Shown here piece by piece: positions 1-64,000 of a stretch of 64,000 nt of DNA. This DNA comes from Novakomyces olei (lineage: Eukaryota). Within the stretch, counting starts at the first letter, position 1; each line of letters starts with the position of its first letter. The notes under the pieces were generated by a model, which made no database searches, was not told the DNA's origin, and saw only the letters and a program-made list of their open reading frames with translations. Both the position numbers and the translations under genes were made by a program. The stretch spans positions 806,001 to 870,000 of the forward strand of contig JADEYG010000012.1 of NCBI GenBank assembly GCA_016906335.1, given 5' to 3'.

Positions 1-194
1 TCAAAAAGTTTGAGAACGGGTTCATTACCGATCCTTTTTGTTTTACCCCTAAACACATTGTCCGTGATGTGCGCGATATCAAATCAAAATACGGGTTCAG
101 TGGCATCCCAATCACAGGTGAGTTGGTTCACTAGAATAAGAGCTTTGCCGGGTTTTCTTTGTTTCTTTGCCAGGTTTTTTCGGCTCGACAGGTT

Positions 195-278
195 AATATG
201 TGATGAATTACAATTATAATAACTTTCGTTCTACCAAATGACTTTGGTCGTGAGGAAAACAAGTAACTAACTGAATTA
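195..278 (+). ncRNA. snR54: Box C/D snoRNA, snR54 homologue (guides 18S rRNA Am974-equivalent), in an IMPDH intron
   Basis: Box C GTGATGA at 200-206 and box D CTGA at 271-274. Guide TAACTTTCGTTCT (220-232) is complementary to conserved 18S AGAACGAAAGUUA and is followed by a degenerate D' (CCAA 234-237). Flanking stem TCGACA (185-190)/TGTCGA (285-290). S. cerevisiae snR54 is also in an IMPDH (IMD4) intron. Confidence 0.85.
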
Positions 279-417
279 CACTTGTGTCGAGAATTGACCA
301 TCTACTTGCCCAGAATTCAATATTTGAATTCTACAACTTTTCAATTGCTCTATTTTCTGTCTGTGCTACTGGCGCAAGCGATTTTAGTACTTTGCAAAGA
401 AAGAGGCTAATGTATAG

Positions 418-1529
418 ACACGGGCAAAATTGGTGGCAAATTGCTCGGTATCGTGACAGCACGTGACGTCGAGTTCCATGACAATGACGACTCTGCTCTC
501 TCTGAGATTATGACTACTGACGTAATCACGGCGCCACAAGGGATCACGTTGGAGAAGGCGAACAACATTCTGCGCCAGTCCAAGAAGGGCAAATTGCCCA
601 TTGTCGATGATAAAGGCAATCTGCGATCATTGCTAGCTCGAAGCGATCTCATGAAGAATCTTAACTTTCCATTGGCCAGCAAATTGCCTGACAGCAAACA
701 GCTTATTTGCGGAGCTGCCGTGGGCACACGGCCGGACGATAAAGATCGGCTGGCTCTTTTGGTAGAGGCCGGCTTGGATATTGTTGTGCTGGACTCCTCC
801 AACGGAGACTCTGTCTTCCAAGTGGAAATGATAGAATGGATTAAACGCACTTTCCCTCAGCTCGATGTTATTGCCGGCAACGTGGTCACTCGACAGCAAG
901 CTGCCCGACTGATTCAGGCCGGGGCCGATGGATTGCGTATCGGTATGGGCTCTGGTAGTGCCTGTATCACACAGGAAGTTATGGCTTGTGGTCGGCCTCA
1001 GGGCACAGCCGTCTTCCAAGTCTGTGAATTTGCTTCCCGGTTCGGAGTGCCCTGTATTGCTGATGGCGGTATTCAAAACGTGGGCCATATGGTAAAGGCA
1101 CTTGCTCTCGGAGCCAGTACGGTTATGATGGGCGGTCTTTTGGCAGGGACTCAAGAATCCCCTGGCGAGTACTATATCCGTGACGGTCAGCGCTACAAGG
1201 CCTACCGGGGAATGGGCAGTATTGCCGCTATGGAGGGTACCAAGACTACGGAAAATGCCGCTACCGGCCGTTACTTTTCTGAGGACGATGTGGTGCGTGT
1301 GGCCCAGGGAGTCAGTGGACTAGTGGCAGACAAAGGCTCCCTGTCCCGTTTTATTCCATACTTGTACACGGGCATTCAGCACGCTTTGCAGGATGCTGGA
1401 GCGCAGGGCGTTACCGAGTTTCAGGTGCGGGTCTTAAACGGTGACCAGCGGTTCGAACTGCGTAGCAGTGCTGCCCTGCGGGAGGGAGATATTGTTGGAT
1501 TTGCGACATACGAAAAGCGACTTTATTAG
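418..1529 (+). CDS. gua1: IMP dehydrogenase, last exon (5' exons lie outside the window)
   Basis: Branch/acceptor GCTAATGTATAG ends at 417. CBS-domain remainder, catalytic [39 protein letters not shown] and C-terminal YEKRLY. Confidence 0.97.
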
Positions 1530-1868
1530 GTGATTGCAATAGAATGGTAATAGTAATAATATTATAGTAATAATAACGTAGCGATAATGATCTTGAAATC
1601 GCAATGATTGAGCAATAAGTTGGGCAATAATAGTAGATGCTGGAAAGAATTTTGAAAATATATAGACAGATTTTGACCCTAACCCTGACCCAGTTTGTCA
1701 TTAGATATTAGGCAGTAATTGAGGCAATCGTTAAACTAAACTCTGAATGTTCAAAGGCACATCTATAATCCAGCAAATACAGATACAAACAAGGCACTAT
1801 TGCTGACTTCTCTGGCAACCAAGTCTGCATGCAAAATTATAACTGTTGAAGCGCCATGTTTGGCCGGC

Positions 1869-3254
1869 CTATGTGTAAAAAATCTGTGCACTTAATATGC
1901 CAGAGTTGTCTGGCCTCAGCTGCACCCAATGCGCACTGAATCCCTCGGGAAACACAAACGTTGCAATGGTCGAGTCATTGTCCCATTGCAATTTCTTATA
2001 CAGCCCAAACTCACCGTGTCCGAGAGCATCGACTTCAATGTCGACAGACGTGATGTCAGACGGTCCATGCTTTTGCACGTGCAAACATTTATGATCAAAG
2101 TTAGTCATAAGGTAGGGATCAGAGGCCTGATTTTCCTTCACTTTGGTCTGCCACCAGGGCCCACCCCAGCCTTTTGGTTTACCAAAAGACCACAGGTCGT
2201 CAGTTTTACCAAAAAACATGTTAGACTGGGGCTCTGCAGTGTAAGGGTTGAGGCCGTCGCTCGGAGAAGCATTATCTGCTCCAGCAACAAACAGACCCTG
2301 CCAGGAACAAAAATCTCCCAGGACATTGAGGTGCGTTGAGATCGGCCTCACACCCCAGATACGTCCGCCATACGCCCATGGCGAGAGCTCATAATACATT
2401 CCGTGCGCATCCATGAGAAGACGCTCATGCTCGACCTCCCTAATGCGCGGCCATTCAGTCTGCCATTTGTGATCAAAGCAATGAGAAGCTTTGGGCAGTC
2501 TGTAAAGAGTCCATTTCTTATCAGCGTTTGTGAAGACGTATAACAAAGCTGAAGCTTGATCCCAGCCCAAGGCGAACATGGTGCCGCCAAAGGTCAGTCT
2601 GCCTCCGAGTCCAACAAAGGGAGACTTTGATATTATTGTCCAGTCTTTCCCGTCCCATTCAGCCAAACGGCCCCGTGACTGTTTACGAGCCCAATCGCCT
2701 TCATCGTACTCATTGGAGCAAACCACAAGCCGATCGAAGCACGAATAGCAGTCCTTGTAGTGTACTTTCCATTCTCCCTCAGTTTCCAGTTGGTCATTCA
2801 AATCAAACAGAGGTGCGCACTCCAACGTTATCACATTCAGCTCCCAAAGGACGCCCTCCATTGTGAGCACATAAACATGACTATCGGGTTTAGTAAGGTG
2901 GGCACATGTACCGCACAGTCTTTCGGGTTGCAGTTTGGGGACAAGACGGATTTCGTGCTTTTCAGAAATGACGTAGGGGCCAAGTACGAGTGAATTCGTG
3001 GGGAAATGGATGTATCGATTGGCATAAGTGCCATCGATGCCCAGTGTCTGTTGCACAATTTCCATTGAAAAATCAGGCGAAATTCGTCTCAGACTTACCC
3101 CTGCACCACTTTGCGCCTTGTGGGAGTTGTAACACTGAACGTACAGAAACCCATTCCACGGCATTAAACTGCCTATGCCGATTTCTGAGCGTGGCGGACC
3201 CAGGCTGGCGACCTGCGTCAGCGAAGGAAAAATCCCCGATACATTCAACGGCAT
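1869..3254 (-). CDS. Uncharacterised 461-aa intronless, Trp/Gly-rich protein resembling bacterial hypothetical (possibly beta-propeller, carbohydrate-related) proteins
   Basis: Long ATG-initiated ORF with no introns and no signal peptide. Motifs SGIFPSL, EIGIGSLMPW, GTYANRYIH, TEWPRIR, GKPKGWGGPW and SDPYLM recall a bacterial family rather than any yeast protein I recognise. Confidence 0.7.
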   Translation of the reverse strand: MPLNVSGIFPSLTQVASLGPPRSEIGIGSLMPWNGFLYVQCYNSHKAQSGAGVSLRRISPDFSMEIVQQTLGIDGTYANRYIHFPTNSLVLGPYVISEKHEIRLVPKLQPERLCGTCAHLTKPDSHVYVLTMEGVLWELNVITLECAPLFDLNDQLETEGEWKVHYKDCYSCFDRLVVCSNEYDEGDWARKQSRGRLAEWDGKDWTIISKSPFVGLGGRLTFGGTMFALGWDQASALLYVFTNADKKWTLYRLPKASHCFDHKWQTEWPRIREVEHERLLMDAHGMYYELSPWAYGGRIWGVRPISTHLNVLGDFCSWQGLFVAGADNASPSDGLNPYTAEPQSNMFFGKTDDLWSFGKPKGWGGPWWQTKVKENQASDPYLMTNFDHKCLHVQKHGPSDITSVDIEVDALGHGEFGLYKKLQWDNDSTIATFVFPEGFSAHWVQLRPDNSGILSAQIFYT

Positions 3255-4228
3255 AACGAGACAAGATTCGTATTACAGTCGTGGCAATTGCACAAAAGGT
3301 ACCACCGTCTCTGCACAGTGTATCGTAATTGACCGAATCCTCACGATAAATCGAGGAATTAGGTATAACCAGTAAATTAGGGAAAAGTACAATATTATAA
3401 TAATATTGTTATAACAATAATTGTAGAATAATTATAAAATCGTGAAACTTTTAATGATAGTAAGTTGTGCTCGCAGAAAAGGCGGGCAATCGGGAGCAAA
3501 TAGCAAAACAAAAGAATCTGTCTAATGTCAGGAGAAGCAGTATACAAAAGTCTGCATTACCCTTGGTTTAAGTTGGCTTATTTATACACATTATTATGCA
3601 CGATGTATGGCGGAGATATTGTCACCCGCTTTACCCGCATTTATGTGGGGAAACACAGTTCCAACGTGGGCGGGCGTTTGGTTTGATTGGTCATTAGTGT
3701 ATTGAACCCGTAAAATCCCAATTTACCGGCAAAAAGTGCGGGTATCGGATATCGGCCAACAGTAAATGTATTCATCCACGCTGTTTGCGATTCTGCGTGT
3801 CGCTCTTGCTATTTTGACGTCTTGAAAAGGAGATAATTAATAATAGCAGCACAATAGTCTAAACTTTTAATTTTAAGCCCTTGGAATACGCGGGGAAATG
3901 GGTCTAAACAATTTTAGCATAGTTGCTACCATGAAAGCTTGCGCTGCTCATATCTTTGTTGCAGACTTCCATGGCAAAAGAAAGGCGCGGCCAATACGCC
4001 AGCATCTGGGGCACATATAACCTCAATGAGCCTTATCTGATCCACGTAACGTAATCCTGCGTGCAAAGCTACTTGTGAATATTTTCTGCGTTGCTATACG
4101 GATCTTCCATAATATCAGCAATATATCGTCATATCAAACGAATCATTTGATAAACAATCTTCCCATTACTTTCACATGAACTTGTCTTTGCCGGTGGTCA
4201 TCTTTGTTGAGCGCGGCAATGATTCAAA

Positions 4229-5191
4229 ATGCGAACTTTATGGTTTTACCTACTGGCGTCTACATCATTGGCAAGGCAAATACCCGTGCAAGATAAAAGC
4301 CATGAATTAGTACTGGAGCGTAGGGTATTTTCAGTGGCCGATATCCATGGAGATTTTGAGCATACGGTTGTTCTACTGGAAAAGGCTGGAGTTATATCAG
4401 ATTCTAGTCCTTTAAATTGGACAGCAGGCAACGCGACACTCGTACAGACTGGCGATATTGTAGACCGTGGGCCTGACACACGAATCCTGTTTTCCTGGTT
4501 ACGCGATCTGAGCGTGGTGGCCTCTTTGTATGGTGGATCTATCGTTCATTTGTTAGGCAACCATGAATTCATGAATGCAATGGGTGACTGGCGCTACGTT
4601 TCCCAACAAGACCTACTCTCCTTTCCCCAGCCGCACAAAAAATCTCGTCAAATTGAGTTTAGCCACTGTGGCACTATTGGACTTGATTTCTTGCACAATT
4701 ATCAGCTCAGTTATCTCGATCCTATAGGCGTTTTCTTCATTCACGCAGGCTTGACTGCAGAATGGGCAAAACGCGGAGACTACAACTCTCTGAGCCGAGC
4801 TTTTATGGCACATTTACTCGAGGGCCATCACGATCGCGAACGCTGGCCGCTTCAATTTCAGAAATTTTATTCTGCCGACGGCCCATTATGGTATCGAGGA
4901 TACAGTACTCAGCCAGAACCGGTCGCTTGCATAGAAGCAGAAGATGTTCTAGACCGTTTGGGTGCATCAATGATGGTCGTTGGCCACACTATTAATATGG
5001 AGTACGTTGTATCTCGGTGTGAGGGCAAAATACTTGCTATTGATACCGGGCTTTCTGCCGCCATTGGTGGGCGGGGCTGCGTTATTGAACTGCAAAAGTT
5101 CGAGGGTCACAAAAATTTGCGAATTATTGCCTACTATGACAATGAAACAGTCATTCTGCAGCCAGGGCCAAGCAAAGCTGATGTTTTTTAA
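4229..5191 (+). CDS. Secreted/lumenal calcineurin-like metallophosphoesterase (Shewanella-like phosphatase type)
   Basis: N-terminal signal peptide. Motifs DIHG, GDIVDRG, GNHE, HAG, GPLWYRG, GHT and IDTG. Confidence 0.9.
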   Translation: MRTLWFYLLASTSLARQIPVQDKSHELVLERRVFSVADIHGDFEHTVVLLEKAGVISDSSPLNWTAGNATLVQTGDIVDRGPDTRILFSWLRDLSVVASLYGGSIVHLLGNHEFMNAMGDWRYVSQQDLLSFPQPHKKSRQIEFSHCGTIGLDFLHNYQLSYLDPIGVFFIHAGLTAEWAKRGDYNSLSRAFMAHLLEGHHDRERWPLQFQKFYSADGPLWYRGYSTQPEPVACIEAEDVLDRLGASMMVVGHTINMEYVVSRCEGKILAIDTGLSAAIGGRGCVIELQKFEGHKNLRIIAYYDNETVILQPGPSKADVF

Positions 5192-5659
5192 AGATTTAGT
5201 CTTTATAAGGATGGATTTGAAGCGATTTGTCTCGCTGTGGTCCATTAAATTAAAAATATAGAGGCTATCGGGCAACTAGGCGCTATAGATTAGAGGAGAT
5301 TTAGCTTTTGAATAATTGGAAAAGGCGTTGTGGGACTCTGCATTATAGTATGGGCATAGAACGAACGAGTATACCAATAAGATTAAACTGTATTCGCGGG
5401 TTAGGGTTTATTTTCTGAATAAACCGACATGATACTAGACTCGAATGTTTTTTGAAGTAATATTAACCTATAAACAATTTTAATAATGATAAATCTTCAA
5501 ACGCGATTCAACGCCAGCATCTAACGAGCTCGTTTGAAAGATCAAGCATTTGCCCCCATTTGAAAATCAAGTTCTTTGCAAATTGATGGGGTCATTTCTT
5601 TTTCTCTCTCAAGTGAGCTGGTTAGTGCTCTTACTTACGAGAAGGAGAGTATCCATTTT

Positions 5660-5882
5660 TTGCAAGATTGTCGCACACGACTGCTCATTCGCTCTTTGCT
5701 ACCAGCTGGCGGCGCGATAGGAAACTGGGCGTTCTGTTCAACCTGTCGTAGTGAGCACTCTATACAATATGTATTTTACTTGCTATAAAAACTGTGTCTC
5801 ATAGTTCACACTTGTGCAAGGATTGACCATCATGGCCTTTCACCTTTTCTACACGAGTGTGACTCCAATCACACATACATAT
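5660..5882 (+). ncRNA. Candidate box H/ACA snoRNA (structured intergenic RNA)
   Basis: 5' domain stems GCAAG/CTTGC, ATTGT/ACAAT, TGCTCATT/AGTGAGCA and CGATAGG/CCTGTCG. H-box-like ATAAAA at 5785-5790. 3' hairpin TCACACTTGTG (5806-5816)/CACGAGTGTGA (5852-5862) with an internal loop. ACA at 5877-5879, about 14 nt after the upper stem. Confidence 0.45.
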
Positions 5883-6295
5883 CGACACTATGGTTATAAT
5901 ACTGACAAATTTAAATTGTAGGCGTCCTATATAATATCATGTTGTGAACAATTAGAGCCGATCCTGTACAGCCGTCCAAGATGTCAAGCCCTGTGCAGCT
6001 GCAGCGGCGCATATTCGTATATTCTTTTGCAAATTATATGGCCGAGGCACTATATAATAAAAAGATAAGAAACATTATAGAACTAAAAAATAAAAATAAA
6101 ATAAAACTGTTTCACGTACATTAATTTACGGATCCTCGTATTTCATGTGCAACAGAAGGCAGATACATTACTTTGAACGAGTTCAATATGCCAACTCTCA
6201 GATTCAGTGAAATTGGAGACAATGCTTTATTCATTTAGAAAACCCTAACTAGCTTATATATTACCAGAGCAACAAAATCACAAGCCCAAAGCATC

Positions 6296-6943
6296 ATGGC
6301 CGACGTTTCTGACCCGAAGATTGTGGAAGGTAGCATTGAGATCAATTGGTATAACGTAATACTGATGCGCTCAAATAGCATACAATGATGTCCGTGACGA
6401 TAAGTCCGAGACCAATTGGTACGTTTATGTTTTGGGAAAGTACTCGGTTCCGATCGTACTAACGCGCCAAAAGGCTGTTGCTCAATTACGAAAGCGATAA
6501 AAGCAACAAGCTAGAACTTGCGGCTACGGGTAAAGCGTATTTGTTCTTCCATATTTTACTATGCTACAATGGCTTCGTCGTGAATTGTTTTTATCGTGAA
6601 GACTGACAATTGGGCGTTCAACGCCGTTACAGGTTCCGGAGGCATCTCAGAACTACGGGAGAAACTTGAGCCGACTCAAGCACAGTACGCTTATGTGCGC
6701 GTGACCTATGCAAATGACAAAGAATCACAGCGTGTCAAATTTATTCTTTTAGTATGGATTGGTGAAAACACTAAAGTTATGAGGAAAGCCCGTATTTCCG
6801 TTCACGCCACAGATGTGAAAAACGTCTTACGCATCTTTAGCATTGATGTGCCCGCCAGCACACTCTCTGATGTAAACGAGGATGCTATTGTCAAAAGACT
6901 TCGCTCGGCTGGCGGTGCGAGTTATTCGTTCTACTCATCATAG
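6296..6943 (+). CDS. Coactosin-like ADF-H domain actin-binding protein (4 exons)
   Basis: Spliced product MADVSDPKIVEAYNDVRDDKSETNWLLLNY...GSGGISEL...KFILLVWIGE...KARIS...RLRSAGGASY, with three GT-AG introns. Confidence 0.88.
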
Positions 6944-6955
6944 AATTGGTTTTAA

Positions 6956-8315
6956 TTAAAATATGTCTAAAGCAGAAATGACACGCGTCTTGTCATCTTG
7001 TTCATAGTCTAATGCTGTTCTTGTCGCTCGGTGAAGGGCAATATTTTCATCTTGTCCACCTAAAAGCGATAATGCTGCACTGCGCCAAAGGCTGATAATA
7101 GCTTTCAGTTCGTGAATGTGCAGAAACGGGGTATCATCGAAAGCTTTTTCTCGCCATTTGTCAAATGCGGACGCTGATTGAACCAGCTCGGTCCATTTGT
7201 GCCGAAAGTCAGGCATCGTCTCGTTAAATGTTCCGATGGCGCCGGCCTTGAGCGCCAATGCTACGTCCTTCAGACTATCGAAACGATAGGGCAAAAGCAA
7301 GTAATCAACATCAGCTGAATCTTTATGTACAGAGAGTAGGCGACGACGAATGTACTTTGGCATGATTTCGCAAAGTGTATGCTCAATATCTGTAAGCTGA
7401 GAAAGAAGCTGAGCATTGTCCTTTATAAGTTCAGAGTTTCTGCTAGTTTCACTCAGAATGCTGTGATTGTTTTCACGCTCATCTCCCACAGTGCTTGTAC
7501 TAATTGACCTCGATTTTTCCTCCGCCACATCAGGAACACTCTTGACCTGAACAGCTGGCTCTTCCAGTTCGCCGTCAATTTCCATTGCCTGATCATTTGC
7601 AGCCTCATCTCCTACATGCTTTGACGATGCAAATTCTTTGCGCAAACTCTCGATGAGATGTGTGACTGTTTGCGCATCCGCAGAGTCGCGTACAGCAATG
7701 CCCTCCGTCATCGTTTGGTTGCCCAGATTGCGGTCATTTGTCAGCAGTATCACCAGCCTGCCTTCTCGCTGAGACAGGAAGCTATTGTCAGTAACAAAGA
7801 AATTAAAGTAGGCAAAAACAAAACAGAAATCTAGATTATAGAACGAAGCAAAAGCAAAGGGCAAATTACATGCAGCAATCCATAATTGCCTGATCGTGCT
7901 TGAGGGATGAGTCAATACGCTGATTGCTGCGCTGACCCAACAGCCCCACATGATGCTCCCGAAGAGTCTCGTAGACGTACCGGATCGCCCTTCTCGCTAG
8001 CACGCCCACATCTCCCGCAGCAGAGGCAGCCACATTTTTCAGCGCGTCCAGCTCGTGAAACACAGCGATAGGTATCACAACTGCCGCATTATTTGCCGCA
8101 CAAATATCAACAAGCTGCCGGATAAGCGCGAGCTTTAATAGCATAAAGTTTGTGTCCACTACGAACGCGACTCCGTACGAGCTCGTGCCCTCGCTCTCAG
8201 GCATAACCACATCTTGTGCATAATTTGACGGCTGATGACGAGCGTTGCTGATGACGGACGATACCGTGTTGATGACGTTGGCGTCATCAACATCCATAGA
8301 CTCGTCATACTCCAT
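6956..8315 (-). CDS. swt1: PIN-domain RNA endonuclease, Swt1-like (2 exons)
   Basis: PIN motifs FVVDTNF, VVIPIAVFHELDALK, HDQAIMDCC and LLTNDRNL across an intron near 7785-7870. Confidence 0.8.
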
Positions 8316-8619
8316 CTGACTGCTTCATCGCTGATAACGCTAGAGCGCTTTTATCATACTGGATTTTATTTGCTATACTATATTGAATCAAATATTGAAT
8401 CAATCTGAATAAATTACTTTCTCCTATTTTCCTGTATCATATAAATGTATCAAAATTAGCTGAATTATTTCCAACATACAGTACTCGCCTAATTTTCCAT
8501 CTTTTATTTTTCTACTCTCATATTTTTCTACTCTCATATTTTTCTACTCTTAATTTCCTAGCTTTTATTTATTATTTTTGTTTTAATTGATTTTTTTTTC
8601 AAAAGCAAAAAGCTCAACA

Positions 8620-10562
8620 ATGCTGCAGACGCGGATCAGCCGACGAGTGACTCCCAAATGCTTTATCAGGCGTGGAGCCGCGTCAAGTGCAAAAGGCAGT
8701 CCAGCACTGCGCGCTGTTGGCCCTCGCGACTGTGCATTGGAGGGAAAAGAATTGCTAAATTCGCCTCAGTTTAATAAAGGCAGTGCCTTCAATAACGAGG
8801 AACGTTACCGCTTCCGACTGAATGGACTACTGCCACCACACGTGCATACGCTTGAAATGCAGGTATATTGCTAATCTTTTGAGCTTCTTTTGAGTTTCTA
8901 ATTGCAATTCATAATACTCATTTCAAACAGGTCGACCGCGCGTACAACCAGTTTACCGCTCTCCAAGACAATTTGGCAAAGAACGAATTTCTCACGAGCA
9001 TGCGCGAGCAGAATGAGGTGCTGTTCTTCCGCCTTTTAAGCAACCATATCAAGGAAATGCTGCCTATTATCTACACGCCTACAGCTGGCGAGCGTATCGC
9101 ACATTACTCGGAATTGTTTAGGCGACCAGAAGGCCTCTTTCTCAATCTCGAGTTCAATACCAAAGACGATATCCTCGACAAGATTGCTTACTGGGGCGGT
9201 GAGGACGATATAGACTATATCATTGTCACGGACAGCGAGGGCATTTTGGGAATTGGTGATCAAGGTGTGGGCGGAATAGGCATTAGCGTAGCTAAAGCCG
9301 GCCTTATGACGCTCTGTGCGGGCGTCCACCCGCACCGTGTTCTCCCCGTGGTCCTTGATGTGGGCACAGACAACGACGATCTGCTTTCAAACGAATTATA
9401 TATGGGTCTTCGGCGTAGACGTGCTCGCGGAACTGAGTATGATGATTTCGTGCATAACTGTATTGAAGCCTTTATGGAACGCTTCCCCAAGGCAGTTATC
9501 CATTTCGAGGATTTCGGTCTTAAAAACGCAAAACGATTACTCGATTTCTACAACGATAAGCATTGTGTGTTTAACGACGATATCCAGGGCACTGGAGCCG
9601 TTACGCTTGCTGCCATTACTAGTGCTGCTCTGGTAACAGAGCAGCAAAGAAAGGACATGAAGTATGTAATTTTTGGTGCTGGTTCAGCCGGTATGGGCAT
9701 TGCCAATCAGCTTAAAGAGGCCATGATCATGGACGGGTTAAGCAGCGAGCAGGCAGTCTCACAGATATACCTTGTAGACTCGCTCGGTCTCCTGTTAGAA
9801 TCGCACCATGACTATTTAACCCCGGCACAGAGGCCTTTTGCTAAATCAATCAGCGAGTTTAAATCGCTGATTCGTGGTGTTGCGCCTATTCGGCTACTGG
9901 ATGCAATTAAGCAGGTTAAACCCAATGTCTTACTTGGCTGTTCCGGCCAGCCAAACCAATTTACGGAGGAAGTTGTCCGTGAAATGGCCTCGCATGTAGA
10001 AAGGCCTATTATTCTGCCGCTATCAAACCCGACACGACTGGCAGAAGGCAAACCAGCAGATTTAATTCGATGGACAGACGGGCGTGCTCTTGTAGCAACA
10101 GGTTCTCCCTTCCCTCCTGCAGAATACAAGGGCCAAAAGTTTTTCATTGCCGAGTCCAATAATGCTCTGGTCTACCCCGGTATTGGCCTAGGCTGTGTCC
10201 TTTCCCGAGCCAGTCAGCTTACACCGGCTATGATAAAATCGGCAGCGGATGCTTTGGCGTCTGACTCGCCTGCTTTAGCCGATGCTAAACTGGGTCTATT
10301 ACCGGACGTGAAGTACGTGAGGGAAATTAGTTTCAAAGTGGCCATGGCGGTTATAAAGAAGGCAGTAGAAGAAGGAGTTGCCGACCAAGTGCGACACTGC
10401 GAAGGTGAGACGGTTGTTATTCCTGTGGAAGACGATCACGAGCTCGCAAAGTGGGTGAGCATGCAGCTCTGGGTGCCAAAGTATAGGCAGCTCAGGAAAG
10501 TTGAACGGGATACAGCCAGCCCGGCGGCGAGAGGTGAGACGGGTATTGGTAGAGTCCGCTAG
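8620..10562 (+). CDS. mae2: NAD-dependent malic enzyme, probably mitochondrial (intron 8863-8930)
   Basis: Arg-rich presequence. Motifs NKGSAF, PIIYTPT, TDSEGILGIGDQG, HFEDFG, FNDDIQGTG, GAGSAG and PLSNPT. Confidence 0.95.
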
Positions 10563-10899
10563 AAGAGGCAGCGAAAGTTGGACTGAATAGAAAAGACAAA
10601 ATATAGAGATTGAGTGAAGGAATCAGCGACGCACAAAAAAGTATGAAAGCGTCAGGGTTAGGGTTTAGAGAAAGAAGAAGAAATGTATAGAGTAATGTAT
10701 AGAATAACGCAGGGTAGAGTTGTGCAAAGCACGAGGGACAGCAGTTGAAGAGTACTTTATAGAGACGCACTTTACGATTAATAAACTTGTTTCTGTCAGT
10801 TATTGCGCAAAGATTGCACTCAAGTCTTGTAAAAAAATGATATGGTGAATTCCTTGCTGATAGTGTACAGTGCAATCAGATATTATCTAAGCCCATTTT

Positions 10900-12285
10900 T
10901 TACTGCCCAGGTTTTTTGAAGCGCTTCATTTGCTTCTGCAGTGTGTGATCAACAGACTTGGGCGCGTGGCCTGCACTTTGCTTTTTAGCCCTCATTTCGG
11001 CTTCTACCCGCCTCTGGTTTTCTTTCGCCTGAAGAGCAGCCGACTCTTTTACGTTCTGCACAAAGTCCTTGACGGAGGCCATCAATCCCGGTCGTGGCTC
11101 CTTAATGCCGACAGCGTCGGCTACAGGAGCAGGCATGGGTGGAAGCTTCAACCGCGCGCGGAACTTTCCGTTCCGTAGCAGAATACCTTGGACCATGGCA
11201 AATAACTGGGTTGGAATCCAGTAACTGAACACAGCCTAAACAAGTCAGCAAGAAGGAAGATTAAAGACTGGAATTGTGAAGATGTAAACACGAATAGAGA
11301 TGAGATTAAAAAGGAAGGGGGGAAAAGGGGAAATAATTTACCGCTTGAAAGTTCATCGTGAGCAATGGCATAGCCCAAATGAGGCCTTGAAAGATACGCT
11401 TCAAATTCTGAGACATGGCTGAGTTTGAGGTACCTGAATCGCTTCCAAGCTTGAAATTGACTTGCACTAATGCCGCATTAATTAATGGAAGAATGAGGTA
11501 GTAAGGATCACGAGCAGTGAGATCAGTGATCCAGCCGAATCCACCAGAGGTGAGACCAGGAACGGGCAAATTACACATGCCCTGAATTCCGATATAGAAA
11601 GACATGAAAATAACACCAGAGACCGCGGGAAATTTGATCATTGAGAACGGACTAACGTTATTGCTGGTAAACAATTTACGCATAGAGTTTACTGATTCCT
11701 GTGCCTTTTGTGTGTCGCCCTCCTTTTTAGCATCTTTCATTGCCTGCTGCAGTTCCTTTAGACGCGGTCCTATCTTTGCCATTACTGCTCCCTTTTTCGC
11801 TTGGTCAATTACAAGAGGCACCAGGGCCAAACGCATGGATATCGCAGTCACTCCGATAGTTAACCACCACGGAAGCCCGGTAATAACATGGACGCCCTCC
11901 AACAGAGCCTGGCAAAACCCCGCAGGTGACCAATTGCAAAGTCCCATCGAAGCTAAATCGCCTAGTTGATGCTGCGCAACCGTCAAATTTTCCGACAAGC
12001 TTGCTCCATGCTCGGAAAAGGATTCCGGAATATTGGCCAAGTCCGGCGTTGGACCCGGATGAGGAATTACTGTGTCCAGGTTCTTGTGTGGAGCCGCTGC
12101 AGCTGTTGTAGAATTAAGTCGTCGGCCACAAACTGCAGTTACTGCGTGCGGCCGACTATTGTTCAACAGACTTGAATTTGCGCGAGAAGCGTTCCGTATT
12201 GCTCCATGTGCAATAGACCTTTGTGCTGGGTTAGTTGATTGCAAAATTACAGCCAGTCTTACCGTACGCCCACGGCCAAATTCAT
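10900..12285 (-). CDS. oxa1: Mitochondrial inner-membrane insertase Oxa1/YidC (3 exons)
   Basis: ATG at 12285 followed by a short intron. Motifs GLPWWLTI, RLALVPL, GGFGWITDLTARDPYYLILP and AVFSYWI, with a basic C-terminal tail. Confidence 0.92.
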
Positions 12286-12567
12286 TTTGGACAGTGTTGG
12301 ATATATTTTTTTATCCTGCCTATATTGGAGAAGCGTAAAACTAGAAATCTAATTATTATGAACAGCCGAAAAGATATTGAATATTATAAAATATAAAATA
12401 TAAATATTAAAATAATAATAAAATAGATGTTAATAGATAACGAAATATATATGAAACACATAATATATGGACCCCGTCTGCCGTTTTGCTTGCTATCTCC
12501 AATCAAGCCCATCCTGCAATATGATGAACGAGACCTTGGCTCTGCCATGTAATGCGAATCGGAAGCA

Positions 12568-14176
12568 ATGAAACAGTACATGAAATTTCTGGCATATATC
12601 GCTATTGTGCTCACAGTTTATGTGTACGCTTTTCCCGTATTTCATGGCTGTGTGCCTGTGCACCAATTACTCGGCCTCACCGTGCCTTGGCCTCAGTTGC
12701 GTCTAGCGCTTATGGCAGATCCTCAAGTCGAGGGTGATTTCAAGCAGAGCCAAGGGTTACGATGTACGGAAAAATCGTTTATTTTCTAGTTCTTTACTGT
12801 ATTCATCGGCCGTTTATTACCTGTAGCATTTTAAATTTTTTTTTCCCTAATTTATTTATTTTAATCGCTGCTATCAAAACAGGATCTAGGTTCCCGATTA
12901 CGATAGCCTTTCTCCTAGCAATTTTGCTGTAGCTGCTTCATTACTGTACTCGCTAGCTGTCTATCATATTGTATTTAACGCACTAACAACAGCACGCTTG
13001 GATGTGTGGGGTAACGATAGGTACTTGGCTCATTTACGGCGCACCATCACTTTATTCTCGGGCCCATTCGACTATTATTGTGTACTTGGCGATCTGTTGT
13101 CTAGTCAGTGGGTTACGGATGACGAATTTGGTCGGCGCGCAGATCGTATGCAGCACATTGTGCTTGATAGAGTATACAAAACTTTTGGATAATTACGATA
13201 TTAATGGCCAGAAAACTCCAGGACTGATAGTTCCCGGAAATCATGATATTGGCTATGCAGTAAGTCGCTTGAAAGCTTAGACACTAAAATTCAAAGGGCG
13301 ATGTTACACGGCCACGACTAGACCGTTGGGAACGAACATTTGGGCCTGCAAACAGGCAATTTCTAATCAATCTTGACACTGCAAAGATTCGTGTGGTTTT
13401 GCTTAATTCCATGGTGCTGGATACGCCTTCGGTGGACGAGGTAAGAACCGAATTCAACATTTTATGTCTTATACACTGCCGCGTTTGGAGCGCGCAAGGG
13501 AATAGTACACTTGTACATTCATTTGTTCAAGGTTTATATTTTTTGTATTACACTTTAGCTTTTGTTCGATTTATTCGTCTTCTAATCAAAAGGCAATTCG
13601 CAATGAAACATTGGCTTTCATTGAATCTTTGAGAGCGCAAAAAGATCCCGTTGTTCTCCTCTCTCACATCCCATTGTACAAGGAGGCCGGATTATGTGTG
13701 GACAGTCCTCTTTTCGAGTACTACAAAGATGGGCGGTTGAGGGTGCAAAACCTACTCTCCCCCTCTGCTTCGAGTCTGCTACTCAGCGTCCTCCCACCAG
13801 GCTCAATGATCTTCAATGGCCACGATCATGAAGGATGCTCGACAGCTCACTATCCTTTGGGTTCCGCGACGACACTTGCTTCGGCTTCTGGCGACTACAT
13901 CCCAGAGTTCACTCTGAGAAGTATGATGGGCCAGTATGGGGGTTATACGCATACGGTTTCTCTCCACACTGCCGCTGATGGTAAGCTTGCTGTACCCTCG
14001 TATATCATTGACCGATAGGCCGGGTACGCTACCAACTTGTTTCATGCCGAGGTATTGGAAACACGCTTTGGTGGGGTGTTCACGTGTATGATATTTTACT
14101 ACTTGGAATAGGAGTGGGAAGGGTTGCTTTGCGGCTGTCCAGATGGTACGCGCAAACAAAGGATCACCGTGATTAG
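12568..14176 (+). CDS. ted1: ER metallophosphoesterase Ted1 (GPI remodelling), multi-exon
   Basis: N-terminal TM segment. Motifs ADPQVEGD, GNDRYL, LGDLLSSQWVTDDEF, GNHDIGY, HIPLYK, NGHDHEGC, RSMMGQYGG and C-terminal WWGVH plus TM. Stop TAG at 14174-14176. Confidence 0.88.
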
Positions 14177-14399
14177 CTATACCAAAGACGGTTATGAATT
14201 GCACAAATTATACTGTACTAGTATTGTGAACAAATATCGACGAATGTTTTAAATAACATCACAAAATGCTGCAGTAGGCGATTGCCTACTAAAAATGTAG
14301 CCAACAGTTATTGCCGTGGTGTTTTGGCACTGCTGTGCTCCAAATCGTATTGGATTCGTGTATTATATACAACTGCTAAGCTGTCCCTTATAACCTTTT

Positions 14400-14440
14400 A
14401 TAAATAATAAATAATAAATAATAAATAATAAATAAATAAT
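14400..14440. repeat. (AATAAAT)n simple repeat
   Basis: Visible 7-nt tandem run. A similar degenerate run occurs at about 20338-20428. Confidence 0.85.
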
Positions 14441-14519
14441 GTTGGTGCTACCAATAGTACCTAGCGCAGAGCTACGAGCGCCTCACTATCCTCGCCGTAC
14501 GGAGCGCTCATGATGCGCA

Positions 14520-15797
14520 ATGACGAGCCCGAGTTTTCTGCCCGTTCCGACGGCACTGGTCGCGCTGCGTCGTGTGCTTTTAGACATTGAGCGCACGGAT
14601 CAAGAGTATAAAAATGGACTCGTTAAAGAGCGTCATAGACGCTATGAGCGCGAGATGAAGAGCTTGAAGCACGAGCAGAGTCTGCTTGAGCAGCGTCTGT
14701 TAGAGACGAGCGCCCAGAATCTATGCGACTTTGATTCTGGTCTGTTTGTACAGGCGCTCGTCTATTTGTATAATACTTGCAGTGAGGCCTCGTCGCTAAT
14801 TGCCTTTCTAAAATCCTGTCTGCCCTTTTCTCTTGTCTCTGCTTTTCGCGCTGGTCGCGGAGCGTCTTCAGTGCGAATGCTCACCGACTCTATCGCACTT
14901 CTCCACCACAGCAACGAGAATCTTTGCTCCGCTTTACGCGCAGTGCTACAGAGCTCTCAAGTTCAACGGCTCGAGGACAACGAGCCTTTACCTGCAAAAG
15001 ACCATACAGACTCTGGTCGTGCAGGGCAGAGCAAAGACGATCTCGTTCTTTGGCTTGTGACACGTGTCTCTGTAGACCAGGAGGCCTTGTGGGACGCTTC
15101 TTACGCCGTCAAGCCTCCACGGCCGGGCGAGCTTATGGAATTAGAGCCGGAGGCGGTTAACGATCACGGGGCCCGTGATCGTTTATCAGGCGATCGTTCG
15201 CCAGCCACTAATGCAAAAGGCACAGTGCCGAGTTTGTCTGGGAAAAGGAGTGCCATACGATTACAAAACACCGCGGCACCAAGCTTGTCTGATCTTGATC
15301 GCTTTGAGCGCAATTTGGTTGGTAAGGAGGGGCATAATGGGCAAAGTACGGACGGAGTTGGGCAGAGGAGGACGAGTAACAGATTGGTACCCGGTCAACT
15401 TGAAGTGCAATCGTCCCTTGCTGATCAGGATCGTGTAGAGCCGCCCCAGCACAACGGGTCTCAAGATTTCGAGGCTAGTAACAATGGAGATTTAGAAGAC
15501 CGGGTCAATGCTCTTATCGAGCAGGCGCAAGCTGATCTGGATTCTGGCGAATACACAGAACGGAGTGGCCCATTATTACACTTCCAGTCTTCAGCATCGT
15601 CTTTGTCCGGCGACTCGTTGGATCAGCATCGAGACTCGGATGCTGCCAGTAGCAGTGCTTACGGGTATCAGGGCTCCTCAAAGCCCACCTCAGTTTCTTC
15701 GAGCCGAATTTACAGGAATCCAATGGAGCGAATGCTGGGGACGAAGAGCCGATCTACAATCGCGGCATCTACACCCCGTCATGATAGCCTTGATTAG
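14520..15797 (+). CDS. Hypothetical 425-aa protein with N-terminal coiled coil and disordered Ser-rich C-terminus
   Basis: Long intronless ATG ORF filling an intergenic-sized gap. Heptad-rich segment ERHRRYEREMKSLKHEQSLLEQRL. Family not recognised. Confidence 0.7.
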   Translation: MTSPSFLPVPTALVALRRVLLDIERTDQEYKNGLVKERHRRYEREMKSLKHEQSLLEQRLLETSAQNLCDFDSGLFVQALVYLYNTCSEASSLIAFLKSCLPFSLVSAFRAGRGASSVRMLTDSIALLHHSNENLCSALRAVLQSSQVQRLEDNEPLPAKDHTDSGRAGQSKDDLVLWLVTRVSVDQEALWDASYAVKPPRPGELMELEPEAVNDHGARDRLSGDRSPATNAKGTVPSLSGKRSAIRLQNTAAPSLSDLDRFERNLVGKEGHNGQSTDGVGQRRTSNRLVPGQLEVQSSLADQDRVEPPQHNGSQDFEASNNGDLEDRVNALIEQAQADLDSGEYTERSGPLLHFQSSASSLSGDSLDQHRDSDAASSSAYGYQGSSKPTSVSSSRIYRNPMERMLGTKSRSTIAASTPRHDSLD

Positions 15798-16077
15798 GGT
15801 TACAGTCGAGAGTGGATGGCAATTTTTGTGAATATGGTGTATCTAATAGATTGTGCAGTTTGTACCTGTAATGGTCAACATAAAGTTTTGGTGGCGACCT
15901 GTATCGAGCGGGAATTTGACGGATTACAACATCGATACTACAAACAACACCCATTCTTCATGTGGTTATTGCAGCGTCATGATGAAATAACTAATAAAAT
16001 AAACATTGTCTGCAGCAGATAATGGCGCTAGAATTAAAAAAGTTTCCTTTTCAAGATTTATACACTTTGGATAAAGG

Positions 16078-19000
16078 CTATTTGATCAACGACTCTAGAT
16101 GCTCTCGTGAGTCTTCATCCAAGTAGGCAAGTTGTGACCGCTGTTGAAGATTTTGATAAGCACTTGAAATACACCGCTTAATGCTCAAAGTGTGTACAGG
16201 GCTACTGGCCAGATAAGCTTCCCGTCGAGCCGAATCGAGAGATTCTGTATAGTAATCTTCGCCGGAAAAGTTATCGTGTTTCCAGTATATGCTCGAACTA
16301 GAAAGGCTTAGCAACAAATCATAATTTAGAAAATTAAAGTCTACATACTCTCCTTGACAATCTTCATTGACATCATTTACTAGTATCGACCATAATTTGA
16401 TTATGTTTGGTAAATGGAAAAGTACCCGTGAATCTCCCGTAGAGACCAGTGAAGCTAATGCAAGTGCGTGAAGCTTTCGATTGTGAAATTCGCCAATATT
16501 TTCAAACTTTTGGTATTGTTAGATGGTTTCAATTTGTCAAAAAAAATAATAGATAATAAATGAACAAGTATACCCGCAGAATCCAAGCCCGTATTATGGC
16601 ATCTACCAGCGCGTCCGGAGTTTCGGTAAGACTTTCAATGATTTTCAGTAGTGAACCACCGTCCTTAATAGCAATCCATGACAGAACGTGCAAATACTGT
16701 ACGAGAACCGACGCACTCTCCTTGCAAGAATTAGAATAAAAAGTTTCATAAACTATATGTAAAATCATAAAACTAAATTCTTACATCTTCGTCCACGACC
16801 GCAGACACTAAATGCTTCACTATCTCAGATCCCTTCAAAGCCTCTATCAAATCAACGGTGGATATGCTCCATACAAACACCGATATCGCACGGCAAATGG
16901 GCTGTACAGCGTCCATCTTAATATTTCCGATAAATCCAGAAAATGCACTGGTAATCGGCTGAGCAAATCTCGAGCCCAATTCAGAGGGACACAAGTACGT
17001 GTAGCATTCAATTATTTCAACAAATTTTTGAGCAGACTCTGTGCCGCAATTCAAGCTCGAAATAGCAATGGCGACAAGATCAAGTAACTCTGCTGTCGCA
17101 GAACTTGCGTTTTTGAGCAAAGCAATCCAAAGTTCAATTGCGTCTTCTGCGAGATAGACGTGCCCGTCTTGATACGGATCGAGCGAGTAAGAGATCAGCG
17201 GTAAAATTAGACCTAACAGCTGGACAGACTGGTGCCTCATAGACTTGATGTTTGTTAGCCTGTACCGAAAATAATTAGGCAGAATATGAATATAGAAACG
17301 AGAGAATGTTTCGAGTGCCAACCTTGGCAGCCCATGTATCTGGAATATAATAAAAAGGAAAAACAAAGCAAAGTGCCAGCTCTGTTGAGGAGAAAAAGCA
17401 GACCAAAATCATACCTCAACCGTCTTTGTGAGAGTAGACAGTATCGACATTTTAAGCAAATGCTGGTCCCCGCATTGCTGCCAAAGCGAGGGTAAAAGTT
17501 GCGCAATTGTTGGGCAATGCGGTGCCATCTTCGTATCCATACGCTCAATTATAATTCTGACGACACTGAGTATTTTGACTTTGGTATCGATTTCGCTGCA
17601 CTCCTCAATTATGCTAATAAGTCGTACGACTATTTCATCCATAAAGGGCTCAAAGTCGTGCGCTTCAAACTGCCACTCGTCCACAACTGGCTGAAGCATT
17701 TCTGCAGCAGTTAAGCGAACAACAAAATCTGTATACTCGGCTGGTTTCAGGTTACGTAGGAACAGCTCGTATACCATTGGGCGAATACCCGTGGAACATT
17801 TTACGCCAATCCATTCGGAGACAAGAATAATCAGCCGCCGACGTAAGATATTCGCACTAGAGCGAACTATGTAAGCATTGATGAGCCAAACAACAAAATT
17901 ATCTCAAAAAATTTGGAAAAAGAACAAAAAGGGTAAAGAGAACAAAACACATCATACAAGGGGATTTCGAGGGTTGACAGAGGGATAATTCTTTCCGTCA
18001 TCACTCTATCAAAATCGACCATTTCATACAAGCTGTGAGCAGCCAGACCGAGTGCCGTATAGTAAGAGTCTGTTGTAAGAATAGATTGCCTGTCCATCGG
18101 GTCTGTCGTGATTAGTTGCCAAAATTGTTTAAAATTAAAATACTAGGCACTTGAAAAATAATGAAATGACGAGTATAAACCGAAATTCGACTTGATACGA
18201 ATTCCAAATAATAAAAGGCGCTTCTTCTGGAGGGGAATTAACGTACCTCCTAAAGACTGTATCAAGTTGATCAAGGGCAAAGATAGCGAATTTTTGAATT
18301 GCTGTACGAGATCAATAAATAATTTTTGGGCGCACGGCTACACACGTTAACACTGAAACCGACATGGTCCAAAAAAGCTATAAACGAAGGCATACTCGTA
18401 ATTCGAATTCCCATTGGTCCTGCTGCTCCTCTGCCACGAAGGCCTCCGGCTCCTCTGCCCACTGTTCCAATTGGCGCGGCTGAAGAGGAAATAATTTCGC
18501 TACAAGTTCAGATGCAATCATTTCCACTCTATCGCGAGTAAACAGAGTGCTCTCAAACAGCTCTGTGGCCCTTTTTCGCTCTTCCACGTCAAGCTCTGAC
18601 GGCTCTGAAAACTGTCAATATTACAAAGAATAATTTTGACATACTGTTGAGAACGACAACATTATCGTTTGGTAATACGCGTATAGCAGAACGCAATATT
18701 CGTAAGGCTTGTAAGGCTATTTTTACCCACAACTGGTAATAATCATCGTCCTCTTGTACTGAATCCTGAGGAGCATTATCCACCACCAAAAGAGCCCATG
18801 ACCAGTATAATAGAACACTATCAGACGCGCCTGGCATGAGTGCAAAGTTTCCTGGAGCCGAATCAGACAATCGCAGAAAGAACTTGCCGTATAAAAGGGT
18901 AAACTTGATCAGTAATTCTCTGCTCTCTTCTGTCCTTAAACTCCCATCTAAAACAAGTAAGCTCCGAATATACATATACTTAAGAGGAGACTAAACAATA

Positions 19001-20196
19001 AACAGAAACAGTCTTGGAAAAAGAATAAGAAGGGGTAAAATTACAATTTTCAAGCACAATCTTGCAATGAGTGGCCAGAGTTGTAAAAACCGCCCTAGAC
19101 TCGGTGCTGCGATGAAAATGTTCAAATCCCTGTACGCACAGGTGGACAAGTATCTTCATCAACAGTCGTGTCAAAGCAAGAAACTGGATAGCGCCTGAGC
19201 CACCAGCTGCCCGTTCCATATAGCCCGTGAAAAATGTGGTATATACATGAGTAAAAAACTCTGTCAAACGAGGAGCAGCATTGTACAAATGCTGGCGGGA
19301 AGACCGTAATTTGCTAGATGCTAGTGCTTTTATTGTCTGTAGTGTAATGCGCAAGTAAGCGTTCAGCGCAGGCCAGAGAGACTCGTCAGGAGCAGCCACC
19401 ATAATTCGGCTCATTAAAACATCAAAAATATTTGGCCAATCATTAGGAAAGTCTATACGGGCCATTCTTGAAATCATGACGGCCGCTTGAGGGACCAAGA
19501 TGGAGGGAAAATCCACGTCAATATTAAGAATATGTTCACGGATATGCTGTTTCTCCTGCGGCGTTATAGCGCTAGCAAATATTAGTTACACCCTGCATTA
19601 TTTACGTCGTCTTTGTTCTTTTGTTTTCATTTATATACTTTTTGGGGAGCTTGCGCCAGTATTTGTCAACACCGTTTTTCATATATATGACGGCGCCCAG
19701 CCGAAGTGGAAGCGTGGCATTTGCGTCCATGTATATTTCCTTTATAATTAGAACAAATTGCAAAGACGATCCGCACGACACGTGAAAGCATTCAAGACGT
19801 CGTGACCATAAAAAAGTAAGAGACAAAAAGACGCATAAATTAAATTCTAAAGTTGCTCTCGTTGTTTTAATTTATTTTTCATGTGCAATGCTTCTGACGA
19901 AATTGAAGACAGCCTTTGACAAGTTTCCTGATGGCAGACACCAAATTAGAGCAGGAGACAAAGAAGAAAGGCCTGGAAGTGTTTGACAAAATTATCTCTG
20001 ATCTATTTAATTGGCACACGATGTGCCTTTGGCAAGGGATATCCGTAGCCAAGTGTTGACCTACCAGCAAATGCGAATAAAAGCCAGGCTTTGTCTCCCA
20101 TGAGCGCAACCGCGATTCACCCGTCCGAACCCCGACGGCATCTTGCTGTGTGGCCAGCTCCAGCGCAGCACGTACTGCGGCCGGCGAAAACTCCAT
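16078..20196 (-). CDS. kap113: Importin-beta family karyopherin, importin-11/Kap120-like (many exons)
   Basis: Motifs WETKPGFYSHL, RLGAVIYMKNGVDKYWRK, ARIDFPNDWP, LEQWAEEPE, YYTALGLAA, LRRRLIILVSEW and YLAEDAIELW in successive exons. Confidence 0.88.
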
Positions 20197-20470
20197 ATTA
20201 AACTTTAAATTAAAAGCATTGCAGCACGCGCTTGTAAATTACAAGGGCACGCAGCATGAAGGAGTCAAGTGCCAGAAAGACAGTAAATTATATCTGTGAC
20301 AAAATATTATAAAAAATCAATGATATCAAAAAGAAAGATAATAAATAATAAATAATAAATGGATAATAAATAATAAATGAATAATAAATAATAAATGAAT
20401 AATAAATAATAAATGAATAATAAATAATTTCATTTAGTGTGGGCGCATTTAATACGTCTCCAACGCGGGG

Positions 20471-21628
20471 ATGGTCCTGCAGGCGCTTTCTCGATTATGG
20501 GCGGACGGTGATGGAGCAATAGTGCCTATACGCACAGGCCAATTAGACGCAAGTCTGCTCGATCACGAACTTGAACAAGTATTTTCAGCGGCTTTGTTAC
20601 GCGCGGTAAGAGGAAATGGCACAGTTCGAGCCGAGCGACAGCAACGCATCGAATGGGGTTTAAGGCATTTTTTACGAGCGGCGGTGTGGAAGCTTAGTGT
20701 ATGGGACAAAGGATCAACCCATGGCTCAATGCTACAAAATTTAAAATATGCACAATCGAGTGGAGGCAGTTTGAATTCTCCTTCACGGCGGGCAAAAGCA
20801 CTGCACGGCCTACTCGTGCTTGGATTGCCGCTTGTGCACGAGCAGGTTGGTGATTATATTCAGCGGGACAATTGGGTGCAGCATGAAAGTGTAAGCAAGG
20901 CAGATACTTTGGATTGTATCCTGAGCTGACTATTGAAAACAATACAGACCTGGAAACGGAGGGCTGCAAAGCTACTTTTGCGAGGAGAAGCATTGCTATC
21001 AGTCTTGACTTTTATTAACCTTGTTGCTTTTCTCCGGACAGGAAAGTACCGGTCGCTGGTTGATAGGATTCTTCGTCTCCGGTTAGTGCCAGCATCTCGG
21101 TCACTGTACCGTGATATCAATTTCGAGTTTCAAGACCGCCAGCTCATATGGTCTGCGTTTACAGAGTTTATTCTCTTTGTTTTGCCTCTATTGAAATTTA
21201 GACGCTTAATCCTTCAGGTACAGAGATGGCTGGCGACTAGAGCGCAAAAAGCTGCCATTCCTCCGCCATTTGCCCATTTGCGCAAAGCATTAGATGCTAT
21301 CTCTGTTAGTGAACTTGACCCGCTTGCCTATGCGCAATCACCGCATGCGGTTGATGCTTGTGTCATCACAAACCCCTACCAAGCGGACTGTGGGTGCGTG
21401 TACTCGTACACAAACATAATTGCAAAGCTAGTGGAAAATGAGGGCTACGGATGGGACTGTTTGCGATGTGGCCAAAACATAAAGTCGGCCCAGCGGTGGG
21501 TGCTGCTTACGGAAAAGGCAAAAATTGCAATTTCTAGTATGGGTGCTTCCATCGAGGACGAGAGCGGCGAATCTGATTCGGAATCTGTTTCGGAATCTGT
21601 TGCCAATTCGGAAAGTGATGTAAAATGA
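20471..21628 (+). CDS. pex2: Peroxisomal RING peroxin Pex2 (intron 20891-20947) with degenerate RING
   Basis: Motifs RTGQLDASLLDHEL, GSMLQNLKY, FLRTGKYRSLVDRILRLRL, FEFQDRQLIWSAFTEF and ITNPY..CGCVY...WDCLRCG. Confidence 0.92.
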
Positions 21629-21898
21629 AATCAAGAGTAAATATAAAGTGTATATATACATCATTTATTCCAATGAATCTTTGTGCATAAACGTATACCA
21701 TATAGAGTGCAGTCAAGGGCCACATACAAATCCATTTATTACTTTTCAGAGCAGCCTTCTTCAACGCGTGAATGGTCTGCTGAGGCTATTCCCAAATTGC
21801 CTACAAATTCAAAACGTGAGGAATCAATATTAATGCAGAATAAATTATCATGCGGCGACAACTTGAAGCTGCTATTTCATCGTTTAGTTTCGCGATAT

Positions 21899-22286
21899 TT
21901 ACTTTTGTGCTTGTAGAGCCTTGAGCTTTTGCTTGACAATCTTTTGCTCCTCTATAAGGAAAGCACGCATAATACGGTCCTTCACGCACTGTGCGCAGCG
22001 CGAGCCTCCATAAGATCGTTGAACAGTCTTTTTGGTCTTTGAGAGAGTTGCCAATTCACGCGGGCGGTGCGGCTTGATTCCAAAGAGAGATGATCCACAG
22101 TCACCTATATAAAGATTAATATTTGTAAAGTCTAGACATTTTGCTCGACATACCGCAGCGAGGAACCTTGCCGGTCTTCTTGATGTGCAGATACCGCAAA
22201 TTGTTGCCGGGGGTTTTAGTGACGCGGACCTTGTTGGACCGAGTGTTGTACGGCAGGGCACGACGGTAAGTCAATCGCGGAGCCAT
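21899..22286 (-). CDS. rpl34: 60S ribosomal protein L34 (2 exons)
   Basis: [20 protein letters not shown]...PRCG|DCG...[29 protein letters not shown]. Confidence 0.97.
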
Positions 22287-22355
22287 TTGTGCTCTTTACT
22301 TTAGTGTAGTGTGATATTACAATTGTTGTGTTTGTGTCTTGTGATGCTTGTCTAG

Positions 22356-22381
22356 AGTGACTGCTATATTTACCCTACCCT
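22356..22381 (-). promoter_or_regulatory. HomolE + HomolD ribosomal-protein promoter module
   Basis: Minus strand reads AGGGTAGGGT (22381-22372), 8 nt, then CAGTCACT (22363-22356), 70-95 nt upstream of the rpl34 ATG. This matches S. pombe HomolE (AGGGTAGGGT) and HomolD (CAGTCACA) in the same order. Confidence 0.85.
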
Positions 22382-22638
22382 AGACATCAGTTAGACATTA
22401 GATATCGGTAATGCGTAAACCAAAAATACTAGCTTAATCGTACTCTTAGCAAGTAACGCTAATTGATTGATATACATACTATATGGACAAGTAATGTAGT
22501 AAAGTTACACGACACGGTAATATATATGCACGACACGATAATATTGCACGTAATTATTCATAAAAATAATGCGATAATCCCACAGTATTTGTGTGCACAG
22601 TTCGCAGTAAGGGCAATATCGCAGTATTCAATCAATCC

Positions 22639-23060
22639 ATGGAGATTGATACTTCGGATAACCCCATTCGATCTGTTGAAGGATGGGTCGTTCTTGTTAC
22701 TGGTGTGCATCAAGAAGCTGGAGAAGAAGACATCAAGGACGTTTTTGAGGAATGGGGTCCTATCAAAGATATTCACTTGAATCTCGAACGGCGCACTGGC
22801 TATGTCAAGGTAGGATCGCATTATGAGATTTGTGCTAATGACAGGGATATGCGTTGCTAGAATATGCTTATTATGAGGAGGCGAAAGCGGCGGTAGAGAA
22901 TGGGAATGGCGCACGTTTACTTGGCCAGCCTTTGCGGGCGGATTTTGCTTTCATAAAGCCATTGGAACATGACCCTTCGCAGGACGGCGGCGCTGATGAT
23001 TTTGATCGTCATAGCCGCAGTGCTAGCCCAGAACGGATTCGTGAGGATGATTTACGGTAG
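22639..23060 (+). CDS. RBM8A: Exon junction complex RRM subunit Y14/RBM8A (35-nt intron 22810-22844)
   Basis: Motifs [37 protein letters not shown] and ADFAF. Confidence 0.93.
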
Positions 23061-23389
23061 AAGCATGGATCCATGCCACGAATTGCTGAAGGGCTTTGTA
23101 TATTGCCCGGGGGATATGATAAAAATACAGCAAAACTAGATAATATAGTTATAATAAGACCATATTTCTTAAACACATGCCCTCTACTATGGCAAAAATC
23201 AAGGAGGATTTTTGTGTCATAACGAGTCGACTCGTACTACAAGTGACCCTGTTATTAACCGATTAAAGTCGTGTCTTGTAGATAAAATTTTGGATTGCCA
23301 GTAGTAGCGTATAATCTTTTTGTTACTATGAGAAAACGTCTCCATATCAACAGCTTCAATTGATTGATACAAAGTCACTAGCAATGAGC

Positions 23390-23956
23390 TTATTCCAAAG
23401 CGACAGCCTCGATCTCTATGTCTGTGTTCTTAGGCAGAGTTTTAGCGCTATCGTGTTAGTTTAACCTTTTGCCCAAATACTTACGCAACACAGCTGCGGG
23501 CTGGCTTTGGATCAGGGATGATCTAAAGGATTAGCAAAGATTACAGAGCGTACCGTTTACCTCTGTGTAAACTTCGTTTACGGCGGCAAAATCAGCCATG
23601 TCAGCAAGGAAAATATTGATCTTGACCAATTTCTCCATGCTGGACCCGGCGTCTTTGAGCACAGTACTCAGGTTCTCAAGGGACTTCCGAGTATGAGCCT
23701 TGATATCTCCTTCAATAATTGTTCCCGACGCATCGGCTGCAATTTGTCCAGAAATAAAGATGAAACCATTCGCCTTGATGGCCACATTGTAAGGCCCGGC
23801 AACAGTCAGCTTTGACTCAACTACCTGCTTTGACATATTTCGTACGGGAGAGATGTTGGTTCGTATAGCAAAACGCCTGCTCAATGCTGCTCTTCGTCCA
23901 AGTGGGTTTAGTAAAGGTGCCGAAAGTGTCCCGGCGAATATCGCGGCTGTTCTCAT
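23390..23956 (-). CDS. mmf1: RidA/YjgF/YER057c family enamine deaminase, probably mitochondrial (3 exons)
   Basis: Presequence followed by AGPYNVA, FISGQI, FLADMADFAAVNEVY, PKPARSCV and LPKNTDIEIEAVA. Confidence 0.9.
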
Positions 23957-24454
23957 TACAAATATATTATGGTAGACAGCCACATTAAACTGTATTAAGC
24001 GCAGAGCACGAGGTATTATTGGAATTATTGTCGTATATATTGTATGGACCTGAAATAATGTATGATGGCAATGGAGCTGTAAAGTAATCAAATCCTCGAA
24101 CGAGCGGCGCTGATATATAAAACCCTAACCCTAATACTTCTTGTACGGCAGTCGCACATTTCAACGTCCATCCCACGTTGCAAAAACTCAAGTCTTGATA
24201 CGTGCTGCTAGTCGTGGTTAAATAATGGTGGAACCAACTTTCCCTCAATATTTTGACACTTTGTAACTACATTACATTCCTCTGCTCTGGTCCTGGTTAT
24301 CGACCTTGTTTTGGTCATTCATTATTCACTATGCACTATACAACAAGCCATGTTTTCGTTGGACGAATATTCAAAGTTCCTAGTTTGAAATACACAAATA
24401 ACAGTGGACGACCAATCCTCTTTTCAAATCACTCTGTACTCCCTAGTATTCTGC

Positions 24455-26687
24455 TCAACGTGCCGTCTTGGTCATCTCAATTCCCGCATCTTCCACATGT
24501 TTACTCTTGTGCTTTACAATCTGATTGCCACGGCGGGTAATCTTTTTCAGCTTCAACTCAACATAGCCATTGTCGGGATAATTGATGGGCGACTCGCTTC
24601 CTGTAAACAGGAATATGTCATACACAAGCGCACCGGCAATCCCGCCGCCAATGCAGCCGCCCCAGACACCCCACGTCCACCACCAATGAGTCAGATGGAA
24701 AGCGTGGGCTCCGTACCCCACCATTGAGGCAAAAATACGTGGACCCAGGTCACGTGCTGGGTTAAGGGTAAAACTGGTCTGGTATCCCAGAGCCATACCA
24801 ATGGCAGCGATTGCCAGGCCGACGACAAGAGCCATAAGGCCATTGGACGGTGGGTTGTTAGCATCGTCACCCAGAGCCAGAAGGCAGAGAATGAAGACCG
24901 CACTGCCGATAAACTCGTTGAAAAAGGCATTTCGCCATGTTACATAGGGGCGAGGATTCGTAAACAGACAGGCACCAGAGGCGGCAGTGCGAATATGCGA
25001 GCCGCCTTCATACTCGTTTATACTGCTCCAAAAGTACCCATAAGACAGAGCACCGCCAAAGAAGGCTCCACAGATTTGTGCAAAAATGTATTTTGGCACT
25101 TTGCGCCATGGAAATCCTCGGAAAATAGCCATTACTAATGTCACGACGGGGCTCACGTGGCCACCGCTGCGTCCGGCGGCTACAAAGATGGAAAGCATTA
25201 CACCAAAACCCCACGCAAATGATAAACTGCAATTAGTATAAAAGAAGTGTATGAATTAGAAAGGTAAGATGGCACGTGATTATTTCCTTGTTTTAATTTT
25301 TATTTTTATTTTTATTTTTATTTTTATTTTTATTTTTATTTTTATTTTTATTTTTATTTTTATTTTTATTTTTATTTTTATTTTTATTTTTTTGGTTTTG
25401 TTTCCATGTCTGTATTTTTTTTCTCTTTTTTTTCTTTTATTTCATTTTTACATAATCTCTCAAGTCGTAGTCTTACCTTTCATACGACCCACCGGCGCCG
25501 TTACGCACCACGGTAGCCTGTAAATTACCACCCGTACCAAACACAACAAGCACCATTGTACCAATAAACTCGGCAAACGGTTCCCGAAGCCTGTACCGAA
25601 TTTTCGACCACATATTTGGGAAAGTGATGAGGTTATTGTCGTCGTCCGTTTCCGAATCCTGCGGCGACTTGTCCAGTGGCGGTGGCGATTCCACGAGCGG
25701 GTGCTCATCGTCCTCTTCGTGGTTCACAGAATTTGCTTCGCTGTCTATTGTGAACCGGACATCGTGGTGTGCGTGCTGTGGAGTGAGCTGCTGCCTTTGC
25801 CTCTTGCTGTTCTCCACAAAGGACGACGAAGGTTTGAGGTGCTTTGAAACACGTGCACTAGCTGGTTTGCCATTAACATTTTTTAATGCCTCTAAATCAT
25901 CAGGAGCTTGCGATACAGAGTTTGATGCTGAGCTAAGCAGCCGACGCCACGTGGGCACGTGTGGAAGTTGGGGCGATGATCCAGCCGAGGCAGCTGCAGT
26001 TGCAGTTGCAGCGTTTGGCAGTGAAGCAGCCGATGCGTTACGCGAGGGCCCACGCGAAGTACTACGCGACCCAGCGCGTAAATTGGTACGCGAAGCCGCC
26101 CGTCGAGACCGAACTTCATTGTTTTTTTGTGCAATTTTTTCCGCCAGTGAGCGGTTCAGAACGTGTGGGAACGACTGGTTAAGGCTCCACAGCGGTTTCC
26201 CGCGGGTACGCACTTGCCCGCTCATTGCCGGATTGAACTCCTCATAGTACGGATCTATGTAAGAGCCATTTCGGCGGTAAGCGCCGAGACGGCTTTGCAA
26301 GTAATCGTACATTTGCCTCTCGCTCACCTCCGAGTCCTGTTCCAGCCGATGAAGGTTCGGAGCGGATCTGTTTGCCTTTAACCGACGGCGGCGGGCTGCC
26401 TCCCGCACAGCCTGAATTTGGTTCAATTCTTCTTCTTCTTCTTCCTCATCTTGTTGTTGCCCAGCGCCTCGGCCATCTCGAGGGCCGAGGCGAGCTTCGT
26501 CCTGTGCAACTATACCCCCCGTACTCACTGGCCGGCCTCCTCCTCTTGCAGGCTCTGTTCGAATCGAGGGCGGAGGCATCTCTGGCCCTAATTCTGCCTC
26601 TGATGCATCACTGCTATGATCATTGCGAGCAGGCGTATCGTCCATTCGAACGCTTTTGCCAGACTGATGGCTGTTTGCTTCCTCCAT
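24455..26687 (-). CDS. Aquaglyceroporin (MIP family) with long cytosolic N-terminus (intron 25227-25476)
   Basis: Motifs REPFAEFIGT, SFAWGFG, SGGHVSPVVT, RGFPWRKV, GYQTSFTLNPARDLGPR and ESPINYP. The NPARD motif indicates the glycerol-facilitator subfamily. Confidence 0.93.
25296..25391. repeat. (ATTTTT)16 intronic microsatellite
   Basis: Perfect 6-nt periodicity inside the aquaglyceroporin intron. Confidence 0.95.
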
Positions 26688-26952
26688 CGGTCCCGAGAGG
26701 GGCCGCTCGACTGCCGTATATATCACTTTTCGGCTCTATAGTGTTACTTTTATTCACAGCCCGCATTAAACCCACGCATGCCCGTTAGGGCAGGTCGCTT
26801 TCCTTTTTGGGATTCGGGCCGAGGGTGCCGTCATTATCGGTGGGCGTCTACTAATATGGCATCGTGGTTTGACATTTAACGGGTATTGGCACACGAAAAG
26901 ATTGAAAAATGGAAATAAAATAGCAAAGAAAAATAGTAATAGAATCATAATA

Positions 26953-27080
26953 AAATTGGAAAGGAAATTGGAAAGGAAATTGGAAAGGAAATTGGAAAGG
27001 AAATTGGAAAGGAAATTGGAAAGGAAATTGGAAAGGAAATTGGAAAGGAAATTGAAAAGAAAAATGGAAAGGAAATTGGG
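26953..27080. repeat. 12-nt minisatellite (AAATTGGAAAGG)x8 plus degenerate copies
   Basis: Eight perfect copies at 26953-27048, then 2-3 decayed units. Lies between the HDAC stop and the aquaglyceroporin start. Confidence 0.95.
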
Positions 27081-27197
27081 AATAATGGAAAGAAAAAAAG
27101 GGAAAAAGAAGCAGCCTTTTCTATATGTACATATGTATATTTGCAGTCATCTCATTATTACCATGCCCATTTGGCAGTGTAGTCAGCCTATATACAA

Positions 27198-29323
27198 TCA
27201 ATAGCCTTCGATACTCAGCCTCCGCCGGCGCCGTTCTTTAGCTGCTTTAGAAGCGGCCGCGTTTGCAAAAAAAGCAGCTGCCCCACCGCCTTTAGTCATC
27301 CTCCATTGGGCCGGCAAGTTCAACGTTGTGGGCCCAAACGTTGAAACTTCCATCGCCAGCCGCGCCATACACTGCCAGTGCTGCCGCTGCACCATAATAA
27401 CATTGGTCAAAGACTGCTGGGCAGATATATTGGGCCGGACGGATGCTAAACTGCCTAATAGATCAGTGTGAGGAACGTCTCCCGAGGAAGAGGCAACTAG
27501 CTCTTGCAGGCAGGCAGCAGCTGCGTTAGCCAGCGGAGACAGTTCATAGCCTCCTTCCAACACCATTATAACCCGACCGCCTTTTAGACCAGCGACTAAT
27601 TGCGTCATCAAGCTCAGTCCGTGTGGTGTTACCCTGTACCCGCCCAACCCATCCATGTGTCCTTCCACGAGATCGAAGCCGGCGGAAATGAAAACGAGAT
27701 CTGGGGCAAATTCTCTGGCAATAGGAAGGACAATATGATGCACAGCCGCCAAATACTCTGTATCGCCCATCCGATCAGAACGATCTTTGGCCTTGGACCA
27801 GCCGATATTCACGTTACGGCCCAGTCCACGGCCCTCGCCGCACCTGTCCAGGTCCCCAGTGAAAGGGTAAAAGTCGCCATCGTCATAGCGATGCAGGGAG
27901 ATGTAGAGCACATCATCCTTATCGTAAAAGCAAGCCTCTGTCCCATTGCCGTGGTGAACGTCCCAGTCAACGATCAGGATTCTACGTACTTTTTCCGGAT
28001 AATGCTGCAGCGCCCACCGGCTGGCCGTTGCTACGTTGTTGTATATACAAAAGCCCATCGCCTGGTCTGGCTCTGCATGGTGGCCGGGCGGACGAATAGC
28101 AGCGAACCCGTTCTTCAGTCTGTCCGTGACCACACTGTTCACAAGGTTGAGCAAACTGCCCACCGATTGACGGCATTCTGTTGGACTCCGGTCCGGATCG
28201 AATACTGTATCCACTGCTGTTCCCATATTTCCGCACCGTAGCTTACTTGTAAGCGTGGGAGGCCATTGCTGGTGTGGGTCCTCGCCTTCCTCAACAACGG
28301 CTGATTCTTCATTTGCCACTGTTACGGCATTCTGCAGCGGCACAAGTGCCCCATCCGCAGTGACTACAGAACCCCTTCGGGGCACAGGGTCCTCTGGTGC
28401 TACTTCGCCACTCGTAACTGACGTAGAATGTGCATTTGCCAGCGGCGGTTTTGCTTTTAGAGTGGCATCAGGGTTAGGGTCGGCCTCTTTATTGCTATCC
28501 GAAGAATCCTTTGTCGCGGCGACCGGCTTAGCATAATAATTTCGCATATGGACCTCACCGTGTACTCCTGCAATTTCCTCACGCAGAGCCAAACGACGAG
28601 GCGTGTTTAACACATAACGGAGTAACCCCCTACGGTGCCACTCTGTAACGATATACCGTAACCGATCAGCCCGCTCTGGGTGAAGACCGACACCGGCTTT
28701 AACTGGCTCGACTTTACGTACTGCAGAACAAGGGCATCCGTGGCCCAGTCCAGACCATACAACACCTGTTCTCTCCTGGCTAGCACTTTTCGTCTTTCGC
28801 GCACGATGAAAGTCAGCGTAATCCTCCCACCCTGCTTCAATTTCAGGTCCACGTACGCCGTAGCGCAAAAACGAATTTGATGAGGAATTTTCAGTGCTTG
28901 GGTTCGTCTTTTTGTCTTGACTTGAGTTTTCAATGAGCTCATTTTTAGTGTCTGCCTCCAATTTCGTTGCCTTTGTGTCTGCTTGTTCCTTGTTCTCTTC
29001 TTTTACCCTTTTTGGCTCCTCGTCGTCTTCCTCCTCCTCTTCTGTATTATCAGACTCCAGTCGGCGTACCATGTTTGGTGGGATCCAGTCATCTTCTATC
29101 GCAGAAAACCCTTCGAAATGAACAAAGACTACTGCAGTATCCTGGGATTCTGCACTCAATGGTGTAATGTTATCACTCCGACCAAAGTAGAATTTGGGGA
29201 AGATTCCCAACTGGACAACACGTGCCGCATACCAGGTTCCGTCAGTATGTGGCTTGATTGCTTCGATTTTGGCGCCAGGACGAAGATCTGCCATGATGTG
29301 AGCAATCGCCTAAACCAAGCATC

Positions 29324-29354
<31 letters not shown>

Positions 29355-30707
29355 TGGCGATCAAATCAAATAAGGAAAACAAATTTGATAAATAAAATTT
29401 AGCTAAATTAAAAAAATAATTAATTGTACCTGGATGAGTAGAGAGTATAACGCCATCGTAGCCTGATTCTTCTGGTTCTGTTTTCGCATCATCAGTCACG
29501 TCCAAAGATTTCACTAAGGGTGAGGAGTTGCCTGAGAAATTCACAGAAGATACAGGCAGGTTTACGGACGCTGCGCTGGACAATTGCGGGCTGTTTTCCA
29601 AATCATCCAAGACCTTACGGCGTTTAGACGCAGAAGACGCGTTAGACACGCTTGATAAGTCATCAGGATAGTTTTGCTGGTAAACAAGAGGAGAAGGTGC
29701 TCTATTTCCTTGTGCGGCCGTCCGTGCACAAGCCCTATAGATGTTTTGAAAGTGGTGGGGCCCATAGTTGAACCCAGATGGCACGAGGACTACATTTCCT
29801 CCTGCATCAGTTCTCTGCGAGAATCCCGTGTTTTTTGGGTAATTGTATCGAGCTTGCTCATCTAGACAGTAGACGTTAGTAAGAATTTGCAAATGTCCTT
29901 GGCCCGTAATTCACCGTTCGCTCCAACGCGGCATTGAAATAAGAATATCGATAAAACTGATAAACAAAGAAAAATAAAAGAAAATAGTGACATTTAGGTT
30001 CATGCAAATCATAATTCATGTTTTAATTTGATATTCCACTGAAACATTTAAGTAATGTAATATGCAATTAGGAGTAAATAAAAATAAAACTTCCGCTAAT
30101 CTTATTAGGTCCCAGAAGATACGTATAGAGGTAAAATTAAAAAAACACCCGACAAAAGCATTGAGGAAATTAATGAGATCTTAATATAGGGGATAGATAA
30201 TGGTTATATGAAGGGTCAAATTAGCATGCACGCCAAATAATAGAGGCTTTTTCAATTATCATAGTTCAGAGTTGACAGTAAGAGTTTTGCAAAATAGAAA
30301 TCAATAAGCATCTGTTCTTTCAAATCAGACAGTCTCATACTCAAGTCTTGGAAAAGGGCTAAACATCAAACATAGAAGACAAGCAGTAAACAAGGGACTC
30401 GCGGATTTTGTGACCGGCGAGAGTTAGAAACACAAGTGCCGCACCATTTACTATACATGAATAGTAGATTAAATGTTGACAAAATGATATAGGTAATATG
30501 TCCTCACAATAGGTGGCAATTACGCAATGATCAGTCTGCGCAAATAATACAGATTTAGAAAAGCATAAAAAATGACCGCCAATACGTTGTGCGCCAAGTG
30601 CAAACTGCAGGCGGCGGAGCGTCTGGAGATATAGTCATACCGTACGGGTGTGATGTCGGTCGGCGACTTTGATCGTCGTCGGCATTGAGGAGTAGCCGAA
30701 TATCCAT
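27198..30707 (-). CDS. Class II histone deacetylase with class IIa (HDAC4-like) features and an N-terminal Tudor-knot/chromo-barrel
   Basis: HDAC motifs HPE, RPPGHHA, GFC, DWDVHHGNGT, SLHRYDDGDFYP, SAGFD and LEGGY in ORF 27198-29294. Inferred upstream exons in phase: 30707-30641 (MDIRLLLN...), optional 29956-29915, and 29861-29430, spliced to 29287. The core is certain; the 5' exon model is inferred. Confidence 0.9.
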
Positions 30708-31743
30708 GGCACGACCGTGAATTATCCGTCAATTGCGTTTGCGGCCGGCGTAAAGAATAATCGGTGATTAATGAGGAATCTAGGGATTGATAGTAATATT
30801 TTGATTTATTATAATTGTGCGTGCATACTGTTTGGGAGCGTAATATATTGTCCATTAGGGAATGGAGCCCATTTATTTAAGCAGTAATATAATACGATAA
30901 TTGTTATATCAGGGATCCACAATACCAATCATTGTTCTGCTGAATCGGATCTGGGCTTCTGGCAAACAAGCAATAATCGAGTATATAACCGTTGTTTAGT
31001 TATTATTATCCCTTATTTTCTTTGATTTACCCCTGATTAACTAATAATTCTCATTGCCTTGGACAAACTATTCTTCACGGCCATAACAGATCGATTAGTA
31101 TATGCACAAAATGGTCTGCGGGAGGATCGGAAGGCAAAGACGCCAAACGTAGAGCTCAACACGAATAGATGCGAAAAGACTCTGTTAGAAAGCTGCATGC
31201 AAACCTCTCCATAGGACAAACCTACTTTACAGATAATATGTGCGGCAATGCCACCGCAGGCAATGGCAATAAAATAAGAGAATTTGGTCTAGAAGAAAAT
31301 ATTGAAGAATCAAATCAATTAATTTCGAAAGAATTGCATTCTCGCGTAGATCGAAAAACGGCGTATAGATGGTGTTTTTAGCCAAAAGTAACGTTTCTTC
31401 GCAACGTTGCGAAGAACATTGCGTGGGCTCATACCATATAGCATTGTACAAATTGAATTTTGAAGGGCAGACATTTCTCCACCCATATTGATTGGATTCG
31501 TTTAAATTAAACTTGTAAATCGTACGCTGTGTCCAACTTGCTTTAAAACCGCATTTACTAAAATATATCACTACCGAATGTCCTTGTTTACAATAAAAAC
31601 CACGCCATTTCCACAGCCAACATGTTATTGGCCCATCGACAATTAATTTAATAAAAACATTCGCGTACTCTATACATTATATTGGCTGATATCGCTGATA
31701 TACAGTATAGGGCCGTCTCGTAATCAGCAGCAGCATAAAAAAG

Positions 31744-33272
31744 ATGGCAAAGCGAAAGGCTGTCGACCCTTCATCCAAGTCTTCATCTACATCTGATGCC
31801 TTGTCGAACTCAGAGAAAGCAAAACCGGACTATAAAAGTCTGAACAAAAGAGTAAACTTCAATGCCTCAAGTGCCACAACTAACTACTGCAGACCACTCA
31901 CTTAGAGTTTGGTGGTCCGTTTGGTACTGCGGCCATTTGCGTCTTTGTTCCTCTTACTATTATTTTTCTCAATGCAAGCTGCGATGGCAATGCGTGCCCT
32001 CATATCACCATTGATCATTATCGATACATATTGCTTAAAGCCTTTGATTTGCAACGTTTGGTTTCAGCAGCCGAGGCCTATGCGGCGTGGCTGGCTCTCT
32101 TAGTATTATGCTGGCGCGTGATCCCTGGAGAATGGGTGTATGGTGTGCCAATGCGGGACGGGCGTCGGCTTGCATATAAAATGAATGGTCTCCGTACTTT
32201 TGCTGTAGTGCTGGCGCTGTATGCAATTGCGGTCTACCATGATGGCCGGCGTATAGTGGAATTTGTGGATGATTTATTTATTAATCTTGCTTTGGTTGCT
32301 ATATTTTCGGCTTTCATATTGGCCATTGGAGTATACACTCTCTCGTTTAAGGACGAAGGGCGTGAGCTTCTCACAGACGGTGGTAATACTGGGTACCCTG
32401 TGTATGATGTAAGAACCGTTGTTTAATCCTTCTTTGCTTTATCTCTGTAATTGCCTACTCGCAAATACCATTTGCTTTCATTTTTTAATTTTGTTGTGAC
32501 ATATTAAACTCCATCGTACTAATCGCAGTTCTACTTTGGCCGACTGTTGAACCCCCGAATTGGCAACTTCGACATTAAAGAGTTTTGCGAGCTTAGACCT
32601 GGACTATTTCTTTGGGTTCTACTAGACCTTACGTTCGCCCTTAAGCAGTATTATCGCTATGGATACGTAACGAAGAGCATGATGCTCATTGCAGGATCTC
32701 AGACATTATACATCGTTGATTCAGTTTGGATGGAATCGTCAGTTTTGACGACAATGGACATTATATCAGATGGTATTGGTTTCATGTTAGCTGTGGGCGA
32801 TCTTGCTTGGGTTCCCTTTGTTTATACGTTGCAAGCACGTTATGCTTCCGACCATCCTGATGCTGATTTTGGAACGCTAGTTTCGCTTGCATTGCTGGTT
32901 TTGCAACTAGCCGGCTTCTGGATCTTCAGATCATCAAACAGTCAAAAGAACTTGTTTCGTTCAGAACCTAGCAATCCTGCAGTACGGCATCTGGAGTACA
33001 TAGAAACACGGACTGGGTCACGTCTCATTTGCTCTGGATGGTGGGGTACCGCGCGCCATATCAACTATTTGGGTGATTGGATGATGGCTTGGTCTTATTG
33101 CTTGCCCTGCGGATTCGGCTCACCTATTCCATACTTTTATGTTGCGTACTTTACTGTGCTGCTTTTGCACCGCGAGCTGCGAGATGAGCACAAATGCTCT
33201 ACAAAGTATGGCGACGCCTGGGTCCAATACAAACAAAAAGTCCCGTATCGCATTATTCCCTATGTGTACTAG
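31744..33272 (+). CDS. erg24: C-14 sterol reductase (3 exons)
   Basis: Motifs EFGGPFG, YKMNG, GNTGYPVYD|FYFGRLLNPRIG, ELRPGL, LTTMDIISDGIGFML, GWWGTARHINYLGD and VPYRIIPYVY. Confidence 0.93.
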
Positions 33273-34156
33273 AATGTACATTTGAGACAAGATCTCACCA
33301 AAATCTGTCTTGTATAGCATGAAAATGCTCAAAATTGCATAGTTTATTGTAATGTAATACTATACTTAATTCCTATGGGCCATGGTACAGTGTCACCGTA
33401 CTGCTAGCAGCTCTCGTTTAGCGTGTCGTAAGAATTGAGTCCATGCCGATCCATTGATAATGGTATAATATTATTGACTTCAGGGTATCGTCCGTATTGG
33501 TGAACTAATATTTCGTGCATATGACCCACAGTCTTCTGTAACTCCATTCGATGAGACCTGAGGAGAGATATTCGGTGCAGATTGCCAACAGAAATGTTGT
33601 CGACTAATGCATGAACCAGCTTCAATATTAAATCTAACAGTAACATAAAACCTAAAATTTATTCACCTATATTATTATGGTCTCATTTTGCAGACGGGTG
33701 CCCTTGATAATAATCAATTTCATCGTTGAAAATTGTAAGAGGCAAATAAATCATTAGCGCACACTTATCGCGCACATCATTATGATCCTTAAGACCACAC
33801 TAAATAGCAGGCGGGGAAAATAGCTATTTAGCTCAAAACCAAGCAGACACACAAGTCTGACCACTCAAAGTCGTCGCTTGCTCAATCTATTGTTGGCCAT
33901 CTATCCGTAAAATTGCTTAGTGCCTGCTCTTTGCCCAAGTAGGGGCCATATACATTTTGCAACTATATTAAACGCATTGCCGACATATATTATTACGTAA
34001 GCCTTGATATTATCGCGATGGGCGTCTAAATCATTGTCCATTTTTATCGCTTGCTATATCTCGTTTCTAATGGCGCAATATAAGTGAGGTTTGCGCCCAG
34101 ATAATTTATGGAATTGCCGAAGAGCATTTAGAGAAATTAGTTAGTTTGCAAGTACA

Positions 34157-36065
34157 ATGGTGCCGCCTTTAGACGAAAGTGATGGACTTACGCCTTATAA
34201 TGTAGGGTGCCGACTTTCAGCGGGACGAGGTTCAGGTTCAGGTGGAATCGATCAGCATGAAGCAAATGAATTAAGGGACTTGAACGATAAGCAGGAAAAA
34301 TATGGCAGTATCCAGGAGAGCCCTATTGAGGCCTCTAATGAAGTAAAAGAGCCCGGAAAAGTTTTTACCAGGCTGGAAACTGAAAAAAATAATACAGATG
34401 AAAGGCAAAGCATTGATCTGGAGAATTTGGATGAAGCGTCAGAAGAATTAGAACGCATTCAATCGTTGTCAGCGGGACTCAAGTTTGACAGCGGTCGGGC
34501 ATGGCTTAACGCTCTAGGGACAGGTAGGCAGTCTGCAAATTGGTCGCAAAATTTTGCGTATTGAGTTGTGTATTTATTTATTTATTTTTGTTCAGACAAC
34601 ATGCGTATTAGAATTATTTCTCGTTCTGAACCTTTTCATATCGTTGTATGGTATTATTTGCGGAGCATAATACCCTTACTGACTGTATCAGGCTTATCAG
34701 CTTCGACGACGTTTGGTTTTGTTAATTCATGGGGTGTGTTTCAAGACTATTACCTCCACCATCAATTATCAGACTCGACCGAATCTTCCGTCTCATGGAT
34801 CGGCTCCATTCAGCTATTTCTCATTTACGCAGTCGGCATGTTTTCCGGTCGTATGTTTGATGCAGGCTATTTTAGGTCGTTGTACACTACGGGGGCTATA
34901 ATGTGTGTATTTGGGATCTTTATGACCTCACTATGTACGTCTTATTACCAGGTGCTGCTGGCTCAGGGTATCTGCTTTGGTATTGGCTGCGGTCTTATCT
35001 TTACGCCGTGTGTTTCACTCATTGGTAACTGGTTTCGAGAACGACGAGCCTTCGGTATGGGTCTCACTGCTGCTGGTGCTTCGATAGGTGGTATTATATA
35101 TCCGGTAATGATGCATCGACTACTGGCACAGTACAGTTTTGGTTGGACTGTGCGTATTGTCGGGTTTCTAGATCTCGGGCTGTTTATCGTGGCCAGTCTT
35201 TTGATGAAACAGCGACTTGCACCGGCCATAAATCCGCCGTGGTTTGACCCTTCGATTTTTCGTGACCCTCCATATCTAGTCTTTGTCTTGGGGAGTTTCA
35301 TCACTCTTCTGGGGCTTTATTCACCTTTTTTCTTTGTACAACAGTACTCTCGACAACACGGTGTTACCGGGCCCATTACGTTTTATATGCTTTCGATTCT
35401 GAATGCCGCAGGATTTTTTGGCCGCACTATCCCGAGTCTGCTCTCGGACAAGTAAGTATTTGTTCTTTGCGCTTGGTTAAAAAGTCCAATATTGTAATCT
35501 CTGTCGTTTCGTCCAATCAGTGCCCCTATATTGCTCGTTTGAACCCCTCAGTCTCTAGGCTACAGCATTGCTTTATGCTATTTTCGTTATCTATTACAAT
35601 TTCATGATACTTTACATGTGTTTATTTAAATTGAAAAATATGATTTGTTTCTTACTCGACAGAACCGGAGCCATCAACATGCTGTGCCCTTGCACCTTGC
35701 TGGCGGGTGTCATAATGTTCTGCTGGATGGCAGCGGATGGAGTTGCAGCTATTACCGTATTTTCCATATTCTACGGTTTTTTCGCCGGTGCTTTTGTATC
35801 GGTGGTCGCTCCAAGTCTCGCTCACTTTGCTCATCACCGATCGCAGATTGGTCGCCGGGTCGGGATCGCGTTTATGATGAGTGGATTCTCTTGCTTGTTT
35901 GGACTTCCAATTGCTGGCGCTATACTGGGCACGAGATCTGAAGGACACCCACAACGATGGTCGGCCATGATCAGTTATTCTGCCGCGGCCATGGTTCTTG
36001 GTAGTATTATTATTGCTGTTGCAAGAATGATGCACTCTCAGGGGAAAGTGATTTTGAAATGTTAA
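34157..36065 (+). CDS. MFS monocarboxylate-porter (MCT/Mch) family transporter (3 exons)
   Basis: Motifs GRAWL, TFGFVNSWGVFQDYY, SWIGSIQ, GRMFDAGY, LAQGICFGIGCG, WFRERR and LNAAGFFGR, with multiple TM segments. Confidence 0.92.
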
Positions 36066-36479
36066 GGAAAGAAAAGGTACGATCACATAACGTACCCGAT
36101 TAGCAAATGGTGATTTCAGTTTATTGTTTTATTATTATTATATTTTTAAAGTTTTGGAACAAAAGACGGGTAAAGACTCTCTAGCATTGCATTAAAATAC
36201 AGCACTTGGACCAGGATGCTCGTGGCTAATAAGTCTCATGGCCATTTGTGATGTTGACTGCATACGATACGTTTCGGCACGAGGCCTGCTTAATATAGTA
36301 ATTGCATTATGATATTAGAATATGGAGGTGAAAGCAAACAAAAAGCACGGGTACACGTCCACCCAACCTTTCCACAAACGCCAAAACTAGGTACAAATAT
36401 GACAAAATAGCCTCTGCATAATTAAACATCACAGAGCAAGTTGAGGGTATTATAGGTTTAAAGCCCGGCCAAGTCCGTC

Positions 36480-36914
36480 TTAAGGTTGCCGCTTATCTTG
36501 TTCCGATCCAAACACAGCTCGCTGCATTTCACGTAAACGCAAGCTCAATTGTGTATCAAACGCGCGAGCATTTGCAGCCATATCGGTCGCGTTGCGTCTC
36601 GTACAAGCGTCGCGATACTGCGGTGCACGAGCACGTGACTCCTCGGGTGAGAATTCCGTCTCTGTGTACTTTAAAACTCGCGGTCGCCGCCTGCGCGACA
36701 GAGAATCCACCTGTCGGTGATCCACGGGAAAGGCAGTTTGCGATTCGGCGAGTGCATCGCTGTCATCGTCCTCATTGGCAAGGTCCTCATTGACAAGGCA
36801 GCCTTCGTCAGACATATGATCGGGCAGAGCAATCTCCTTATGAGCATTGTGCTGTGGCTCTTTAGCGGAAAAGCCTGGAGGCTTTGGCTCAGCAGAGTCT
36901 TTGTTTGCGATCAT
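36480..36914 (-). CDS. Hypothetical small hydrophilic protein (5' end uncertain)
   Basis: ORF with coding-like composition (acidic patch, RRRRPR, helical C-terminus) in a gap between genes. No family recognised. Confidence 0.5.
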   Translation of the reverse strand: MIANKDSAEPKPPGFSAKEPQHNAHKEIALPDHMSDEGCLVNEDLANEDDDSDALAESQTAFPVDHRQVDSLSRRRRPRVLKYTETEFSPEESRARAPQYRDACTRRNATDMAANARAFDTQLSLRLREMQRAVFGSEQDKRQP

Positions 36915-37714
36915 TTTCGCGATTGCACTGGTGCAGTACTTTGTTGCGAGTGAGAAGTAAACACATACCCGAGACAAGGCACACTTCAACGGAGATCGAG
37001 ACCTGTTTCAATATATTTGGCACTGTAAAAGGCAGCTGCGATTGCTACACATCAAGCAAAACGCTAATCTGCCAGAGAAAAGAGAGGATGGCAAAAGTAG
37101 GGCTCGGCGATTAAGCAATACTGATAGTGTAAGCTAACCGAGTTACCGGGAAACGACAAGGCGTACAAGTAAGTGACGGCAGTTAGTGTATGATTTTAGC
37201 AGCGTATAAAGGGCTTCTACAGGCATTGAGAGGCATTGATGTTACTTGTTTGCCGCCTCCTTTTTTTTTAAAGTGCGAGGTCTCGACTCGAGGTGGTCTC
37301 ACTGATTGATCTATCAGGTGTGTGTATATTATTACTTTATTTGTTTATACTAATCCGTGTCTACAGCACTTTCTAATGTTACTTACCAATTACAAGTGCC
37401 CTTCTGTGGTAAAGACTTGCACGGTGTATTGCTTATGCATCATTGCTTGTGTATGCTTGTGTACTGCTTAAAACCTGGGGAGGCTGAAATGATCTGCGTA
37501 TATATGGCAGCACGACTTGTGGCATTATTCAGCACCCGAGGACGCTGGCCGAGCCCGCGAATTAATGGGCGGCCGTAAGCAATGGCCCTGGAGCCATGTA
37601 AAATCATCACGGCGGCCTGAAGAATGGCTCGAGTATACGGCAGCCGCGAGCGCCAATGACACTCAAGCAAAGGGTATGAACACTGTTATGGCTGTTTGAT
37701 TTTCTAGCCAGTGC

Positions 37715-38326
37715 TTGAACTTGTCGGCTAATTTGGCAGTGGAAGTGTTCCGTCCTCTGGCTCTCAAGGACCGCACAAAAAGATCCATTTCTCTGCCGGC
37801 AAAGACGTCTCCGCCTCTAATCTCCGCGGCAGACAGGTTCACGGTTGTTGAAGAAGGATCTAAATTGCCACTGCGCAAGAGACTGCCCGCTGTTTTCCGT
37901 AAACAAAAGTCGGAAAAGGTCAGTCGACGGTCGTGGGCGGGACCGATGTACAATCCTGTACAATCCCGCCATAAAACAACGACAATAGTGCCCATAGTGA
38001 GCACTGCCGCCTGCATTGCAATCCTAGGCGGAGCCATTGACGGGCTATACTACGTCTACCAGCTAGTCCGCAAGACTCCAGAGCCAATGAGACTGGCTGC
38101 TGGGCTCACCGCAGCAGCAGTAGTAGGGGTGGCGCTTTACGAAATACACAGATTTATCACTCTACTCGAGCGGGCAATGCTGAACGGGTTTCTATTGCCC
38201 CTTATTATTGTCTTGATGGGGGGTACAAGTCTCGGAAAGGGCCAATCGGCTCTACCCAGCATACTTTACAAGGGTGGAAGCACGGGCTGGGCTGTCCTGA
38301 AGGCTCTTGCCAGCACAGTGAGCTAA
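37715..38326 (+). CDS. Hypothetical membrane protein (last exon; probable short upstream exon near 37500-37673)
   Basis: 203-codon ORF with a basic N-terminal part and three hydrophobic segments. A GTATGA donor near 37674 and an acceptor just upstream of the ORF. Confidence 0.55.
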   Translation: MNLSANLAVEVFRPLALKDRTKRSISLPAKTSPPLISAADRFTVVEEGSKLPLRKRLPAVFRKQKSEKVSRRSWAGPMYNPVQSRHKTTTIVPIVSTAACIAILGGAIDGLYYVYQLVRKTPEPMRLAAGLTAAAVVGVALYEIHRFITLLERAMLNGFLLPLIIVLMGGTSLGKGQSALPSILYKGGSTGWAVLKALASTVS

Positions 38327-38450
38327 ATTTTGTACATATATATAACAATCACTCTTATTATACATTTATGTTGATGCTGCTATTTATCATTCATGGATTA
38401 GCAATTCTAATTAATTATTTAAATTAGTTTATACTTTTTATATAATGCAA

Positions 38451-39783
38451 TCAGCCTTCCATCTCATCATCACCACCTCGCTCCATAGAGACGACACTCA
38501 TGCACTGGTACTTGTGAGCATAACTAGATTTCCAAAGCCTGATCATTCCATCATCACCAGCACTGCTCAATATCGTTCCGGTGATGTTGAAAGAGACCCG
38601 CCAAACTTGTGATTTATGGTCATCAAAATCAGCAATAAGCTCCACCAAGTAAGATGCACCAGAATGACTATCACTATCGTCATCTTCATCGTCGTCATCA
38701 TCATCATCCTCGCCCTCTCCTTCCACGCCATTCAGTCCATCAGCAGCGGCAGAAGCCTTATCCGGCCGTGCACCCAGACCTTCGTTATCCAGAGCCGTCG
38801 AGGCCTCTCCAGCTTGCTGTCTCCTTCGCCGCTTTGAATTCGACTCTGTAAGCTTGAATATCCTGACATGCCCATCGCGACAAGCAGTCGCAACTAGCTG
38901 ATACGATTTCCCCATACTACGGCCCCAAGTAATATCCCGTACCAGGTCAGTATGACCCTCCAGGGCCTCACCGGGCTGCCATTTGCCGGCACGGTCAGTG
39001 CGCCATACCCGCACTGTATTCATAGCACCGACGGCAATCTGCTGACCGTTCCAGCGTGACGGGCACCAAGTAAGACAAAAAGAAGCCTCGCGATCACGTG
39101 GAGGCGGCTGTTGCAGTACCATAAGCTCGTCCATCAGCGTCCAGTGCGCAATATTGTTTGGCTCCAGGGCTTCATAGACTCGCAAATACGCGTCTGCCGA
39201 TATAGAAGCGAGCCGAAGGCCAACGTGCTCCGGAGCAAACCATATATCGTGCACGGCAGCACGTGAGTCTGCCAATCGAGCTTTCTCGACCCATCGTTTA
39301 CCGGAATTTTTGGGCGCTTTGATTAGGAATTGTAATTAAAAACAAAGTTAAAAATGTGAAAGATTTAATTATTTTTAATTAATTGTTTATGTAAATTTTT
39401 GAATAATAATGAAGAATGAAAACAAAATTAAAGCAAAAATAGAGAATTTGAATAAAAATAAAACATAAACAAACAACTAGAAATATGGGCAAAGCACTGT
39501 TCAGCTTACCGTGAGGCTGCTCTTGGAATATCCGGACAGTACGGTCAACGGATGCGGTGGCAATTACTTGCCCATGCTCAGGGTGAGCCCAAATGACTTT
39601 TAGTAATGTCGCATCGGCGGCTTTACAGCTGTCGCTCTCATCCCACGAATCTGTTTCTTCCACGTAATCAAAGACCTTGAGCCTCAAGTCCGATGAGCAA
39701 GTGGCAAGGCGTTTCCCATAGTAGTCGTATGCAATATCATGGATCAGATCCTTATGATCTGTCCGAATCACTCGCGCCTGCAT
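38451..39783 (-). CDS. seh1: WD40 nucleoporin / SEA(GATOR2) subunit Seh1 (2 exons)
   Basis: Motifs HKDLIHDIAYDYYGKRLATCSSD, WAHPEHGQVIA, FAPEHVGLRLA, LVATACRDGHVRIFKL and VWRVSFNITGTILSSAGDDG. Confidence 0.95.
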
Positions 39784-40011
39784 TGATTATGGATGGCTGA
39801 AGGGTTTGCCGTATAGTGTCATGATATGTAAATTCACAATATGAATATTAAAAAAATAATGATTATTAAAATAATGATTATTCAAAATAATATCTATTAA
39901 AATAATGAATATTAATTTTATTCTCACTCCCAAGCGATATTATCGTGGTACACGAGATATACACATTGTAACAAAAGGGATACATGGTATAAAATCTAAT
40001 GCTATTTAATG

Positions 40012-40837
40012 CTACATGACGGCGGGCTCACGCCCAATGCTGGTCCAGTATTCGCGTCGGGCAGCAAATAATTCATCTGTCCATTGTAAGACGAGCTTGT
40101 TGTTAATACCATCGCGAACGCTGGTAAATTGACTCAAATCTTTTGCGTCGTTAGACTGGCGCTCATACTCGTACATTTGTACAAGCAGCTCGTACTTGTC
40201 CACGTCTTTGACGAAAAGAGCTTCTGGAGTAGTACGCGTCTCGTATTCTATAAACAAATCCATCAACTCGCGTCCACGTGCCCTATACTCAGCCGTATCC
40301 GGCAGCAGTGTGACAATGTCCTTCATCGCTTGTAGCTCACGGCAATGCTTCTCCTCTATCATCCATTAGTCTTTCGTCAGAAAATGAAGCAGGCAGCAGA
40401 AAGCCAAGTACCTTTGCTGACGCCATCGAGCGGAGTTATATCCCCCACAAGCGACTCTGCCATATCGTGTACGAGCGCTAGTCTGACGCACTTGTTGGCA
40501 TCGAGCGATGAATCCGTACTCAGCATACATATCACTGCCATTCGATACATATGGTCCGCACAAGATTCTGCCGTTAGCTAATGCATTCTATTTTGCCTTT
40601 GATTTTTATGGACTATTCCCTGCTTCTTTGAGGCTTGGCCTCTTGGCTTGTCGGGCTCGCTTCCCATCTCTTCCTGTTCAGCATACCCGGATTTGGAACA
40701 CGATGGTTAATCCAGCCCGTGCGCGGAGTCAGTTTGAGCCTCTGTATTATATTCAGAAAGCTCAAGACTGACGCTGGCTCGGACGACACGTCCGGTACGG
40801 AGGCCAATTGGCCATCGCGATGCGGCGGTACAAGCAT
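40012..40837 (-). CDS. HD-domain 5'-deoxynucleotidase (HDDC2/YGK1-like), multi-exon
   Basis: Motifs [42 protein letters not shown] and FVKDVDKYE. Confidence 0.9.
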
Positions 40838-41010
40838 GAACTCGAGAACTGCCGATTAGTTTGGTTAGCGGCGTATAAGAAATAAATAACGCAGAAATAA
40901 ATAACGCTTACAACGACAACGGAGACGATAACGCGCGCTAGTGCGCGCGGAATATTTATTGTAAGAAATACAGTAGAGTATATAAGTTTATTAATAGAGT
41001 ATGAATAAAT

Positions 41011-41085
41011 ATAGCAATAATAAATATAACAATAATAAATACAACAATAATAAATACAACAATAATAAATACAACAATAATAAAT
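41011..41085. repeat. 15-nt tandem repeat (ACAACAATAATAAAT) x~5
   Basis: Three perfect and two near-perfect copies. Confidence 0.9.
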
Positions 41086-41391
41086 ACAACAACAAGAAAC
41101 AACAATAATGAATACAGTACAAGGATGAGGCAAAATGTGGTCCGCCAAGACGTACGCTGATTGCCTTGTTAATACTGCGCATATACGGTGGTCACTTTAC
41201 TCATCTCGCGTTATGAAATGGACGACGGGAAATGTACGTGTATAAACAATCGAATAAAATTGACATATTCCTACACGAAATTGCTCTGAGAGCACAACGT
41301 ACATTGTGAGCACAGCTTTACTGCTGCCAATATACAATGTGTCGGGCGATCCGACACTAAAATACACAAGCTTGCTTACGTCACAAAAGAC

Positions 41392-44300
41392 TTATGCGTC
41401 CAAATAGTCTGCTACACTGGCAACAGAATAAATAAGCCGTGCCTGGCAAGAAGCCTCACTGGCCAGCAGCGCGATGTAGACACGCTGGGCCACACTGAGG
41501 TTTGCAGAGGCTCCAAAAGTACACCAGTCACGGTAGGAAATAGCGTGTGGACACATGCAGACTTTCTTCAAAAACGCCATGACGGAGTTGGGCACAAGCA
41601 TAGAAATTTCACGATAGTCATAGTCATCCTTCATGATCCCAAACAGCCGCTGAGCACTGTACCAAATTGCATCTCGGAACGGTGTGGAGTCCAGCTTTGA
41701 CACTCCCAAGTCTCGGCCCACCGAGTCAAGTGCCGGTTTGGCTGCACTGCTCCTGGCACTGGCCAAATCCTCCATGGCTGTGAGATCGTCGAGTGCCTCC
41801 ATGGCATTATGAAACTCGCGTTCAAACAGCTCGTCCATCTGTGGGATGTAGCGGCCAATAATAGCGGAAGCTTGATCTTCCCAGCTGTACTCTCCAAGCT
41901 GCAGTATATCCTGGTCACTGCTCTTTGAAAAATAGCGTCCATTACCGGCCAAAGCGTCCGCCTCTAGTGGACTGCGTGGCACGTATCCCCTGGCAGTGTA
42001 CCTCGAGGCATCTTGCAGCATAATCCCCACTGGCCTATCATCCGCATTTCTGCCTGCACGATCAGCTGTACCCAGTGTCGAAGCGGCCGCTGCCCTTCGA
42101 CGCAGACGGGGCAAAGTGCTTGATTGTAGATTGCTGCCTTCGCTACTGGCACTGTCACCTTGAAGAGTGGCACTACCACCATCAAAATCAGCACCCGTTT
42201 TGCCTGTTTCCAATCGCGATAGCTGAGCAAGCGGTGAGGCAGTTGACGGAGCCGATGTGGAAGTAGTAGGAGCCACAGGACTCGCAGCAAGTGCAGAAGC
42301 GGGTGCTATAATACTACAACTGCCATTGCCATTGCCACTGCCAATGCCTCCAGTGCTCTTACCCTCAGCGTTACTCCGTGGCGATGGAGGCCGACTCGAT
42401 GTTTGCAGCTCGCCTGTTCGCGAGTCAATGCACTGCTCAAAGCTGTGCAGACGGTTAATCTCTCTCATCGATCCAGTCTGCTCTGCTCCATTAGCTTTGT
42501 CACCACACCGAGCCAGACGCGCCCGGAGCAAATGCTGCAGGGAAAGGTACTCGCCTGACTGAGCACTGTCGTTATTATTGTCGTTGTTATTGTCGTTATT
42601 ATTGCTGCTACTGCTGCTGCTGCCGTTATTGTTGTTATTGCTACTACTACTACTGCTGCCGAGCCCTTGTCCCTGGACGCCGTAGGCAAAGGCGTCCACG
42701 AACGAGGGCACAGTCAGTTTTGCCAGTGGCGAGTGACGTATAAGGCTGTCGTAAAGGTTCTGTGAGATTTGGTTGCGTACTTTATAGCTCGGATGGAACA
42801 GGTCCTTGGGCCTCAAGGAGCCAAGCTCCTGTAGCCAGCGCAGTTCAGAATCAATCGTGTTTGAGTCCTGTGGTGGCAGCGAGGCAGGAGCTATAGCGGG
42901 CGAGCGTACACACGACCCTCCAAGGGTATCCGCCTCTGGAACTAGGGCAAAAGACAGAGCCTGCTGGCACCGGGCAGAGAAGAAGCATACACAGGCCATT
43001 GCCTGGACTAAGGCAGCCATTGTCCAAAACTCTGTACTATCCTTGGGGCCAGAGTTCCCATGCAACAGTTCACGGACATGCTCCCTGCGAAAGCCCCAGG
43101 GACACCGGATAAGCAGAGGCAGGTAAGGCGCCAGGCGACGGAACCTGGACGGAGCGTGATCCAGGCCTTTGAGCCACTCACACTCTGCAACAGTGGCACT
43201 TTCCTCAAAAAAGGCCGATAGCAGGGAAAGATAGTACTGGCAAGACATTACACTGGCCGTCATTATGCCCAGGTAAAGCTTGTAGGCCAGTGGCAATGGG
43301 CCATTGTTTGAATGGATGAGCCACTCAAACGTCTCGTAAACGCTACCAAGGTATCTCGGGAAATACGCCAGCATTTTACTGATGTTTGTAACTCGACCGT
43401 ACTGCAAAAACGACCGGATAAACAGCCGCGTCAAGTCTGGTCCTGCTCTCCACCTTGGGCCCACGATTCCGGAGGGCACACTCGTGCCCAAAGTGGCAGC
43501 TCGACGAGGCGAACTGTCCTGCCTCGCCCGTCTCTTGTTCGCCATTGATTTTCCCTTGGCATTATAGCTATTGCTATTATTCATATTATCGCTGCCCTGC
43601 TGGTACGAGCTAAATGGTGTTCGTGAAAAAGCAAATAGCGGACTGGGCTCCGTTATCCGCGACTGTGACTGCTGACGGGTCATGTTTTTAGCATTGCCCG
43701 TGGGCCTGAATGCGGAGGCATTAAAGGAAGAGCCGCTATTAAAAGTCACTGCTGTGTTAGGACTCTCATTCATGTCCCTCGTAGAGCTTAGACCAGACCG
43801 GCCAGAGACATTGCTCCGAGTCCTTGTGGATATTGGGATAGCAGAGGAAGAAATTGATCGGGCATCCGTGTCCTGCGCTGCCATTTCAAGTGCTGGACTC
43901 GGTGTGCTTTGGAGAGAGTAGGAATCTTCTCCTTTTCCGTCTCCTTCTTCCACCATACTAGCTTCCTCATCTGCTTCGTCTTCCACGTCTTCTTCCTCGT
44001 CTTCATACATTTCAATTTCCTCGCTATTGCCGCTAAAATCGCTCAGCATGTCCAGCGAAAACAGGGAACTGTCGTAAACCGCCGACCCTGGGCCAGGGCT
44101 CTGTCGGTTTCCCACTGAAGGCCGGCTGCCAAAAGACGCCTTGCTGCCAAAGGAGAACGATGAAAATGAATCTGAAAAAACAGAGAGCCGACGAGGTTTA
44201 CGTCGCCGTTTTGAAGAAGTGCCTACATTTGTCGCAAACCCTACAACCTCTTGCGGCGCAATAAAACAACTGGGAGAAGGTGAAATTAAATCAGGTGCAA

Positions 44301-45360
44301 AATTAACAACTTGCCGAAGTCGACGCAATTGACTGCGACAGCATCGTCTTACATCAGCATAAGGGCAGTCATTGCTCAAGTTTAAAGCTCGCAGCATATA
44401 TGCCCCGAGCAATTCTCGCCGGGCCGATTGCTCCTCAATATTATTGGCAGCTGGATCGTTCTTCATTTCCTCTTCCAACACCATTTCGTCAACGCCATAG
44501 GGACCAATTGATCCGAGTGTCGTACTCTGATAATTTGTAGAGCCATTAAATCTTTCGTCGCCCGCCAATTTAGATCTAAACTGAACTCCCGCAATAATAG
44601 GAGTTCCCTCATTGTTTAGGCCAGAAAGGTTTGAAAACGAATCGTTTGGCGATAAGACGCTGGGCGACTCTAATCTAAATTTTGCCAAATTCTCTGCATT
44701 TTCTGCATCTTCTTCTACACTAAAGACTTCGTCCCAGGGAGAGTCACCTGATGTAGGCTGCTGCTGTTGCTGTTGTTGTTCTTGTTGCTGTTGTGCTAGC
44801 CGGCCGTCTTTACTAGAATTGTAAGCAGCATTGGCAGTTTGTGGAGCACGTGTTGAAGGCGATGGAGCAGGCCGAGGAGTTTCTGCCTCCGCAATAGCCG
44901 CTGGACGAGAGTTGGGGGCTTTTGAAATCAGACTACGCCAAGCCTGGTTTCCGTACAGCGTGCGAATCAAAGACTCGAGGAGCTGAGATAGACTTTCAAG
45001 AGCATTGCGCCGTAGTGCAGGGTCATCAGTCTGAAGGCTATTGAATATGCATAATTGCGCACGGCTAGCATGAATATAGTCGAGCAATTGGCTAGACCCT
45101 AGACATATTTAATTGTGGAAACAACAAAGAAAGGATGAAACGTCAGAAGAAAGCAATCAAATAAATTAAATTAAACAAAAACAAATAAATATATAAATAA
45201 ATAAATAAATAAATAGATTAAACAAAATTAGCAAGAACGATGAATAAAATAATACAGAGGGTAAACACGATTTGGAAAATTAAATAAAATGCTTACGCCT
45301 TCTAGTCGGCCGGTGCCCGCTATCACGAGCACTGCCACTAGGTTTGGCCGGTTCAAACAT
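41392..45360 (-). CDS. Sestrin (PA26 family) with long low-complexity insertions, about 1260 aa (2 exons)
   Basis: N-domain GRVTNISKMLAYFPRYL..GPLPLAYKLYLGIMTAS..CQY..EWLKGL..APSRFRRL..PW..WTMAALVQA. C-domain YSWEDQ..FRDAIW..FGIMKDDYDY..FLKKVCMCP..EASCQARLIY. Exon 1 (ATG 45360, MFEPAKPSG...) splices in phase through a GTAAGC donor to an acceptor near 45100. Confidence 0.9.
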
Positions 45361-46363
45361 GCAAAGAAATGACTTTCGGCCTCGCAATAGTAAGGATACT
45401 CCAGCAAAAAATGAACCTTAGTGTACAAAAATAGCCCCAATATATAATCAAGTCAATACTTTTAGTAGTAAATACGCGGGTAATATTCACGGACGTAATA
45501 ACGTTGCGCCCAAAAGGAGAATTTCTTGCTAAAAAGCGGGTGAGACCGGTGACAGAAGGCTCTGTAAATTAGAGCGAACCTTTGACGAGAAGTTTCAAAC
45601 GACCTGCAAGACAGGGCAAAAGGAAATCACTTTTTAAAGTCTAGAATTTTCAGCGGAAAGTCAATTGAATAGCCAGCAGTAGTAGCTGCAATTGCTTATT
45701 AGGCGCAAGGTGGTGCTTTTGAATGTAAAGCCAAATAAGCCTGACGAGTCCAGACAAAGTGTTTCCGGCCCTTTAAAAATTGCCTAATACCATAAATGTA
45801 CAAACGTCTCGCAGGCACGCATTAACCAAGATAATACGAACGGTTTTGAAGCTTAGCGCATGACAGCAATTGCTGATACTGACGCTGATTTTTAAAGGTT
45901 TGGCAATTAATTACATGGCACGATGCCCGCTTGCTGATCCCCTTCGTCAACCTTTCTTGTCGGCCAAATCAAATAAAACAAAATATTGTACAGATAAATT
46001 GAACAGGAGACGCTTTAACGCCTCGTCACTCGTTGACGCCGAGATTGATGCCCCCCTTCAATCGGGACATACGGAAATTAGAGTAATGTGGAGAACTGAT
46101 CCTCACGCTCCCGAATAGATACATTATTGCTTAGTCGCCGTTTATCATGATAGCCATGGCTCAATACGTAATGCCCGGTTTATCTTGAACCATTGTGAAA
46201 TCGAGAATGTCTCAAGACTGATTTATCTTATAAACTATCATTAGTCTACTATAATCCTGCTGTTGAGATATACGTTTATCTGGACCAAGCAAGGCACGTG
46301 ACTCCGCTATTGACGATATCATCCTCAAAAGCATAGAGCCCTTTGTTGGCCTTTGCGCAAAAG

Positions 46364-47191
46364 ATGGAGGATCCATACTTTCAAGTTCGAGATGATTTAT
46401 TGCGGCAAGTGGACGATGCAAAAGTGGCATATACTACACGGCAAGAAGAAATCCGGGCTGCTAGTAATCCTGCCTCCAGCGTCGCAGTGGCAAATGCTAG
46501 TAGTAATTTGAGCTTTGCCCTCGACGCAGTACATGAGACTTTACAAGACTTGGAGGCTGCGGTAGAAGCAATCGAGCAAGATCCAGTGGCGTATGGTCTA
46601 TCTGAAGGAGAAGCCCGAGATAGACGGAAGTTTCTACACGCAATTGAAGCAGAGGCAGACGCTATGCAACGTGAATTAGCTGCACCTTATCCTGAGGACA
46701 AAAACAAGTTGCAAGATCCAAAGGCATCTTCAACTCCACCGCCTCCAAGCTATAAGGAAGACGATTTAGAAGGAGGGATTCGCGACTCTCATGCTTCTGT
46801 AATGGAGCAACAGTACCAAGATCAGCTTTTGGAAGACCAGGACCAGCAGCTTGACTCGGTGAGCCAGACAATCGGTAATCTTAGGGAACAAGCAGTATTA
46901 ATGGGCCGCGAGCTCTACGATCATAGCGAGTAAGTCGTTCTGAAGAATGTGTTATGCTGATGCATTAGATTATTGCGAGGTGTGGATGAACAGGTGGACC
47001 GGACGGGCGATAGACTACGCCGGGGCATGCGACGGCTCAATCATTTCATTAAATCAAACGAGGGTATTGTGCTTACTTTATTTTTAGATTGACTAATATT
47101 TTTTGTATTTGCAGACACCAAAAGCTCGTGCTGTATTGCCGTACTCGTTGTCGTTTTGATTATTCTGCTTGTGCTTGTCATCCTTGCATAG
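46364..47191 (+). CDS. tlg1: Syntaxin-6/Tlg1 Qc-SNARE (3 exons)
   Basis: N-terminal MEDPYFQV..L.DL..AV...DP..YGL..E...R (Syntaxin-6_N), SNARE motif QDQQLDSVSQTIGNLREQA..MGREL and a C-terminal TM (SSCCIAVLVVVLIILLVLV). Confidence 0.92.
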
Positions 47192-47673
47192 ATTTGTTGT
47201 ATATACACAGTGGAGAAAATTATGAGGACAACTTAAACAATGTTCGGCCAAGTTGGAGTAGAATACATCTATAATACAAACATTCAAATACTTGGATGCC
47301 TTTACTGTTATTGTACGCTCATAGATCAATTCTGAGCAGGTGCTCTCAGCTCTGTCCCCAGCCAATACAATCATTGCGCTCGTCCGTATATGGTTTTGAG
47401 TCTGCACTTTTCGATACGCCAGGTTCAAACATTGTCAAAACGATGCTCAGTAAACGAGTCGTACCCTTTAATTCAAACAGTAAAACTTTGCTGAGCAAAA
47501 TAAAAATAGAATTAGGATATTATCAAGAACTAAACATTGGACATACAGAGACAGGACTGAGGTAATAACGCTGGGAACGGCTAATACCAAACCTAACGAG
47601 CACATCTGCTCGATCTGGTGAACTAGCGCCCTTTCCAAAATCACTGAGGGTATCAAAAAGCACGTGGAAAAGG

Positions 47674-49035
47674 CTATACCCGTCGTCCGCCTGCTCTTGC
47701 ACCCGGGTCACCAGCTCGATCAATTCCACGCATAACATCAGCAAAGCGTGCTTGTGCCTCAGGATCCCTGGCACTTTGAGCTTCAATGCGTCCGTCATTC
47801 AAATCTTCACCGGTCTCATCTTCGTCAGGATCAATCCATTGGCCCTGTTCATACTCTCTTTGTCCATCGTCATCATCATCAAATGCTAATTTTGGGGTAC
47901 TATCGCCCGCTCCACGCCCGGCAATGAGTTCGTCGTCTTCATTGCTACTGCCTTCGTCTTCCATGTCTGAAAGTGTTTGGGAAATATTTGCGGGAGGCAT
48001 TTTGTGTGATGCTTTACTGAAAGTTTTTCCACCAGCCGTCGCTTTACTCGATCCTCCATCCACATTCATATCCGCCATGAGCTCATCTAGTTGGCGCTGC
48101 TTTGCCTGTGCTTGCTTCTGCTCCTGCTCAGCCCGGAGACGATCAATTTCAGGTCGGTAAACAGCGTAATATTCTTCGACTTTTGCATTTACTGTTTCAA
48201 AGAATTCATCCATTCCAGAGCCTGTTAAAGCCGATACGGAGACCACGTCCAGGTGGCGATAAAATTCTTCAAGCATTAAAGACATCGAGTTCATTAAAGA
48301 GTTCATGTATCCACTGCCCTCGTTCTCGTCAGCTTTTAAAGCAGCCTGGAAAGCTTCAAAGTCGCGCATCCACGTGCGCATAGTAGTGTCGGGAACAACA
48401 TCTGTTTTGTTAAATACAATCACGAGCGGCAGCCTCGATTTGTACAAAATTGAGCAAGCATAAAGCATGCTGGACATAAACGTGACCGGTGAAGCGGATC
48501 TTGGAGTATCAATTATATAAGCAATGCATGTTGGAAAAGAGGCCGCCAGAGTGTCGGTAATAATGCTGCCCGAGGCGGACCACTGAAAGATTTCAATCTG
48601 ACCTGGCGTATCAATAAGCACGTGTGATACTTTCTCGTCACACCGATTATCCAATATTTGTAGCACTTGATCGAATTTTGTCGTAAAAAGATTGAGCGAC
48701 GTCATTATGGCCCCGTTAGGGCCAAGATTATAATGCTCCATGACCTGATGATAATTGACGGTATCGCGAATATCGATATTTGCATGATACGGCACGTTCC
48801 TTACAGCCGGATCCAAATTCATAACGTAAGGTAACGGCGTACCGGGGGCATCTGCACTGCGAGCATACAAATGGCTAACAAGCCTCTGCATCAAGGTCGT
48901 TTTACCTTTTTTCAAGTTAAAAAGTCGACATCATTTGTTCTTCTTACCCGATCCTGCCATGCCAAGGACAATAATACAGGGCGGTTTATCCGTGTTTGCC
49001 GCGGAACCGGCTGCCGTAGCGTCCGGCGTCGCCAT
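47674..49035 (-). CDS. npa3: GPN-loop GTPase 1 (Npa3/GPN1) (2 exons)
   Basis: Motifs [36 protein letters not shown] and NKTD, with an acidic C-terminal tail. Confidence 0.95.
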
Positions 49036-49619
49036 TGCTTTAGCTTTGGGCTTTCGTCCTATTAGATTGGTGCGTATGGCATTTTATACTATTTATTTAT
49101 CATATACAATTGTAATCTTATAGTATTTTATATACAATTTTTTTAATGTTTCTTTTCTTCTTAATTTACTTTTTATTATCAGGTATACAATTAATGTAGC
49201 ACAACCCTCATACAATCTGCGCTTACATCACGAGCAACAACTCTTTTATTTCGTTTTTCTCTACTCTTTTTTATTCTTTATTTTTTTAATTTTATTCTAC
49301 TCTTCATTTTCGATCTTCTTGCTACAAAAGTAATCTCGAGCTAGAAAATATTCTGCTAAAGCGATCGATATCGTATGTACCGTAGCCCAGCGGGCCATGA
49401 TTGATCAATACCTTTTATCAGAGACATATTTGTACTATTAGCCAAAGCAGACGTGTTGAAGTTTATTGATCTGGGTGGTTGTGTGCAACTGGATTCACAA
49501 TCTATCCCTGAAAAGAAAAGGCCTTGATAAGGTGTTAATTTATTATTCTTTTTCTCCTTTACATTCTTACTCTGTTCAAGTCAAACACAGTATTCGAGGC
49601 ATTTAATATTTCTTTCACG

Positions 49620-50444
49620 ATGCCGTTTCTGCGCATCAGCATACAGCATTGCGGAAAACTGACGGGAATAATCAGCAAAAGCTATGGCGGACAATGCTCG
49701 AATTGTGCAGCAGCCGCAGCAGTACGTGCTTTCTCTCTTTCAGGGAGACGATCTCGTGGAGCATACCTGTCAGAGTTAAAGACGGAGGGCACTGAAGTTA
49801 GCCGGAAAAGGGAGAACGATAAAGTGCGAACTGCTACTTCACGCGATCGCGGCAGTATGTTTGAGAACATCCTGAGCGGTACTGAGCAGAGTCTACAAAA
49901 AATGGGCCGTGTATTTGTCGAGTCAGTGGACGATGATGCCGGTACAATTTTATTAAGCAACGGCCTCTTTTTGCGATTAGGGTCCGGTGTGCGTAATAGC
50001 CCGCACTGGGTTGATGGGCTTATGCTACTGAGTGGACGAGTCTTATTATTGCGCTCTTCCCCAAACACACCTTTATTGGCAGCAGGAAACAAAAAATTTG
50101 TGCCTGGGAAAGAAGTCCGCACACTGGAATTGAGTCCATCATGGTTAGGTACGTTGGGCGTAACTGCAGACGAGCGGCCAGAGACATTAGTAATAGGGCT
50201 GGCTGGCCACGGAGAGCCGTTGCAGATCGGACGTTACATGAACAAGAAACTGCGAAGTTTGGGGATAAATACAGAGCAAAAGTTAGCACCGGGTTGGTCT
50301 CGGGCGTCGTCTTTGTTCAACGTCATGCAGAGTGAGCACAGACGGGTGGCATTGATACTGGTACGGCGGGAGGATGCGGAAGACGACCTTGAAGACGACC
50401 TTGCTGCACCAGAAAATGTGAAGAATAATGATGGTGAGAGCTAA
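49620..50444 (+). CDS. Mitochondrial MTH938/DUF498-domain protein, NDUFAF3-like (divergent)
   Basis: Presequence-like N-terminus. PETLVIG...LRSLGINTE...ASSLFNV.QSEHRRVALIL resembles the NDUFAF3/Mth938 C-terminal pattern. Confidence 0.6.
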   Translation: MPFLRISIQHCGKLTGIISKSYGGQCSNCAAAAAVRAFSLSGRRSRGAYLSELKTEGTEVSRKRENDKVRTATSRDRGSMFENILSGTEQSLQKMGRVFVESVDDDAGTILLSNGLFLRLGSGVRNSPHWVDGLMLLSGRVLLLRSSPNTPLLAAGNKKFVPGKEVRTLELSPSWLGTLGVTADERPETLVIGLAGHGEPLQIGRYMNKKLRSLGINTEQKLAPGWSRASSLFNVMQSEHRRVALILVRREDAEDDLEDDLAAPENVKNNDGES

Positions 50445-51860
50445 TGCGAAGGCCAACGCCATTTGACAATATTACACAATATATTGGTCGTTTTAAGATA
50501 AAAGATGGAGCATAACCGTATTCAACACTATCCACTTGACAAATTTGCAGCCATTGTATATAATTTTAATCAAATTTAAGAGTCCACTAGACTACCTTGT
50601 ACGCAGACGACCAGCGTTGTCCAGATCGGTAACAATGATAATATAATAAAAGTTTAGTGAGGCAGTGGAGAGTTTCCAAAGGACCTTGTGGAGAATATAG
50701 TATATATGAGCTTAATATTTGAAATGTAATGATTCATTGTCTATGCCAAGAAGGCGGGATTGAAGAACAGGCGGTATTTATAAGGTTGAGTATTATTTAC
50801 ACTCAGCTCAAATGTACCTCAGTCCGAGAATGCAAGCATTAAGCGAATGCTTGTTTACGCGAACTCAACCAGCCATAATTCCGTTGCGCGTTGCCCCTCA
50901 TATTCATGCCAATATTCATGCCACGGCAATTGCCAATATTTGTCACAAGAATTGCGGAGTATAGAATGCATCTCTACCGCTCAACGGTCGGCAACGGTCG
51001 ACAGGTGAACACAAGGGGCGTAAATGTCAGCGAATTAGCATCCACAAGGCGGACAGTTCATATTCTTCAAGCAATCTAGACCTTTTTACACAGGCGTAGA
51101 AGAATAATTCCGGAACATTAATCGCACGCATCTATACACAAGTAAGTAGAACTAGTCATGGTTTTAATGTAAATAACGAAATGCTGCAAGGAGACTGGTA
51201 TTAGCCGGATATTGTTGGCCGAGGTTCTTTAAAGTCCCCTTTTATGAAACATCGGGCTTGCTTTCAAGTAATATAAATGGGCCGGTAACTAGCGAAAATG
51301 GGATGTATACGTTACACGACGCTACGATCGGTCACATGCTGGTGTTGATCACTTCAAACTAAATTACGATGCACGCGACGGGCGCTCATAAACATGCACA
51401 CTCTTCTTGGCCCGCAAATTAATTTGCTTTATTTAGACCGAAATGATGAATAGTCCGACAAGCTCGCCCCTCTTTGCATCGATTTTGTGCAGCATTCATC
51501 ATCACTGTATTGCGAATTATTTAGTGCCTTTTGCTTGACTTTTGGCATTGGTATACTTAATATTGTAAACTTGATTTGAAATGCTCCATATTTTAATAAA
51601 ATACCTATATATTAATATCATTGCACGCACTATCACTTCTATATATAAACACACCCAAAAATAGCCAGAATACCCTGCCGACCAACCTCGCGTGTCTATT
51701 TCCGTTACGCATTCTTGCTCATTCTACTTGTTCCCGTTTGGGACGCGCGTTCGATTTTTTGCTTTTCACCTTATAAATAGGGCAAGGTTCCCCTTGAGCT
51801 ATTATTTGCAAAACCCACCTTCGTTAATTATTGTCATTGACAACAAATTTCTTCAACACA

Positions 51861-52529
51861 ATGGTTGTTTCTACTCTCGTTTTGGCTGCTCTTGCCAGCG
51901 CCGTTTCTGCTATTCGAGTCACCCAGCCCGACTCGAACACTATCTGGACTGTCGGTACTGAAGCTACTGTGCGATTTGACACTGTCAGCACTGATCCCGA
52001 CGTTGTTGATGTGTACTTGAACCAACAATACGAGGTATCCTCTACCATCACTACGCTGCTCGCAAGCAACGTCAGCACGGCAGATGGCTCCGTTACGATT
52101 GATACGTCAAAGTTGTCTCCCGGAAAACTGTTGCAAGTTGACTTGACTCGGCCAAACTCGCCTTATTCCATCTATGCTCAGTCTACTCAATTCAACATTA
52201 CTGCTCCTGTATCGTCCTCCACGGAGTCAACCTCTACTGCTACTTCTAGCAGCTCAAGCACCGCAGATTCGAGCTCCGCTTCAGCTCACCACCCTTCTAC
52301 CGTCTCTACTCATCCCCGTGTAGTTGCTACTGGCGCGGCCGTCTCTAACGGTAGCTTTACAAATGGCACATATACCAACGGAACCACCTCTAGTGGCTCC
52401 GGCTCTGGCAGCTCTACTAGCTCTGGTTCTAGCAGTTCTCCTTCTCAGGCAAGCGGTGCTGGCCGGATCGGAGCCAGTGTTGGCGCTGTGTTACTGGGTG
52501 GCCTGGCTGCTGCCTTGTACCTTGCATAA
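51861..52529 (+). CDS. GPI-anchored Ser/Thr-rich cell-surface protein with Kre9/Knh1-like N-terminal domain
   Basis: Signal peptide, VTQP...W..G, IYAQSTQFNI, S/T-rich stalk and a hydrophobic C-terminal GPI signal. Confidence 0.88.
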   Translation: MVVSTLVLAALASAVSAIRVTQPDSNTIWTVGTEATVRFDTVSTDPDVVDVYLNQQYEVSSTITTLLASNVSTADGSVTIDTSKLSPGKLLQVDLTRPNSPYSIYAQSTQFNITAPVSSSTESTSTATSSSSSTADSSSASAHHPSTVSTHPRVVATGAAVSNGSFTNGTYTNGTTSSGSGSGSSTSSGSSSSPSQASGAGRIGASVGAVLLGGLAAALYLA

Positions 52530-53750
52530 AGCGGTTAAACTATCATAACTACTATTGATACACGTTATCTAAAGAAATCCTTTTCATTCTTTTACTTTTT
52601 TCATTTCCTGTCTGCCCTTGTTATGTTTGGGGGCCACTTTAATGTGTTTGCGCGATCCTCATTGTCAAAGAGTGGTGTGTAACATCGAGCCGGTTGTTTT
52701 GATATAGCTCAGTATAATCTCAATAATAATAACTAAATTAATAATAAATTTAGATTATTCCATGGTATGACAATATGAACTATTGAATCCCTTAAACTTT
52801 AATTGAATCCTTTGTGGTTGCGTATGGTTACCGTTGTCACCACACAAAACCTTTCTAGTGCTGAATTCTCGGCCTTATTATTTTTGTTTTTATTTGCGAT
52901 CATTCCATTACCCCTTTCGGTACGCGTTGTGCGCGCTCGCGTGATTCGCTGCGCCACTAATATTAGGGTTTTCTCACAAAAGGATAGTTTTTATTTTGCA
53001 AATATCAAGGCTCTAGTATAGAATATACGACCTTGTTTTTTGCTTCGCAAACAAGTAATTTAGACTGGGAATAAAAGGGGGCAGATTTCGACAGTTGCGG
53101 TATTACCAGTAATATTATTGGGTGGATAGACCAGTTTATTTATCGAGGAAAGAACCGATCTTTACGGAGTGTGGTAGATTGTAAATAATTTTCACTCACT
53201 TTTATCCACAAATGTCAAAATGTCAAGCTATCTTTGCCATAATATTGATGGTAGCATATATTATTTGTCCACAATAAATTTGATTCGCTCTGCCATTAAT
53301 TTTTATGCCACTATATAGCCTGATGCGTGAAGATGCGAGCACGTGCAACCTATGATGTCATTATATTTTGGACATATGGTGCCGGCACCGACAATGGTGG
53401 GGTTTACAAGACAAACAATCTCAACGTCCGCAACACAAGAAACTTGCAGGACTAAAAGAACAAACGACCCATTTTTATCCACATATATTTTGGTTGTACA
53501 TTCTTACAAATATTTGAAATCATTGTATTCATGCCACGCTTATATACGTATTATACCTCTTCGGCGATACATAAATATAAACATCATGAACCATCATTAA
53601 AAATCATAAACAATCATGAATAATAATTTTCCTGAAATCATAATAACAATATTATCATCATCATCATCATCGTCATCATCAAAGACTCGTAACAATTCCA
53701 GCCCAGCCTCAAACCTGTAGCATTACAACTTTATAATTTCTATCAGATGT

Positions 53751-56406
53751 TTACGCTTGTTGATGCTGCCGCCGTCGAGCAATCAACGTGGCCTTGTCCA
53801 AATTCAAGTCAAAAAGGCCCCCTCCGCCAACCCTTGCCCCACCAGCTCTCATCCTTCTATGAGCCTGTGGCTGTGCTTGCTGTGGCGGCTGTGGAGCAGC
53901 TTTGTTTGGTACGCTTTCAACACGTCTTTTTTTCAAAGCGTCCTGAAGACTCGTTGCCCGCATACTATGCTCGACCTGCTCAACCGTTGGTTCATCATTT
54001 GGTCCACTAAAATTACTGCCACTATCCCGCTTGTTTGTTCTTGCTGCCAGGATGACATCAGGACTAACTTGCTCTTCAATACCTTCTTCCTCGTCCTCCT
54101 CGTTCATAACGTTAAGCATATTTGCTTGCCAGTCGCCTGCATTGCCTACATTATTGCCTCCAACAGCACGTCGACGGGCTCCTTCCTCCTCCATTCGGTG
54201 GACGGCATACGTCACGTCAAAAGCTTCACGCAAGACTTGAACTCCTGGAGTCCTCATACCACGTGCAGGGCCCGGTGAACCCTCATACTCGTTGATCCAT
54301 TGAGGTGAGTCAAACCGCAATGGCGAGTCTGTGCTCTTGAATCCGGTTGGCGGAGCATCTGGTGCGGGAATAGTGGGCTCATTGACGTCACCTTTAATCC
54401 AAGGATGATCCAGAAATTGATTGATATCGTATCGCGCTGCAGCATCGACAGTGAGCAAATGCGAAATTAAATCCTGTGCCGACTTGCTAATTTCATCCCA
54501 CCAGGGAGATAAGAAAGTATACTGGCCGTGAGCAACTTTCTCTGTTAGCTGTTGAATGCTCTCATCGTAAAATGGAGGGAATCCACAGAGAAGCGTGTAA
54601 AGGACACAGCCAAGTGCCCACATATCAACAGATTTTGAATAACGTTCGTCTTTGACAATTTCAGGTGCAGTATACCCCACAGTCCCACATGGGGTCATTG
54701 TTTGCATATCCCATACAACTTTGCTTAGGCCAAAATCAGCAAGTTTAATGCGGCCGATACCGCCGGAACCCAGGCCTTGAACGAACTCCCCTTCGTCCTC
54801 TTTGTCCTCATCCTCGCCCTTGCGAACTTGAGGCGTCCTCGAGGGAACAAAGGGGATGGGGTCAAAAAGTAAATTCTCCGGTTTTATGTCCCTGTGTACC
54901 ACACCTTTTTCTTCGTGCAAATAACGGATGGCGTGAGCAACTTGCGTGATAACGTGACGTGAAAGATCTTCCGAAAAATAAGTAAGCCGCACAATTTGAT
55001 GGAATAGCTCGCCGCCCTTGCATAATTCAAGAACAAGAAAGTAATAGTCCCTTGTCTCGATAAATTCGATGAGACCAACGATGTTGGGATGATCTAGTTG
55101 CCGCATTATTTGGACTTCTTTGAGAATATTGGCCCGCTGTCGTTGTCAGTAATAGGAAAATATTAAAAAAATACTATGATGAATAATAAAAATAGTTAAA
55201 ACATCAAAAATAGTAAAAGTATTAAAACATTGAAAAAGATGAAGAAAACACGATAATATGATGCACACTCCATGGAGACACAAAAATCATCAAAAAAATT
55301 GTAAAATGATAAATCCTAAACTTTTGATGCAAATGCTAAACCAAGAGTAGTACAGCAAGGTGTTGATAACTAAATAGTACGTAGAGAATTGGTGAAAACA
55401 GCCAAAATGACGGGAAAAATCGCCATCAGATAACAGCAGCCAGAGCTGCTGATATGGTGAGAAAAACACACCTCAATGCCCTTGGGCTTCCTTTTCACAT
55501 TCGGGTGTAAATGACTCGTCTATTGTATTGGTGAATATCATAGTATGGGACACGCTTGACGAAGAGACGTATGTATTGGAGATACGGTTTGACAAAAGGA
55601 AAATAAACAAACAAGCCTGGAAAGGTGCGATTCGAAGCCGGGAAGCAGGATAGCTCGACAATATCCAAAACAGACGACGTACATTGAATTGAACATATAA
55701 AGGGGAAAAAAAGAAACGGGACAAAAAAAGTCATCAAATATTTAAAATCAAAGTAAAACCAAAAATTCAGCGCAAAATTGAAGAAGCTTGATCAGTCAAA
55801 AGGAAAATCAAGGCCGAGCAAATCTGAAAAAAAAAGCAAATCAAAATGTACGTGTTATAGTCATACCTGTGCCGGGCTAAGCTCATACTTTCGTACGGCT
55901 TTAATAGCCACTTCATCATTTGTCTTGGTATCCAATGCACGATAAACATTAGAAAAGGCCCCACTGCACATTAGCAATGTGTCCATTGAAAGCAAATGCC
56001 AACAAAATAAATCAAGGAATCCAAAAATCAAAGCATACTCTCCCATCTTCATCACAAGCTGGTATCGATCTAAACCTGGGTACTGTGGTATCCGGCCCTT
56101 GGCCTCTGCTTCCTCTGCGACAATTCGCTCGGCAGCTTCACTCCGTGCTTGTGCGGATGCAGATCTGGTACTAGTTGAGAGTGGTGAAGCGACTCCTGTG
56201 GCAGATTCATTTCCAGCAATGGAACTAGAAAATTCAGCTCCATTATTAGTAGATTTAGTTGCAGGCGCCGTTGTTGAATTGCCGCCCTGGCCACTTAAAG
56301 GCGGTTCTTGGTGGCGAGCAGACTGTGCTGGCATATTCGGCTGCTGCTTGCTGGCAGCTTGTTTCCCGTGCCGTATGAAATTCTTCAGATTCTCAATAAC
56401 CGCCAT
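53751..56406 (-). CDS. srk1: Stress-MAPK-activated CaMK-like kinase Srk1/Rck2 (with 48-nt micro-exon 55472-55519)
   Basis: Motifs LKNFIRHGKQA, KMGDGAFSNVY, VAIKAVRK, RANILKEVQIMR, HRDIKPENLL, DEGEF..G.GSGGIG insert, DFGLSK, TPCGTVGYTAPE and LFDLNLDKATLIARR. Confidence 0.93.
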
Positions 56407-56491
56407 CAGCTGAAGGAGGGAGAGAAAAGCCTGAAACAATACGAATTGTGTAATGTGCCGTTTGATCGGTTTGTGAGTGCGAGTCCTCGTT

Positions 56492-56917
56492 CTTACGTAG
56501 TAAATGGGTGAGCCAGTAACTGGAAACGGATTCTCTGCATAGTTTTTCCATTATACTTTTTCTGTATATATTTCCTAAACGTAACCCGTTAGGTACACTA
56601 TATACGTCGCATGGAACAATTACACACCCAACGAAATTCATAGTTACGTCAGGCAAAGGAGAAATAAGTAACGGCCCCGATCGTGGCAATGGATTTGCTT
56701 AATCAATGGTACTCGTCGGTTTGACGTAGTTGTTGGCTGTACTGTATTATAAAGGAATTATCAAGCATACTCTGTTTCGAAACGCAAATCATACAATGAA
56801 ATTCGGTAGTATTGGCCCTGCTATCATGATTCCTGTACTCTGCTGCCTATATATATATATATATACACAGAAATTATTCATAAACAAAATATTTGTATCC
56901 GTTCCTCCCTACGTAAT
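56492..56917. promoter_or_regulatory. Cluster of CRE/ATF-like sites upstream of srk1
   Basis: TTACGTAG near 56492, TTACGTCA at 56644-56651, TGACGTAG near 56722 and CTACGTAA near 56910. Confidence 0.55.
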
Positions 56918-57964
56918 ACCGCTCCTTGATCCACCACGTCATACTGTCCGGCTGATTTAATTAGTTTGGCAAACAAGGATCGAGAATTGTGCATTTTGGC
57001 GGCCGCAGGTAGAACAAACAAGAGAGAATTCAATCAGATACACAAAAATCTATAGTTTCTACCGTAGCTTGTTCCATGCTGCTTTGGAGGATAGAATCCA
57101 GATGAACAGGTTTTGCCCAAAAACGTGTTCATGACTGCCAATTTCGAGCGACTCTGCTCTTTTAGGCTTCAGCGCGAATTGAAACATGATTCAAATGTGA
57201 CATGCGAATAACTTGAATGTATTTGTCATATATCCAAACGATTCCAAATGATAGCAATATTGTATTAGCAGCTTTCTATTATCAGCTGTGCCTGTGTTGA
57301 AATTATAAAGGCGTGTAATGTTTAGCTGCAATAAGGCCGCAATAACGGGCAGGCAGGTTTATTGGCCTTTTTCGATCTTTCAAGTGTTTAATCATCTACG
57401 TATATCTATCAAAATACCAATGGCGTGGAAATATGATGAGAATCAATGGTAAATAAATAATAATCAAGTGGGAATGAAATCGATACGGGTTAGACCTCAA
57501 AGCTATCATAAAAATTGGTGACCAGACGAGGGTTCGTTTTAATCAACTTCAGCATGTAAAACCCGCCAAGTTCATAGCGTTCCTAGCTGTGATTGATTAA
57601 GCAGTTTTAACAGCGAAATGAAGGAATACGAGATTATAATTAATGATGAATCCGAAAGCATTTGCCAAAGATCAGAATTCTTGGCCACAATTCGTAACAA
57701 TATTTACGCTTAAACTCTGGTAAATCAGCCGAGTTTGGCGCATTCATACGAAGCAGCGTCAGGCAGATCAAGACCCGAAAAAAGTTGCATTGCGTCGATC
57801 AAAATCAACTCCCTTTATTCATTCGTCATGATGCAGCAGTAAAGTTCCAAAAGTTCCAAACCGAAACTAAAGCCAAAGCCTTCAGTTACCGGTTTAGCCT
57901 CCGCTCATAGATATGCACATATCTCCCAAGATTTCATAATCCCAAAATCAGAAACCGACGTCCA

Positions 57965-58243
57965 TTATTTTTTCTTGCTGTCACCGACACCGCTGTTCAC
58001 AATATCATGCACTACAGAGTACTTTGAATGGCCAGCGTGCTCTCCCGCCATACTGCCAATCGCCTTCTCATTTGTCTTGTTGATTGATTTTGAAATCTTT
58101 GTATTTAGCTGTGCTTCAGCTACAGCAGAAGCTTTCTTTGGTTTATAAACCCGAGCGCCCTTTTTGGGATTTTTGGCATGCTTTGTTACTCGGCCGGGGC
58201 TTGCCTTTGCCGGCTTGAACTTTTTCAGCGGGCCTTGAACCAT
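57965..58243 (-). CDS. Small basic protein, UPF0390/DUF2462 (C19orf53-like)
   Basis: MVQG..K...KKGAR...PKK....I....EK pattern; Lys-rich, 92 aa. Confidence 0.8.
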   Translation of the reverse strand: MVQGPLKKFKPAKASPGRVTKHAKNPKKGARVYKPKKASAVAEAQLNTKISKSINKTNEKAIGSMAGEHAGHSKYSVVHDIVNSGVGDSKKK

Positions 58244-58750
58244 TTTGTTGGAGTAGTATTTAATTTTTTTGTTTACTCTGTATCAGTTTTTTAACTAATA
58301 TAGCTGCAAATATGATTATACCAGCGGTCTATATTATCGAAAAGTACAAGTTTAATAATTGATGCTCCAATAGATAAAATAATATAATCAAAGGGAGTGA
58401 GATATCAGACTAGCGAGAGATACATATAGAGCTTGTATTGGAGCAGCTCACAAAAAAAAAAAAATAAGGCATTTTAATATTTGGCAGGTGAAGCGCAGTA
58501 TGTGCAAGGCCTATTCGAATAGGACATCTACACTACTCCGTTTGATTCTTTTACTTTGATTATTTTACTCGCCGGTGCTTCAATCTACAACAATATGAAG
58601 ACCGATGGAGAAGACGAATAAATATATAATTTACAGGAAAATTAATTCATGCCCAATCGAGTCTTGTGCTTGTAACCTTTTTTTTTATTTATCTTTTCGC
58701 ACTTTATCAAAACCAATCTTCTTTATCATGCAATGACCGATAACGTTATC

Positions 58751-59574
58751 CTAGACCACGCGCTTCACTTCGAAGAAGCGCTTAATATAAAACACCTGGA
58801 AAGCACAGGCGGCCACAAGCGCGACTGTTTGAAAAATGCTCCACCATTTGACACGGTTATTGGTCGATTCTGCCGTGTTGCGGTGAGTCCGCTCGCGCAT
58901 GACAATATATTGCTGTTCGTCCTTGACAGTACGAAGCGTTTCGTGTAGCAAACGAATCTCTTTCTCCAATGGATCTGCATGATCGGGATCATCATCCGAA
59001 ATGAAGATAATGCCGTGAATGTTGAACGATACTTCCTTGAATTCTTGATGATCTCGCTCCTAACGCAATTAGAACCAAATGTAGACGTATTATTGAAGGG
59101 AAATAGACAATGCCAACCCACATTTGAGAAGCAGTACCGGTGCACGCCATCCATATTTGCATCAAATTCATATTCTCCCGCGTCCACATCGTCTTTGTGG
59201 GCGATAACGTTGCCGTTTGGATCAGTGATCTACGAATTGTTAGATTAGTCGTTTCGATAAATAGTCGTTTCGATAAATAATCGATTCGATAAAATAGACT
59301 TGTTGAATGTAAACCATCAAGTAGTGGGCTCGTACAAAAAAACTGACTGTCTTTCCATTGCCATGGCCCTCTAGCGAAAACACTTGGAAAGTGACAGTCA
59401 TCTTGTCGCCTTTGCGAAGCGTCTCGTAAAAGCATTCTGTGCACCGTGTCAGCTCCCATTAATTAACGCGACCATCATACCTTGCCGACCGGGTAAAAGT
59501 TTTATCGAATGAGCTGCGGCTAAAGCCGCCAAGGCTGCCAGACAAAGCCACACCCGAATCGCCCACGACGCCAT
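58751..59574 (-). CDS. emp24: p24/EMP24 COPII cargo receptor (multi-exon)
   Basis: Signal peptide MASWAIRVWLCLAALAALAAAH, ECFYETL, YCFSN, VKDEQQYIVMRERTHRNTAESTNNRVKWWS and FFEVKRVV. Confidence 0.93.
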
Positions 59575-59972
59575 TCCCGCCAACAGTGTGCAAAAGCCTA
59601 CAGAACCTGGTGGCTAAAGTATATTCGACTAATAAATCTGTGCTCCACGACAAGTCGATATTCACAGATGATATTCATTTATTTATTTGAATAAATAATA
59701 GCCATAATGTATGCTAGCAGGAGATATAGTAGATAAACCAGTTTAAAGGAGTTACAATATTAGCATTAAAAGTAGGAGCACAAATTTATGAGAGAGTGTA
59801 CGAATACGACAAATCCTGCTCCAGTGCCATTCACGTAATGTGAGGCCATTACTATACAATCAAGATCCATACAAATCCGCACGAGATCCAAACTTAGCCT
59901 TGGGCCACAGGCATTTGGTGTCTATGCTCTGCGCTAGCTTGCGCTAATACTAGCTAGATCGAACGAATCTAC

Positions 59973-60728
59973 ATGGCTGCCGATATACGGCCACTTGCCC
60001 TGTTGCTTTCAGCTGCCTACGATGACTTGGCGCTCGGCGGCCGACGAACTAGTCAAGATTTAACCGTTTTCCCGGTTCGCCTAGAAACACCAGCCCGATC
60101 AACGTCTTCAGACTTTTTCGCGCTTTTACAGCTCGTTCGTGCTTTAGAGCGCAGTGCCTCAGATACAGACCAATCGTCATCAATATTAGATATCCAAAAA
60201 TTATTTTGCAAGCTCAAGTACGCTAGGGCTCGTGCTTCAGCATTGGCCCAAACACATCCTGCTTCACCGCTTAATGCACAAATCATATCGCGTCTTCGGG
60301 CTCTGAATGAAAAGCTATGGGAATTACGGGCAGATTGTGAGGTAGCTGAAGCAAAAGTGGAGCGTATAGCCACGAATGTGGATCCGCAGTCTCAGAGAGA
60401 TGCGCTTTTTGGTGGAAAAAGGGTACAAGAGTCTGCGGTAGACGTGCAACGCGCAAAGCAAGATGATCTTTCAGAATCTCTTTTGGCCATGTCACAATCT
60501 CTGCGACACTCGACGTTTGCCTTTTCCCGTACACTTGAACGTGACCGTGACGTATTGGGCAGGACGGAGGACGCGTTGGACAGTAATACACGCGGGATGG
60601 GAGTAACGAGCTCGAATCTTGCTGCGTTTACCAAGGGACAGGGCGTTACGTGGTGTCTACTAATGGGCGTAGTGCTAGCGGGGATACTTTCTTTTGTGTT
60701 TATGGTGGCCTTTATAAATGTTACATAG
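59973..60728 (+). CDS. use1: ER Qc-SNARE Use1
   Basis: C-terminal SNARE helix QDDLSESLLAMSQSLR...F...L..D..VL......LD.N followed by a tail-anchor TM. Confidence 0.8.
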   Translation: MAADIRPLALLLSAAYDDLALGGRRTSQDLTVFPVRLETPARSTSSDFFALLQLVRALERSASDTDQSSSILDIQKLFCKLKYARARASALAQTHPASPLNAQIISRLRALNEKLWELRADCEVAEAKVERIATNVDPQSQRDALFGGKRVQESAVDVQRAKQDDLSESLLAMSQSLRHSTFAFSRTLERDRDVLGRTEDALDSNTRGMGVTSSNLAAFTKGQGVTWCLLMGVVLAGILSFVFMVAFINVT

Positions 60729-60954
60729 ATGCTTTGCTTTCGACCTACCATATAGCATTCTGCATTGAATAAGTCAAGCGAGTCGTTTAATACTTCACAG
60801 ACAGGATTGAGTCCGTTGCATTCTGCATTGAATATGTCAAGCGAGTCATTATTGTTACGCAAAGCAATCGATCGCTTTCTCGGCCGCTATTCCATTCCCT
60901 CGTGCATCTAGCTGCCGGCTACAATGAATTGGCTTCGATATGTATATCATTTAT

Positions 60955-61085
60955 CGTACATTGAAAGTATCATATGAAAGTATCATACATTGAACGTATC
61001 ATATTGAAAGTGTCATATTAAAAGTATCATCGTACATTGGAAGTATCATACATTGAAGTTATCATATTGAAAGTACCATACATTA
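60955..61085. repeat. Degenerate ~14-16-nt tandem repeat (core TGAAAGTATCATA, ~8 copies)
   Basis: Visible periodic units upstream of the alpha/beta hydrolase. A 30-nt direct repeat also occurs at 60755-60784 and 60818-60847. Confidence 0.85.
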
Positions 61086-61277
61086 GTTATTCATATACCA
61101 CTCGCTACATACAAAGTTAATCTATACCACTCGTTCGTACATTAATTAATCATAAGCTCGGTACTACACTTTCCCAGGTATCGTACGTTTCCAGAGAAGC
61201 CCACCAGTCCGTACCGAAATCTATGTAAGCATGATGTAAATGATCTGTGTGGATTTGGTGGCGAATCAGCAGCAAGC

Positions 61278-62711
61278 ATGGGCGGTATTTGCGGCAGTAG
61301 TGTATTTTACTTTGCAATTGGTGCCGCCGCAGGCATTTCCTTACTGTCCGCGCTCACTGCAGCCAGGTCCAGCCCCCCCGCAGGAGGCAGTCGTGTGCTT
61401 CTCTCACCGGCACCGGACAAGATCGAGGAGGCCAATGCCTCTACGCCGTACCCTGAAGACTTCTTCCCCGGCGGCGAGTACGTGGACACTCCTAATGGCG
61501 CTCGGCTGCGCGTGTACACTATGGGACCCGCCGACGGCGAGTGTATCATTATGGTCCACGGCATAGTGAACCCGTGCATCGTGTTCAAGCAGCTCGCCTA
61601 CCGCCTGGCCGAGCAGGGCTTCCGCGTGGCCGTCTTTGACCTGTACGGCCGAGGCTACTCTGACACTCCGCTATGTGCACATGACACTGAGCTGTACTGC
61701 AACGCGATCTGCTACGTGGCACTCCACGTCCAGGCTGCCTCGTTCCACCTGCTGGGCTACTCCCTTGGCGGAGCGATTGCCTTGGCCTTTGCCGGTACTT
61801 TTCGGGGGCCGGTTGTCCGCTCACTCATACTCGTAGGGCCCGCGGGCCTTGCGAAACGACGTGACCTTGGCTGGTCCATTAAGCGGCTGGTACGGGACAA
61901 CTGGCTGCCTGGGTTTGCCGTAAGGCACTTTGAACGGGATCTTTTACCCTCTCAACCGCCAAGGGCACAGCAGTCAGAGGGCAATTGGAGCCCAGACTGG
62001 GATACTATCCGTGATCGGACGGCTAATCCGCCCGTGGCAGTGACGGAGTGGCAATTGGCCACTCACCCGGGATTTTGGCCGGCTTACGTGTCAAGCTACA
62101 TAAACTGCCCTCTGTTTGATTCCCAGGGACTCTACCGTCGAGTCGGACAGTTTCTGCCCACTGAACTGCCCGTGCTTGCGCTCTATGGAGCAGCAGACAA
62201 GACTGTAGACGAGGCTCAGCGGCAGGAGGCTCAAGACCTGCTACCACACGCTCATTTTTTCACGTTCTCCGATGCCGGTCACGAACTGATCATTACACGG
62301 TACAAGCTGATAGCTGACCGTATTGCTGCCTTTTATGAGCACATCACTGCTGGAGGCATAGCTCCCTTGACGAGTAGCGATAGCAGCTCTAACCTGTCAG
62401 AGACCTCGTACCAGCACGTGACTCACTTTCAAAACTCGGCAAACAGTGTCAGCAGCAGTATGGGCACTACCGCTTCGCCTTCACTGACTCCTCACAAATC
62501 CAACCAAGCATCTCATTCGCATTCGCATCAGAATCAGCATCATCATACTCCTCCTGATCCGAGTTACTTGAACCATGCAAACCAGCATCTTTACAGGCAC
62601 TCTTCACTCGGCCGACGTTCACGTGCAACGCCACGCAGCAGTATTGACAGCACCAGCAGCCATGGCAGCTCGTCCAGTATGGCGCGAAGGCGGCTTCACA
62701 CGGCGGCCTAG
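61278..62711 (+). CDS. Alpha/beta-hydrolase with N-terminal membrane anchor and Ser/His-rich disordered tail
   Basis: Motifs VHGI, FDLYGRGYSD, nucleophile elbow GYSLGG, YGAADKTV (Asp) and AGHE (His). Confidence 0.9.
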   Translation: MGGICGSSVFYFAIGAAAGISLLSALTAARSSPPAGGSRVLLSPAPDKIEEANASTPYPEDFFPGGEYVDTPNGARLRVYTMGPADGECIIMVHGIVNPCIVFKQLAYRLAEQGFRVAVFDLYGRGYSDTPLCAHDTELYCNAICYVALHVQAASFHLLGYSLGGAIALAFAGTFRGPVVRSLILVGPAGLAKRRDLGWSIKRLVRDNWLPGFAVRHFERDLLPSQPPRAQQSEGNWSPDWDTIRDRTANPPVAVTEWQLATHPGFWPAYVSSYINCPLFDSQGLYRRVGQFLPTELPVLALYGAADKTVDEAQRQEAQDLLPHAHFFTFSDAGHELIITRYKLIADRIAAFYEHITAGGIAPLTSSDSSSNLSETSYQHVTHFQNSANSVSSSMGTTASPSLTPHKSNQASHSHSHQNQHHHTPPDPSYLNHANQHLYRHSSLGRRSRATPRSSIDSTSSHGSSSSMARRRLHTAA

Positions 62712-63205
62712 ATCGGATACCCTATTTATTTGTATTTGTATTTCTGTCTATTATGAACTCGTCCATTCATTCTTCAAAAATTGTCTTGAATCGTTCTCGT
62801 TTGCATTTCATACTGCTGGAATTTCGCCATAGCTACGCAAAGTATTTGAATGTTTTGTGCAGCAAGTTGTAGACTTGGCCTTTTAATGGCCCAAACGTTC
62901 GGGATTGGAAATTTGAGTGACTGGCTGTACGCTAGTAGTACGTTGCTCTACTTGACGTTTCTGCATAATAAAATGATTGACTGGTGTTGAACGCAAGTTT
63001 ACTAATTATTATTTACCAATTATGATCTGCACTAGTAAACAAAGACATGCTAGTCTTGAACAGCTAAACATGTGACTAATTATTTGCAAGTTGGTCCAAG
63101 TTAAATTACAACGTCATTGCTAGAGACAGCCTCAATTGGTGTTTAACTCCGATTGGCGCCTCAAAGTAGACTCTAAAGGATTCCATTCATACACAGTGTC
63201 CGAAA

Positions 63206-63875
63206 TCACGCACTGCTCTTTTCCTGACCGGAGAGTAGAGTGAAAACAGGTGCACTGAGCTGATTGCGGCCCTTAAGGAACTCGAGTTCCATCAAGAACA
63301 CGTATTCCACCAACTCAGCGCCAAGCTGGGTCACTAGCTGGCCTGCAGCAGCAGCGGAGCCTCCAGTAGCAATTACATCATCGACTATAACTGCCCTTTG
63401 CCCTGGCTTTAAAGCGTCACGTTGCAGTTGGAACGAATCAACTCCATACTCCTTTTTGTACTCAGCCGAGACTATATCGCCGGGCAACTTTCCCGGCTTT
63501 CGAATCGGCACAAATCCACAGCCCAGGCGCAGAGCCAGTGCCGGTCCAAACAAAAAGCCTCGTGCTTCTAAACCCACGATTACATCGATTGATCCAAAGG
63601 TGCTGGTTATGTGCTGTTCTAGCGCAGATATCTTTTGATTATTAGCCGCACATTGACTCAATTCTACTTTTTGCTTCCATTTTGATTGCTGTTTTCTTAC
63701 CAATGCTGTGAAGGCTTCTACATCACTGAATATAGGAATTATCTGCCAATATTTAGTTTGTGCTTCAGACCCATAATGTTCGTACATCCTCAAACAGGAT
63801 CCCTTTTTGCGGGAAATCTGGGTATTGCCTTAATCGCGATTTTACCAGTCCGACGTGCTCATCGAAATGTCCCAT
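63206..63875 (-). CDS. apt1: Adenine phosphoribosyltransferase (3 exons)
   Basis: Motifs [36 protein letters not shown] and [10 protein letters not shown]. Confidence 0.96.
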
Positions 63876-64000
63876 ATTACTGGCAGCGGTTTGATTGGTA
63901 ATGCTGTCGCCTTTCTATTCCGTGCGGTCAGCGCTTCCTTTATTCTTTTCTATTATGCCCACAACCACCGATGGATGGGCGCATACTAGAATTGGAATTA

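Follow-up and report, generated by a model that had tools for sequence, protein, structure and literature searches.

The transferred gene that is the subject of this analysis lies at positions 1869-3254, on the minus strand, of a 64,000-nucleotide stretch (the window) of the fungus Novakomyces olei (assembly GCA_016906335.1, contig JADEYG010000012.1, positions 806,001-870,000). It is an intact ATG-to-stop frame encoding a 461 aa protein. Because homologues of 455-480 aa align with this protein from end to end, the frame is a single exon, as originally predicted. The gene lies among host genes. The 3' part of the host gene for IMP dehydrogenase (IMPDH, positions 3-1529, plus strand) is convergent with it and carries a 300 nt GT-AG spliceosomal intron at 118-417; the best PDB matches of this IMPDH are of the eukaryotic type, the top entries being presumably fungal. 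On the other side, a calcineurin-like metallophosphoesterase is encoded divergently at 4229-5191 (plus strand) by one long ORF with a leader-like N-terminus. Further along, 24455-26735 (minus strand) holds a gene that by eye resembles an aquaglyceroporin with a long extension at its N-terminus, and HDAC- and Sestrin-like genes are found at 27198-29910 and 41392-45108 (minus strand). The description of the neighbourhood as intron-rich holds only in part: the IMPDH gene has its intron, but the window also contains host frames of 520, 703 and 1238 codons free of stops; since such long frames are common here, the absence of introns is by itself weak evidence for a foreign origin. An IMPDH gene is also situated two genes away from the homologue in two Microlunatus loci (L034 and L038), as it is in the fungus, and given that the fungal IMPDH is eukaryotic-type and contains an intron this shared proximity is probably a coincidence.

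The protein contains 4.1% Trp and 8.9% Gly, in keeping with the richness in both residues that had been pointed out, and of the eight pieces of the sequence pattern given in the original prediction seven match literally, the eighth being short by one spacer residue. No signal peptide was found in the 461 aa protein, as had been claimed: the highest 10-residue hydropathy within its first 40 residues is 1.2, and none of 120 close homologues reaches 2.4. The start of the fungal protein coincides with the starts of its bacterial homologues (median N-terminal extension 4 aa), and the lack of a hydrophobic leader supports the cytosolic location proposed for it.

The gene is present in a single copy on a chromosome-scale contig (C12) of a 14.3 Mb genome assembled into 15 contigs. 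One contig from sequencing run X1 spans positions 1-8534 of the window without a single difference, although the assembly may have been built from X1, which is thus not independent. Two further runs (X3 and X4) contributed no pieces. Run X2, from an independent study, yielded 19 shallow pieces of at least 99% identity and a depth of about 1-6. Among the eight of these that were listed, the piece covering 2943-3403 bridges the start codon and the next one overlaps it and extends into the upstream gene; the listed pieces cross the 5' junction only and none spans the whole gene. The possibility that a bacterial contaminant was joined into the assembly can draw on the shallowness of X2 and on the possible identity of X1 with the assembly source, but is vanishingly improbable. 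The third-position GC content of the gene is 0.53, compared with 0.43-0.60 in 17 host frames and a median of 0.90 in 79 bacterial homologues, and its codon use fits the host. Synonymous divergence from the bacterial homologues tested is saturated in all eight comparisons (pS 0.82-0.91) whereas pN is 0.21-0.27, and this conservation of the protein implies past selection. Neither a bacterial frame nor another operon gene was found beside the gene in the window, and searches of its flanks revealed no terminal repeats or transposon-like ends. A search for phage matches found none. The reads, the host-like composition and the saturated synonymous sites contradict a chimeric assembly, and the gene is an old, retained part of the fungal genome and not a contaminant.

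At least 2497 homologues are detected at an E-value of 0.001 or better, the best of which are 68-71% identical to the fungal protein over 100% of its length. Among the matches listed, the named top ones all belong to Actinomycetota (e.g. Kribbella, Occultella, Auraticoccus and Microlunatus), with a BLAST score of 670 bits to Kribbella compared with 409 to the best named eukaryote; several top matches carry no species label, including P0005, the sister of the fungal protein in the tree. In a quick tree of 95 rows the fungal protein is nested within a 49-row clade whose named members are all Actinomycetota (SH-aLRT 100), a second quick tree places it in the same position, and SH-aLRT values are the only support measure of both. 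Forcing the fungal gene together with P0005 into the eukaryotic branch of the family costs 158 log-likelihood units and is rejected by the AU test (p-AU 1.4e-5), which was run on 43 of 68 rows after long branches and redundant rows had been dropped and on a group chosen after the tree had been seen. No named fungal protein occurs among the best 120 of 2497, 120 of 482 and 120 of 3361 matches. The bacterium-to-fungus transfer foreseen in the original prediction is genuine; its donor, however, was not of the Bacteroidetes or Planctomycetes type to which the sequence pattern had been assigned, since the trees nest the protein inside an actinobacterial clade. What did stand of that assignment is the main range of the family, which is widespread in Verrucomicrobiota (46 of 301 genomes) and in Planctomycetota (28 of 301) and is also found in polysaccharide-utilisation loci of Bacteroidota. 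Within the class of genome G001 it was found in just one of 301 genomes, the seed itself, and its distribution in the donor group is therefore patchy. Almost certainly, an ancestor of the fungus acquired one gene of an actinomycete sugar operon on its own, and has since brought its codon use into line with the host while keeping the protein intact.

The family is not confined to bacteria. A separate eukaryotic branch (support 100), to which the member from the sponge Sycon gave the lead, comprises many molluscs, Sycon itself, the choanoflagellate Monosiga, the foraminiferan Bolivina and two diplonemids, and its members mostly possess signal-peptide-like leaders and hence look secreted. None of the eukaryotic members P0127 and P0319-P0361 has a Pfam domain, almost every one is labelled uncharacterised or hypothetical, and paralogues are present in Bulinus and Gigantopelta. 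The existence of this branch is what would favour vertical inheritance from an early eukaryote followed by loss in most fungi, yet such a history is scarcely credible: identity of the fungal protein to each of the 19 named eukaryotic members is no more than 38-48%, several nodes supported at 95 or above separate it from them, and the AU test rejects their union. The sister of the fungal protein is P0005 (support 99), which comes from a 5-kb contig and shares 10 of the 67 rare residues of the query, compared with at most four in the other 119 proteins; no relative of P0005 above 70% identity is found among the matches listed. P0005 could represent another copy in eukaryotes; alternatively, the two may be long branches that have been drawn together.

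The structure model of the protein (mean pLDDT 94) consists almost entirely of β-strands. Residues 5-354 (positions 2193-3242, minus strand) form a β-propeller, an assignment based on the model, fold matches and conservation, and residues 355-461 (1872-2192, minus strand) a small C-terminal jelly-roll β-sandwich weakly resembling CBM6 and CBM32. The structure prediction and fold search proposed at the outset thus lead, with high confidence, to a predicted cytosolic β-propeller with a small jelly-roll domain. From the DSSP strands and the matches to seven-bladed proteins we infer that the propeller has seven blades. Its best fold match is virginiamycin B lyase (Z 20.9, rmsd 3.5, 268 residues aligned), tied with WD40 scaffolds, and further top matches include YncE and a lectin; PL24, PL25, PL42 and arylsulfotransferase are absent from the fold matches listed. 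The C-terminal domain folded alone is most similar to a phage cement protein (Z 8.7), with CBM6 and CBM32 at a non-specific Z of 6-7, and the matches of both domains are generic. Sequence searches of Pfam, NCBIfam and the PDB with the protein and two alignments returned nothing usable. Thirteen residues, R22, E24, Y42, N79, R80, R112, H165, K167, N181, W264, E267, W268 and R270, are near-invariant in a comparison reaching residue 392, whether among 40 close homologues, among 19 eukaryotic proteins or among the remaining, mostly unnamed members, and the fungal protein retains every one of them. As they stand where strands start and where B strands end, they would line one face of the channel. 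P0122, P0133 and many homologues of 800-1200 aa are long forms, with either the whole module or its C-terminal half, i.e. the last blades and the jelly-roll, repeated. Among 45 mostly long homologues, five carry a sulfatase, two an M14-like domain, two a PEP-CTERM signal, one a T9SS tail and one a weak match to dockerin. An M14-like hydrolase adjoins family members or is fused to them (L056:5294-6457, L103:4626-5750, P0125 and P0158), where it is perhaps a de-acylase for the same substrate.

The gene neighbourhoods of the bacterial homologues are rich in genes for sugar uptake and breakdown, bearing out the link to carbohydrates that had been suspected. The usual operon in Actinomycetota comprises a solute-binding protein, two sugar-type ABC permeases, the family gene, an RpiR regulator and a PF12831 FAD oxidoreductase (740 aa). 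Across 80 genome loci, ABC permeases were counted in 42, RpiR regulators in 41, the oxidoreductase in 41 and IclR regulators in 28, raw counts that are inflated by the 28 loci of Kribbella. The association with the oxidoreductase holds in seven named actinomycete genera and in two of five Spirochaetota loci, and in Planctomycetota loci too the oxidoreductase is adjacent or co-operonic; in many other loci of that phylum a regulator alone adjoins the family gene. In 42 further stretches, 40 picked from the best matches plus the two Bacteroidota plasmids treated below, and with the target missed by the gene caller in six, the oxidoreductase was labelled in seven and a sulfatase in eight. Both Bacteroidota plasmid homologues (31-32% identity) follow SusC/SusD genes, and the Chondrinema plasmid locus encodes a symporter, a homologous FAD oxidoreductase (31%), a GH30-like protein and a sulfatase. 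The neighbouring enzymes as a whole (GH2, GH3, GH28, GH39, GH42, GH92, GH95, GH97, sialidase and sulfatases) do not indicate a single substrate. The oxidoreductase, a 740-770 aa protein with a C-terminal galactose-binding-like domain (L001:12304-14529 and L131:9211-11520), accompanies the family in several phyla. Its similarity to proteins of solved structure does not go beyond the Rossmann motif, and no functional paper on it was found in the literature searched. Sulfatase-family genes are present in the fungal genome, as are DHDPS-family genes that by eye resemble ordinary fungal ones. An aminotransferase-like and DHDPS-family region occurs twice in that genome (L123 on contig C9 and L126/L127 on contig C10), and the copy on C10, near the start of the contig, has many stops and frameshifts and is either a decayed duplicate or an assembly error.

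Several known systems invite comparison. Virginiamycin B lyase (Vgb, PDB 2z2n) is a cytosolic propeller enzyme with a His/Glu-Mg site and the best structural match, but at 9% identity and tied with WD40 proteins the match shows only the fold, and the context of the family is carbohydrate use and not resistance. GH33 sialidases are six-bladed and contain Asp-boxes. They share with the family an Arg-rich propeller, and one homologue sits in an operon with NanR-, NanA- and sialidase-like genes, but membership of GH33 was rejected, as neither the protein nor an alignment of 99 relatives matches BNR and the blades are probably seven. DUF2139 (PF09910) emerged as a feature neighbour in the ESM Atlas at 0.94 (an archaeal cluster, 488 aa), which serves as a lead only; it was also rejected, its HMM matching neither the protein nor the 99 relatives, although one of these searches had no positive control. 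The polysaccharide lyases PL24, PL25 and PL42 and the glycoside hydrolase GH145 are described as seven-bladed propellers that act on uronic-acid glycans with catalytic sets of His, Arg and Tyr (PMC8377490). The probable number of blades and the types of invariant residue are similar here. The differences are that the fungal protein has no sequence match to the BNR_4 Pfam family or to PDB entries and possesses the additional C-terminal jelly-roll, that the top 50 fold matches include none of these enzymes, and that the order and spacing of the conserved residues could not be equated, and membership of these families failed on sequence.

On balance we lean towards a cytosolic enzyme for the cleavage of an anionic glycan fragment, and the fungal protein probably adds a new type to the known sugar-cleaving enzymes. 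It would be exo-acting, and its central pocket would bind a negatively charged oligosaccharide fragment, whether a uronic, an ulosonic or a sulfated one, with R22, R80, R112, K167 and R270 holding the carboxylate or sulfate and H165, Y42, E24 or E267 providing the cleavage chemistry. A β-elimination by His and Tyr, as in PL24, PL25 and PL42, is the first guess for this chemistry, with hydrolysis a close second. The enzyme would be cytosolic where fragments are imported, as in actinomycetes and the fungus, and exported where the attack is extracellular, as in Bacteroidota, animals and protists. In the fungus it may act on imported fragments of glycans from bacteria, algae or plants and release sugar that the cell can use.

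A more specific form of this proposal, whose probability is contained in that of the anionic-glycan reading, assigns the family a role in the use of sialic-acid-type (nonulosonic) sugars, as a new ketosidase or as an accessory enzyme such as an epimerase; the cluster of Arg residues would then serve the carboxylate alongside a Tyr/Glu pair. In locus L053, NanR-like and NanA-like genes precede the family gene, which shows translational coupling to the NanA-like one; genes for an ABC transporter and a GH33-like sialidase come next. In L064, the symporter encoded two genes ahead of the family gene finds its best PDB match in 5nv9 (E 1e-80), which we take to be the sialic-acid transporter SiaT, and NagA-, NagB- and ROK-like genes flank the family gene in L041. 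This specific role nonetheless appears unlikely, as a NanA-like gene was seen in only one of the loci annotated, among those neighbours of the 80 loci that were scanned, the NanA-like and NanR-like matches fall under curated cut-offs, the probable seven blades and the missing BNR or Asp-box match are unlike GH33, and a BNR_2 sialidase was not found in the fungal genome with the query used.

Comparably doubtful is an enzyme acting on a small released sugar acid, such as a lactonase, mutarotase or dehydratase, for which the FAD oxidoreductase would oxidise the sugar first. The recurrence of that oxidoreductase next to the family gene in Actinomycetota, Spirochaetota and Planctomycetota agrees with such a pairing, and the named ESM Atlas neighbours include the lactonase-like families SSL_N and SGL (0.83-0.85, again a lead only). 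Secreted, PEP-CTERM, T9SS-tailed, dockerin-bearing and sulfatase-fused forms are better suited to polymers or oligomers, however, and the fungus has kept the gene without the partner, no full-length PF12831 oxidoreductase being found in its genome with the queries used. Improbable to a somewhat greater degree is a non-catalytic, carbohydrate-binding or scaffold propeller: the top fold matches do include non-enzymes (WD40 proteins, YncE and a lectin), but the dense set of invariant His, Arg, Lys, Tyr and Glu residues and the cytosolic place in catabolic operons would be more typical of an enzyme. The lone retention of the gene in the fungus suggests that the enzyme is useful without its bacterial partners.

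Transfers of single genes for metabolic enzymes from bacteria to fungi are widely reported (PMC11291939, PMC2459174). The genes concerned are likewise intronless, ameliorated and embedded among host genes, and taken by itself the transfer adds a further well-supported example of a process already known. This case differs in that the family is without annotation and has an independent eukaryotic branch. No description of the family was found in the literature searched, which covered PF12831, DUF2139, protein accessions and early-ascomycete transfers, and a passage on DUF2139 (PMC13712998) is unrelated to it. The value of the finding lies in the family itself, a large, unannotated and probably carbohydrate-active group in which none of the homologues is annotated, which is set among polysaccharide-utilisation genes in several phyla and has a conserved eukaryotic branch. 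We tentatively regard it, at rather less than even probability, as an unrecognised carbohydrate-active family in which a seven-bladed propeller acts on anionic glycans, and which eukaryotes may possess twice, once as a secreted and possibly digestive protein of molluscs, a sponge, a choanoflagellate and other protists and once as the cytosolic protein of the fungus and perhaps of P0005. Because the members from the fungus and from actinobacteria are short, soluble proteins of a single module, in actinobacteria encoded within a compact operon, they offer the easiest way of finding the substrate. If this reading is true, a single assay would provide an annotation for thousands of hypothetical proteins in the glycan loci of Verrucomicrobiota, Planctomycetota and Bacteroidota, and would reveal a new glycan-digesting activity in animals and protists.

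Follow-up and report, generated by a model that had tools for sequence, protein, structure and literature searches.

Textbook accounts present class IIa histone deacetylases as an animal family of nearly inactive enzymes which serve as signal-regulated corepressor adaptors, and Hda1 of yeast as the sole counterpart of these proteins in fungi. The analysis presented here indicates that fungi and unicellular relatives of animals also possess the class IIa catalytic domain, together with its predicted second zinc site. In these organisms it comes with an unimpaired active site and is joined to a reader fold, which conveys a tangible idea of what the ancestral enzyme was like, and the purpose of the zinc subdomain and of the catalytic pocket becomes testable in simple organisms. 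We consider it likely that the Novakomyces olei protein described below is a zinc-dependent lysine deacetylase of the class IIa (HDAC4/5/7/9) catalytic lineage, which is predicted to be active and to be docked on chromatin by an N-terminal reader domain.

Two circumstances reduce the weight of the finding: members of the family are already present in public protein sets, often under the automatic name 'Histone deacetylase 4/5', and a 2023 survey includes several of them without comment. In the literature we found no description of a fungal or unicellular holozoan HDAC of class IIa type, nor of a fusion between a Tudor or chromo-barrel domain and an HDAC domain. The nearest paper on the topic is PMC10707265, and a preprint on chromatin evolution (10.1101/2021.11.30.470311) mentions neither HDAC4 nor class II in its main text. 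What is new is the predicted chromo-barrel/Tudor reader fold, the reader-HDAC architecture shared across distant lineages and the apparently ancestral catalytic tyrosine. There is also a practical side: according to passages of PMC13763078, trifluoromethyl-oxadiazoles are class IIa-selective chemotypes used as mammalian tools, and a related compound is under development as an HDAC-targeting fungicide. Knowledge of which fungi possess an enzyme of class IIa type would therefore be of use.

The gene and the parts of its product

All coordinates refer to the window, a stretch of 64,000 nucleotides from contig JADEYG010000012.1 (positions 806,001 to 870,000), and all features lie on its minus strand. 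The deacetylase coding sequence (27198..29294) runs uninterrupted through 698 codons to a stop at 27198-27200, within a stop-to-stop open frame of 703 codons (27198..29309), and translation from the ATG at 29294 yields a protein of 698 residues (P0001). The initial annotation had placed the upstream end at 29287, which does not stand as a start, the ATG being at 29294, but which is the first base past a candidate splice acceptor (cag|) whose last base is 29288. This acceptor would join in phase an upstream open frame without an ATG (29432..29910), which may be a 5' exon of the deacetylase gene or may be unrelated to it, and which is contained in a frame of the ORF list spanning 29242..29910. 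A candidate donor (cag|gtacaa) lies at 29432/29431, and a run of A/T at 29329-29354 precedes the candidate acceptor at 29288. A comparison of the upstream frame (29432-29910) with 36 family proteins at their N-termini gave no significant match (best E 0.43). The models of several orthologues begin only shortly ahead of the reader domain, with profile matches starting at residues 5-7 (P0132, P0318, P0319, P0346). We also considered a missing base in a run of six A, which would join an ATG at about 29860 to the upstream frame, and rejected it: the contigs of two sequencing runs from different studies contain no indel and are identical letter for letter over 27000-30100. GC content around the gene is unremarkable (0.47-0.51, with 0.39-0.53 across the window). 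When Hda1 (three proteins), HDAC4-type (one) and HDAC6 (one) queries were run against the window by tblastn, only this locus was matched. A malic enzyme gene neighbours the deacetylase gene.

Searches of P0001 against Pfam recovered Hist_deacetyl as a single stretch at residues 205-598, far beyond chance (E 1.8e-74, 251 bits). The protein ends about 50 residues past the catalytic domain, and the statement in the initial annotation that a C-terminal Arb2 domain is lacking agrees with the absence of any Arb2-like (PF09757) match up to E = 1; zf-UBP (PF02148) and HDAC4_Gln were likewise not found by Pfam. The motifs on which that annotation relied are all present in the translation, namely HGCPC at residue 185, HPER at 205, LRCG at 352 and EGGY at 580, together with LHRYDDGDFYP, MGDTEYLAA, EFAPD and GFDLVEGHMDGLGGY, and its codon positions for C187 (28734-28736), C189 (28728-28730), C354 (28233-28235) and Y583 (27546-27548) are exact.

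Downstream of the reader domain, an acidic low-complexity linker (residues 82-140, 28875..29051) is not conserved, being gapped against most family members in an alignment of ten of them (A1). It is followed, still between reader and HDAC domain, by a conserved motif of the form L-R-Y-G-x-x-G...W..Y..F (residues 142-163, 28806..28871), in which G146, G149 and W156 are invariant in A1, and Y159 and F162 nearly so. The first structural-zinc segment, H185-G-C187-P-C189 ... H205-P-E (28674..28742), aligns with the H-x-C-x-C...HPE of HDAC4 and holds, between CxC and HPE, an insertion of 9-12 residues common to the query and its Neolecta orthologue. A variable insertion in the HDAC domain (residues ~255-345, 28260..28532) is probably disordered, as suggested by a pLDDT below 50 at model residues 98-162 (protein residues 266-330) and by its length, which differs among family members and can be anything between a few tens of residues and several hundred. 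The second structural-zinc segment, L-R-C354-G-N-M-G-T-A-V-D-T-V (28203..28241), forms a loop restricted to class IIa-type proteins. All catalytic columns are conserved in the core (residues 370-650, 27345..28187; model pLDDT mostly >90), which carries H405-H406 (28077-28082), D443, D445 (27960-27962), H447 (27954-27956), D541 (27672-27674) and the catalytic Tyr583 of the LEGGY motif (27546..27548). The C-terminal tail (residues 655-698, 27201..27332) is also conserved, with an L-P-x-x-W motif, a basic run and a terminal I-E-G-Y; in A1, L660 and P661 are invariant and W664 nearly so, and the chain ends in ...EGY or ...PGY in five of the ten members and in ...VEG in one more.

Placement of the catalytic domain

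The CxC...H...C set which the initial annotation took as a class IIa signature aligns column for column with HDAC4. The full set of C187, C189, H205 and C354 occurs in all 45 class IIa-type rows and in none of the 35 Hda1, HDAC6 and other rows, and it is invariant in all ten members of A1. At the C354 column, which is Cys throughout the 45 rows, 34 of the remaining 35 have a gap and one an Asp. A profile alignment to the HDAC4 chain 2vqw pairs the same two segments and leaves HDAC6 gapped at the loop of the second. The equivalents of these four residues are the zinc ligands of HDAC4 and HDAC7, and in the present protein they are predicted to form the second, structural zinc site specific to class IIa and to be occupied by zinc; the corresponding blocks of the catalytic model have pLDDT values of 84 (C187/C189), 81 (C354) and 61 (H205).

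The initial annotation was also right that the catalytic tyrosine is present (Tyr583), but wrong to treat this as special to the protein, since 20 of the 27 metazoan rows keep Tyr at this column (the others having His in five cases and Phe in two). Judging from this column, Tyr appears to be the ancestral state of the class IIa lineage, and the change from Tyr to His appears to define its vertebrate members rather than the lineage itself. Every family member examined retains Tyr583 together with the complete set of zinc and charge-relay residues. The effect of Tyr versus His on activity, and the His of vertebrate class IIa enzymes, are covered in passages of PMC13763078.

Our trees, which are unrooted, draw their rows only from the 150 best matches of the query, a sample without HDAC10, plant class II, Hos3 or a bacterial outgroup. 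Within it, FastTree (181 rows) recovered a class IIa-type set of 78 rows with an SH-like support of 99. IQ-TREE under LG+C20 (80 rows) recovered a set of 45 rows, including the metazoan HDAC4/5/7/9-type proteins, at 100/99 on 410 columns, where the bootstrap had not fully settled (correlation 0.975), and the same set at 97/89 on 269 core columns from which the zinc-site segments were omitted. Metazoan rows with the Pfam HDAC4_Gln domain (P0180, P0182, P0188, P0200) fall in this set. The query and the Neolecta protein pair at 99/97 on core columns and 100/99 on all columns, 11 fungal rows form a clade (100/98 and 100/100, respectively), and the animal rows form another (99/98 and 100/99) in which the fungal rows are not nested. 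On core columns, the group next to the class IIa-type set plus two protist rows is that of Hda1. Forcing the fungal family together with eight Hda1 rows was marginally rejected by the AU test on core columns (dlnL 35.4, p-AU 0.046), the group having been fixed after a tree was seen although the hypothesis had been named beforehand in the initial annotation. The phylogeny for which that annotation had called thus groups the query with neither Hda1/Clr3 nor HDAC6, and its class IIa reading is borne out alike by the zinc set, the trees and the best fold matches (HDAC4 and HDAC7).

Scores of single domains point the same way. Among solved structures HDAC7 (293.9 bits) and HDAC4 (291.9) lead Clr3 (252.4), HDAC6 CD2 (243), Hda1 (231.5), HDA15 (221.4) and HDAC10 (194), with all class II domains being 38-45% identical to the query. 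Per-domain scores are 334-411 for fungal orthologues, apart from P0170 (279, a gapped domain model) and P0184 (286, a fragment of 285 residues). Holozoan protists score 277-309 and metazoan class IIa proteins mostly 250-292, no HDAC6 domain exceeds 250, and Hda1-type rows lie at 243-271. HDAC6 proteins reach the highest whole-protein scores only because they have two domains, their per-domain scores being lower. The ESM Atlas returned only generic HDAC clusters. The AlphaFold model of the catalytic domain (pLDDT 80.5) has HDAC4 and HDAC7 as its top Foldseek ranks, and it superimposes on HDAC4 chain 5zoo_G with a Z of 55.7 and 1.9 A over 377 of 387 residues (HDAC4 residues 652-1046), on HDAC7 with a Z of 54.6 and on HDAC6 CD2 with at most 51.5, but as AlphaFold was trained with HDAC4 and HDAC7 structures the model may copy them.

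The N-terminal reader domain and its distribution

The description 'animal-style' in the initial annotation holds for the catalytic domain only, as the N-terminus has a predicted chromo-barrel/Tudor fold and not the MEF2/14-3-3 adaptor region. On the evidence of structure prediction, Foldseek, VIA and a profile of our own, residues 6-79 (29058..29279) are predicted to form this reader fold. The AlphaFold model (m4286d6ee5fc6, pLDDT 80.7) has five strands (residues 9-13, 21-33, 52-60, 69-71 and 76-78), and its best Foldseek matches are the chromo-barrels of MSL3, MRG15, MRG2 and Eaf3, with E from 4.3e-4 for what is a common small fold. VIA gave Z values of 9.4-8.0, again within a very common small fold (Tb Tudor 9.4, MRG15 8.7, Eaf3 8.2). 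Matches to Pfam models remained below threshold, namely SAWADEE (0.018) and Tudor-knot (0.17) in P0001, and MSL3_chromo-like with a best value of 6.6e-4 among 18 members tried, of which three matched. Across the family G7, R25, H59, E61 and G62 are invariant and W70 nearly so, and aromatic positions are conserved at W20/Y21, F60, F63 and W70. The putative ligand may be a methylated histone lysine.

The purpose-built profile scores the query stretch at 6e-23 and matches 42 of 380 fetched proteins, of which 37 are fungal family members (the query included) and five are the holozoan-protist rows, all five of these being matched; five of the 42 were outside the training set (P0174, P0235, P0123, P0179, P0176; E 1.7e-9 to 1.4e-7). 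Among the same 380 proteins it matched no metazoan class IIa, HDAC6 or Hda1 row. A word-index search with residues 1-370 returned no match, which reflects the limited sensitivity of that method, since HMMER later matched orthologues covering this part. Whole-protein searches were swamped by two-domain HDAC6 proteins, and our counts of fungal orthologues accordingly refer to the matches listed and are not a census. Among these matches, the reader-plus-HDAC architecture occurs in Neolecta, many Mucoromycota, Ichthyosporea and Corallochytrium. Within the fungal clade the query and Neolecta, which are of ascomycete type, are separated from the rows of Mucoromycota, in agreement with the species tree. 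Entomortierella beljakovae carries both an 'hda1' protein (P0255) and a member of the family (P0297).

The occurrence of the architecture in Neolecta, Mucoromycota, Ichthyosporea and Corallochytrium suggests that the reader-HDAC fusion is probably ancestral to opisthokonts, and the wide spread of the family in Mucoromycota, with further members in Neolecta and unicellular holozoans, argues that this type of enzyme is old, probably older than animals, and not animal-derived.

Function, descent and comparison with known systems

The full set of catalytic residues, including Tyr583, leads us to expect a fully active deacetylase, resembling the gain-of-function form of HDAC4 in which His is changed to Tyr and unlike the weak vertebrate class IIa enzymes. 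The protein may function in the nucleus. In the most likely working model the reader domain would dock the enzyme on chromatin, probably at a methylated histone lysine, and the docked catalytic domain would remove nearby acetyl groups, so that a single polypeptide would link reading with erasing, much as Rpd3S links Eaf3 with Rpd3 in trans.

Of the other roles that might be proposed, one is that the protein, in spite of its intact catalytic residues, acts mainly as a scaffold through the zinc subdomain, as vertebrate class IIa proteins do with SMRT/NCoR-HDAC3, or that it works in the cytoplasm on non-histone or non-acetyl substrates. The zinc subdomain is indeed fully conserved and its HDAC4 counterpart binds SMRT fragments (entries 5zoo, 5zop), and class II includes tubulin and polyamine deacetylases (HDAC6, HDAC10); the retention of Tyr583 and of the zinc and charge-relay residues throughout the family, however, argues for selection on catalysis, and chromo-barrel/Tudor folds such as the one fused here are typically those of chromatin proteins, so that we regard these roles as unlikely. 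It is scarcely credible that we are dealing with a gene copy in decay or without expression, in spite of the ambiguous gene start, given 698 codons without a stop, the presence of all conserved family blocks from the reader domain through the C-terminal ...EGY, and the agreement of two runs of different studies letter for letter over 27000-30100.

Two further alternatives concern the origin of the protein. If it were a divergent fungal class II enzyme of the ordinary Hda1/Clr3 type, or of the HDAC6 type, its class IIa-like motifs would be convergent. Identities of 38-45% across class II, modest score margins (Clr3 252 vs HDAC7 294 bits), an AU rejection at p 0.046 only and the position of the Hda1 group beside the class IIa-type set and two protist rows in the core-column tree would be compatible with this. 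Against it, all 45 class IIa-type rows, and none of 35 others, have the zinc residues and the extra C-G-x-x-G loop, the grouping persists at 97/89 without the zinc segments (100/99 with them), Arb2 and zf-UBP are absent in Pfam searches and at least one fungus carries both an hda1 protein and a reader-HDAC family member, all of which makes convergence most improbable. Horizontal transfer into fungi from an animal or a holozoan protist could account for the patchy fungal distribution, but it fits poorly with the single clade formed by the 11 fungal rows (100/98, 100/100) outside the animal clade (99/98, 100/99), with a split between query/Neolecta and Mucoromycota that follows the species tree, with the reader domain common to fungal and ichthyosporean proteins and with the unremarkable GC near the gene (0.47-0.51 vs 0.39-0.53 for the window); we hold it to be very unlikely.

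Our preferred reading remains vertical descent from an opisthokont ancestor, with the gene being lost in most Dikarya and the reader being replaced in animals. Its fullest form, for and against which we see the case as evenly balanced, is that the last common ancestor of animals and fungi had an active, zinc-subdomain-bearing class IIa-type deacetylase whose own chromo-barrel/Tudor reader tethered it to chromatin, and that animals later exchanged this reader for the signal-regulated MEF2/14-3-3 adaptor, vertebrates then disabled catalysis and most Dikarya lost the gene. If this is true, the fungal and ichthyosporean proteins would reveal what class IIa enzymes, and their enigmatic zinc subdomain, originally did, in organisms that allow such study free of the vertebrate paralogues.

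Among known systems the closest are the metazoan class IIa proteins (HDAC4, HDAC5, HDAC7, HDAC9; 2vqj, 5zoo, 3c0y), which belong to the same catalytic-domain lineage in the trees and have the same four structural-zinc residues and the extra C-G-G-type loop; the highest structural similarity is to HDAC4 and HDAC7 (Z 55.7 and 54.6), at 42-45% identity. The catalytic Tyr is common to the query and 20 of 27 metazoan rows, presumably those of invertebrates, whereas vertebrate class IIa proteins have His in its place (five rows). Unlike the metazoan proteins, which have a long adaptor N-terminus with a glutamine-rich domain and with MEF2-binding and 14-3-3 sites, the query lacks HDAC4_Gln or any other adaptor region recognisable in Pfam searches and has instead a predicted chromo-barrel/Tudor domain found in none of the metazoan rows, and it differs further in the probably disordered insertion of 90 residues and the 9-12 extra residues between CxC and HPE. 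Hda1 of S. cerevisiae and Clr3 of S. pombe (6z6f and 5ikk) share with it the class II fold, the catalytic Tyr, a fungal host and about 42-44% core identity, but they form a separate group in the trees and have a C-terminal Arb2 domain (PF09757 on P0206 and P0232) which the query lacks, and all ten Hda1-type rows are without Cys at the C189 and C354 columns and without the loop. HDAC6 (class IIb) is likewise of class II fold with Tyr at the catalytic position, but it combines tandem catalytic domains with zf-UBP, whereas the query has a single domain and no zf-UBP, and the structural CCHC site is absent from 21 of 21 HDAC6 domain rows. Finally, the N-terminal domain shares the predicted chromo-barrel fold of Eaf3, MRG15 and MSL3, and with Rpd3S it may share the logic of a methyl-lysine reader guiding a deacetylase. 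This would be a functional analogy only: in Rpd3S the reader and a class I enzyme reside on separate subunits, whereas here a reader and a class IIa-type enzyme are predicted to be joined in one chain.

Class IIa affinity of the catalytic domain

Residues 205-598 of P0001, the class IIa-type deacetylase, form a histone deacetylase domain (Pfam, E 1.8e-74), and the same Pfam search detects neither an Arb2 nor a zf-UBP domain, in keeping with the initial annotation, which had noted the lack of a C-terminal Arb2 domain. In whole-protein comparisons with solved structures HDAC6 comes out on top, solely because it is a two-domain protein. When single domains are scored, HDAC7 (293.9 bits) and HDAC4 (291.9 bits) lead, with lower values for the fungal class II structures of Clr3 (252.4 bits) and Hda1 (231.5 bits), and for HDAC6 CD2 (243 bits), plant HDA15 (221.4 bits) and HDAC10 (194 bits). 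Profile alignment matches the two zinc segments of the query with those of HDAC4 (chain 2vqw), whereas HDAC6 shows a gap where both have them.

The signature was examined in a MAFFT L-INS-i alignment of 80 domain rows, picked from 181 by removing fragments and near-duplicates and by subsampling the abundant HDAC6 and metazoan class IIa rows. The complete set of C187, C189, H205 and C354, which had been proposed as the CxC...H...C arrangement of class IIa enzymes, is present in all 45 IIa-type rows (11 fungal including the query, 5 from holozoan protists, 27 metazoan and 2 further rows) and in none of the 35 comparison rows (10 Hda1-type, 4 other single-domain and 21 HDAC6 domains). None of these 35 has a cysteine in the C189 or C354 column, and all of them lack the C354 loop. 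Across the 80 rows the catalytic residues H405, H406, D443, D445, H447 and D541 are conserved, and position 583 is tyrosine except in seven metazoan rows, five with histidine and two, one of them from a tunicate, with phenylalanine. As only these seven deviate, Tyr583 is, on the alignment, the ancestral state and no peculiarity of the query; the initial annotation was right that the LEGGY motif keeps the tyrosine, but not in treating it as a distinguishing trait.

An AlphaFold model of residues 169-665 (58-row alignment, mean pLDDT 80.5) is of low confidence in a 90-residue insertion and in the stretch from the CxC to the HPE motif. The top-ranked structures in Foldseek are HDAC4 and HDAC7, whose target TM-scores of 0.90-0.93 compare with 0.85-0.88 for HDAC6. 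VIA-align superposes the model almost completely on HDAC4 5zoo_G (chain 652-1046; Z 55.7, 1.9 A, 377 of 387 residues), a fit that indirectly supports a clustered Cys/His site but is not independent of AlphaFold's training material, with HDAC7 at Z 54.6, HDAC6 CD2 at Z <=51.5 and HDA15 at Z 50.6.

In a FastTree phylogeny of 181 rows, the 78 fungal, holozoan and metazoan IIa-type rows cluster with SH-like support of 99. For IQ-TREE (LG+C20 PMSF) we chose 269 core columns, corresponding to query residues 371-650, and the zinc segments are therefore unable to drive the grouping. The 45-row IIa-type set is recovered at 97/89, the fungal clade at 100/98, the query with Neolecta at 99/97 and the metazoans at 99/98. 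All 410 columns give the 45-row split 100/99, with the bootstrap short of full convergence (correlation 0.975). The suggested affinity with metazoan class IIa enzymes is thus borne out by both column sets. The alternative that the fungal proteins are divergent members of the Hda1 group is marginally rejected: a tree constrained to unite the 11 fungal rows with 8 Hda1 rows is 35.4 log-likelihood units worse (p-AU 0.046). Members of the Hda1 group include hda1-named proteins of Entomortierella, Savitreella and Dispira, and since Entomortierella beljakovae carries both such a protein and a member of the present family, the two are paralogues in this species at least. The rows are the best matches of the query only, and the trees are unrooted because the sample lacks HDAC10, plant class II enzymes, Hos3 and any prokaryotic outgroup.

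A putative reader domain in fungal and holozoan proteins

Family alignments reveal a conserved block N-terminal to the deacetylase domain, with G7, R25, H59, E61 and G62 invariant and W70 almost so. The predicted fold of residues 1-85 is a five-stranded barrel (pLDDT 80.7), for which Foldseek retrieves the chromo-barrels of MSL3, MRG15, MRG2 and Eaf3 as best matches (E from 4.3e-4), followed by the Tudor-type domains of UHRF1 and SAWADEE; an independent structure search returns Tudor and chromo-barrel domains at Z 9.4 to 8.0. Pfam yields only sub-threshold hits here, including a weak SAWADEE match at residues 16-88, which is why public annotations show the deacetylase domain alone. Our profile of this block matches 42 of 380 proteins, namely 37 fungal family members including the query and all five holozoan-protist rows, and none of the metazoan class IIa, HDAC6 or Hda1 proteins among the 380; five of the 42 (four holozoan rows and Neolecta) lay outside the training set. 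By this profile, the reader-plus-deacetylase architecture is common to both sides of the fungus-holozoan divide. The C-terminal ...IEGY (27201-27212, minus strand) recurs as ...VEGY or ...VPGY in four of the nine other members of A1, our ten-member family alignment, and as ...VEG in one, preceded by a conserved L-P-x-x-W and a basic run; the alignment thereby marks the ...EGY tail as a conserved motif.

HMMER, run exhaustively against 1.84 billion representatives (E up to 0.001), gave 17,627 matches, the best 150 of which include single-domain proteins scoring above any animal enzyme. The closest of these is from Neolecta irregularis (P0123, 50% identity). Among the matches listed, fungal sources comprise Absidia, Apophysomyces, Rhizopus, Dentiscutata, Bifiguratus, Mortierella and Lunasporangiospora, and unicellular holozoan sources Chromosphaera, Sphaeroforma, Creolimax and 'Clim', which we take to be Corallochytrium limacisporum. 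The A1 profile finds at least 29 fungal rows among the 120 matches listed, 28 of them named from Mucoromycota and 15 submitted under the name 'Histone deacetylase 4' or '5'; the other matches listed are HDAC6.

The public model of P0123 (OLL25267) continues, over residues ~560-1066, into a GH76 mannosidase (DCW1), after which the record is named. The similarity of its deacetylase part ends exactly at the C-terminal end of the query (...RRRRRLS-I/T-E), and because the match stops where the query protein ends, the fusion is probably an annotation artefact. The ichthyosporean member from Chromosphaera perkinsii (P0168) has RPEL repeats at ~470-560, upstream of the reader domain (Pfam 1.9e-9). These are actin-binding motifs of MRTF-type regulators, an unexpected companion for a deacetylase.

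Gene structure and neighborhood

The gene occupies an uninterrupted minus-strand open frame of 703 codons (27198-29309), with the coding sequence starting at ATG 29294 and specifying 698 residues. The motifs quoted initially are all found in the translation, and the codon positions of C187, C189, C354 and Y583 proved exact on re-computation. Five residues separate this start from the barrel, and several orthologue models begin likewise. Directly 5' on the same strand lies an open frame of 222 codons that lacks an ATG (29242-29910) and could be read as an upstream exon. It contains a good intron-like donor (cag/gtacaa, 29432/29431), and of two possible acceptors following it one, ending at 29288, is in phase with the deacetylase, while the other runs into a stop (29242). 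The same minus-strand region also holds a TACTAAC box with a ctag acceptor (~29862-29885) and a 26-base A/T run (29329-29354). The upstream frame bears no resemblance to the N-termini of the family, and an indel hiding a start codon for it is ruled out by contigs from two sequencing runs. The reader and catalytic parts are the same whichever 5' model holds.

The eukaryotic window has a single HDAC locus, with genes for IMP dehydrogenase, malic enzyme, Oxa1, an aquaporin, a sestrin-like protein and a GPN GTPase as neighbors. The MIP/aquaporin domain (24455-25255, minus) is preceded by a long open frame rich in serine and acidic residues (25473-26735, minus), and since the final residues of the latter resemble the channel's first membrane helix, 24455-26735 probably forms a single intron-containing gene whose N-terminal extension is very long. 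The spacer between it and the deacetylase stop holds a tandem array of the 12-base unit AAATTGGAAAGG (26953-27079; 10.6 copies, 94% matches). A 1238-codon open frame (41392-45108, minus) encodes a sestrin (PA26) domain (E 6.9e-57); sestrins are not known from the model yeasts, and the gene may likewise be an opisthokont ancestral one retained in this genome.

Predicted function

The observation of a class IIa deacetylase is confirmed, and its interpretation, with the above corrections, is supported: P0001 adds a new member to a class IIa branch of fungi and holozoans that has received little notice. Our literature search turned up no publication describing a class IIa-type enzyme from a fungus or a unicellular holozoan, nor one describing a Tudor/chromo-barrel-HDAC fusion. 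In the tables of the survey PMC10707265, the proteins of Neolecta, Absidia and Sphaeroforma are listed with the HDAC domain only. The catalytic-domain affinity is hence already implicit in the databases and in that survey, while the reader domain, its distribution and the evolutionary interpretation appear not to have been described in the literature covered by our search.

The residue pattern, including the catalytic tyrosine, points to a competent zinc hydrolase. According to PMC13763078, restoring this tyrosine renders the nearly inactive HDAC4 highly active, and because of both, real deacetylase activity would be expected of P0001. The structural-zinc subdomain may form a corepressor docking surface like that of HDAC4, and the fused barrel would most likely recruit the enzyme to chromatin via a modified histone tail, the same role that Eaf3 serves in the Rpd3S complex.

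Follow-up and report, generated by a model that had tools for sequence, protein, structure and literature searches.

Sestrins, best known from animals, are stress and nutrient regulators of the TOR growth pathway. Human Sestrin-2, a 480-aa protein with PDB structures 5dj4, 5t0n and 5cuf and GATOR2-bound structures 9lvj and 9lwf, is the reference for the gene described here. According to the accessible part of a 2024 review (PMC11429811), an electronegative DDYDY hinge in the C-terminal half (SESN-C) is the defining feature of Sestrins, GATOR2 binding needs D406/D407 and S190, leucine binding needs E451 and T374/T386, and C125 is the antioxidant site.

Among fungi, the Sestrins that the literature treats as expected are those of Mucoromycota, Glomeromycota and other early-diverging groups (PMC11836306). 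The available portions of other papers describe Sestrins as "lost in fungi" (PMC10245982) or "not conserved in fission yeast" (PMC7857730), and TOR-signalling papers, in the portions available, still state that the family was lost in fungi or in Dikarya. The accessible text of the 2024 review does name a Sestrin in Yarrowia lipolytica. Homologues from other ascomycetes have been deposited. In Taphrinomycotina, they come from two species of Saitoella and from Protomyces, and include the PA26-domain-containing protein of Saitoella complicata (XP_019021367.1 / ODQ50254.1; 986 aa) and the homologue of Protomyces lactucae-debilis (XP_040724388.1 / ORY80500.1; 661 aa). In early-diverging Pezizomycotina, they comprise the "Sestrin-1" of Orbilia oligospora, Arthrobotrys and Orbilia javanica (~1022-1024 aa) and the homologues of Discina gigas and Trichoglossum hirsutum. 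Some of these relatives thus already carry the annotation "Sestrin-1" or "PA26-domain-containing"; in the text of the papers within reach of our literature search, we found no discussion of Taphrinomycotina Sestrins.

Here we describe a Sestrin gene from an ascomycete, located in a window of 64,000 nucleotides, the whole stretch of DNA that was analysed. It adds another member to a known family and is not a new kind of system. The protein has the fold and domain order of human Sestrin-2, with which it shares the DDYDY hinge, the Cys-x-Tyr motif, the PW centre motif and the equivalent of R390, at 13-16% identity by structural alignment. It is far longer (1256 aa), with ~540 residues before the N-terminal half (SESN-A) and ~285 between the halves, most of them predicted to be disordered. 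We think it probable, though well short of certain, that a deep-branching ascomycete inherited this Sestrin orthologue vertically and has kept it intact, and that the protein would dock on GATOR2 to restrain TORC1 and would not be gated by leucine as in humans.

An intact Sestrin gene with two predicted exons

The minus strand of the window contains a stop-to-stop frame of 1238 codons, from 45108 to 41392. Its first in-frame ATG does not occur until 44484, by which point N-terminal blocks conserved among homologues have already been passed. Since the conserved block A precedes this ATG, an upstream start and an intron are required, and we infer a two-exon gene with a start at 45360 (Table 1). 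By splice arithmetic, the two exons encode a 1256-aa product with a single terminal stop. Within the putative intron, a branch-like GCTAAT sits at position 65, the next AG after it being that of the acceptor; an AAAT-type tandem repeat occupies 45158-45227. The initial annotation had reported an ORF of ~1260 aa containing both Sestrin halves, and both of its ends agree with those of the spliced gene. An in-frame intron hidden inside the inserts was also considered and, from the sequence, rejected, as the frame reads open throughout.

A second study's run (X2) yielded contigs that match the gene with 0-1 other letters in the eight listed pieces, and cover 41288-41684 with 0 other letters. Because these pieces are nearly identical, the gene is no assembly artefact. 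The contigs of the source run span the gene at even depth, with short breaks at repeats only. The window contains an intact, true Sestrin gene. A third run (X3) covered small parts only.

Table 1. Features of the Sestrin gene, in window coordinates. Residue numbers of domains and motifs, here and in the text, refer to the 1238-residue form (P0001).
Feature	Position	Strand	Residues	Description
Exon 1	45297..45360	-		64 nt; ATG, 21 codons and 1 base (phase 1); predicted
Intron	45099..45296	-		198 nt; GTAAGC donor, T-rich, CTAG acceptor; inferred from sequence only
Exon 2	41392..45098	-		3707 nt including TAA stop at 41392-41394; open frame
Block A	44938..45081	-	10-57	N-terminal helical hairpin; conserved in fungal Sestrins (alignment A1)
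Block D	44221..44454	-	219-296	two helices; DCPY.DVR motif, then PS.FI; pLDDT ~90
Disordered insert 1	43468..44196	-	305-547	21% Ser, acidic run; pLDDT <50
SESN-A	42895..43464	-	549-738	N-terminal AhpD-like half; PA26 and human Sestrin-2 matches; pLDDT 94-98
Cys623 in CQYY	43240-43242	-	623	within SESN-A
WTMAAL	43009-43026	-	695-700	within SESN-A
Linker insert	42550..42894	-	739-853	Ser/Asn/Asp runs; 20% Ser, 15% Asn; pLDDT mostly <50
Linker helices	42415..42549	-	854-898	two helices; pLDDT 78-88
Disordered insert 3	42046..42411	-	900-1021	Ser/Ala/Gly/Thr-rich; 19% Ser, 16% Ala; pLDDT <50
SESN-C	41395..42042	-	1023-1238	C-terminal half; human Sestrin-2 382-479; pLDDT ~90 or more
R1145	41674-41676	-	1145	within SESN-C
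DDYDY	41614-41628	-	1161-1165	within SESN-C
Gln1208	41485-41487	-	1208	at human E451 position; within SESN-C

The protein is predicted to have the full Sestrin fold

The presence of both Sestrin halves, called in the initial annotation from the letters, was borne out by profile, pairwise and structural comparisons. The Pfam PA26 HMM (PF04636) matched in two stretches with 193.8 bits, far above the gathering cut-off of 29.4 (E 6.9e-57), the best stretch being residues 561-742. In phmmer, human Sestrin-2 matched at E 2.7e-30, with its residues 64-241 aligned to the N half (561-746) and 382-479 to the C half (1137-1236). When the AF2 model was compared with known structures using Foldseek, all five human Sestrin-2 entries were matched at E 1.4e-13 to 6.6e-9, with target TM of 0.79-0.87. 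The model consists of two AhpD-like all-helical halves (pLDDT 90-98 in both) and a helical linker, so that the full two-lobed fold of SESN-A, linker and SESN-C is shown at the level of predicted structure. AhpD proteins ranked after the Sestrin-2 structures in this search, and their chains matched one half only, at E 0.057 or worse (e.g., 2prr; target TM 0.70, E 0.057). A stand-alone AhpD or carboxymuconolactone decarboxylase-like peroxidase was ruled out, as the protein is a fused two-half Sestrin.

Two conserved blocks precede SESN-A. Of 152 Sestrin sequences compared with an HMM of block A, 29 matched (33 domain rows), each of them having a long N-terminus, and AF2 places helices at residues 5-25 and 30-63 of this region (pLDDT 87-97). 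No PDB fold matched the N-terminal 300 residues at E<=0.001, HEAT-like alphaRep hairpins coming closest (E of 2 or more); the block A region also had a weak Pfam HEAT match (E 0.33). With the block D HMM, the same sequences yielded 91 domain rows, some of them non-fungal, and D247, C248, P249, R254, P279 and S280 are invariant in alignment A1. Judged by these matches, block D is an N-terminal element common to the whole Sestrin family.

The long Ser-, Asn-, Gln- and acidic-rich low-complexity inserts that had been noted have the claimed composition, with a Gln run and an acidic run also among them, and pLDDT is below 50 for most of their sequence. In total, ~500 residues of this kind are predicted to be disordered. 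The linker insert includes a 12-nt tandem repeat (42567-42604). Among 11 aligned long fungal forms, the window protein has the largest inserts (1238 vs 881-1064 aa in total length).

The Sestrin and its neighbour group with ascomycetes

To place the Sestrin, the two halves were cut with phmmer and aligned separately, and trees were built with IQ-TREE (45 rows) and FastTree (139 rows). In the IQ-TREE analysis, the window Sestrin fell within a 15-row clade (SH-aLRT 94) that holds all five named ascomycete rows (Saitoella, Protomyces, Orbilia, Discina and Trichoglossum), nested in a 37-row fungal clade with a support of 98; FastTree recovered the same clade. The Sestrins of early-diverging fungi belong to this larger fungal clade and many share block A, with those of Glomeromycota and Mucoromycota forming clades (99 and 97, respectively) that both leave the window protein outside. 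Within the ascomycete clade, the Orbilia, Arthrobotrys, Discina and Trichoglossum proteins, which also have the long architecture, form their own subclade (97) without the window protein. The Saitoella and Protomyces proteins likewise have the long fungal architecture, in which SESN-A is preceded by blocks A and D, and their inserts are shorter. S. complicata provided the closest sequence found (39% identity, E 2e-58; HMMER search), and no known Sestrin had a higher identity. The tree is consistent with an ancestral fungal Sestrin gene having been retained by vertical descent.

This result upholds part of the claim, made in the initial annotation, that the gene is a retained ancestral TORC1 input in a lineage where it is not expected. 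The words "not expected" were overstated, because ascomycete Sestrins have already been deposited or named (Saitoella, Protomyces and Orbilia, and Yarrowia in the available part of the review). At the level of database annotation, Sestrins of this clade are already described.

We placed the host with GPN1, which lies 2.3 kb from the Sestrin gene. In a tree of 44 rows, Ascomycota were separated from Basidiomycota and Mucoromycota at SH-aLRT 99, Saccharomycotina and Pezizomycotina were united without the query (97), and the best tree put the query among Taphrinomycotina (SH-aLRT 80 and 90). In a two-gene tree, the query joined four ascomycetes at 100/100. AU tests did not reject the query with Saccharomycotina and Pezizomycotina (p 0.255) or, for GPN1, on the side of Basidiomycota and Mucoromycota or at the ascomycete base (p 0.26); the two-gene AU test gave p 0.372 for Taphrinomycotina, 0.348 for Pezizomycotina and 0.159 for a basal position. 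On these sequences, the assignment of the host to Ascomycota holds, and Taphrinomycotina, the best tree, is its most likely place, one that the AU tests do not secure. Of the Taphrinomycotina-like surroundings that had been proposed, the ascomycete affinity therefore stood, while the subphylum is not secured statistically. Nearby genes, Kre9/KNH and ERG4/ERG24 among them, are ordinary housekeeping genes of fungi. Matches of a neighbouring malic enzyme resolve to phylum-level taxa only and were of no use for placement. Scans of the window with Rfam and for tRNAs gave no matches.

These data bear on whether the gene or the contig is foreign, acquired by horizontal transfer from an early-diverging fungus or belonging to a non-ascomycete contaminant. 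The low best identity would fit such an origin, as would the Mucoromycota and Glomeromycota matches that come second and third by E-value and the position at the base of Ascomycota that the GPN1 AU tests allow. However, the Sestrin tree groups the query with ascomycetes, outside the Glomeromycota and Mucoromycota clades, and GPN1 does so independently. Moreover, G+C is even across the window except for its repeat-rich part, and the contigs of the source run cover the gene evenly, apart from the short breaks at repeats. We consider a foreign origin very improbable.

The GATOR2-binding hinge is exact and the leucine pocket is not kept

We examined functional residues in 46 aligned Sestrins, consisting of the window protein and 45 other rows. 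The DDYDY hinge is exact in the window protein. Among the other rows, D406 is Asp in 33 and D407 in 35, and D407 is Asp in only 4 of 11 rows of the ascomycete clade; Saitoella has EDFDY and Orbilia DDYSY. Also kept are the equivalents of R390, C125, Y127, P170, W171 and W189. The WSLAEL helix reads WTMAAL here, with the Trp retained and Ser190 replaced by Thr, as in 17/45 other rows. At the E193 position, the window protein alone among the 46 has Ala (the others have Glu in 41, Asp in 2 and Gln in 2). Because E193 shares a helix with the GATOR2-contact residue Ser190, docking on GATOR2 might be weakened.

The leucine-pocket features of metazoan-type Sestrin2 were mostly missing. E451, which lies in the motif HSEKVH, is replaced by Gln1208 (the other 45 rows have 44 Glu and 1 Asp) and H86 by Phe583. 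The TYNT lid (T374/T377) was not found in the window protein, which has a 21-residue insert after the lid position; W444 does not align to a Trp, and Ser1141 occupies the T386 position. Of the pocket residues, only R1145 (R390) is kept. Saitoella and Protomyces, in contrast, retain Glu at the E451 and E193 positions, Orbilia has Asp at E451, and the Sestrins of early-diverging fungi have retained the EEKCH motif, along with a lid position containing T. Since the residues of the human pocket are missing, leucine gating in the human manner is probably absent, and leucine would probably not release the protein as it does the human one.

The redox motif C-x-Y is present as Cys623 and Tyr625 (Cys in 41/45 and Tyr in 38/45 other rows), and the LAHRPW centre motif reads LIRCPW, with Pro670 and Trp671 invariant in 46/46 rows. 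This conservation, the likeness of SESN-A to AhpD-type proteins such as 2prr and the role of C125 as antioxidant site (PMC11429811, in its available part) would suit a protein that is mainly a redox enzyme or sensor, one that acts through Cys623 as an AhpD-like peroxidase or thiol protein and has no TORC1 link. Against this, the His132 proton-relay position is Leu, the commonest residue there (19/45 other rows), with His not among the top five. In addition, AhpD chemistry makes no use of DDYDY, the feature most specific to Sestrins, and the exactness of this hinge here, set against its drift in close relatives, points to a retained protein contact. We therefore regard a mainly redox function as unlikely.

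Another explanation is that the gene is a relaxed or neofunctionalised relic in a lineage that no longer uses Sestrin-GATOR2 signalling, and is drifting or has acquired a new role, such as that of a scaffold by means of its long disordered inserts. The window Sestrin has the longest branch of its clade (end branch of 1.3 changes per column in IQ-TREE), uniquely lacks the near-invariant Glu residues at both the E193 and E451 positions and carries the largest inserts of the long fungal forms, all as a relic might. But a stop-free frame of 1238 codons in DNA of 45% G+C is unlike decay, the core domains are predicted to fold (pLDDT 90-98), and DDYDY, PW, CQY and the R390 equivalent have all been kept. 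With these features, we doubt that the gene is such a relic.

A model for Sestrin function in the ascomycete host

In the model that we favour, a GATOR2-docking restrainer of TORC1, the Sestrin would bind the WDR24/Sea2-Seh1 face of SEACAT/GATOR2 through its DDYDY hinge and WTMAAL helix. By analogy with animal Sestrins, this docking would restrain TORC1 under stress or starvation. With no release by leucine in the human manner, the protein would more likely be controlled by its level of expression or by phosphorylation of its long Ser-rich inserts, and a redox role is possible, given the Cys-x-Tyr conserved in SESN-A. In fission yeast, according to the accessible part of one paper (PMC7857730), GATOR2 acts unlike that of mammals and leucine is sensed through Gcn2; therefore, the animal wiring need not hold in this fungal group.

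Taken with the copies annotated in Saitoella, Protomyces, Orbilia, Discina and Trichoglossum, the window gene shows that loss of Sestrin in ascomycetes was patchy and repeated, and not a single ancestral event. It is also a new and very divergent data point, in which the GATOR2-binding hinge is perfect and a near-invariant pocket Glu has been dropped. This supports the idea, found in the available text of the 2024 review (PMC11429811), that leucine sensing arose later than GATOR2 binding.

A broader reading, which we offer tentatively and as possible rather than probable, is that Sestrin was present in the ascomycete ancestor and survived in scattered lineages (Taphrinomycotina-grade yeasts, Orbiliomycetes, Pezizomycetes and Geoglossomycetes), contrary to the loss in Dikarya that is in print. 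In this scenario, the host would be an unsampled deep lineage, and its Sestrin would be "leucine-blind", with an exact DDYDY hinge but Gln at E451, gating TORC1 through SEACAT under the control of its long, phosphorylatable inserts. If true, this fungus would provide a small-genome system for dissecting the ancestral, ligand-independent function of Sestrin and GATOR2.

A complete Sestrin with long disordered inserts

The minus-strand gene at 45360-41392 encodes a Sestrin. Its product matched Pfam PA26 at 193.8 bits (cut-off 29.4; E 6.9e-57) over two stretches, and phmmer against PDB sequences returned human Sestrin-2 only (5 distinct sequences, best E 2.6e-30), with residues 561-746 aligning to human residues 64-241 and residues 1137-1236 to 382-479 (numbering follows the 1238-codon frame). 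Thus, both halves of the fold described in the initial annotation are present. An AlphaFold2 model of residues 209-1238, built from a 46-row alignment (mean pLDDT 63, pTM 0.66), had four ordered parts (see table), while pLDDT was below 50 for residues 305-547, 900-1021, and most of 739-853. When this model was compared with the PDB using Foldseek, human Sestrin2 chains came out on top (E 1.4e-13 to 6.6e-9, target TM 0.79-0.87), among them 9lvj and 9lwf, cryo-EM entries with GATOR2 bound; AhpD-type peroxidases followed (E no better than 0.057) and matched one half. Ser makes up 19-21% of the disordered parts, which also have runs of Asn, Gln, Ala/Gly, and acidic residues, like the low-complexity inserts reported earlier, and contain short tandem repeats in their DNA.

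Since two blocks conserved in fungal homologues precede the first in-frame ATG in the alignment, translation must start upstream of that codon. We infer a 198-nt intron, with an AG-free stretch between a branch-like GCTAAT and the acceptor. Joining the exons keeps the frame and yields 1256 residues with a single stop, at the end, so the coordinates and length (~1260 aa) first assigned to the gene were right. Contigs from a sequencing run of a second study contained identical pieces of the gene, including parts encoding its unusual residues. At the simple repeats, summed contig depth reached 5341 in the metagenome-like runs X2 (that of the second study) and X3; these repeats are common to many other organisms, and depth there is uninformative on the gene.

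Features of the Sestrin gene, its product and the adjacent DNA
Feature	Position	Strand	Description
Sestrin exon 1	begins at ATG 45360	-	64 nt; ends at GTAAGC donor
Sestrin intron	acceptor AG 45100-45099	-	198 nt, T-rich; predicted from sequence alone
Sestrin frame	open from 45108 to TAA at 41392-41394	-	1238 codons
First in-frame ATG	44484	-
Block A	44938-45081; residues 10-57	-	helical hairpin, R..AL..L pattern, aromatic residue after
Block D	residues 219-296		two helices, DCPY.DVR motif, then PS.FI; ordered, pLDDT about 90
N-terminal AhpD-like half	residues 549-738		ordered, pLDDT 94-98
Ordered part	residues 854-898		pLDDT 78-88
C-terminal half	residues 1023-1238		ordered, pLDDT about 90 or more
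Simple repeats	44703-44863; 42449-42770		CAG/CAA (poly-Gln) and Ser/Asn-coding
GPN1/Npa3 orthologue	47677-48930	-	2.3 kb from Sestrin
Syntaxin-6/Tlg1-like gene	46337-46933	+	upstream of Sestrin, divergently transcribed
HD-domain (HD_3) gene fragment	40012-40362	-	downstream of Sestrin
15-nt tandem repeat	41004-41116		A/T-rich, 7.7 copies, ~280 nt past Sestrin stop
Second array of the 15-nt repeat	40878-40907		2 copies
Cys/Ile/Tyr-repeat ORF	40762-41196		opposite strand; spurious, yielded by the 15-nt repeat

N-terminal elements

The ~540 residues ahead of the AhpD-like half contain two structured blocks, A and D, which had pLDDT 85-97 in a model of residues 1-300, with disorder between them. 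An HMM of block D gave 91 domain rows among 152 sequences, short non-fungal Sestrins included, identifying it as a family-wide N-terminal element. In contrast, the block A HMM (33 domain rows in 29 of the 152 sequences) matched long forms only. Every named sequence with block A comes from fungi (ascomycetes, Glomeromycota, Mucoromycota, and Blastocladiomycota), and the block precedes the PA26 region in long fungal Sestrins, including P0003, P0004, P0005, P0016, and P0022 of the proteins compared. A PDB fold search with the model of residues 1-300 found nothing at E<=0.001; its best matches, weak ones, were HEAT-like repeats, in agreement with a sub-threshold Pfam HEAT match (E 0.33). As block A has neither a Pfam model nor a PDB fold match, it could be a Sestrin module of fungi that is not yet described. 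Together, these results show that the gene encodes a Sestrin that is complete and foldable and has the N-terminal elements typical of the family.

Relatives and descent of the gene

A HMMER search of 1.84 billion cluster representatives detected 591 proteins at E<=0.001, of which 310 reached E<=1e-10 and 50 reached E<=1e-30. Identity to the best match was only 39%, so the protein and its close relatives are absent from that library. Of the 150 listed representatives, 30 were looked up, and an organism name was attached to 17 of these. Ascomycete relatives comprised the Taphrinomycotina Saitoella complicata, S. coloradoensis, and Protomyces lactucae-debilis; Discina (Maublancomyces) gigas and Trichoglossum hirsutum; and Orbilia oligospora, O. 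javanica, Arthrobotrys flagrans, and A. conoides, annotated "Sestrin-1." Other fungal relatives were from Glomus, Entrophospora, Acaulospora, Umbelopsis, Bifiguratus, Dissophora, Syncephalis, Dimargaris, Sorochytrium, and Paraphysoderma, and protist relatives from Gefionella and Mastigamoeba.

Of 152 sequences, 149 showed both halves, and a coverage filter kept 139. Trees were built from these 139 rows with FastTree and from 45 of them (38 fungal-side, 7 outgroup) with IQ-TREE (LG+C20, quick). Both placed the protein in a 15-row clade that also holds each of the 5 named ascomycete rows (SH-aLRT 94), nested in a 37-row fungal clade (support 98), so the gene tree called for at the outset groups it with ascomycete Sestrins. 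Within the ascomycete clade it is basal and has the longest branch (1.3 changes per column), a position consistent with vertical inheritance and rapid change. A gene acquired from an early-diverging fungus would not fit: the clades of Glomeromycota (99) and Mucoromycota (97) both leave the protein out. The Sestrin of Dimargaris xerosporica (P0138; Kickxellomycotina) formed the sister of the ascomycete clade, on a very long branch (1.67), probably a long-branch artefact.

Placement of the host

We placed the host using the neighbouring GPN1 gene, for which 5378 proteins scored E<=1e-20 among 7999 scored candidates. The best named matches (61-65% identity) were scattered over fungi. P0171, an assembly protein without a species name, had 68% identity in BLASTP and 77% across 332 tree columns, indicating a second related, unsampled organism in public reads. 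A tree of the query and 43 of 120 listed matches split Ascomycota from Basidiomycota plus Mucoromycota (99). A Saccharomycotina plus Pezizomycotina group (97) excluded the query, which, like P0171, lay among Taphrinomycotina (SH-aLRT 80 and 90). AU tests rejected neither grouping with Saccharomycotina plus Pezizomycotina (p 0.255) nor a position across the ascomycete stem (p 0.26). In a Sestrin plus GPN1 concatenation (8 taxa, 763 columns), the query joined four ascomycetes (100/100), with AU p values of 0.372 with Taphrinomycotina, 0.348 with Pezizomycotina, and 0.159 at a basal position. Thus, the ascomycete host of the initial annotation has good support, while Taphrinomycotina grade is the best but unsecured estimate. 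In our reading, the host has no close sequenced, annotated relative.

The window, with about 30 protein genes, many intron-split, holds ordinary fungal genes: by Pfam, IMP dehydrogenase, malic enzyme, class II histone deacetylase, GPN1, a protein kinase, a syntaxin-6-like protein, an HD-domain protein, Kre9/KNH, ERG4/ERG24, Use1, and an MFS transporter. Several ORFs (including IMPDH, ERG4/ERG24, the kinase, and Use1) match only the later part of the profile, pointing to introns in many genes. A Pfam scan of 20 window ORFs found no TOR-pathway gene, and no tRNA gene or Rfam family at gathering score was found in the 64 kb.

Functional residues and a possible mechanism

We compared residues in an alignment, A2, of 46 rows (12 ascomycete-clade including the query, 19 other fungal, 15 other), with human numbering from HMMER alignments and roles following a section of PMC11429811. 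Cys623 and Tyr625 (C125, Y127), Pro670 and Trp671 of LAHRPW, Trp695, and Arg1145 (R390) are kept. DDYDY is exact at 1161-1165, although D407 is Asp in just 4 of 11 other ascomycete-clade rows. At S190 the query has Thr, as in 17 of 45 other rows, and at E193 it has Ala (others: E 41, D 2, Q 2). H132 is replaced by Leu, a common residue there outside animals; Phe583, at the H86 position, agrees with the fungal consensus; and T386 is Ser. The TYNT lid is absent, with a 21-residue insert after its position, and Trp is missing at W444, where it seems animal-specific. E451 is replaced by Gln1208 (others: E 44, D 1). From these columns, the GATOR2-linked surface appears largely intact, E193 excepted, and the protein lacks the key acidic residue, lid, and latch of the human Sestrin2 leucine pocket.

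In a model based on these residues, the Sestrin would bind SEACAT/GATOR2 through the DDYDY hinge and WTMAAL helix and, when bound, dampen TORC1 under stress or starvation. Leucine probably would not release it as in humans; its control would more likely run through the disordered Ser-rich inserts and through transcription. Cys623 may have a redox role. Two observations weigh against this model. The change of E193 to Ala is unique to this Sestrin among the 46 rows. In fission yeast, according to a passage of PMC7857730, the wiring of GATOR2 differs and starvation for leucine and arginine is dealt with by Gcn2, so the mechanism need not follow animal wiring.

A passage of PMC10245982 states that fungi lost the homologues of the sensors, and one of PMC11429811 names a Yarrowia lipolytica Sestrin and describes Basidiomycota as without Sestrins. 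A full-text literature search found no paper discussing Sestrins of Taphrinomycotina, Orbiliomycetes, or Pezizomycetes, which survey supplements may list. Since databases already hold named ascomycete Sestrins, including from Taphrinomycotina genera, the gene is a new, unusually divergent member in a phylum with prior members; the observation of a Sestrin stood, and its first interpretation found partial support, the unexpectedness of the lineage being overstated. The gene will not surprise anyone running PA26 against fungal proteomes. It is a data point for patchy Sestrin retention in ascomycetes, and useful for the idea that Sestrins bound GATOR2 before they came to sense leucine.

Follow-up and report, generated by a model that had tools for sequence, protein, structure and literature searches.

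A divergent fungal Sestrin with glutamine at the position of the leucine-binding glutamate

The minus strand of the window (the whole 64,000-nucleotide stretch of DNA analysed) encodes a genuine but divergent fungal Sestrin, P0001, in which glutamine stands where human Sestrin2 has E451; among 136 aligned homologues, this glutamine is unique to P0001. By analogy with the human protein, P0001 is probably unable to sense leucine. In animals, Sestrins are the textbook example of leucine sensors for mTORC1; P0001 is a natural carrier of the laboratory substitution that makes human Sestrin2 leucine-blind and permanently GATOR2-bound. It bears on the question of whether the ancestral task of Sestrins was GATOR2 docking or ligand sensing: if P0001 binds Sea2-Seh1 and holds TORC1 in check regardless of leucine, this would favour a family history in which docking came first and sensing is a detachable layer. 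Yeasts and fungi are commonly described as lacking Sestrins (as in excerpts of PMC10245982). The gain is limited in that weak pocket conservation in non-animal Sestrins, with docking motifs better conserved than pocket residues, is already published (excerpts of PMC11429811) and in that all function proposed below is inferred. Positions of the features are collected in Table 1.

Table 1. Features of the Sestrin gene and of its Seh1 neighbour, in window coordinates.
Feature	P0001 residues	Coordinates	Strand	Basis and remarks
Main Sestrin ORF (P0001)	1-1238	41392..45108	-	1238 codons; stop codon 41392-41394; Pfam PA26 E 6.9e-57
Candidate first exon of Sestrin gene		45296..45360	-	Inferred from sequence; ATG 45360-45358, donor GT 45295-45294
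Motif D-C-P-Y-A-D-V-R-R in ~555-residue N-terminal extension	247-255	44344..44370	-	Aligned to P0002 and P0005
N-terminal Sestrin lobe, SESN-A	558-745	42874..43437	-	HMMER to human 64-241; pLDDT 86-98, fragment 21-190
C-Q-Y, equivalents of redox C125/Y127; L630, equivalent of H132	623-625; 630	43234..43242	-	Columns C 118/135, Y 110/135, H 19/135
W-T-M-A-A-L, counterpart of WSLAEL	695-700	43009..43026	-	W189 kept (W695), S190 to T, E193 to A
Linker, ~310 residues	746-1054	41947..42873	-	Mostly low-complexity Ser/Asn/Ala/Gly-rich, predicted disordered; pLDDT < 50 at fragment 221-313, 361-475
Two predicted linker helices	853-895	42424..42552	-	Fragment 314-329, 340-356; block pLDDT 59-83
C-terminal Sestrin lobe, SESN-C	1055-1238	41395..41946	-	HMMER, AlphaFold2, VIA-align
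Lid region	1100-1139	41692..41811	-	No TYNT, ~23 residues longer than human; predicted helix then coil, not hairpin; pLDDT 61-76, fragment 571-600
Equivalent of R390 (leucine carboxylate contact in human)	1145	41674..41676	-	HMMER; column R 126/135
D-D-Y-D-Y docking hinge	1161-1165	41614..41628	-	Columns D 119/136, D 116/136, Y 115/136, D 64/136, Y 134/136
Gln (CAG) at E451 position	1208	41485..41487	-	HMMER; homologue columns; identical in second run's contig
Seh1 gene, split over ORFs 39379-39786 and 38451-39335		38451..39786	-	GATOR2/SEACAT subunit; two genes downstream of Sestrin gene, in the order Sestrin, HD-domain gene, Seh1

The identification as a Sestrin, proposed in a first-pass annotation of the sequence, is firmly supported. 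The Pfam PA26 match, over two stretches, lies far above chance, scoring 193.8 bits where the cut-off is 29.4. HMMER comparison with PDB chains of human Sestrin2 (5dj4_A, E 2.7e-30, 108.5 bits) paired P0001 561-746 with human 64-241 and P0001 1137-1236 with human 382-479. The AlphaFold2 model of a P0001 fragment (pTM 0.72; core pLDDT >90 over 296 residues) shows two all-helical, AhpD-like lobes with a linker between them and is superposable on a solved Sestrin: VIA-align against human Sestrin2 5dj4_E gave Z 43.3 and an rmsd of 2.4 Å over 349 of 365 residues at 26% identity, with both lobes included, and the best Foldseek matches were again human Sestrin2 (TM 0.81-0.85, normalised to target). 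Likeness to bacterial AhpD or carboxymuconolactone decarboxylase-like proteins lies in the N-terminal lobe (Z 11-13 over ~170 residues); unlike P0001, those proteins have one lobe and no DDYDY hinge and stand outside the TOR pathway. Human Sestrin2 (leucine-bound in 5DJ4, GATOR2-bound in 9LVJ and 9LWF) has in common with P0001 the fold, the C-x-Y motif, the P-W of LAHRPW, W189, R390, D-D-Y-D-Y and the C-terminal helix, yet is 480 residues long against a predicted ~1254, with an N-terminal extension of ~65 rather than ~555 residues and a linker of ~120 rather than ~310.

The main ORF is intact from stop to stop, without an internal stop codon. As read from the sequence, the sole in-frame acceptor for the first intron is the AG at 45093-45092, thus exon 2 is predicted to start at 45091 after an intron of 204 nt, for a protein of ~1254 residues. 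The first-pass coordinates proved correct when read directly on the minus strand, where 41487-41485 is CAG (Gln1208) and 41628-41623 is GAT GAC, the Asp-Asp that precedes Tyr-Asp-Tyr. A contig from a second study's sequencing run was identical to 41300-41684 (0 differences), and so the CAG is no assembly slip. In two further sequencing runs, matches fell almost all in low-complexity repeats (42533-42669 and 44725-44861), and no pocket sequence of a relative was obtained. An exhaustive protein search found 591 relatives of P0001, the best at 39% identity; word-index searches with the C-terminal and N-terminal lobes (proteins of 680-2167 aa) returned no scored match, a blank that is uninformative on relatives given the 591 from the exhaustive search.

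In human Sestrin2, E451 pairs with the leucine amine and R390 with the leucine carboxylate. HMMER alignment to the human protein placed Gln1208 opposite E451, Tyr1211 opposite H454 (a column with His in 112 of 136 homologues) and Arg1145 opposite R390, all three as read by eye in the first-pass annotation. The E451 column held Glu in 134, Asp in one and Lys in one of the 136 aligned homologues (cluster representatives); an independent second alignment of 150 gave 145 Glu, 2 Asp, 1 Lys and 2 gaps, and the 14 closest relatives had Glu (13) or Asp (1). Glutamine is thus not conserved in other Sestrins (0/136). Surveys of the Sestrins of non-animal eukaryotes (Haidurov and Budanov 2024, PMC11429811) and of early-diverging fungi (PMC11836306) report 79.8% conservation of E451 (170/213), and no Gln451 case is named in the excerpted parts of the two.

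The register at Gln1208 is fixed by ungapped, near-invariant flanks (the K452-type R1209, L1215, E1218 and A1219), together with a structural range alignment that ends at the same offset. The last helix of the model (fragment 667-698, pLDDT 89-98) was aligned up to chain residue 480, with fragment 698 opposite 480; at the level of ranges, the predicted structure thus has the offset of the sequence alignment at Gln1208, with no insertion or deletion in the helix. The translation has no Asp or Glu between residues 1199 and 1217. Elsewhere in the pocket, T386 is replaced by Ser1141, which retains the hydroxyl (column Thr 117/134), and positions 389 and 447 are hydrophobic (F1144 and, in place of F447, L1204). 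Three other replacements had been read correctly but are not special: W444 has no Trp equivalent (G1199), with Gly in 94 of the 110 homologues that have a residue there; S190 is Thr (T696), as in 26 of 136; and H132 is Leu (L630), as in 33 of 135. Together with H86, which is Phe in P0001, these changes are ordinary outside animals. Excerpts of PMC11429811 describe non-animal Sestrins as having T377 rarely, Thr commonly at S190, Phe as the consensus at H86 and H132 in only 1.9%.

The lid had been described as Thr-rich with an insertion. The insertion is real, the span from F367 to D385 being 18 residues in human and that from F1099 to D1140 being 41 in P0001, but the inserted stretch is not Thr-rich. 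The TYNT motif (T374, T377) is absent, with L-D-D-L at the canonical spacing and T-A-M-E in a shifted reading; the alignment of the human 339-373 stretch, weak alone (8.8 bits), agrees with the columns of the A1 homologue alignment. According to excerpts of PMC11429811, mutation of human T374 or T386 abolishes leucine binding, and H86 latches Y375 of the lid; in P0001 the former is Phe and the latter absent. The release machinery differs as well: R338 is replaced by Q1070 and R404 by M1159 (columns R 74/136 and R 16/135), and the human R404G and R338A proteins are not releasable from GATOR2 by leucine (excerpt of PMC12507694, section 8).

On the docking side, D1161, D1162, Y1163, Y1165, W695, E1077 (E345) and E1096 (Glu for D364) are kept, among them the D406/D407 pair reported in the first pass, and the equivalents of 351, 352, 355 and 472 are hydrophobic. 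In human Sestrin2 the DDYDY hinge bonds to arginines of WDR24. In the counterpart of WSLAEL, a second GATOR2-side motif, Trp is nearly invariant (131/136), whereas the change of E193 to Ala is unique to P0001 (Glu in 126 of 136 homologues, Ala in none), which weakens the statement that GATOR2 binding is kept. Y349 and Q340 are replaced by Ser and Gly, unlike the human residues in contact with WDR24; judged from these three replacements, docking on GATOR2 may be weakened. Sestrin2 is reported to bind no single GATOR2 subunit (excerpt of PMC11429811, section 4); of the Sea2-Seh1 pair, the window contains Seh1 (Table 1) and no Sea2 gene.

The redox Cys and Tyr were rightly called as retained (C623 and Y625). 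A pattern search found motifs similar to that of the N-terminal extension in 47 of 151 proteins, query included; the motif corresponds to the known N-terminal C-P-F-x-D-V-R motif of non-animal Sestrins, as obtained with MEME (supplement of PMC11429811, as excerpted). The two predicted linker helices are, by position and A1 consensus, candidate counterparts of human aL1-aL2.

The reading that we favour, with moderate confidence, is of a leucine-blind binder of GATOR2/SEACAT whose strength of action is set by abundance or modification. Gln1208, the missing lid threonine motif and the missing His-Tyr latch would leave the protein without a response to leucine, and the missing equivalents of R338 and R404 would preclude conversion of leucine binding into GATOR2 release. 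P0001 would then bind and inhibit the fungal GATOR2 equivalent, SEACAT, at Sea2-Seh1 independently of ligand, to a degree set by protein amount or by modification of the long disordered N-terminal and linker segments, and would restrain TORC1 in response to stress or according to its own abundance rather than sense amino acids. The analogy rests on the effect ascribed to E451Q in the first-pass annotation, which the literature confirms: the human mutant binds no leucine and associates constitutively with GATOR2, and served to trap the GATOR2 complex for cryo-EM (excerpts of PMC12507694). The single replacement is identical in the two proteins, yet the human mutant retains all other pocket, lid and release residues, several of which are also lost in P0001. 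Several observations tell against a leucine-blind binder: the human point mutant is an analogy carried into an already different pocket (Gly for W444, Leu for F447, another lid); the replacements of E193, Y349 and Q340 may weaken docking; of 43 near-invariant columns, P0001 departs from the consensus at 12 (seventh of 137 for such departures), and the glutamine may be one symptom of a general drift rather than targeted; and R1145 and the two linker helices, superfluous in a purely ligand-free protein, are retained.

Behaviour of the kind proposed for P0001 is known from human Sestrin3 and from the view of non-mammalian Sestrins as stress transducers, where TORC1 is inhibited through GATOR2 with weak or no response to leucine. 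Sestrin3 binds leucine very weakly (excerpts of PMC11429811) and has been termed completely leucine-insensitive (PMC8945916); its TYNT and HSEKVH motifs are, however, unchanged (excerpts of PMC11429811), while both are altered in P0001.

That P0001 is drifting or repurposed, with GATOR2/SEACAT regulation lost or being lost in favour of another role such as that of a C-x-Y redox lobe or a disordered scaffold, we consider unlikely, although several features point that way. The Ala for E193 and the Gln for E451, both unique to P0001, fall in functional columns that are among the best conserved. At position 1151 Tyr is replaced by Ser (0 of 135 others with Ser), the LAHRPW-type motif reads L-I-R-C-P-W with an Ile for A167 shared by 1 of 136, and C623 and Y625 are kept. 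Sestrin is missing from most Dikarya in published surveys (excerpts of PMC11836306), so that loss would be common hereabouts if the organism is an ascomycete, as it probably is. The terminal branch of P0001 is long, at 0.875 against a median of 0.43, but this is explicable by the want of a close relative in the search, and its root-to-tip distance in the midpoint-rooted tree is not raised (1.266, the median; rank 70 of 137). The ORF remains open over all 1238 codons, and D-D-Y-D-Y is fully intact even though the closest clade varies at D406 (E, Q, S) and D407 (G, T, S), both of which argue against a protein in decay.

A changed ligand appears quite improbable. On this account the pocket would still close on a small molecule, but one that bears no charged alpha-amine (candidates are 2-oxo and 2-hydroxy acids, among them leucine's keto acid), with R1145 holding the carboxylate and Gln1208 hydrogen-bonding to the carbonyl or hydroxyl. 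The conserved R1145, the hydroxyl of S1141 and the hydrophobic F1144 and L1204 are consistent with it, as are the predicted linker helices as a possible aL1-aL2 switch, and the substitution by glutamine is conservative, in that the new side chain can hydrogen-bond and does not fill the pocket. The lid, however, is longer and remodelled, without TYNT or the H86-Y375 latch; both arginines that couple ligand binding to release are missing; and the general divergence at near-invariant columns makes loss likelier than a specific re-tuning. A narrower version seems very doubtful: the pocket would be retuned to a carboxylic acid uncharged at C2 (for example, a branched-chain 2-oxo acid), so that a leucine-making fungus would report branched-chain flux to TORC1 via SEACAT, the nearby Seh1 gene marking a functional link.

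That P0001 still senses leucine or another amino acid, with another residue or a water network replacing the glutamate or with the alignment off by a turn, is highly improbable: the 14 closest relatives, which have no TYNT lid yet keep Glu or Asp at 451 and Arg or Lys at 390 (12/14), seemingly do have a pocket under constraint with a different lid, and the lid acids D1107, D1108, E1113 and D1114 could in principle reach the pocket, but the register is fixed from both sequence and structure, the helix turn around 1208 has no acidic residue, and in human Sestrin2 E451Q alone abolishes binding (excerpts of PMC12507694).

An Rfam scan of the window found no RNA family. Of Gcn4-type sites of starvation control, TGASTCA was found seven times in the window against 7.4 expected, and never in the stretch that separates the Sestrin gene from the next gene upstream; the TGACTC core, one copy of which lies at 46299-46304, occurs at chance level, 27 times against 24.9 expected. 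The Seh1 assignment is clear, the best PDB matches being nucleoporin SEH1 chains (E 7.4e-70) with Sec13 at ~1e-17; as this gene lies in the same window, at least one component of GATOR2 is present in the organism.

The codon at the position of human Sestrin2 E451 lies near the 3′ end of the long minus-strand ORF translated as P0001 (hereafter the query; residues such as E451 follow human Sestrin2 numbering). The start codon of this gene probably lies in a short upstream exon; judging from the sequence, the only AG that keeps the frame is at 45093-45092, and together with the ATG and GT donor of the putative exon it would define an intron of 204 nt and a ~1254-residue protein. Pfam returned a single family for P0001, PA26/Sestrin (E 6.9e-57; 193.8 bits, cut-off 29.4), and the sole real match in a PDB sequence search was human Sestrin2 (5dj4_A, E 2.7e-30). 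Just 3′ of the Sestrin stop, an intergenic AT-rich tandem array with a unit of ~17-18 bases was seen by eye at ~41000-41130.

Features of the Sestrin gene and its neighbours (window coordinates)
Feature	Position	Strand	Detail
Sestrin ORF (P0001)	41392-45108	minus	1238 codons, stop to stop
Putative first exon	ATG at 45360, GT donor at 45295	minus	read from sequence
5dj4_A match, stretch 1			P0001 561-746 = human 64-241
5dj4_A match, stretch 2			P0001 1137-1236 = human 382-479
Cys-Pro-aromatic-x-Asp-Val-Arg motif	44344-44370	minus	P0001 247-255, inside N-terminal 555 residues
HD_3-domain gene	40012-40830	minus	between Sestrin and Seh1; last exon E 7.7e-16
Seh1 gene, two ORF pieces	38451-39786	minus	two genes downstream of Sestrin, same strand

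Residue equivalences were counted along HMMER alignments of human Sestrin2 with P0001, the offset from human to P0001 numbering being +497 (human 64-103), +498 (104-137), +500 (138-183), +506 (184-241), +732 (338-373), +755 (382-446) and +757 (447 onward). On its own, the match to human 339-373 scores weakly (8.8 bits); it agrees with the family alignment, where 128 of 136 sequences have Trp at W344. Every residue statement of the first-pass annotation was recovered in this way: D406/D407 are kept as D1161/D1162 (41628-41623, minus strand), R390 as R1145 and the redox pair C125 and Y127 in C623-Q-Y625, while S190 is replaced by Thr (T696), H132 by Leu (L630), H454 by Tyr (Y1211) and W444 by Gly (G1199). 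E451 is Gln (Q1208), its codon read directly as CAG at 41487-41485 on the minus strand. The lid does carry the insertion described there (F367-D385 covers 18 residues in human Sestrin2 against 41 in P0001), but the inserted stretch is not Thr-rich, and the T-Y-N-T motif was not found in the P0001 lid by alignment to human Sestrin2.

The query has a Sestrin fold. An AlphaFold2 model of P0001 540-1238, with 136 homologues as input alignment, reached a mean pLDDT of 70.7 and a pTM of 0.72, with both lobes >90 and the linker mostly <50. The top Foldseek matches were all human Sestrin2 (TM 0.81-0.85, normalised to target), and VIA-align superposed the model on 5dj4_E (Z 43.3; rmsd 2.4 Å; 349 of 365 residues) as well as on the GATOR2-bound chains 9lwf_X (Z 36.1) and 9lvj_U (Z 35.0). 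The structural alignment, a check at the level of ranges rather than residues, ends at model residue 698 against chain residue 480, the same offset as in the sequence alignment; since the last helix (667-698 in the numbering of the modelled fragment) is moreover continuous and confident, the model places Q1208 where E451 stands.

To gauge how rare this Gln is, 1.84 billion cluster representatives were searched exhaustively with HMMER, which yielded 591 proteins at E<=0.001 (310 at <=1e-10 and 51 at <=1e-30). Identity to the query is only 39% in the top match, so that library contains no close relative. Alignments were built from the best 150 of the 591 matches. When the C-terminal 220 residues of all 150 were aligned with MAFFT, the E451 column comprised 145 Glu, two Asp, one Lys and two gaps; in the full-length alignment A1 of 136 of these, it comprised 134 Glu, one Asp, one Lys and no Gln. 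A1 omits 14 sequences taken as likely fragments from their length or from having a single matched stretch (P0065, P0107, P0118, P0121, P0125, P0131, P0132, P0134, P0135, P0137, P0139, P0140, P0148 and P0150). Whether Gln is common to other fungal Sestrins had been raised earlier; none of the aligned representatives has it, fungal ones not being separable from the rest. The literature searched describes no natural Gln at this position, E451Q figuring there as a human laboratory mutant in a GATOR2 structural study. The query is a rather extreme addition to a known kind of protein and does not constitute a new one.

The base call is sound: a sequencing run from a different study (X2, ~5x depth) matched without a difference across 41300-41684, where the Gln codon lies, as well as across most of the gene, and the high-depth run X1, possibly the assembly source, was also identical. 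As both apparently derive from the same strain or species, this confirms the call and not conservation. In X1, two 60-letter contigs from the linker (42252-42342; depth ~3.5) are one letter off the main contigs (depth ~1100), reflecting either rare variation or a sequencing error. Low-complexity coding stretches (Ser/Asn/Asp-rich and poly-Gln; 42533-42669 and 44725-44861) drew many partial contig matches in all four runs; depth there is uninformative on the Sestrin gene.

Several other substitutions, those at W444, H132 and S190 listed in the first-pass annotation among them, are ordinary for non-vertebrate Sestrins. The interpretation offered in that annotation held only in part. The state of the query is shared by 94 of the 110 homologues with a residue at W444 (Gly), 90 of 134 at F447 (Leu), 33 of 135 at H132 (Leu; His in only 19), 26 of 136 at S190 (Thr) and 45 of 135 at H86 (Phe). 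The Haidurov and Budanov survey of 213 non-animal Sestrins, in its available text, agrees in aggregate: H132 occurs in 1.9%, T377 in 4.2%, Thr at position 190 in 32.4% and E451 in 79.8% (170 of 213), the consensus at position 86 is Phe, and conservation is highest for DDYDY and W189 (PMC11429811).

In a FastTree tree (313 core columns; 137 sequences including the query), the query falls within a 15-member clade (support 0.988) together with P0002, P0005, P0007-P0012, P0015, P0045, P0046, P0057, P0061 and P0104. The T374-type lid threonine is absent throughout this clade, many members having an acidic-aromatic lid segment instead, yet the E451 column holds Glu in 13 of the 14 relatives and Asp in one, which shows that the lid was remodelled before Glu was lost and that the loss of Glu451 is specific to the lineage of the query. 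Position 390 is Arg or Lys in 12 of the 14. In P0002, P0005, P0007, P0008, P0010, P0011 and P0012, an Asp/Glu-rich stretch followed by Gly-Phe-Phe/Leu-Phe replaces the TYNT lid; six of these seven have Gly at the D407 position and still keep E451. Such a lid, if it contributes hydrophobic side chains itself, could offer those relatives another means of closing the pocket.

In the cryo-EM study of human GATOR2-Sestrin2, docking pairs acidic Sestrin2 residues (including D406, D407, E345 and D364) with WDR24 arginines and further relies on a hydrophobic patch and on residues of Seh1. Leucine makes the lid shut and linker helices aL1-aL2 become ordered, and it forces R404 against R338, which in turn repels WDR24 R46; leucine cannot release R404G or R338A (PMC12507694, available text). 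By alignment, the docking side is largely kept in the query: D1161, D1162, E1077 (= E345) and W695 are retained, the D364 position is E1096 and the equivalents of 351, 352, 355 and 472 are hydrophobic. The sensing and release side is largely gone, with E451 changed to Q1208, H86 to Phe, R338 to Gln and R404 to Met and the TYNT lid absent. A short strand pair between the equivalents of 337-338 and 403-404 (fragment 530-531 and 619-620) is still present in the model, which therefore has the geometry but lacks the charges. On balance, we favour a leucine-blind docking protein: the query would dock on SEACAT, the fungal equivalent of GATOR2, independently of leucine, and its inhibition of SEACAT/TORC1 would depend on its amount or on modification of its long disordered regions. 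Docking may be weakened, given E193 to Ala, Y349 to Ser and Q340 to Gly on that side. Published accounts, in the parts available, argue that leucine sensing came late to a family of stress transducers (PMC8945916), state that fungi have lost homologues of the sensors (PMC10245982) and mention a Sestrin-like protein in the yeast Yarrowia lipolytica (PMC11429811).

A drifting or repurposed Sestrin, which we hold unlikely though worth keeping in view, fits the overall divergence. At 12 of 43 columns conserved at >=85%, the query differs from the majority residue (ranking 7th of 137 for such departures on a similar set of 42 columns), non-conservatively at A167 (Ile), E193 (Ala), a Y396-type position (Ser) and E451 (Gln), and no other aligned sequence shows its Ala at 193, its Ser at 1151 or its Gln at 1208. 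The terminal branch leading to it is long (0.875; median 0.43), but measured from the midpoint root its root-to-tip distance is at the median (1.266; rank 70 of 137), which points to missing close relatives and not to clear acceleration. The WSLAEL-type motif (43009-43026, minus strand; P0001 695-700) reads W-T-M-A-A-L, with Ala against Glu in 126 of 136 homologues and Ala in no other; the available text of PMC11429811 describes the role of E193 as not yet tested. A changed ligand, with the pocket still binding something, is distinctly improbable; it would fit the retained R1145 and the pair of helices predicted in the linker (fragment 314-329 and 340-356; block pLDDT 59-83). Least likely of all is a residual amino-acid sensor using a substitute acid: P0001 1199-1217 contains no Asp or Glu.

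Elsewhere, the window carries housekeeping genes usual for a fungus, among them ERG4/ERG24 and genes for a Kre9/KNH domain protein, IMP dehydrogenase, malic enzyme and a class II histone deacetylase. The product of the Seh1 gene best matched nucleoporin SEH1 chains in PDB, presumably those of budding yeast (E 7e-70), against E 1e-40 for human-complex chains; its nearest Atlas clusters, a lead only, are mostly from Ascomycota. Taken together, these genes point to a fungal source, probably an ascomycete. Seh1 is a GATOR2/SEACAT subunit, and docking of human Sestrin2 on GATOR2 involves WDR24 and Seh1 (PMC12507694, available text). By a rough estimate for a genome of ~6000 genes, a given partner gene within two genes would be expected by chance in <1/1000 of cases. 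The intervening HD_3 gene has, by eye, at least one short intron near 40366-40410. The N-terminal extension shares with the nearest relatives of the query a conserved helix and the Cys-Pro-aromatic-x-Asp-Val-Arg motif; as a pattern, the motif matched 47 of 151 proteins, and it corresponds to one that the supplement of PMC11429811 gives for non-animal Sestrins.
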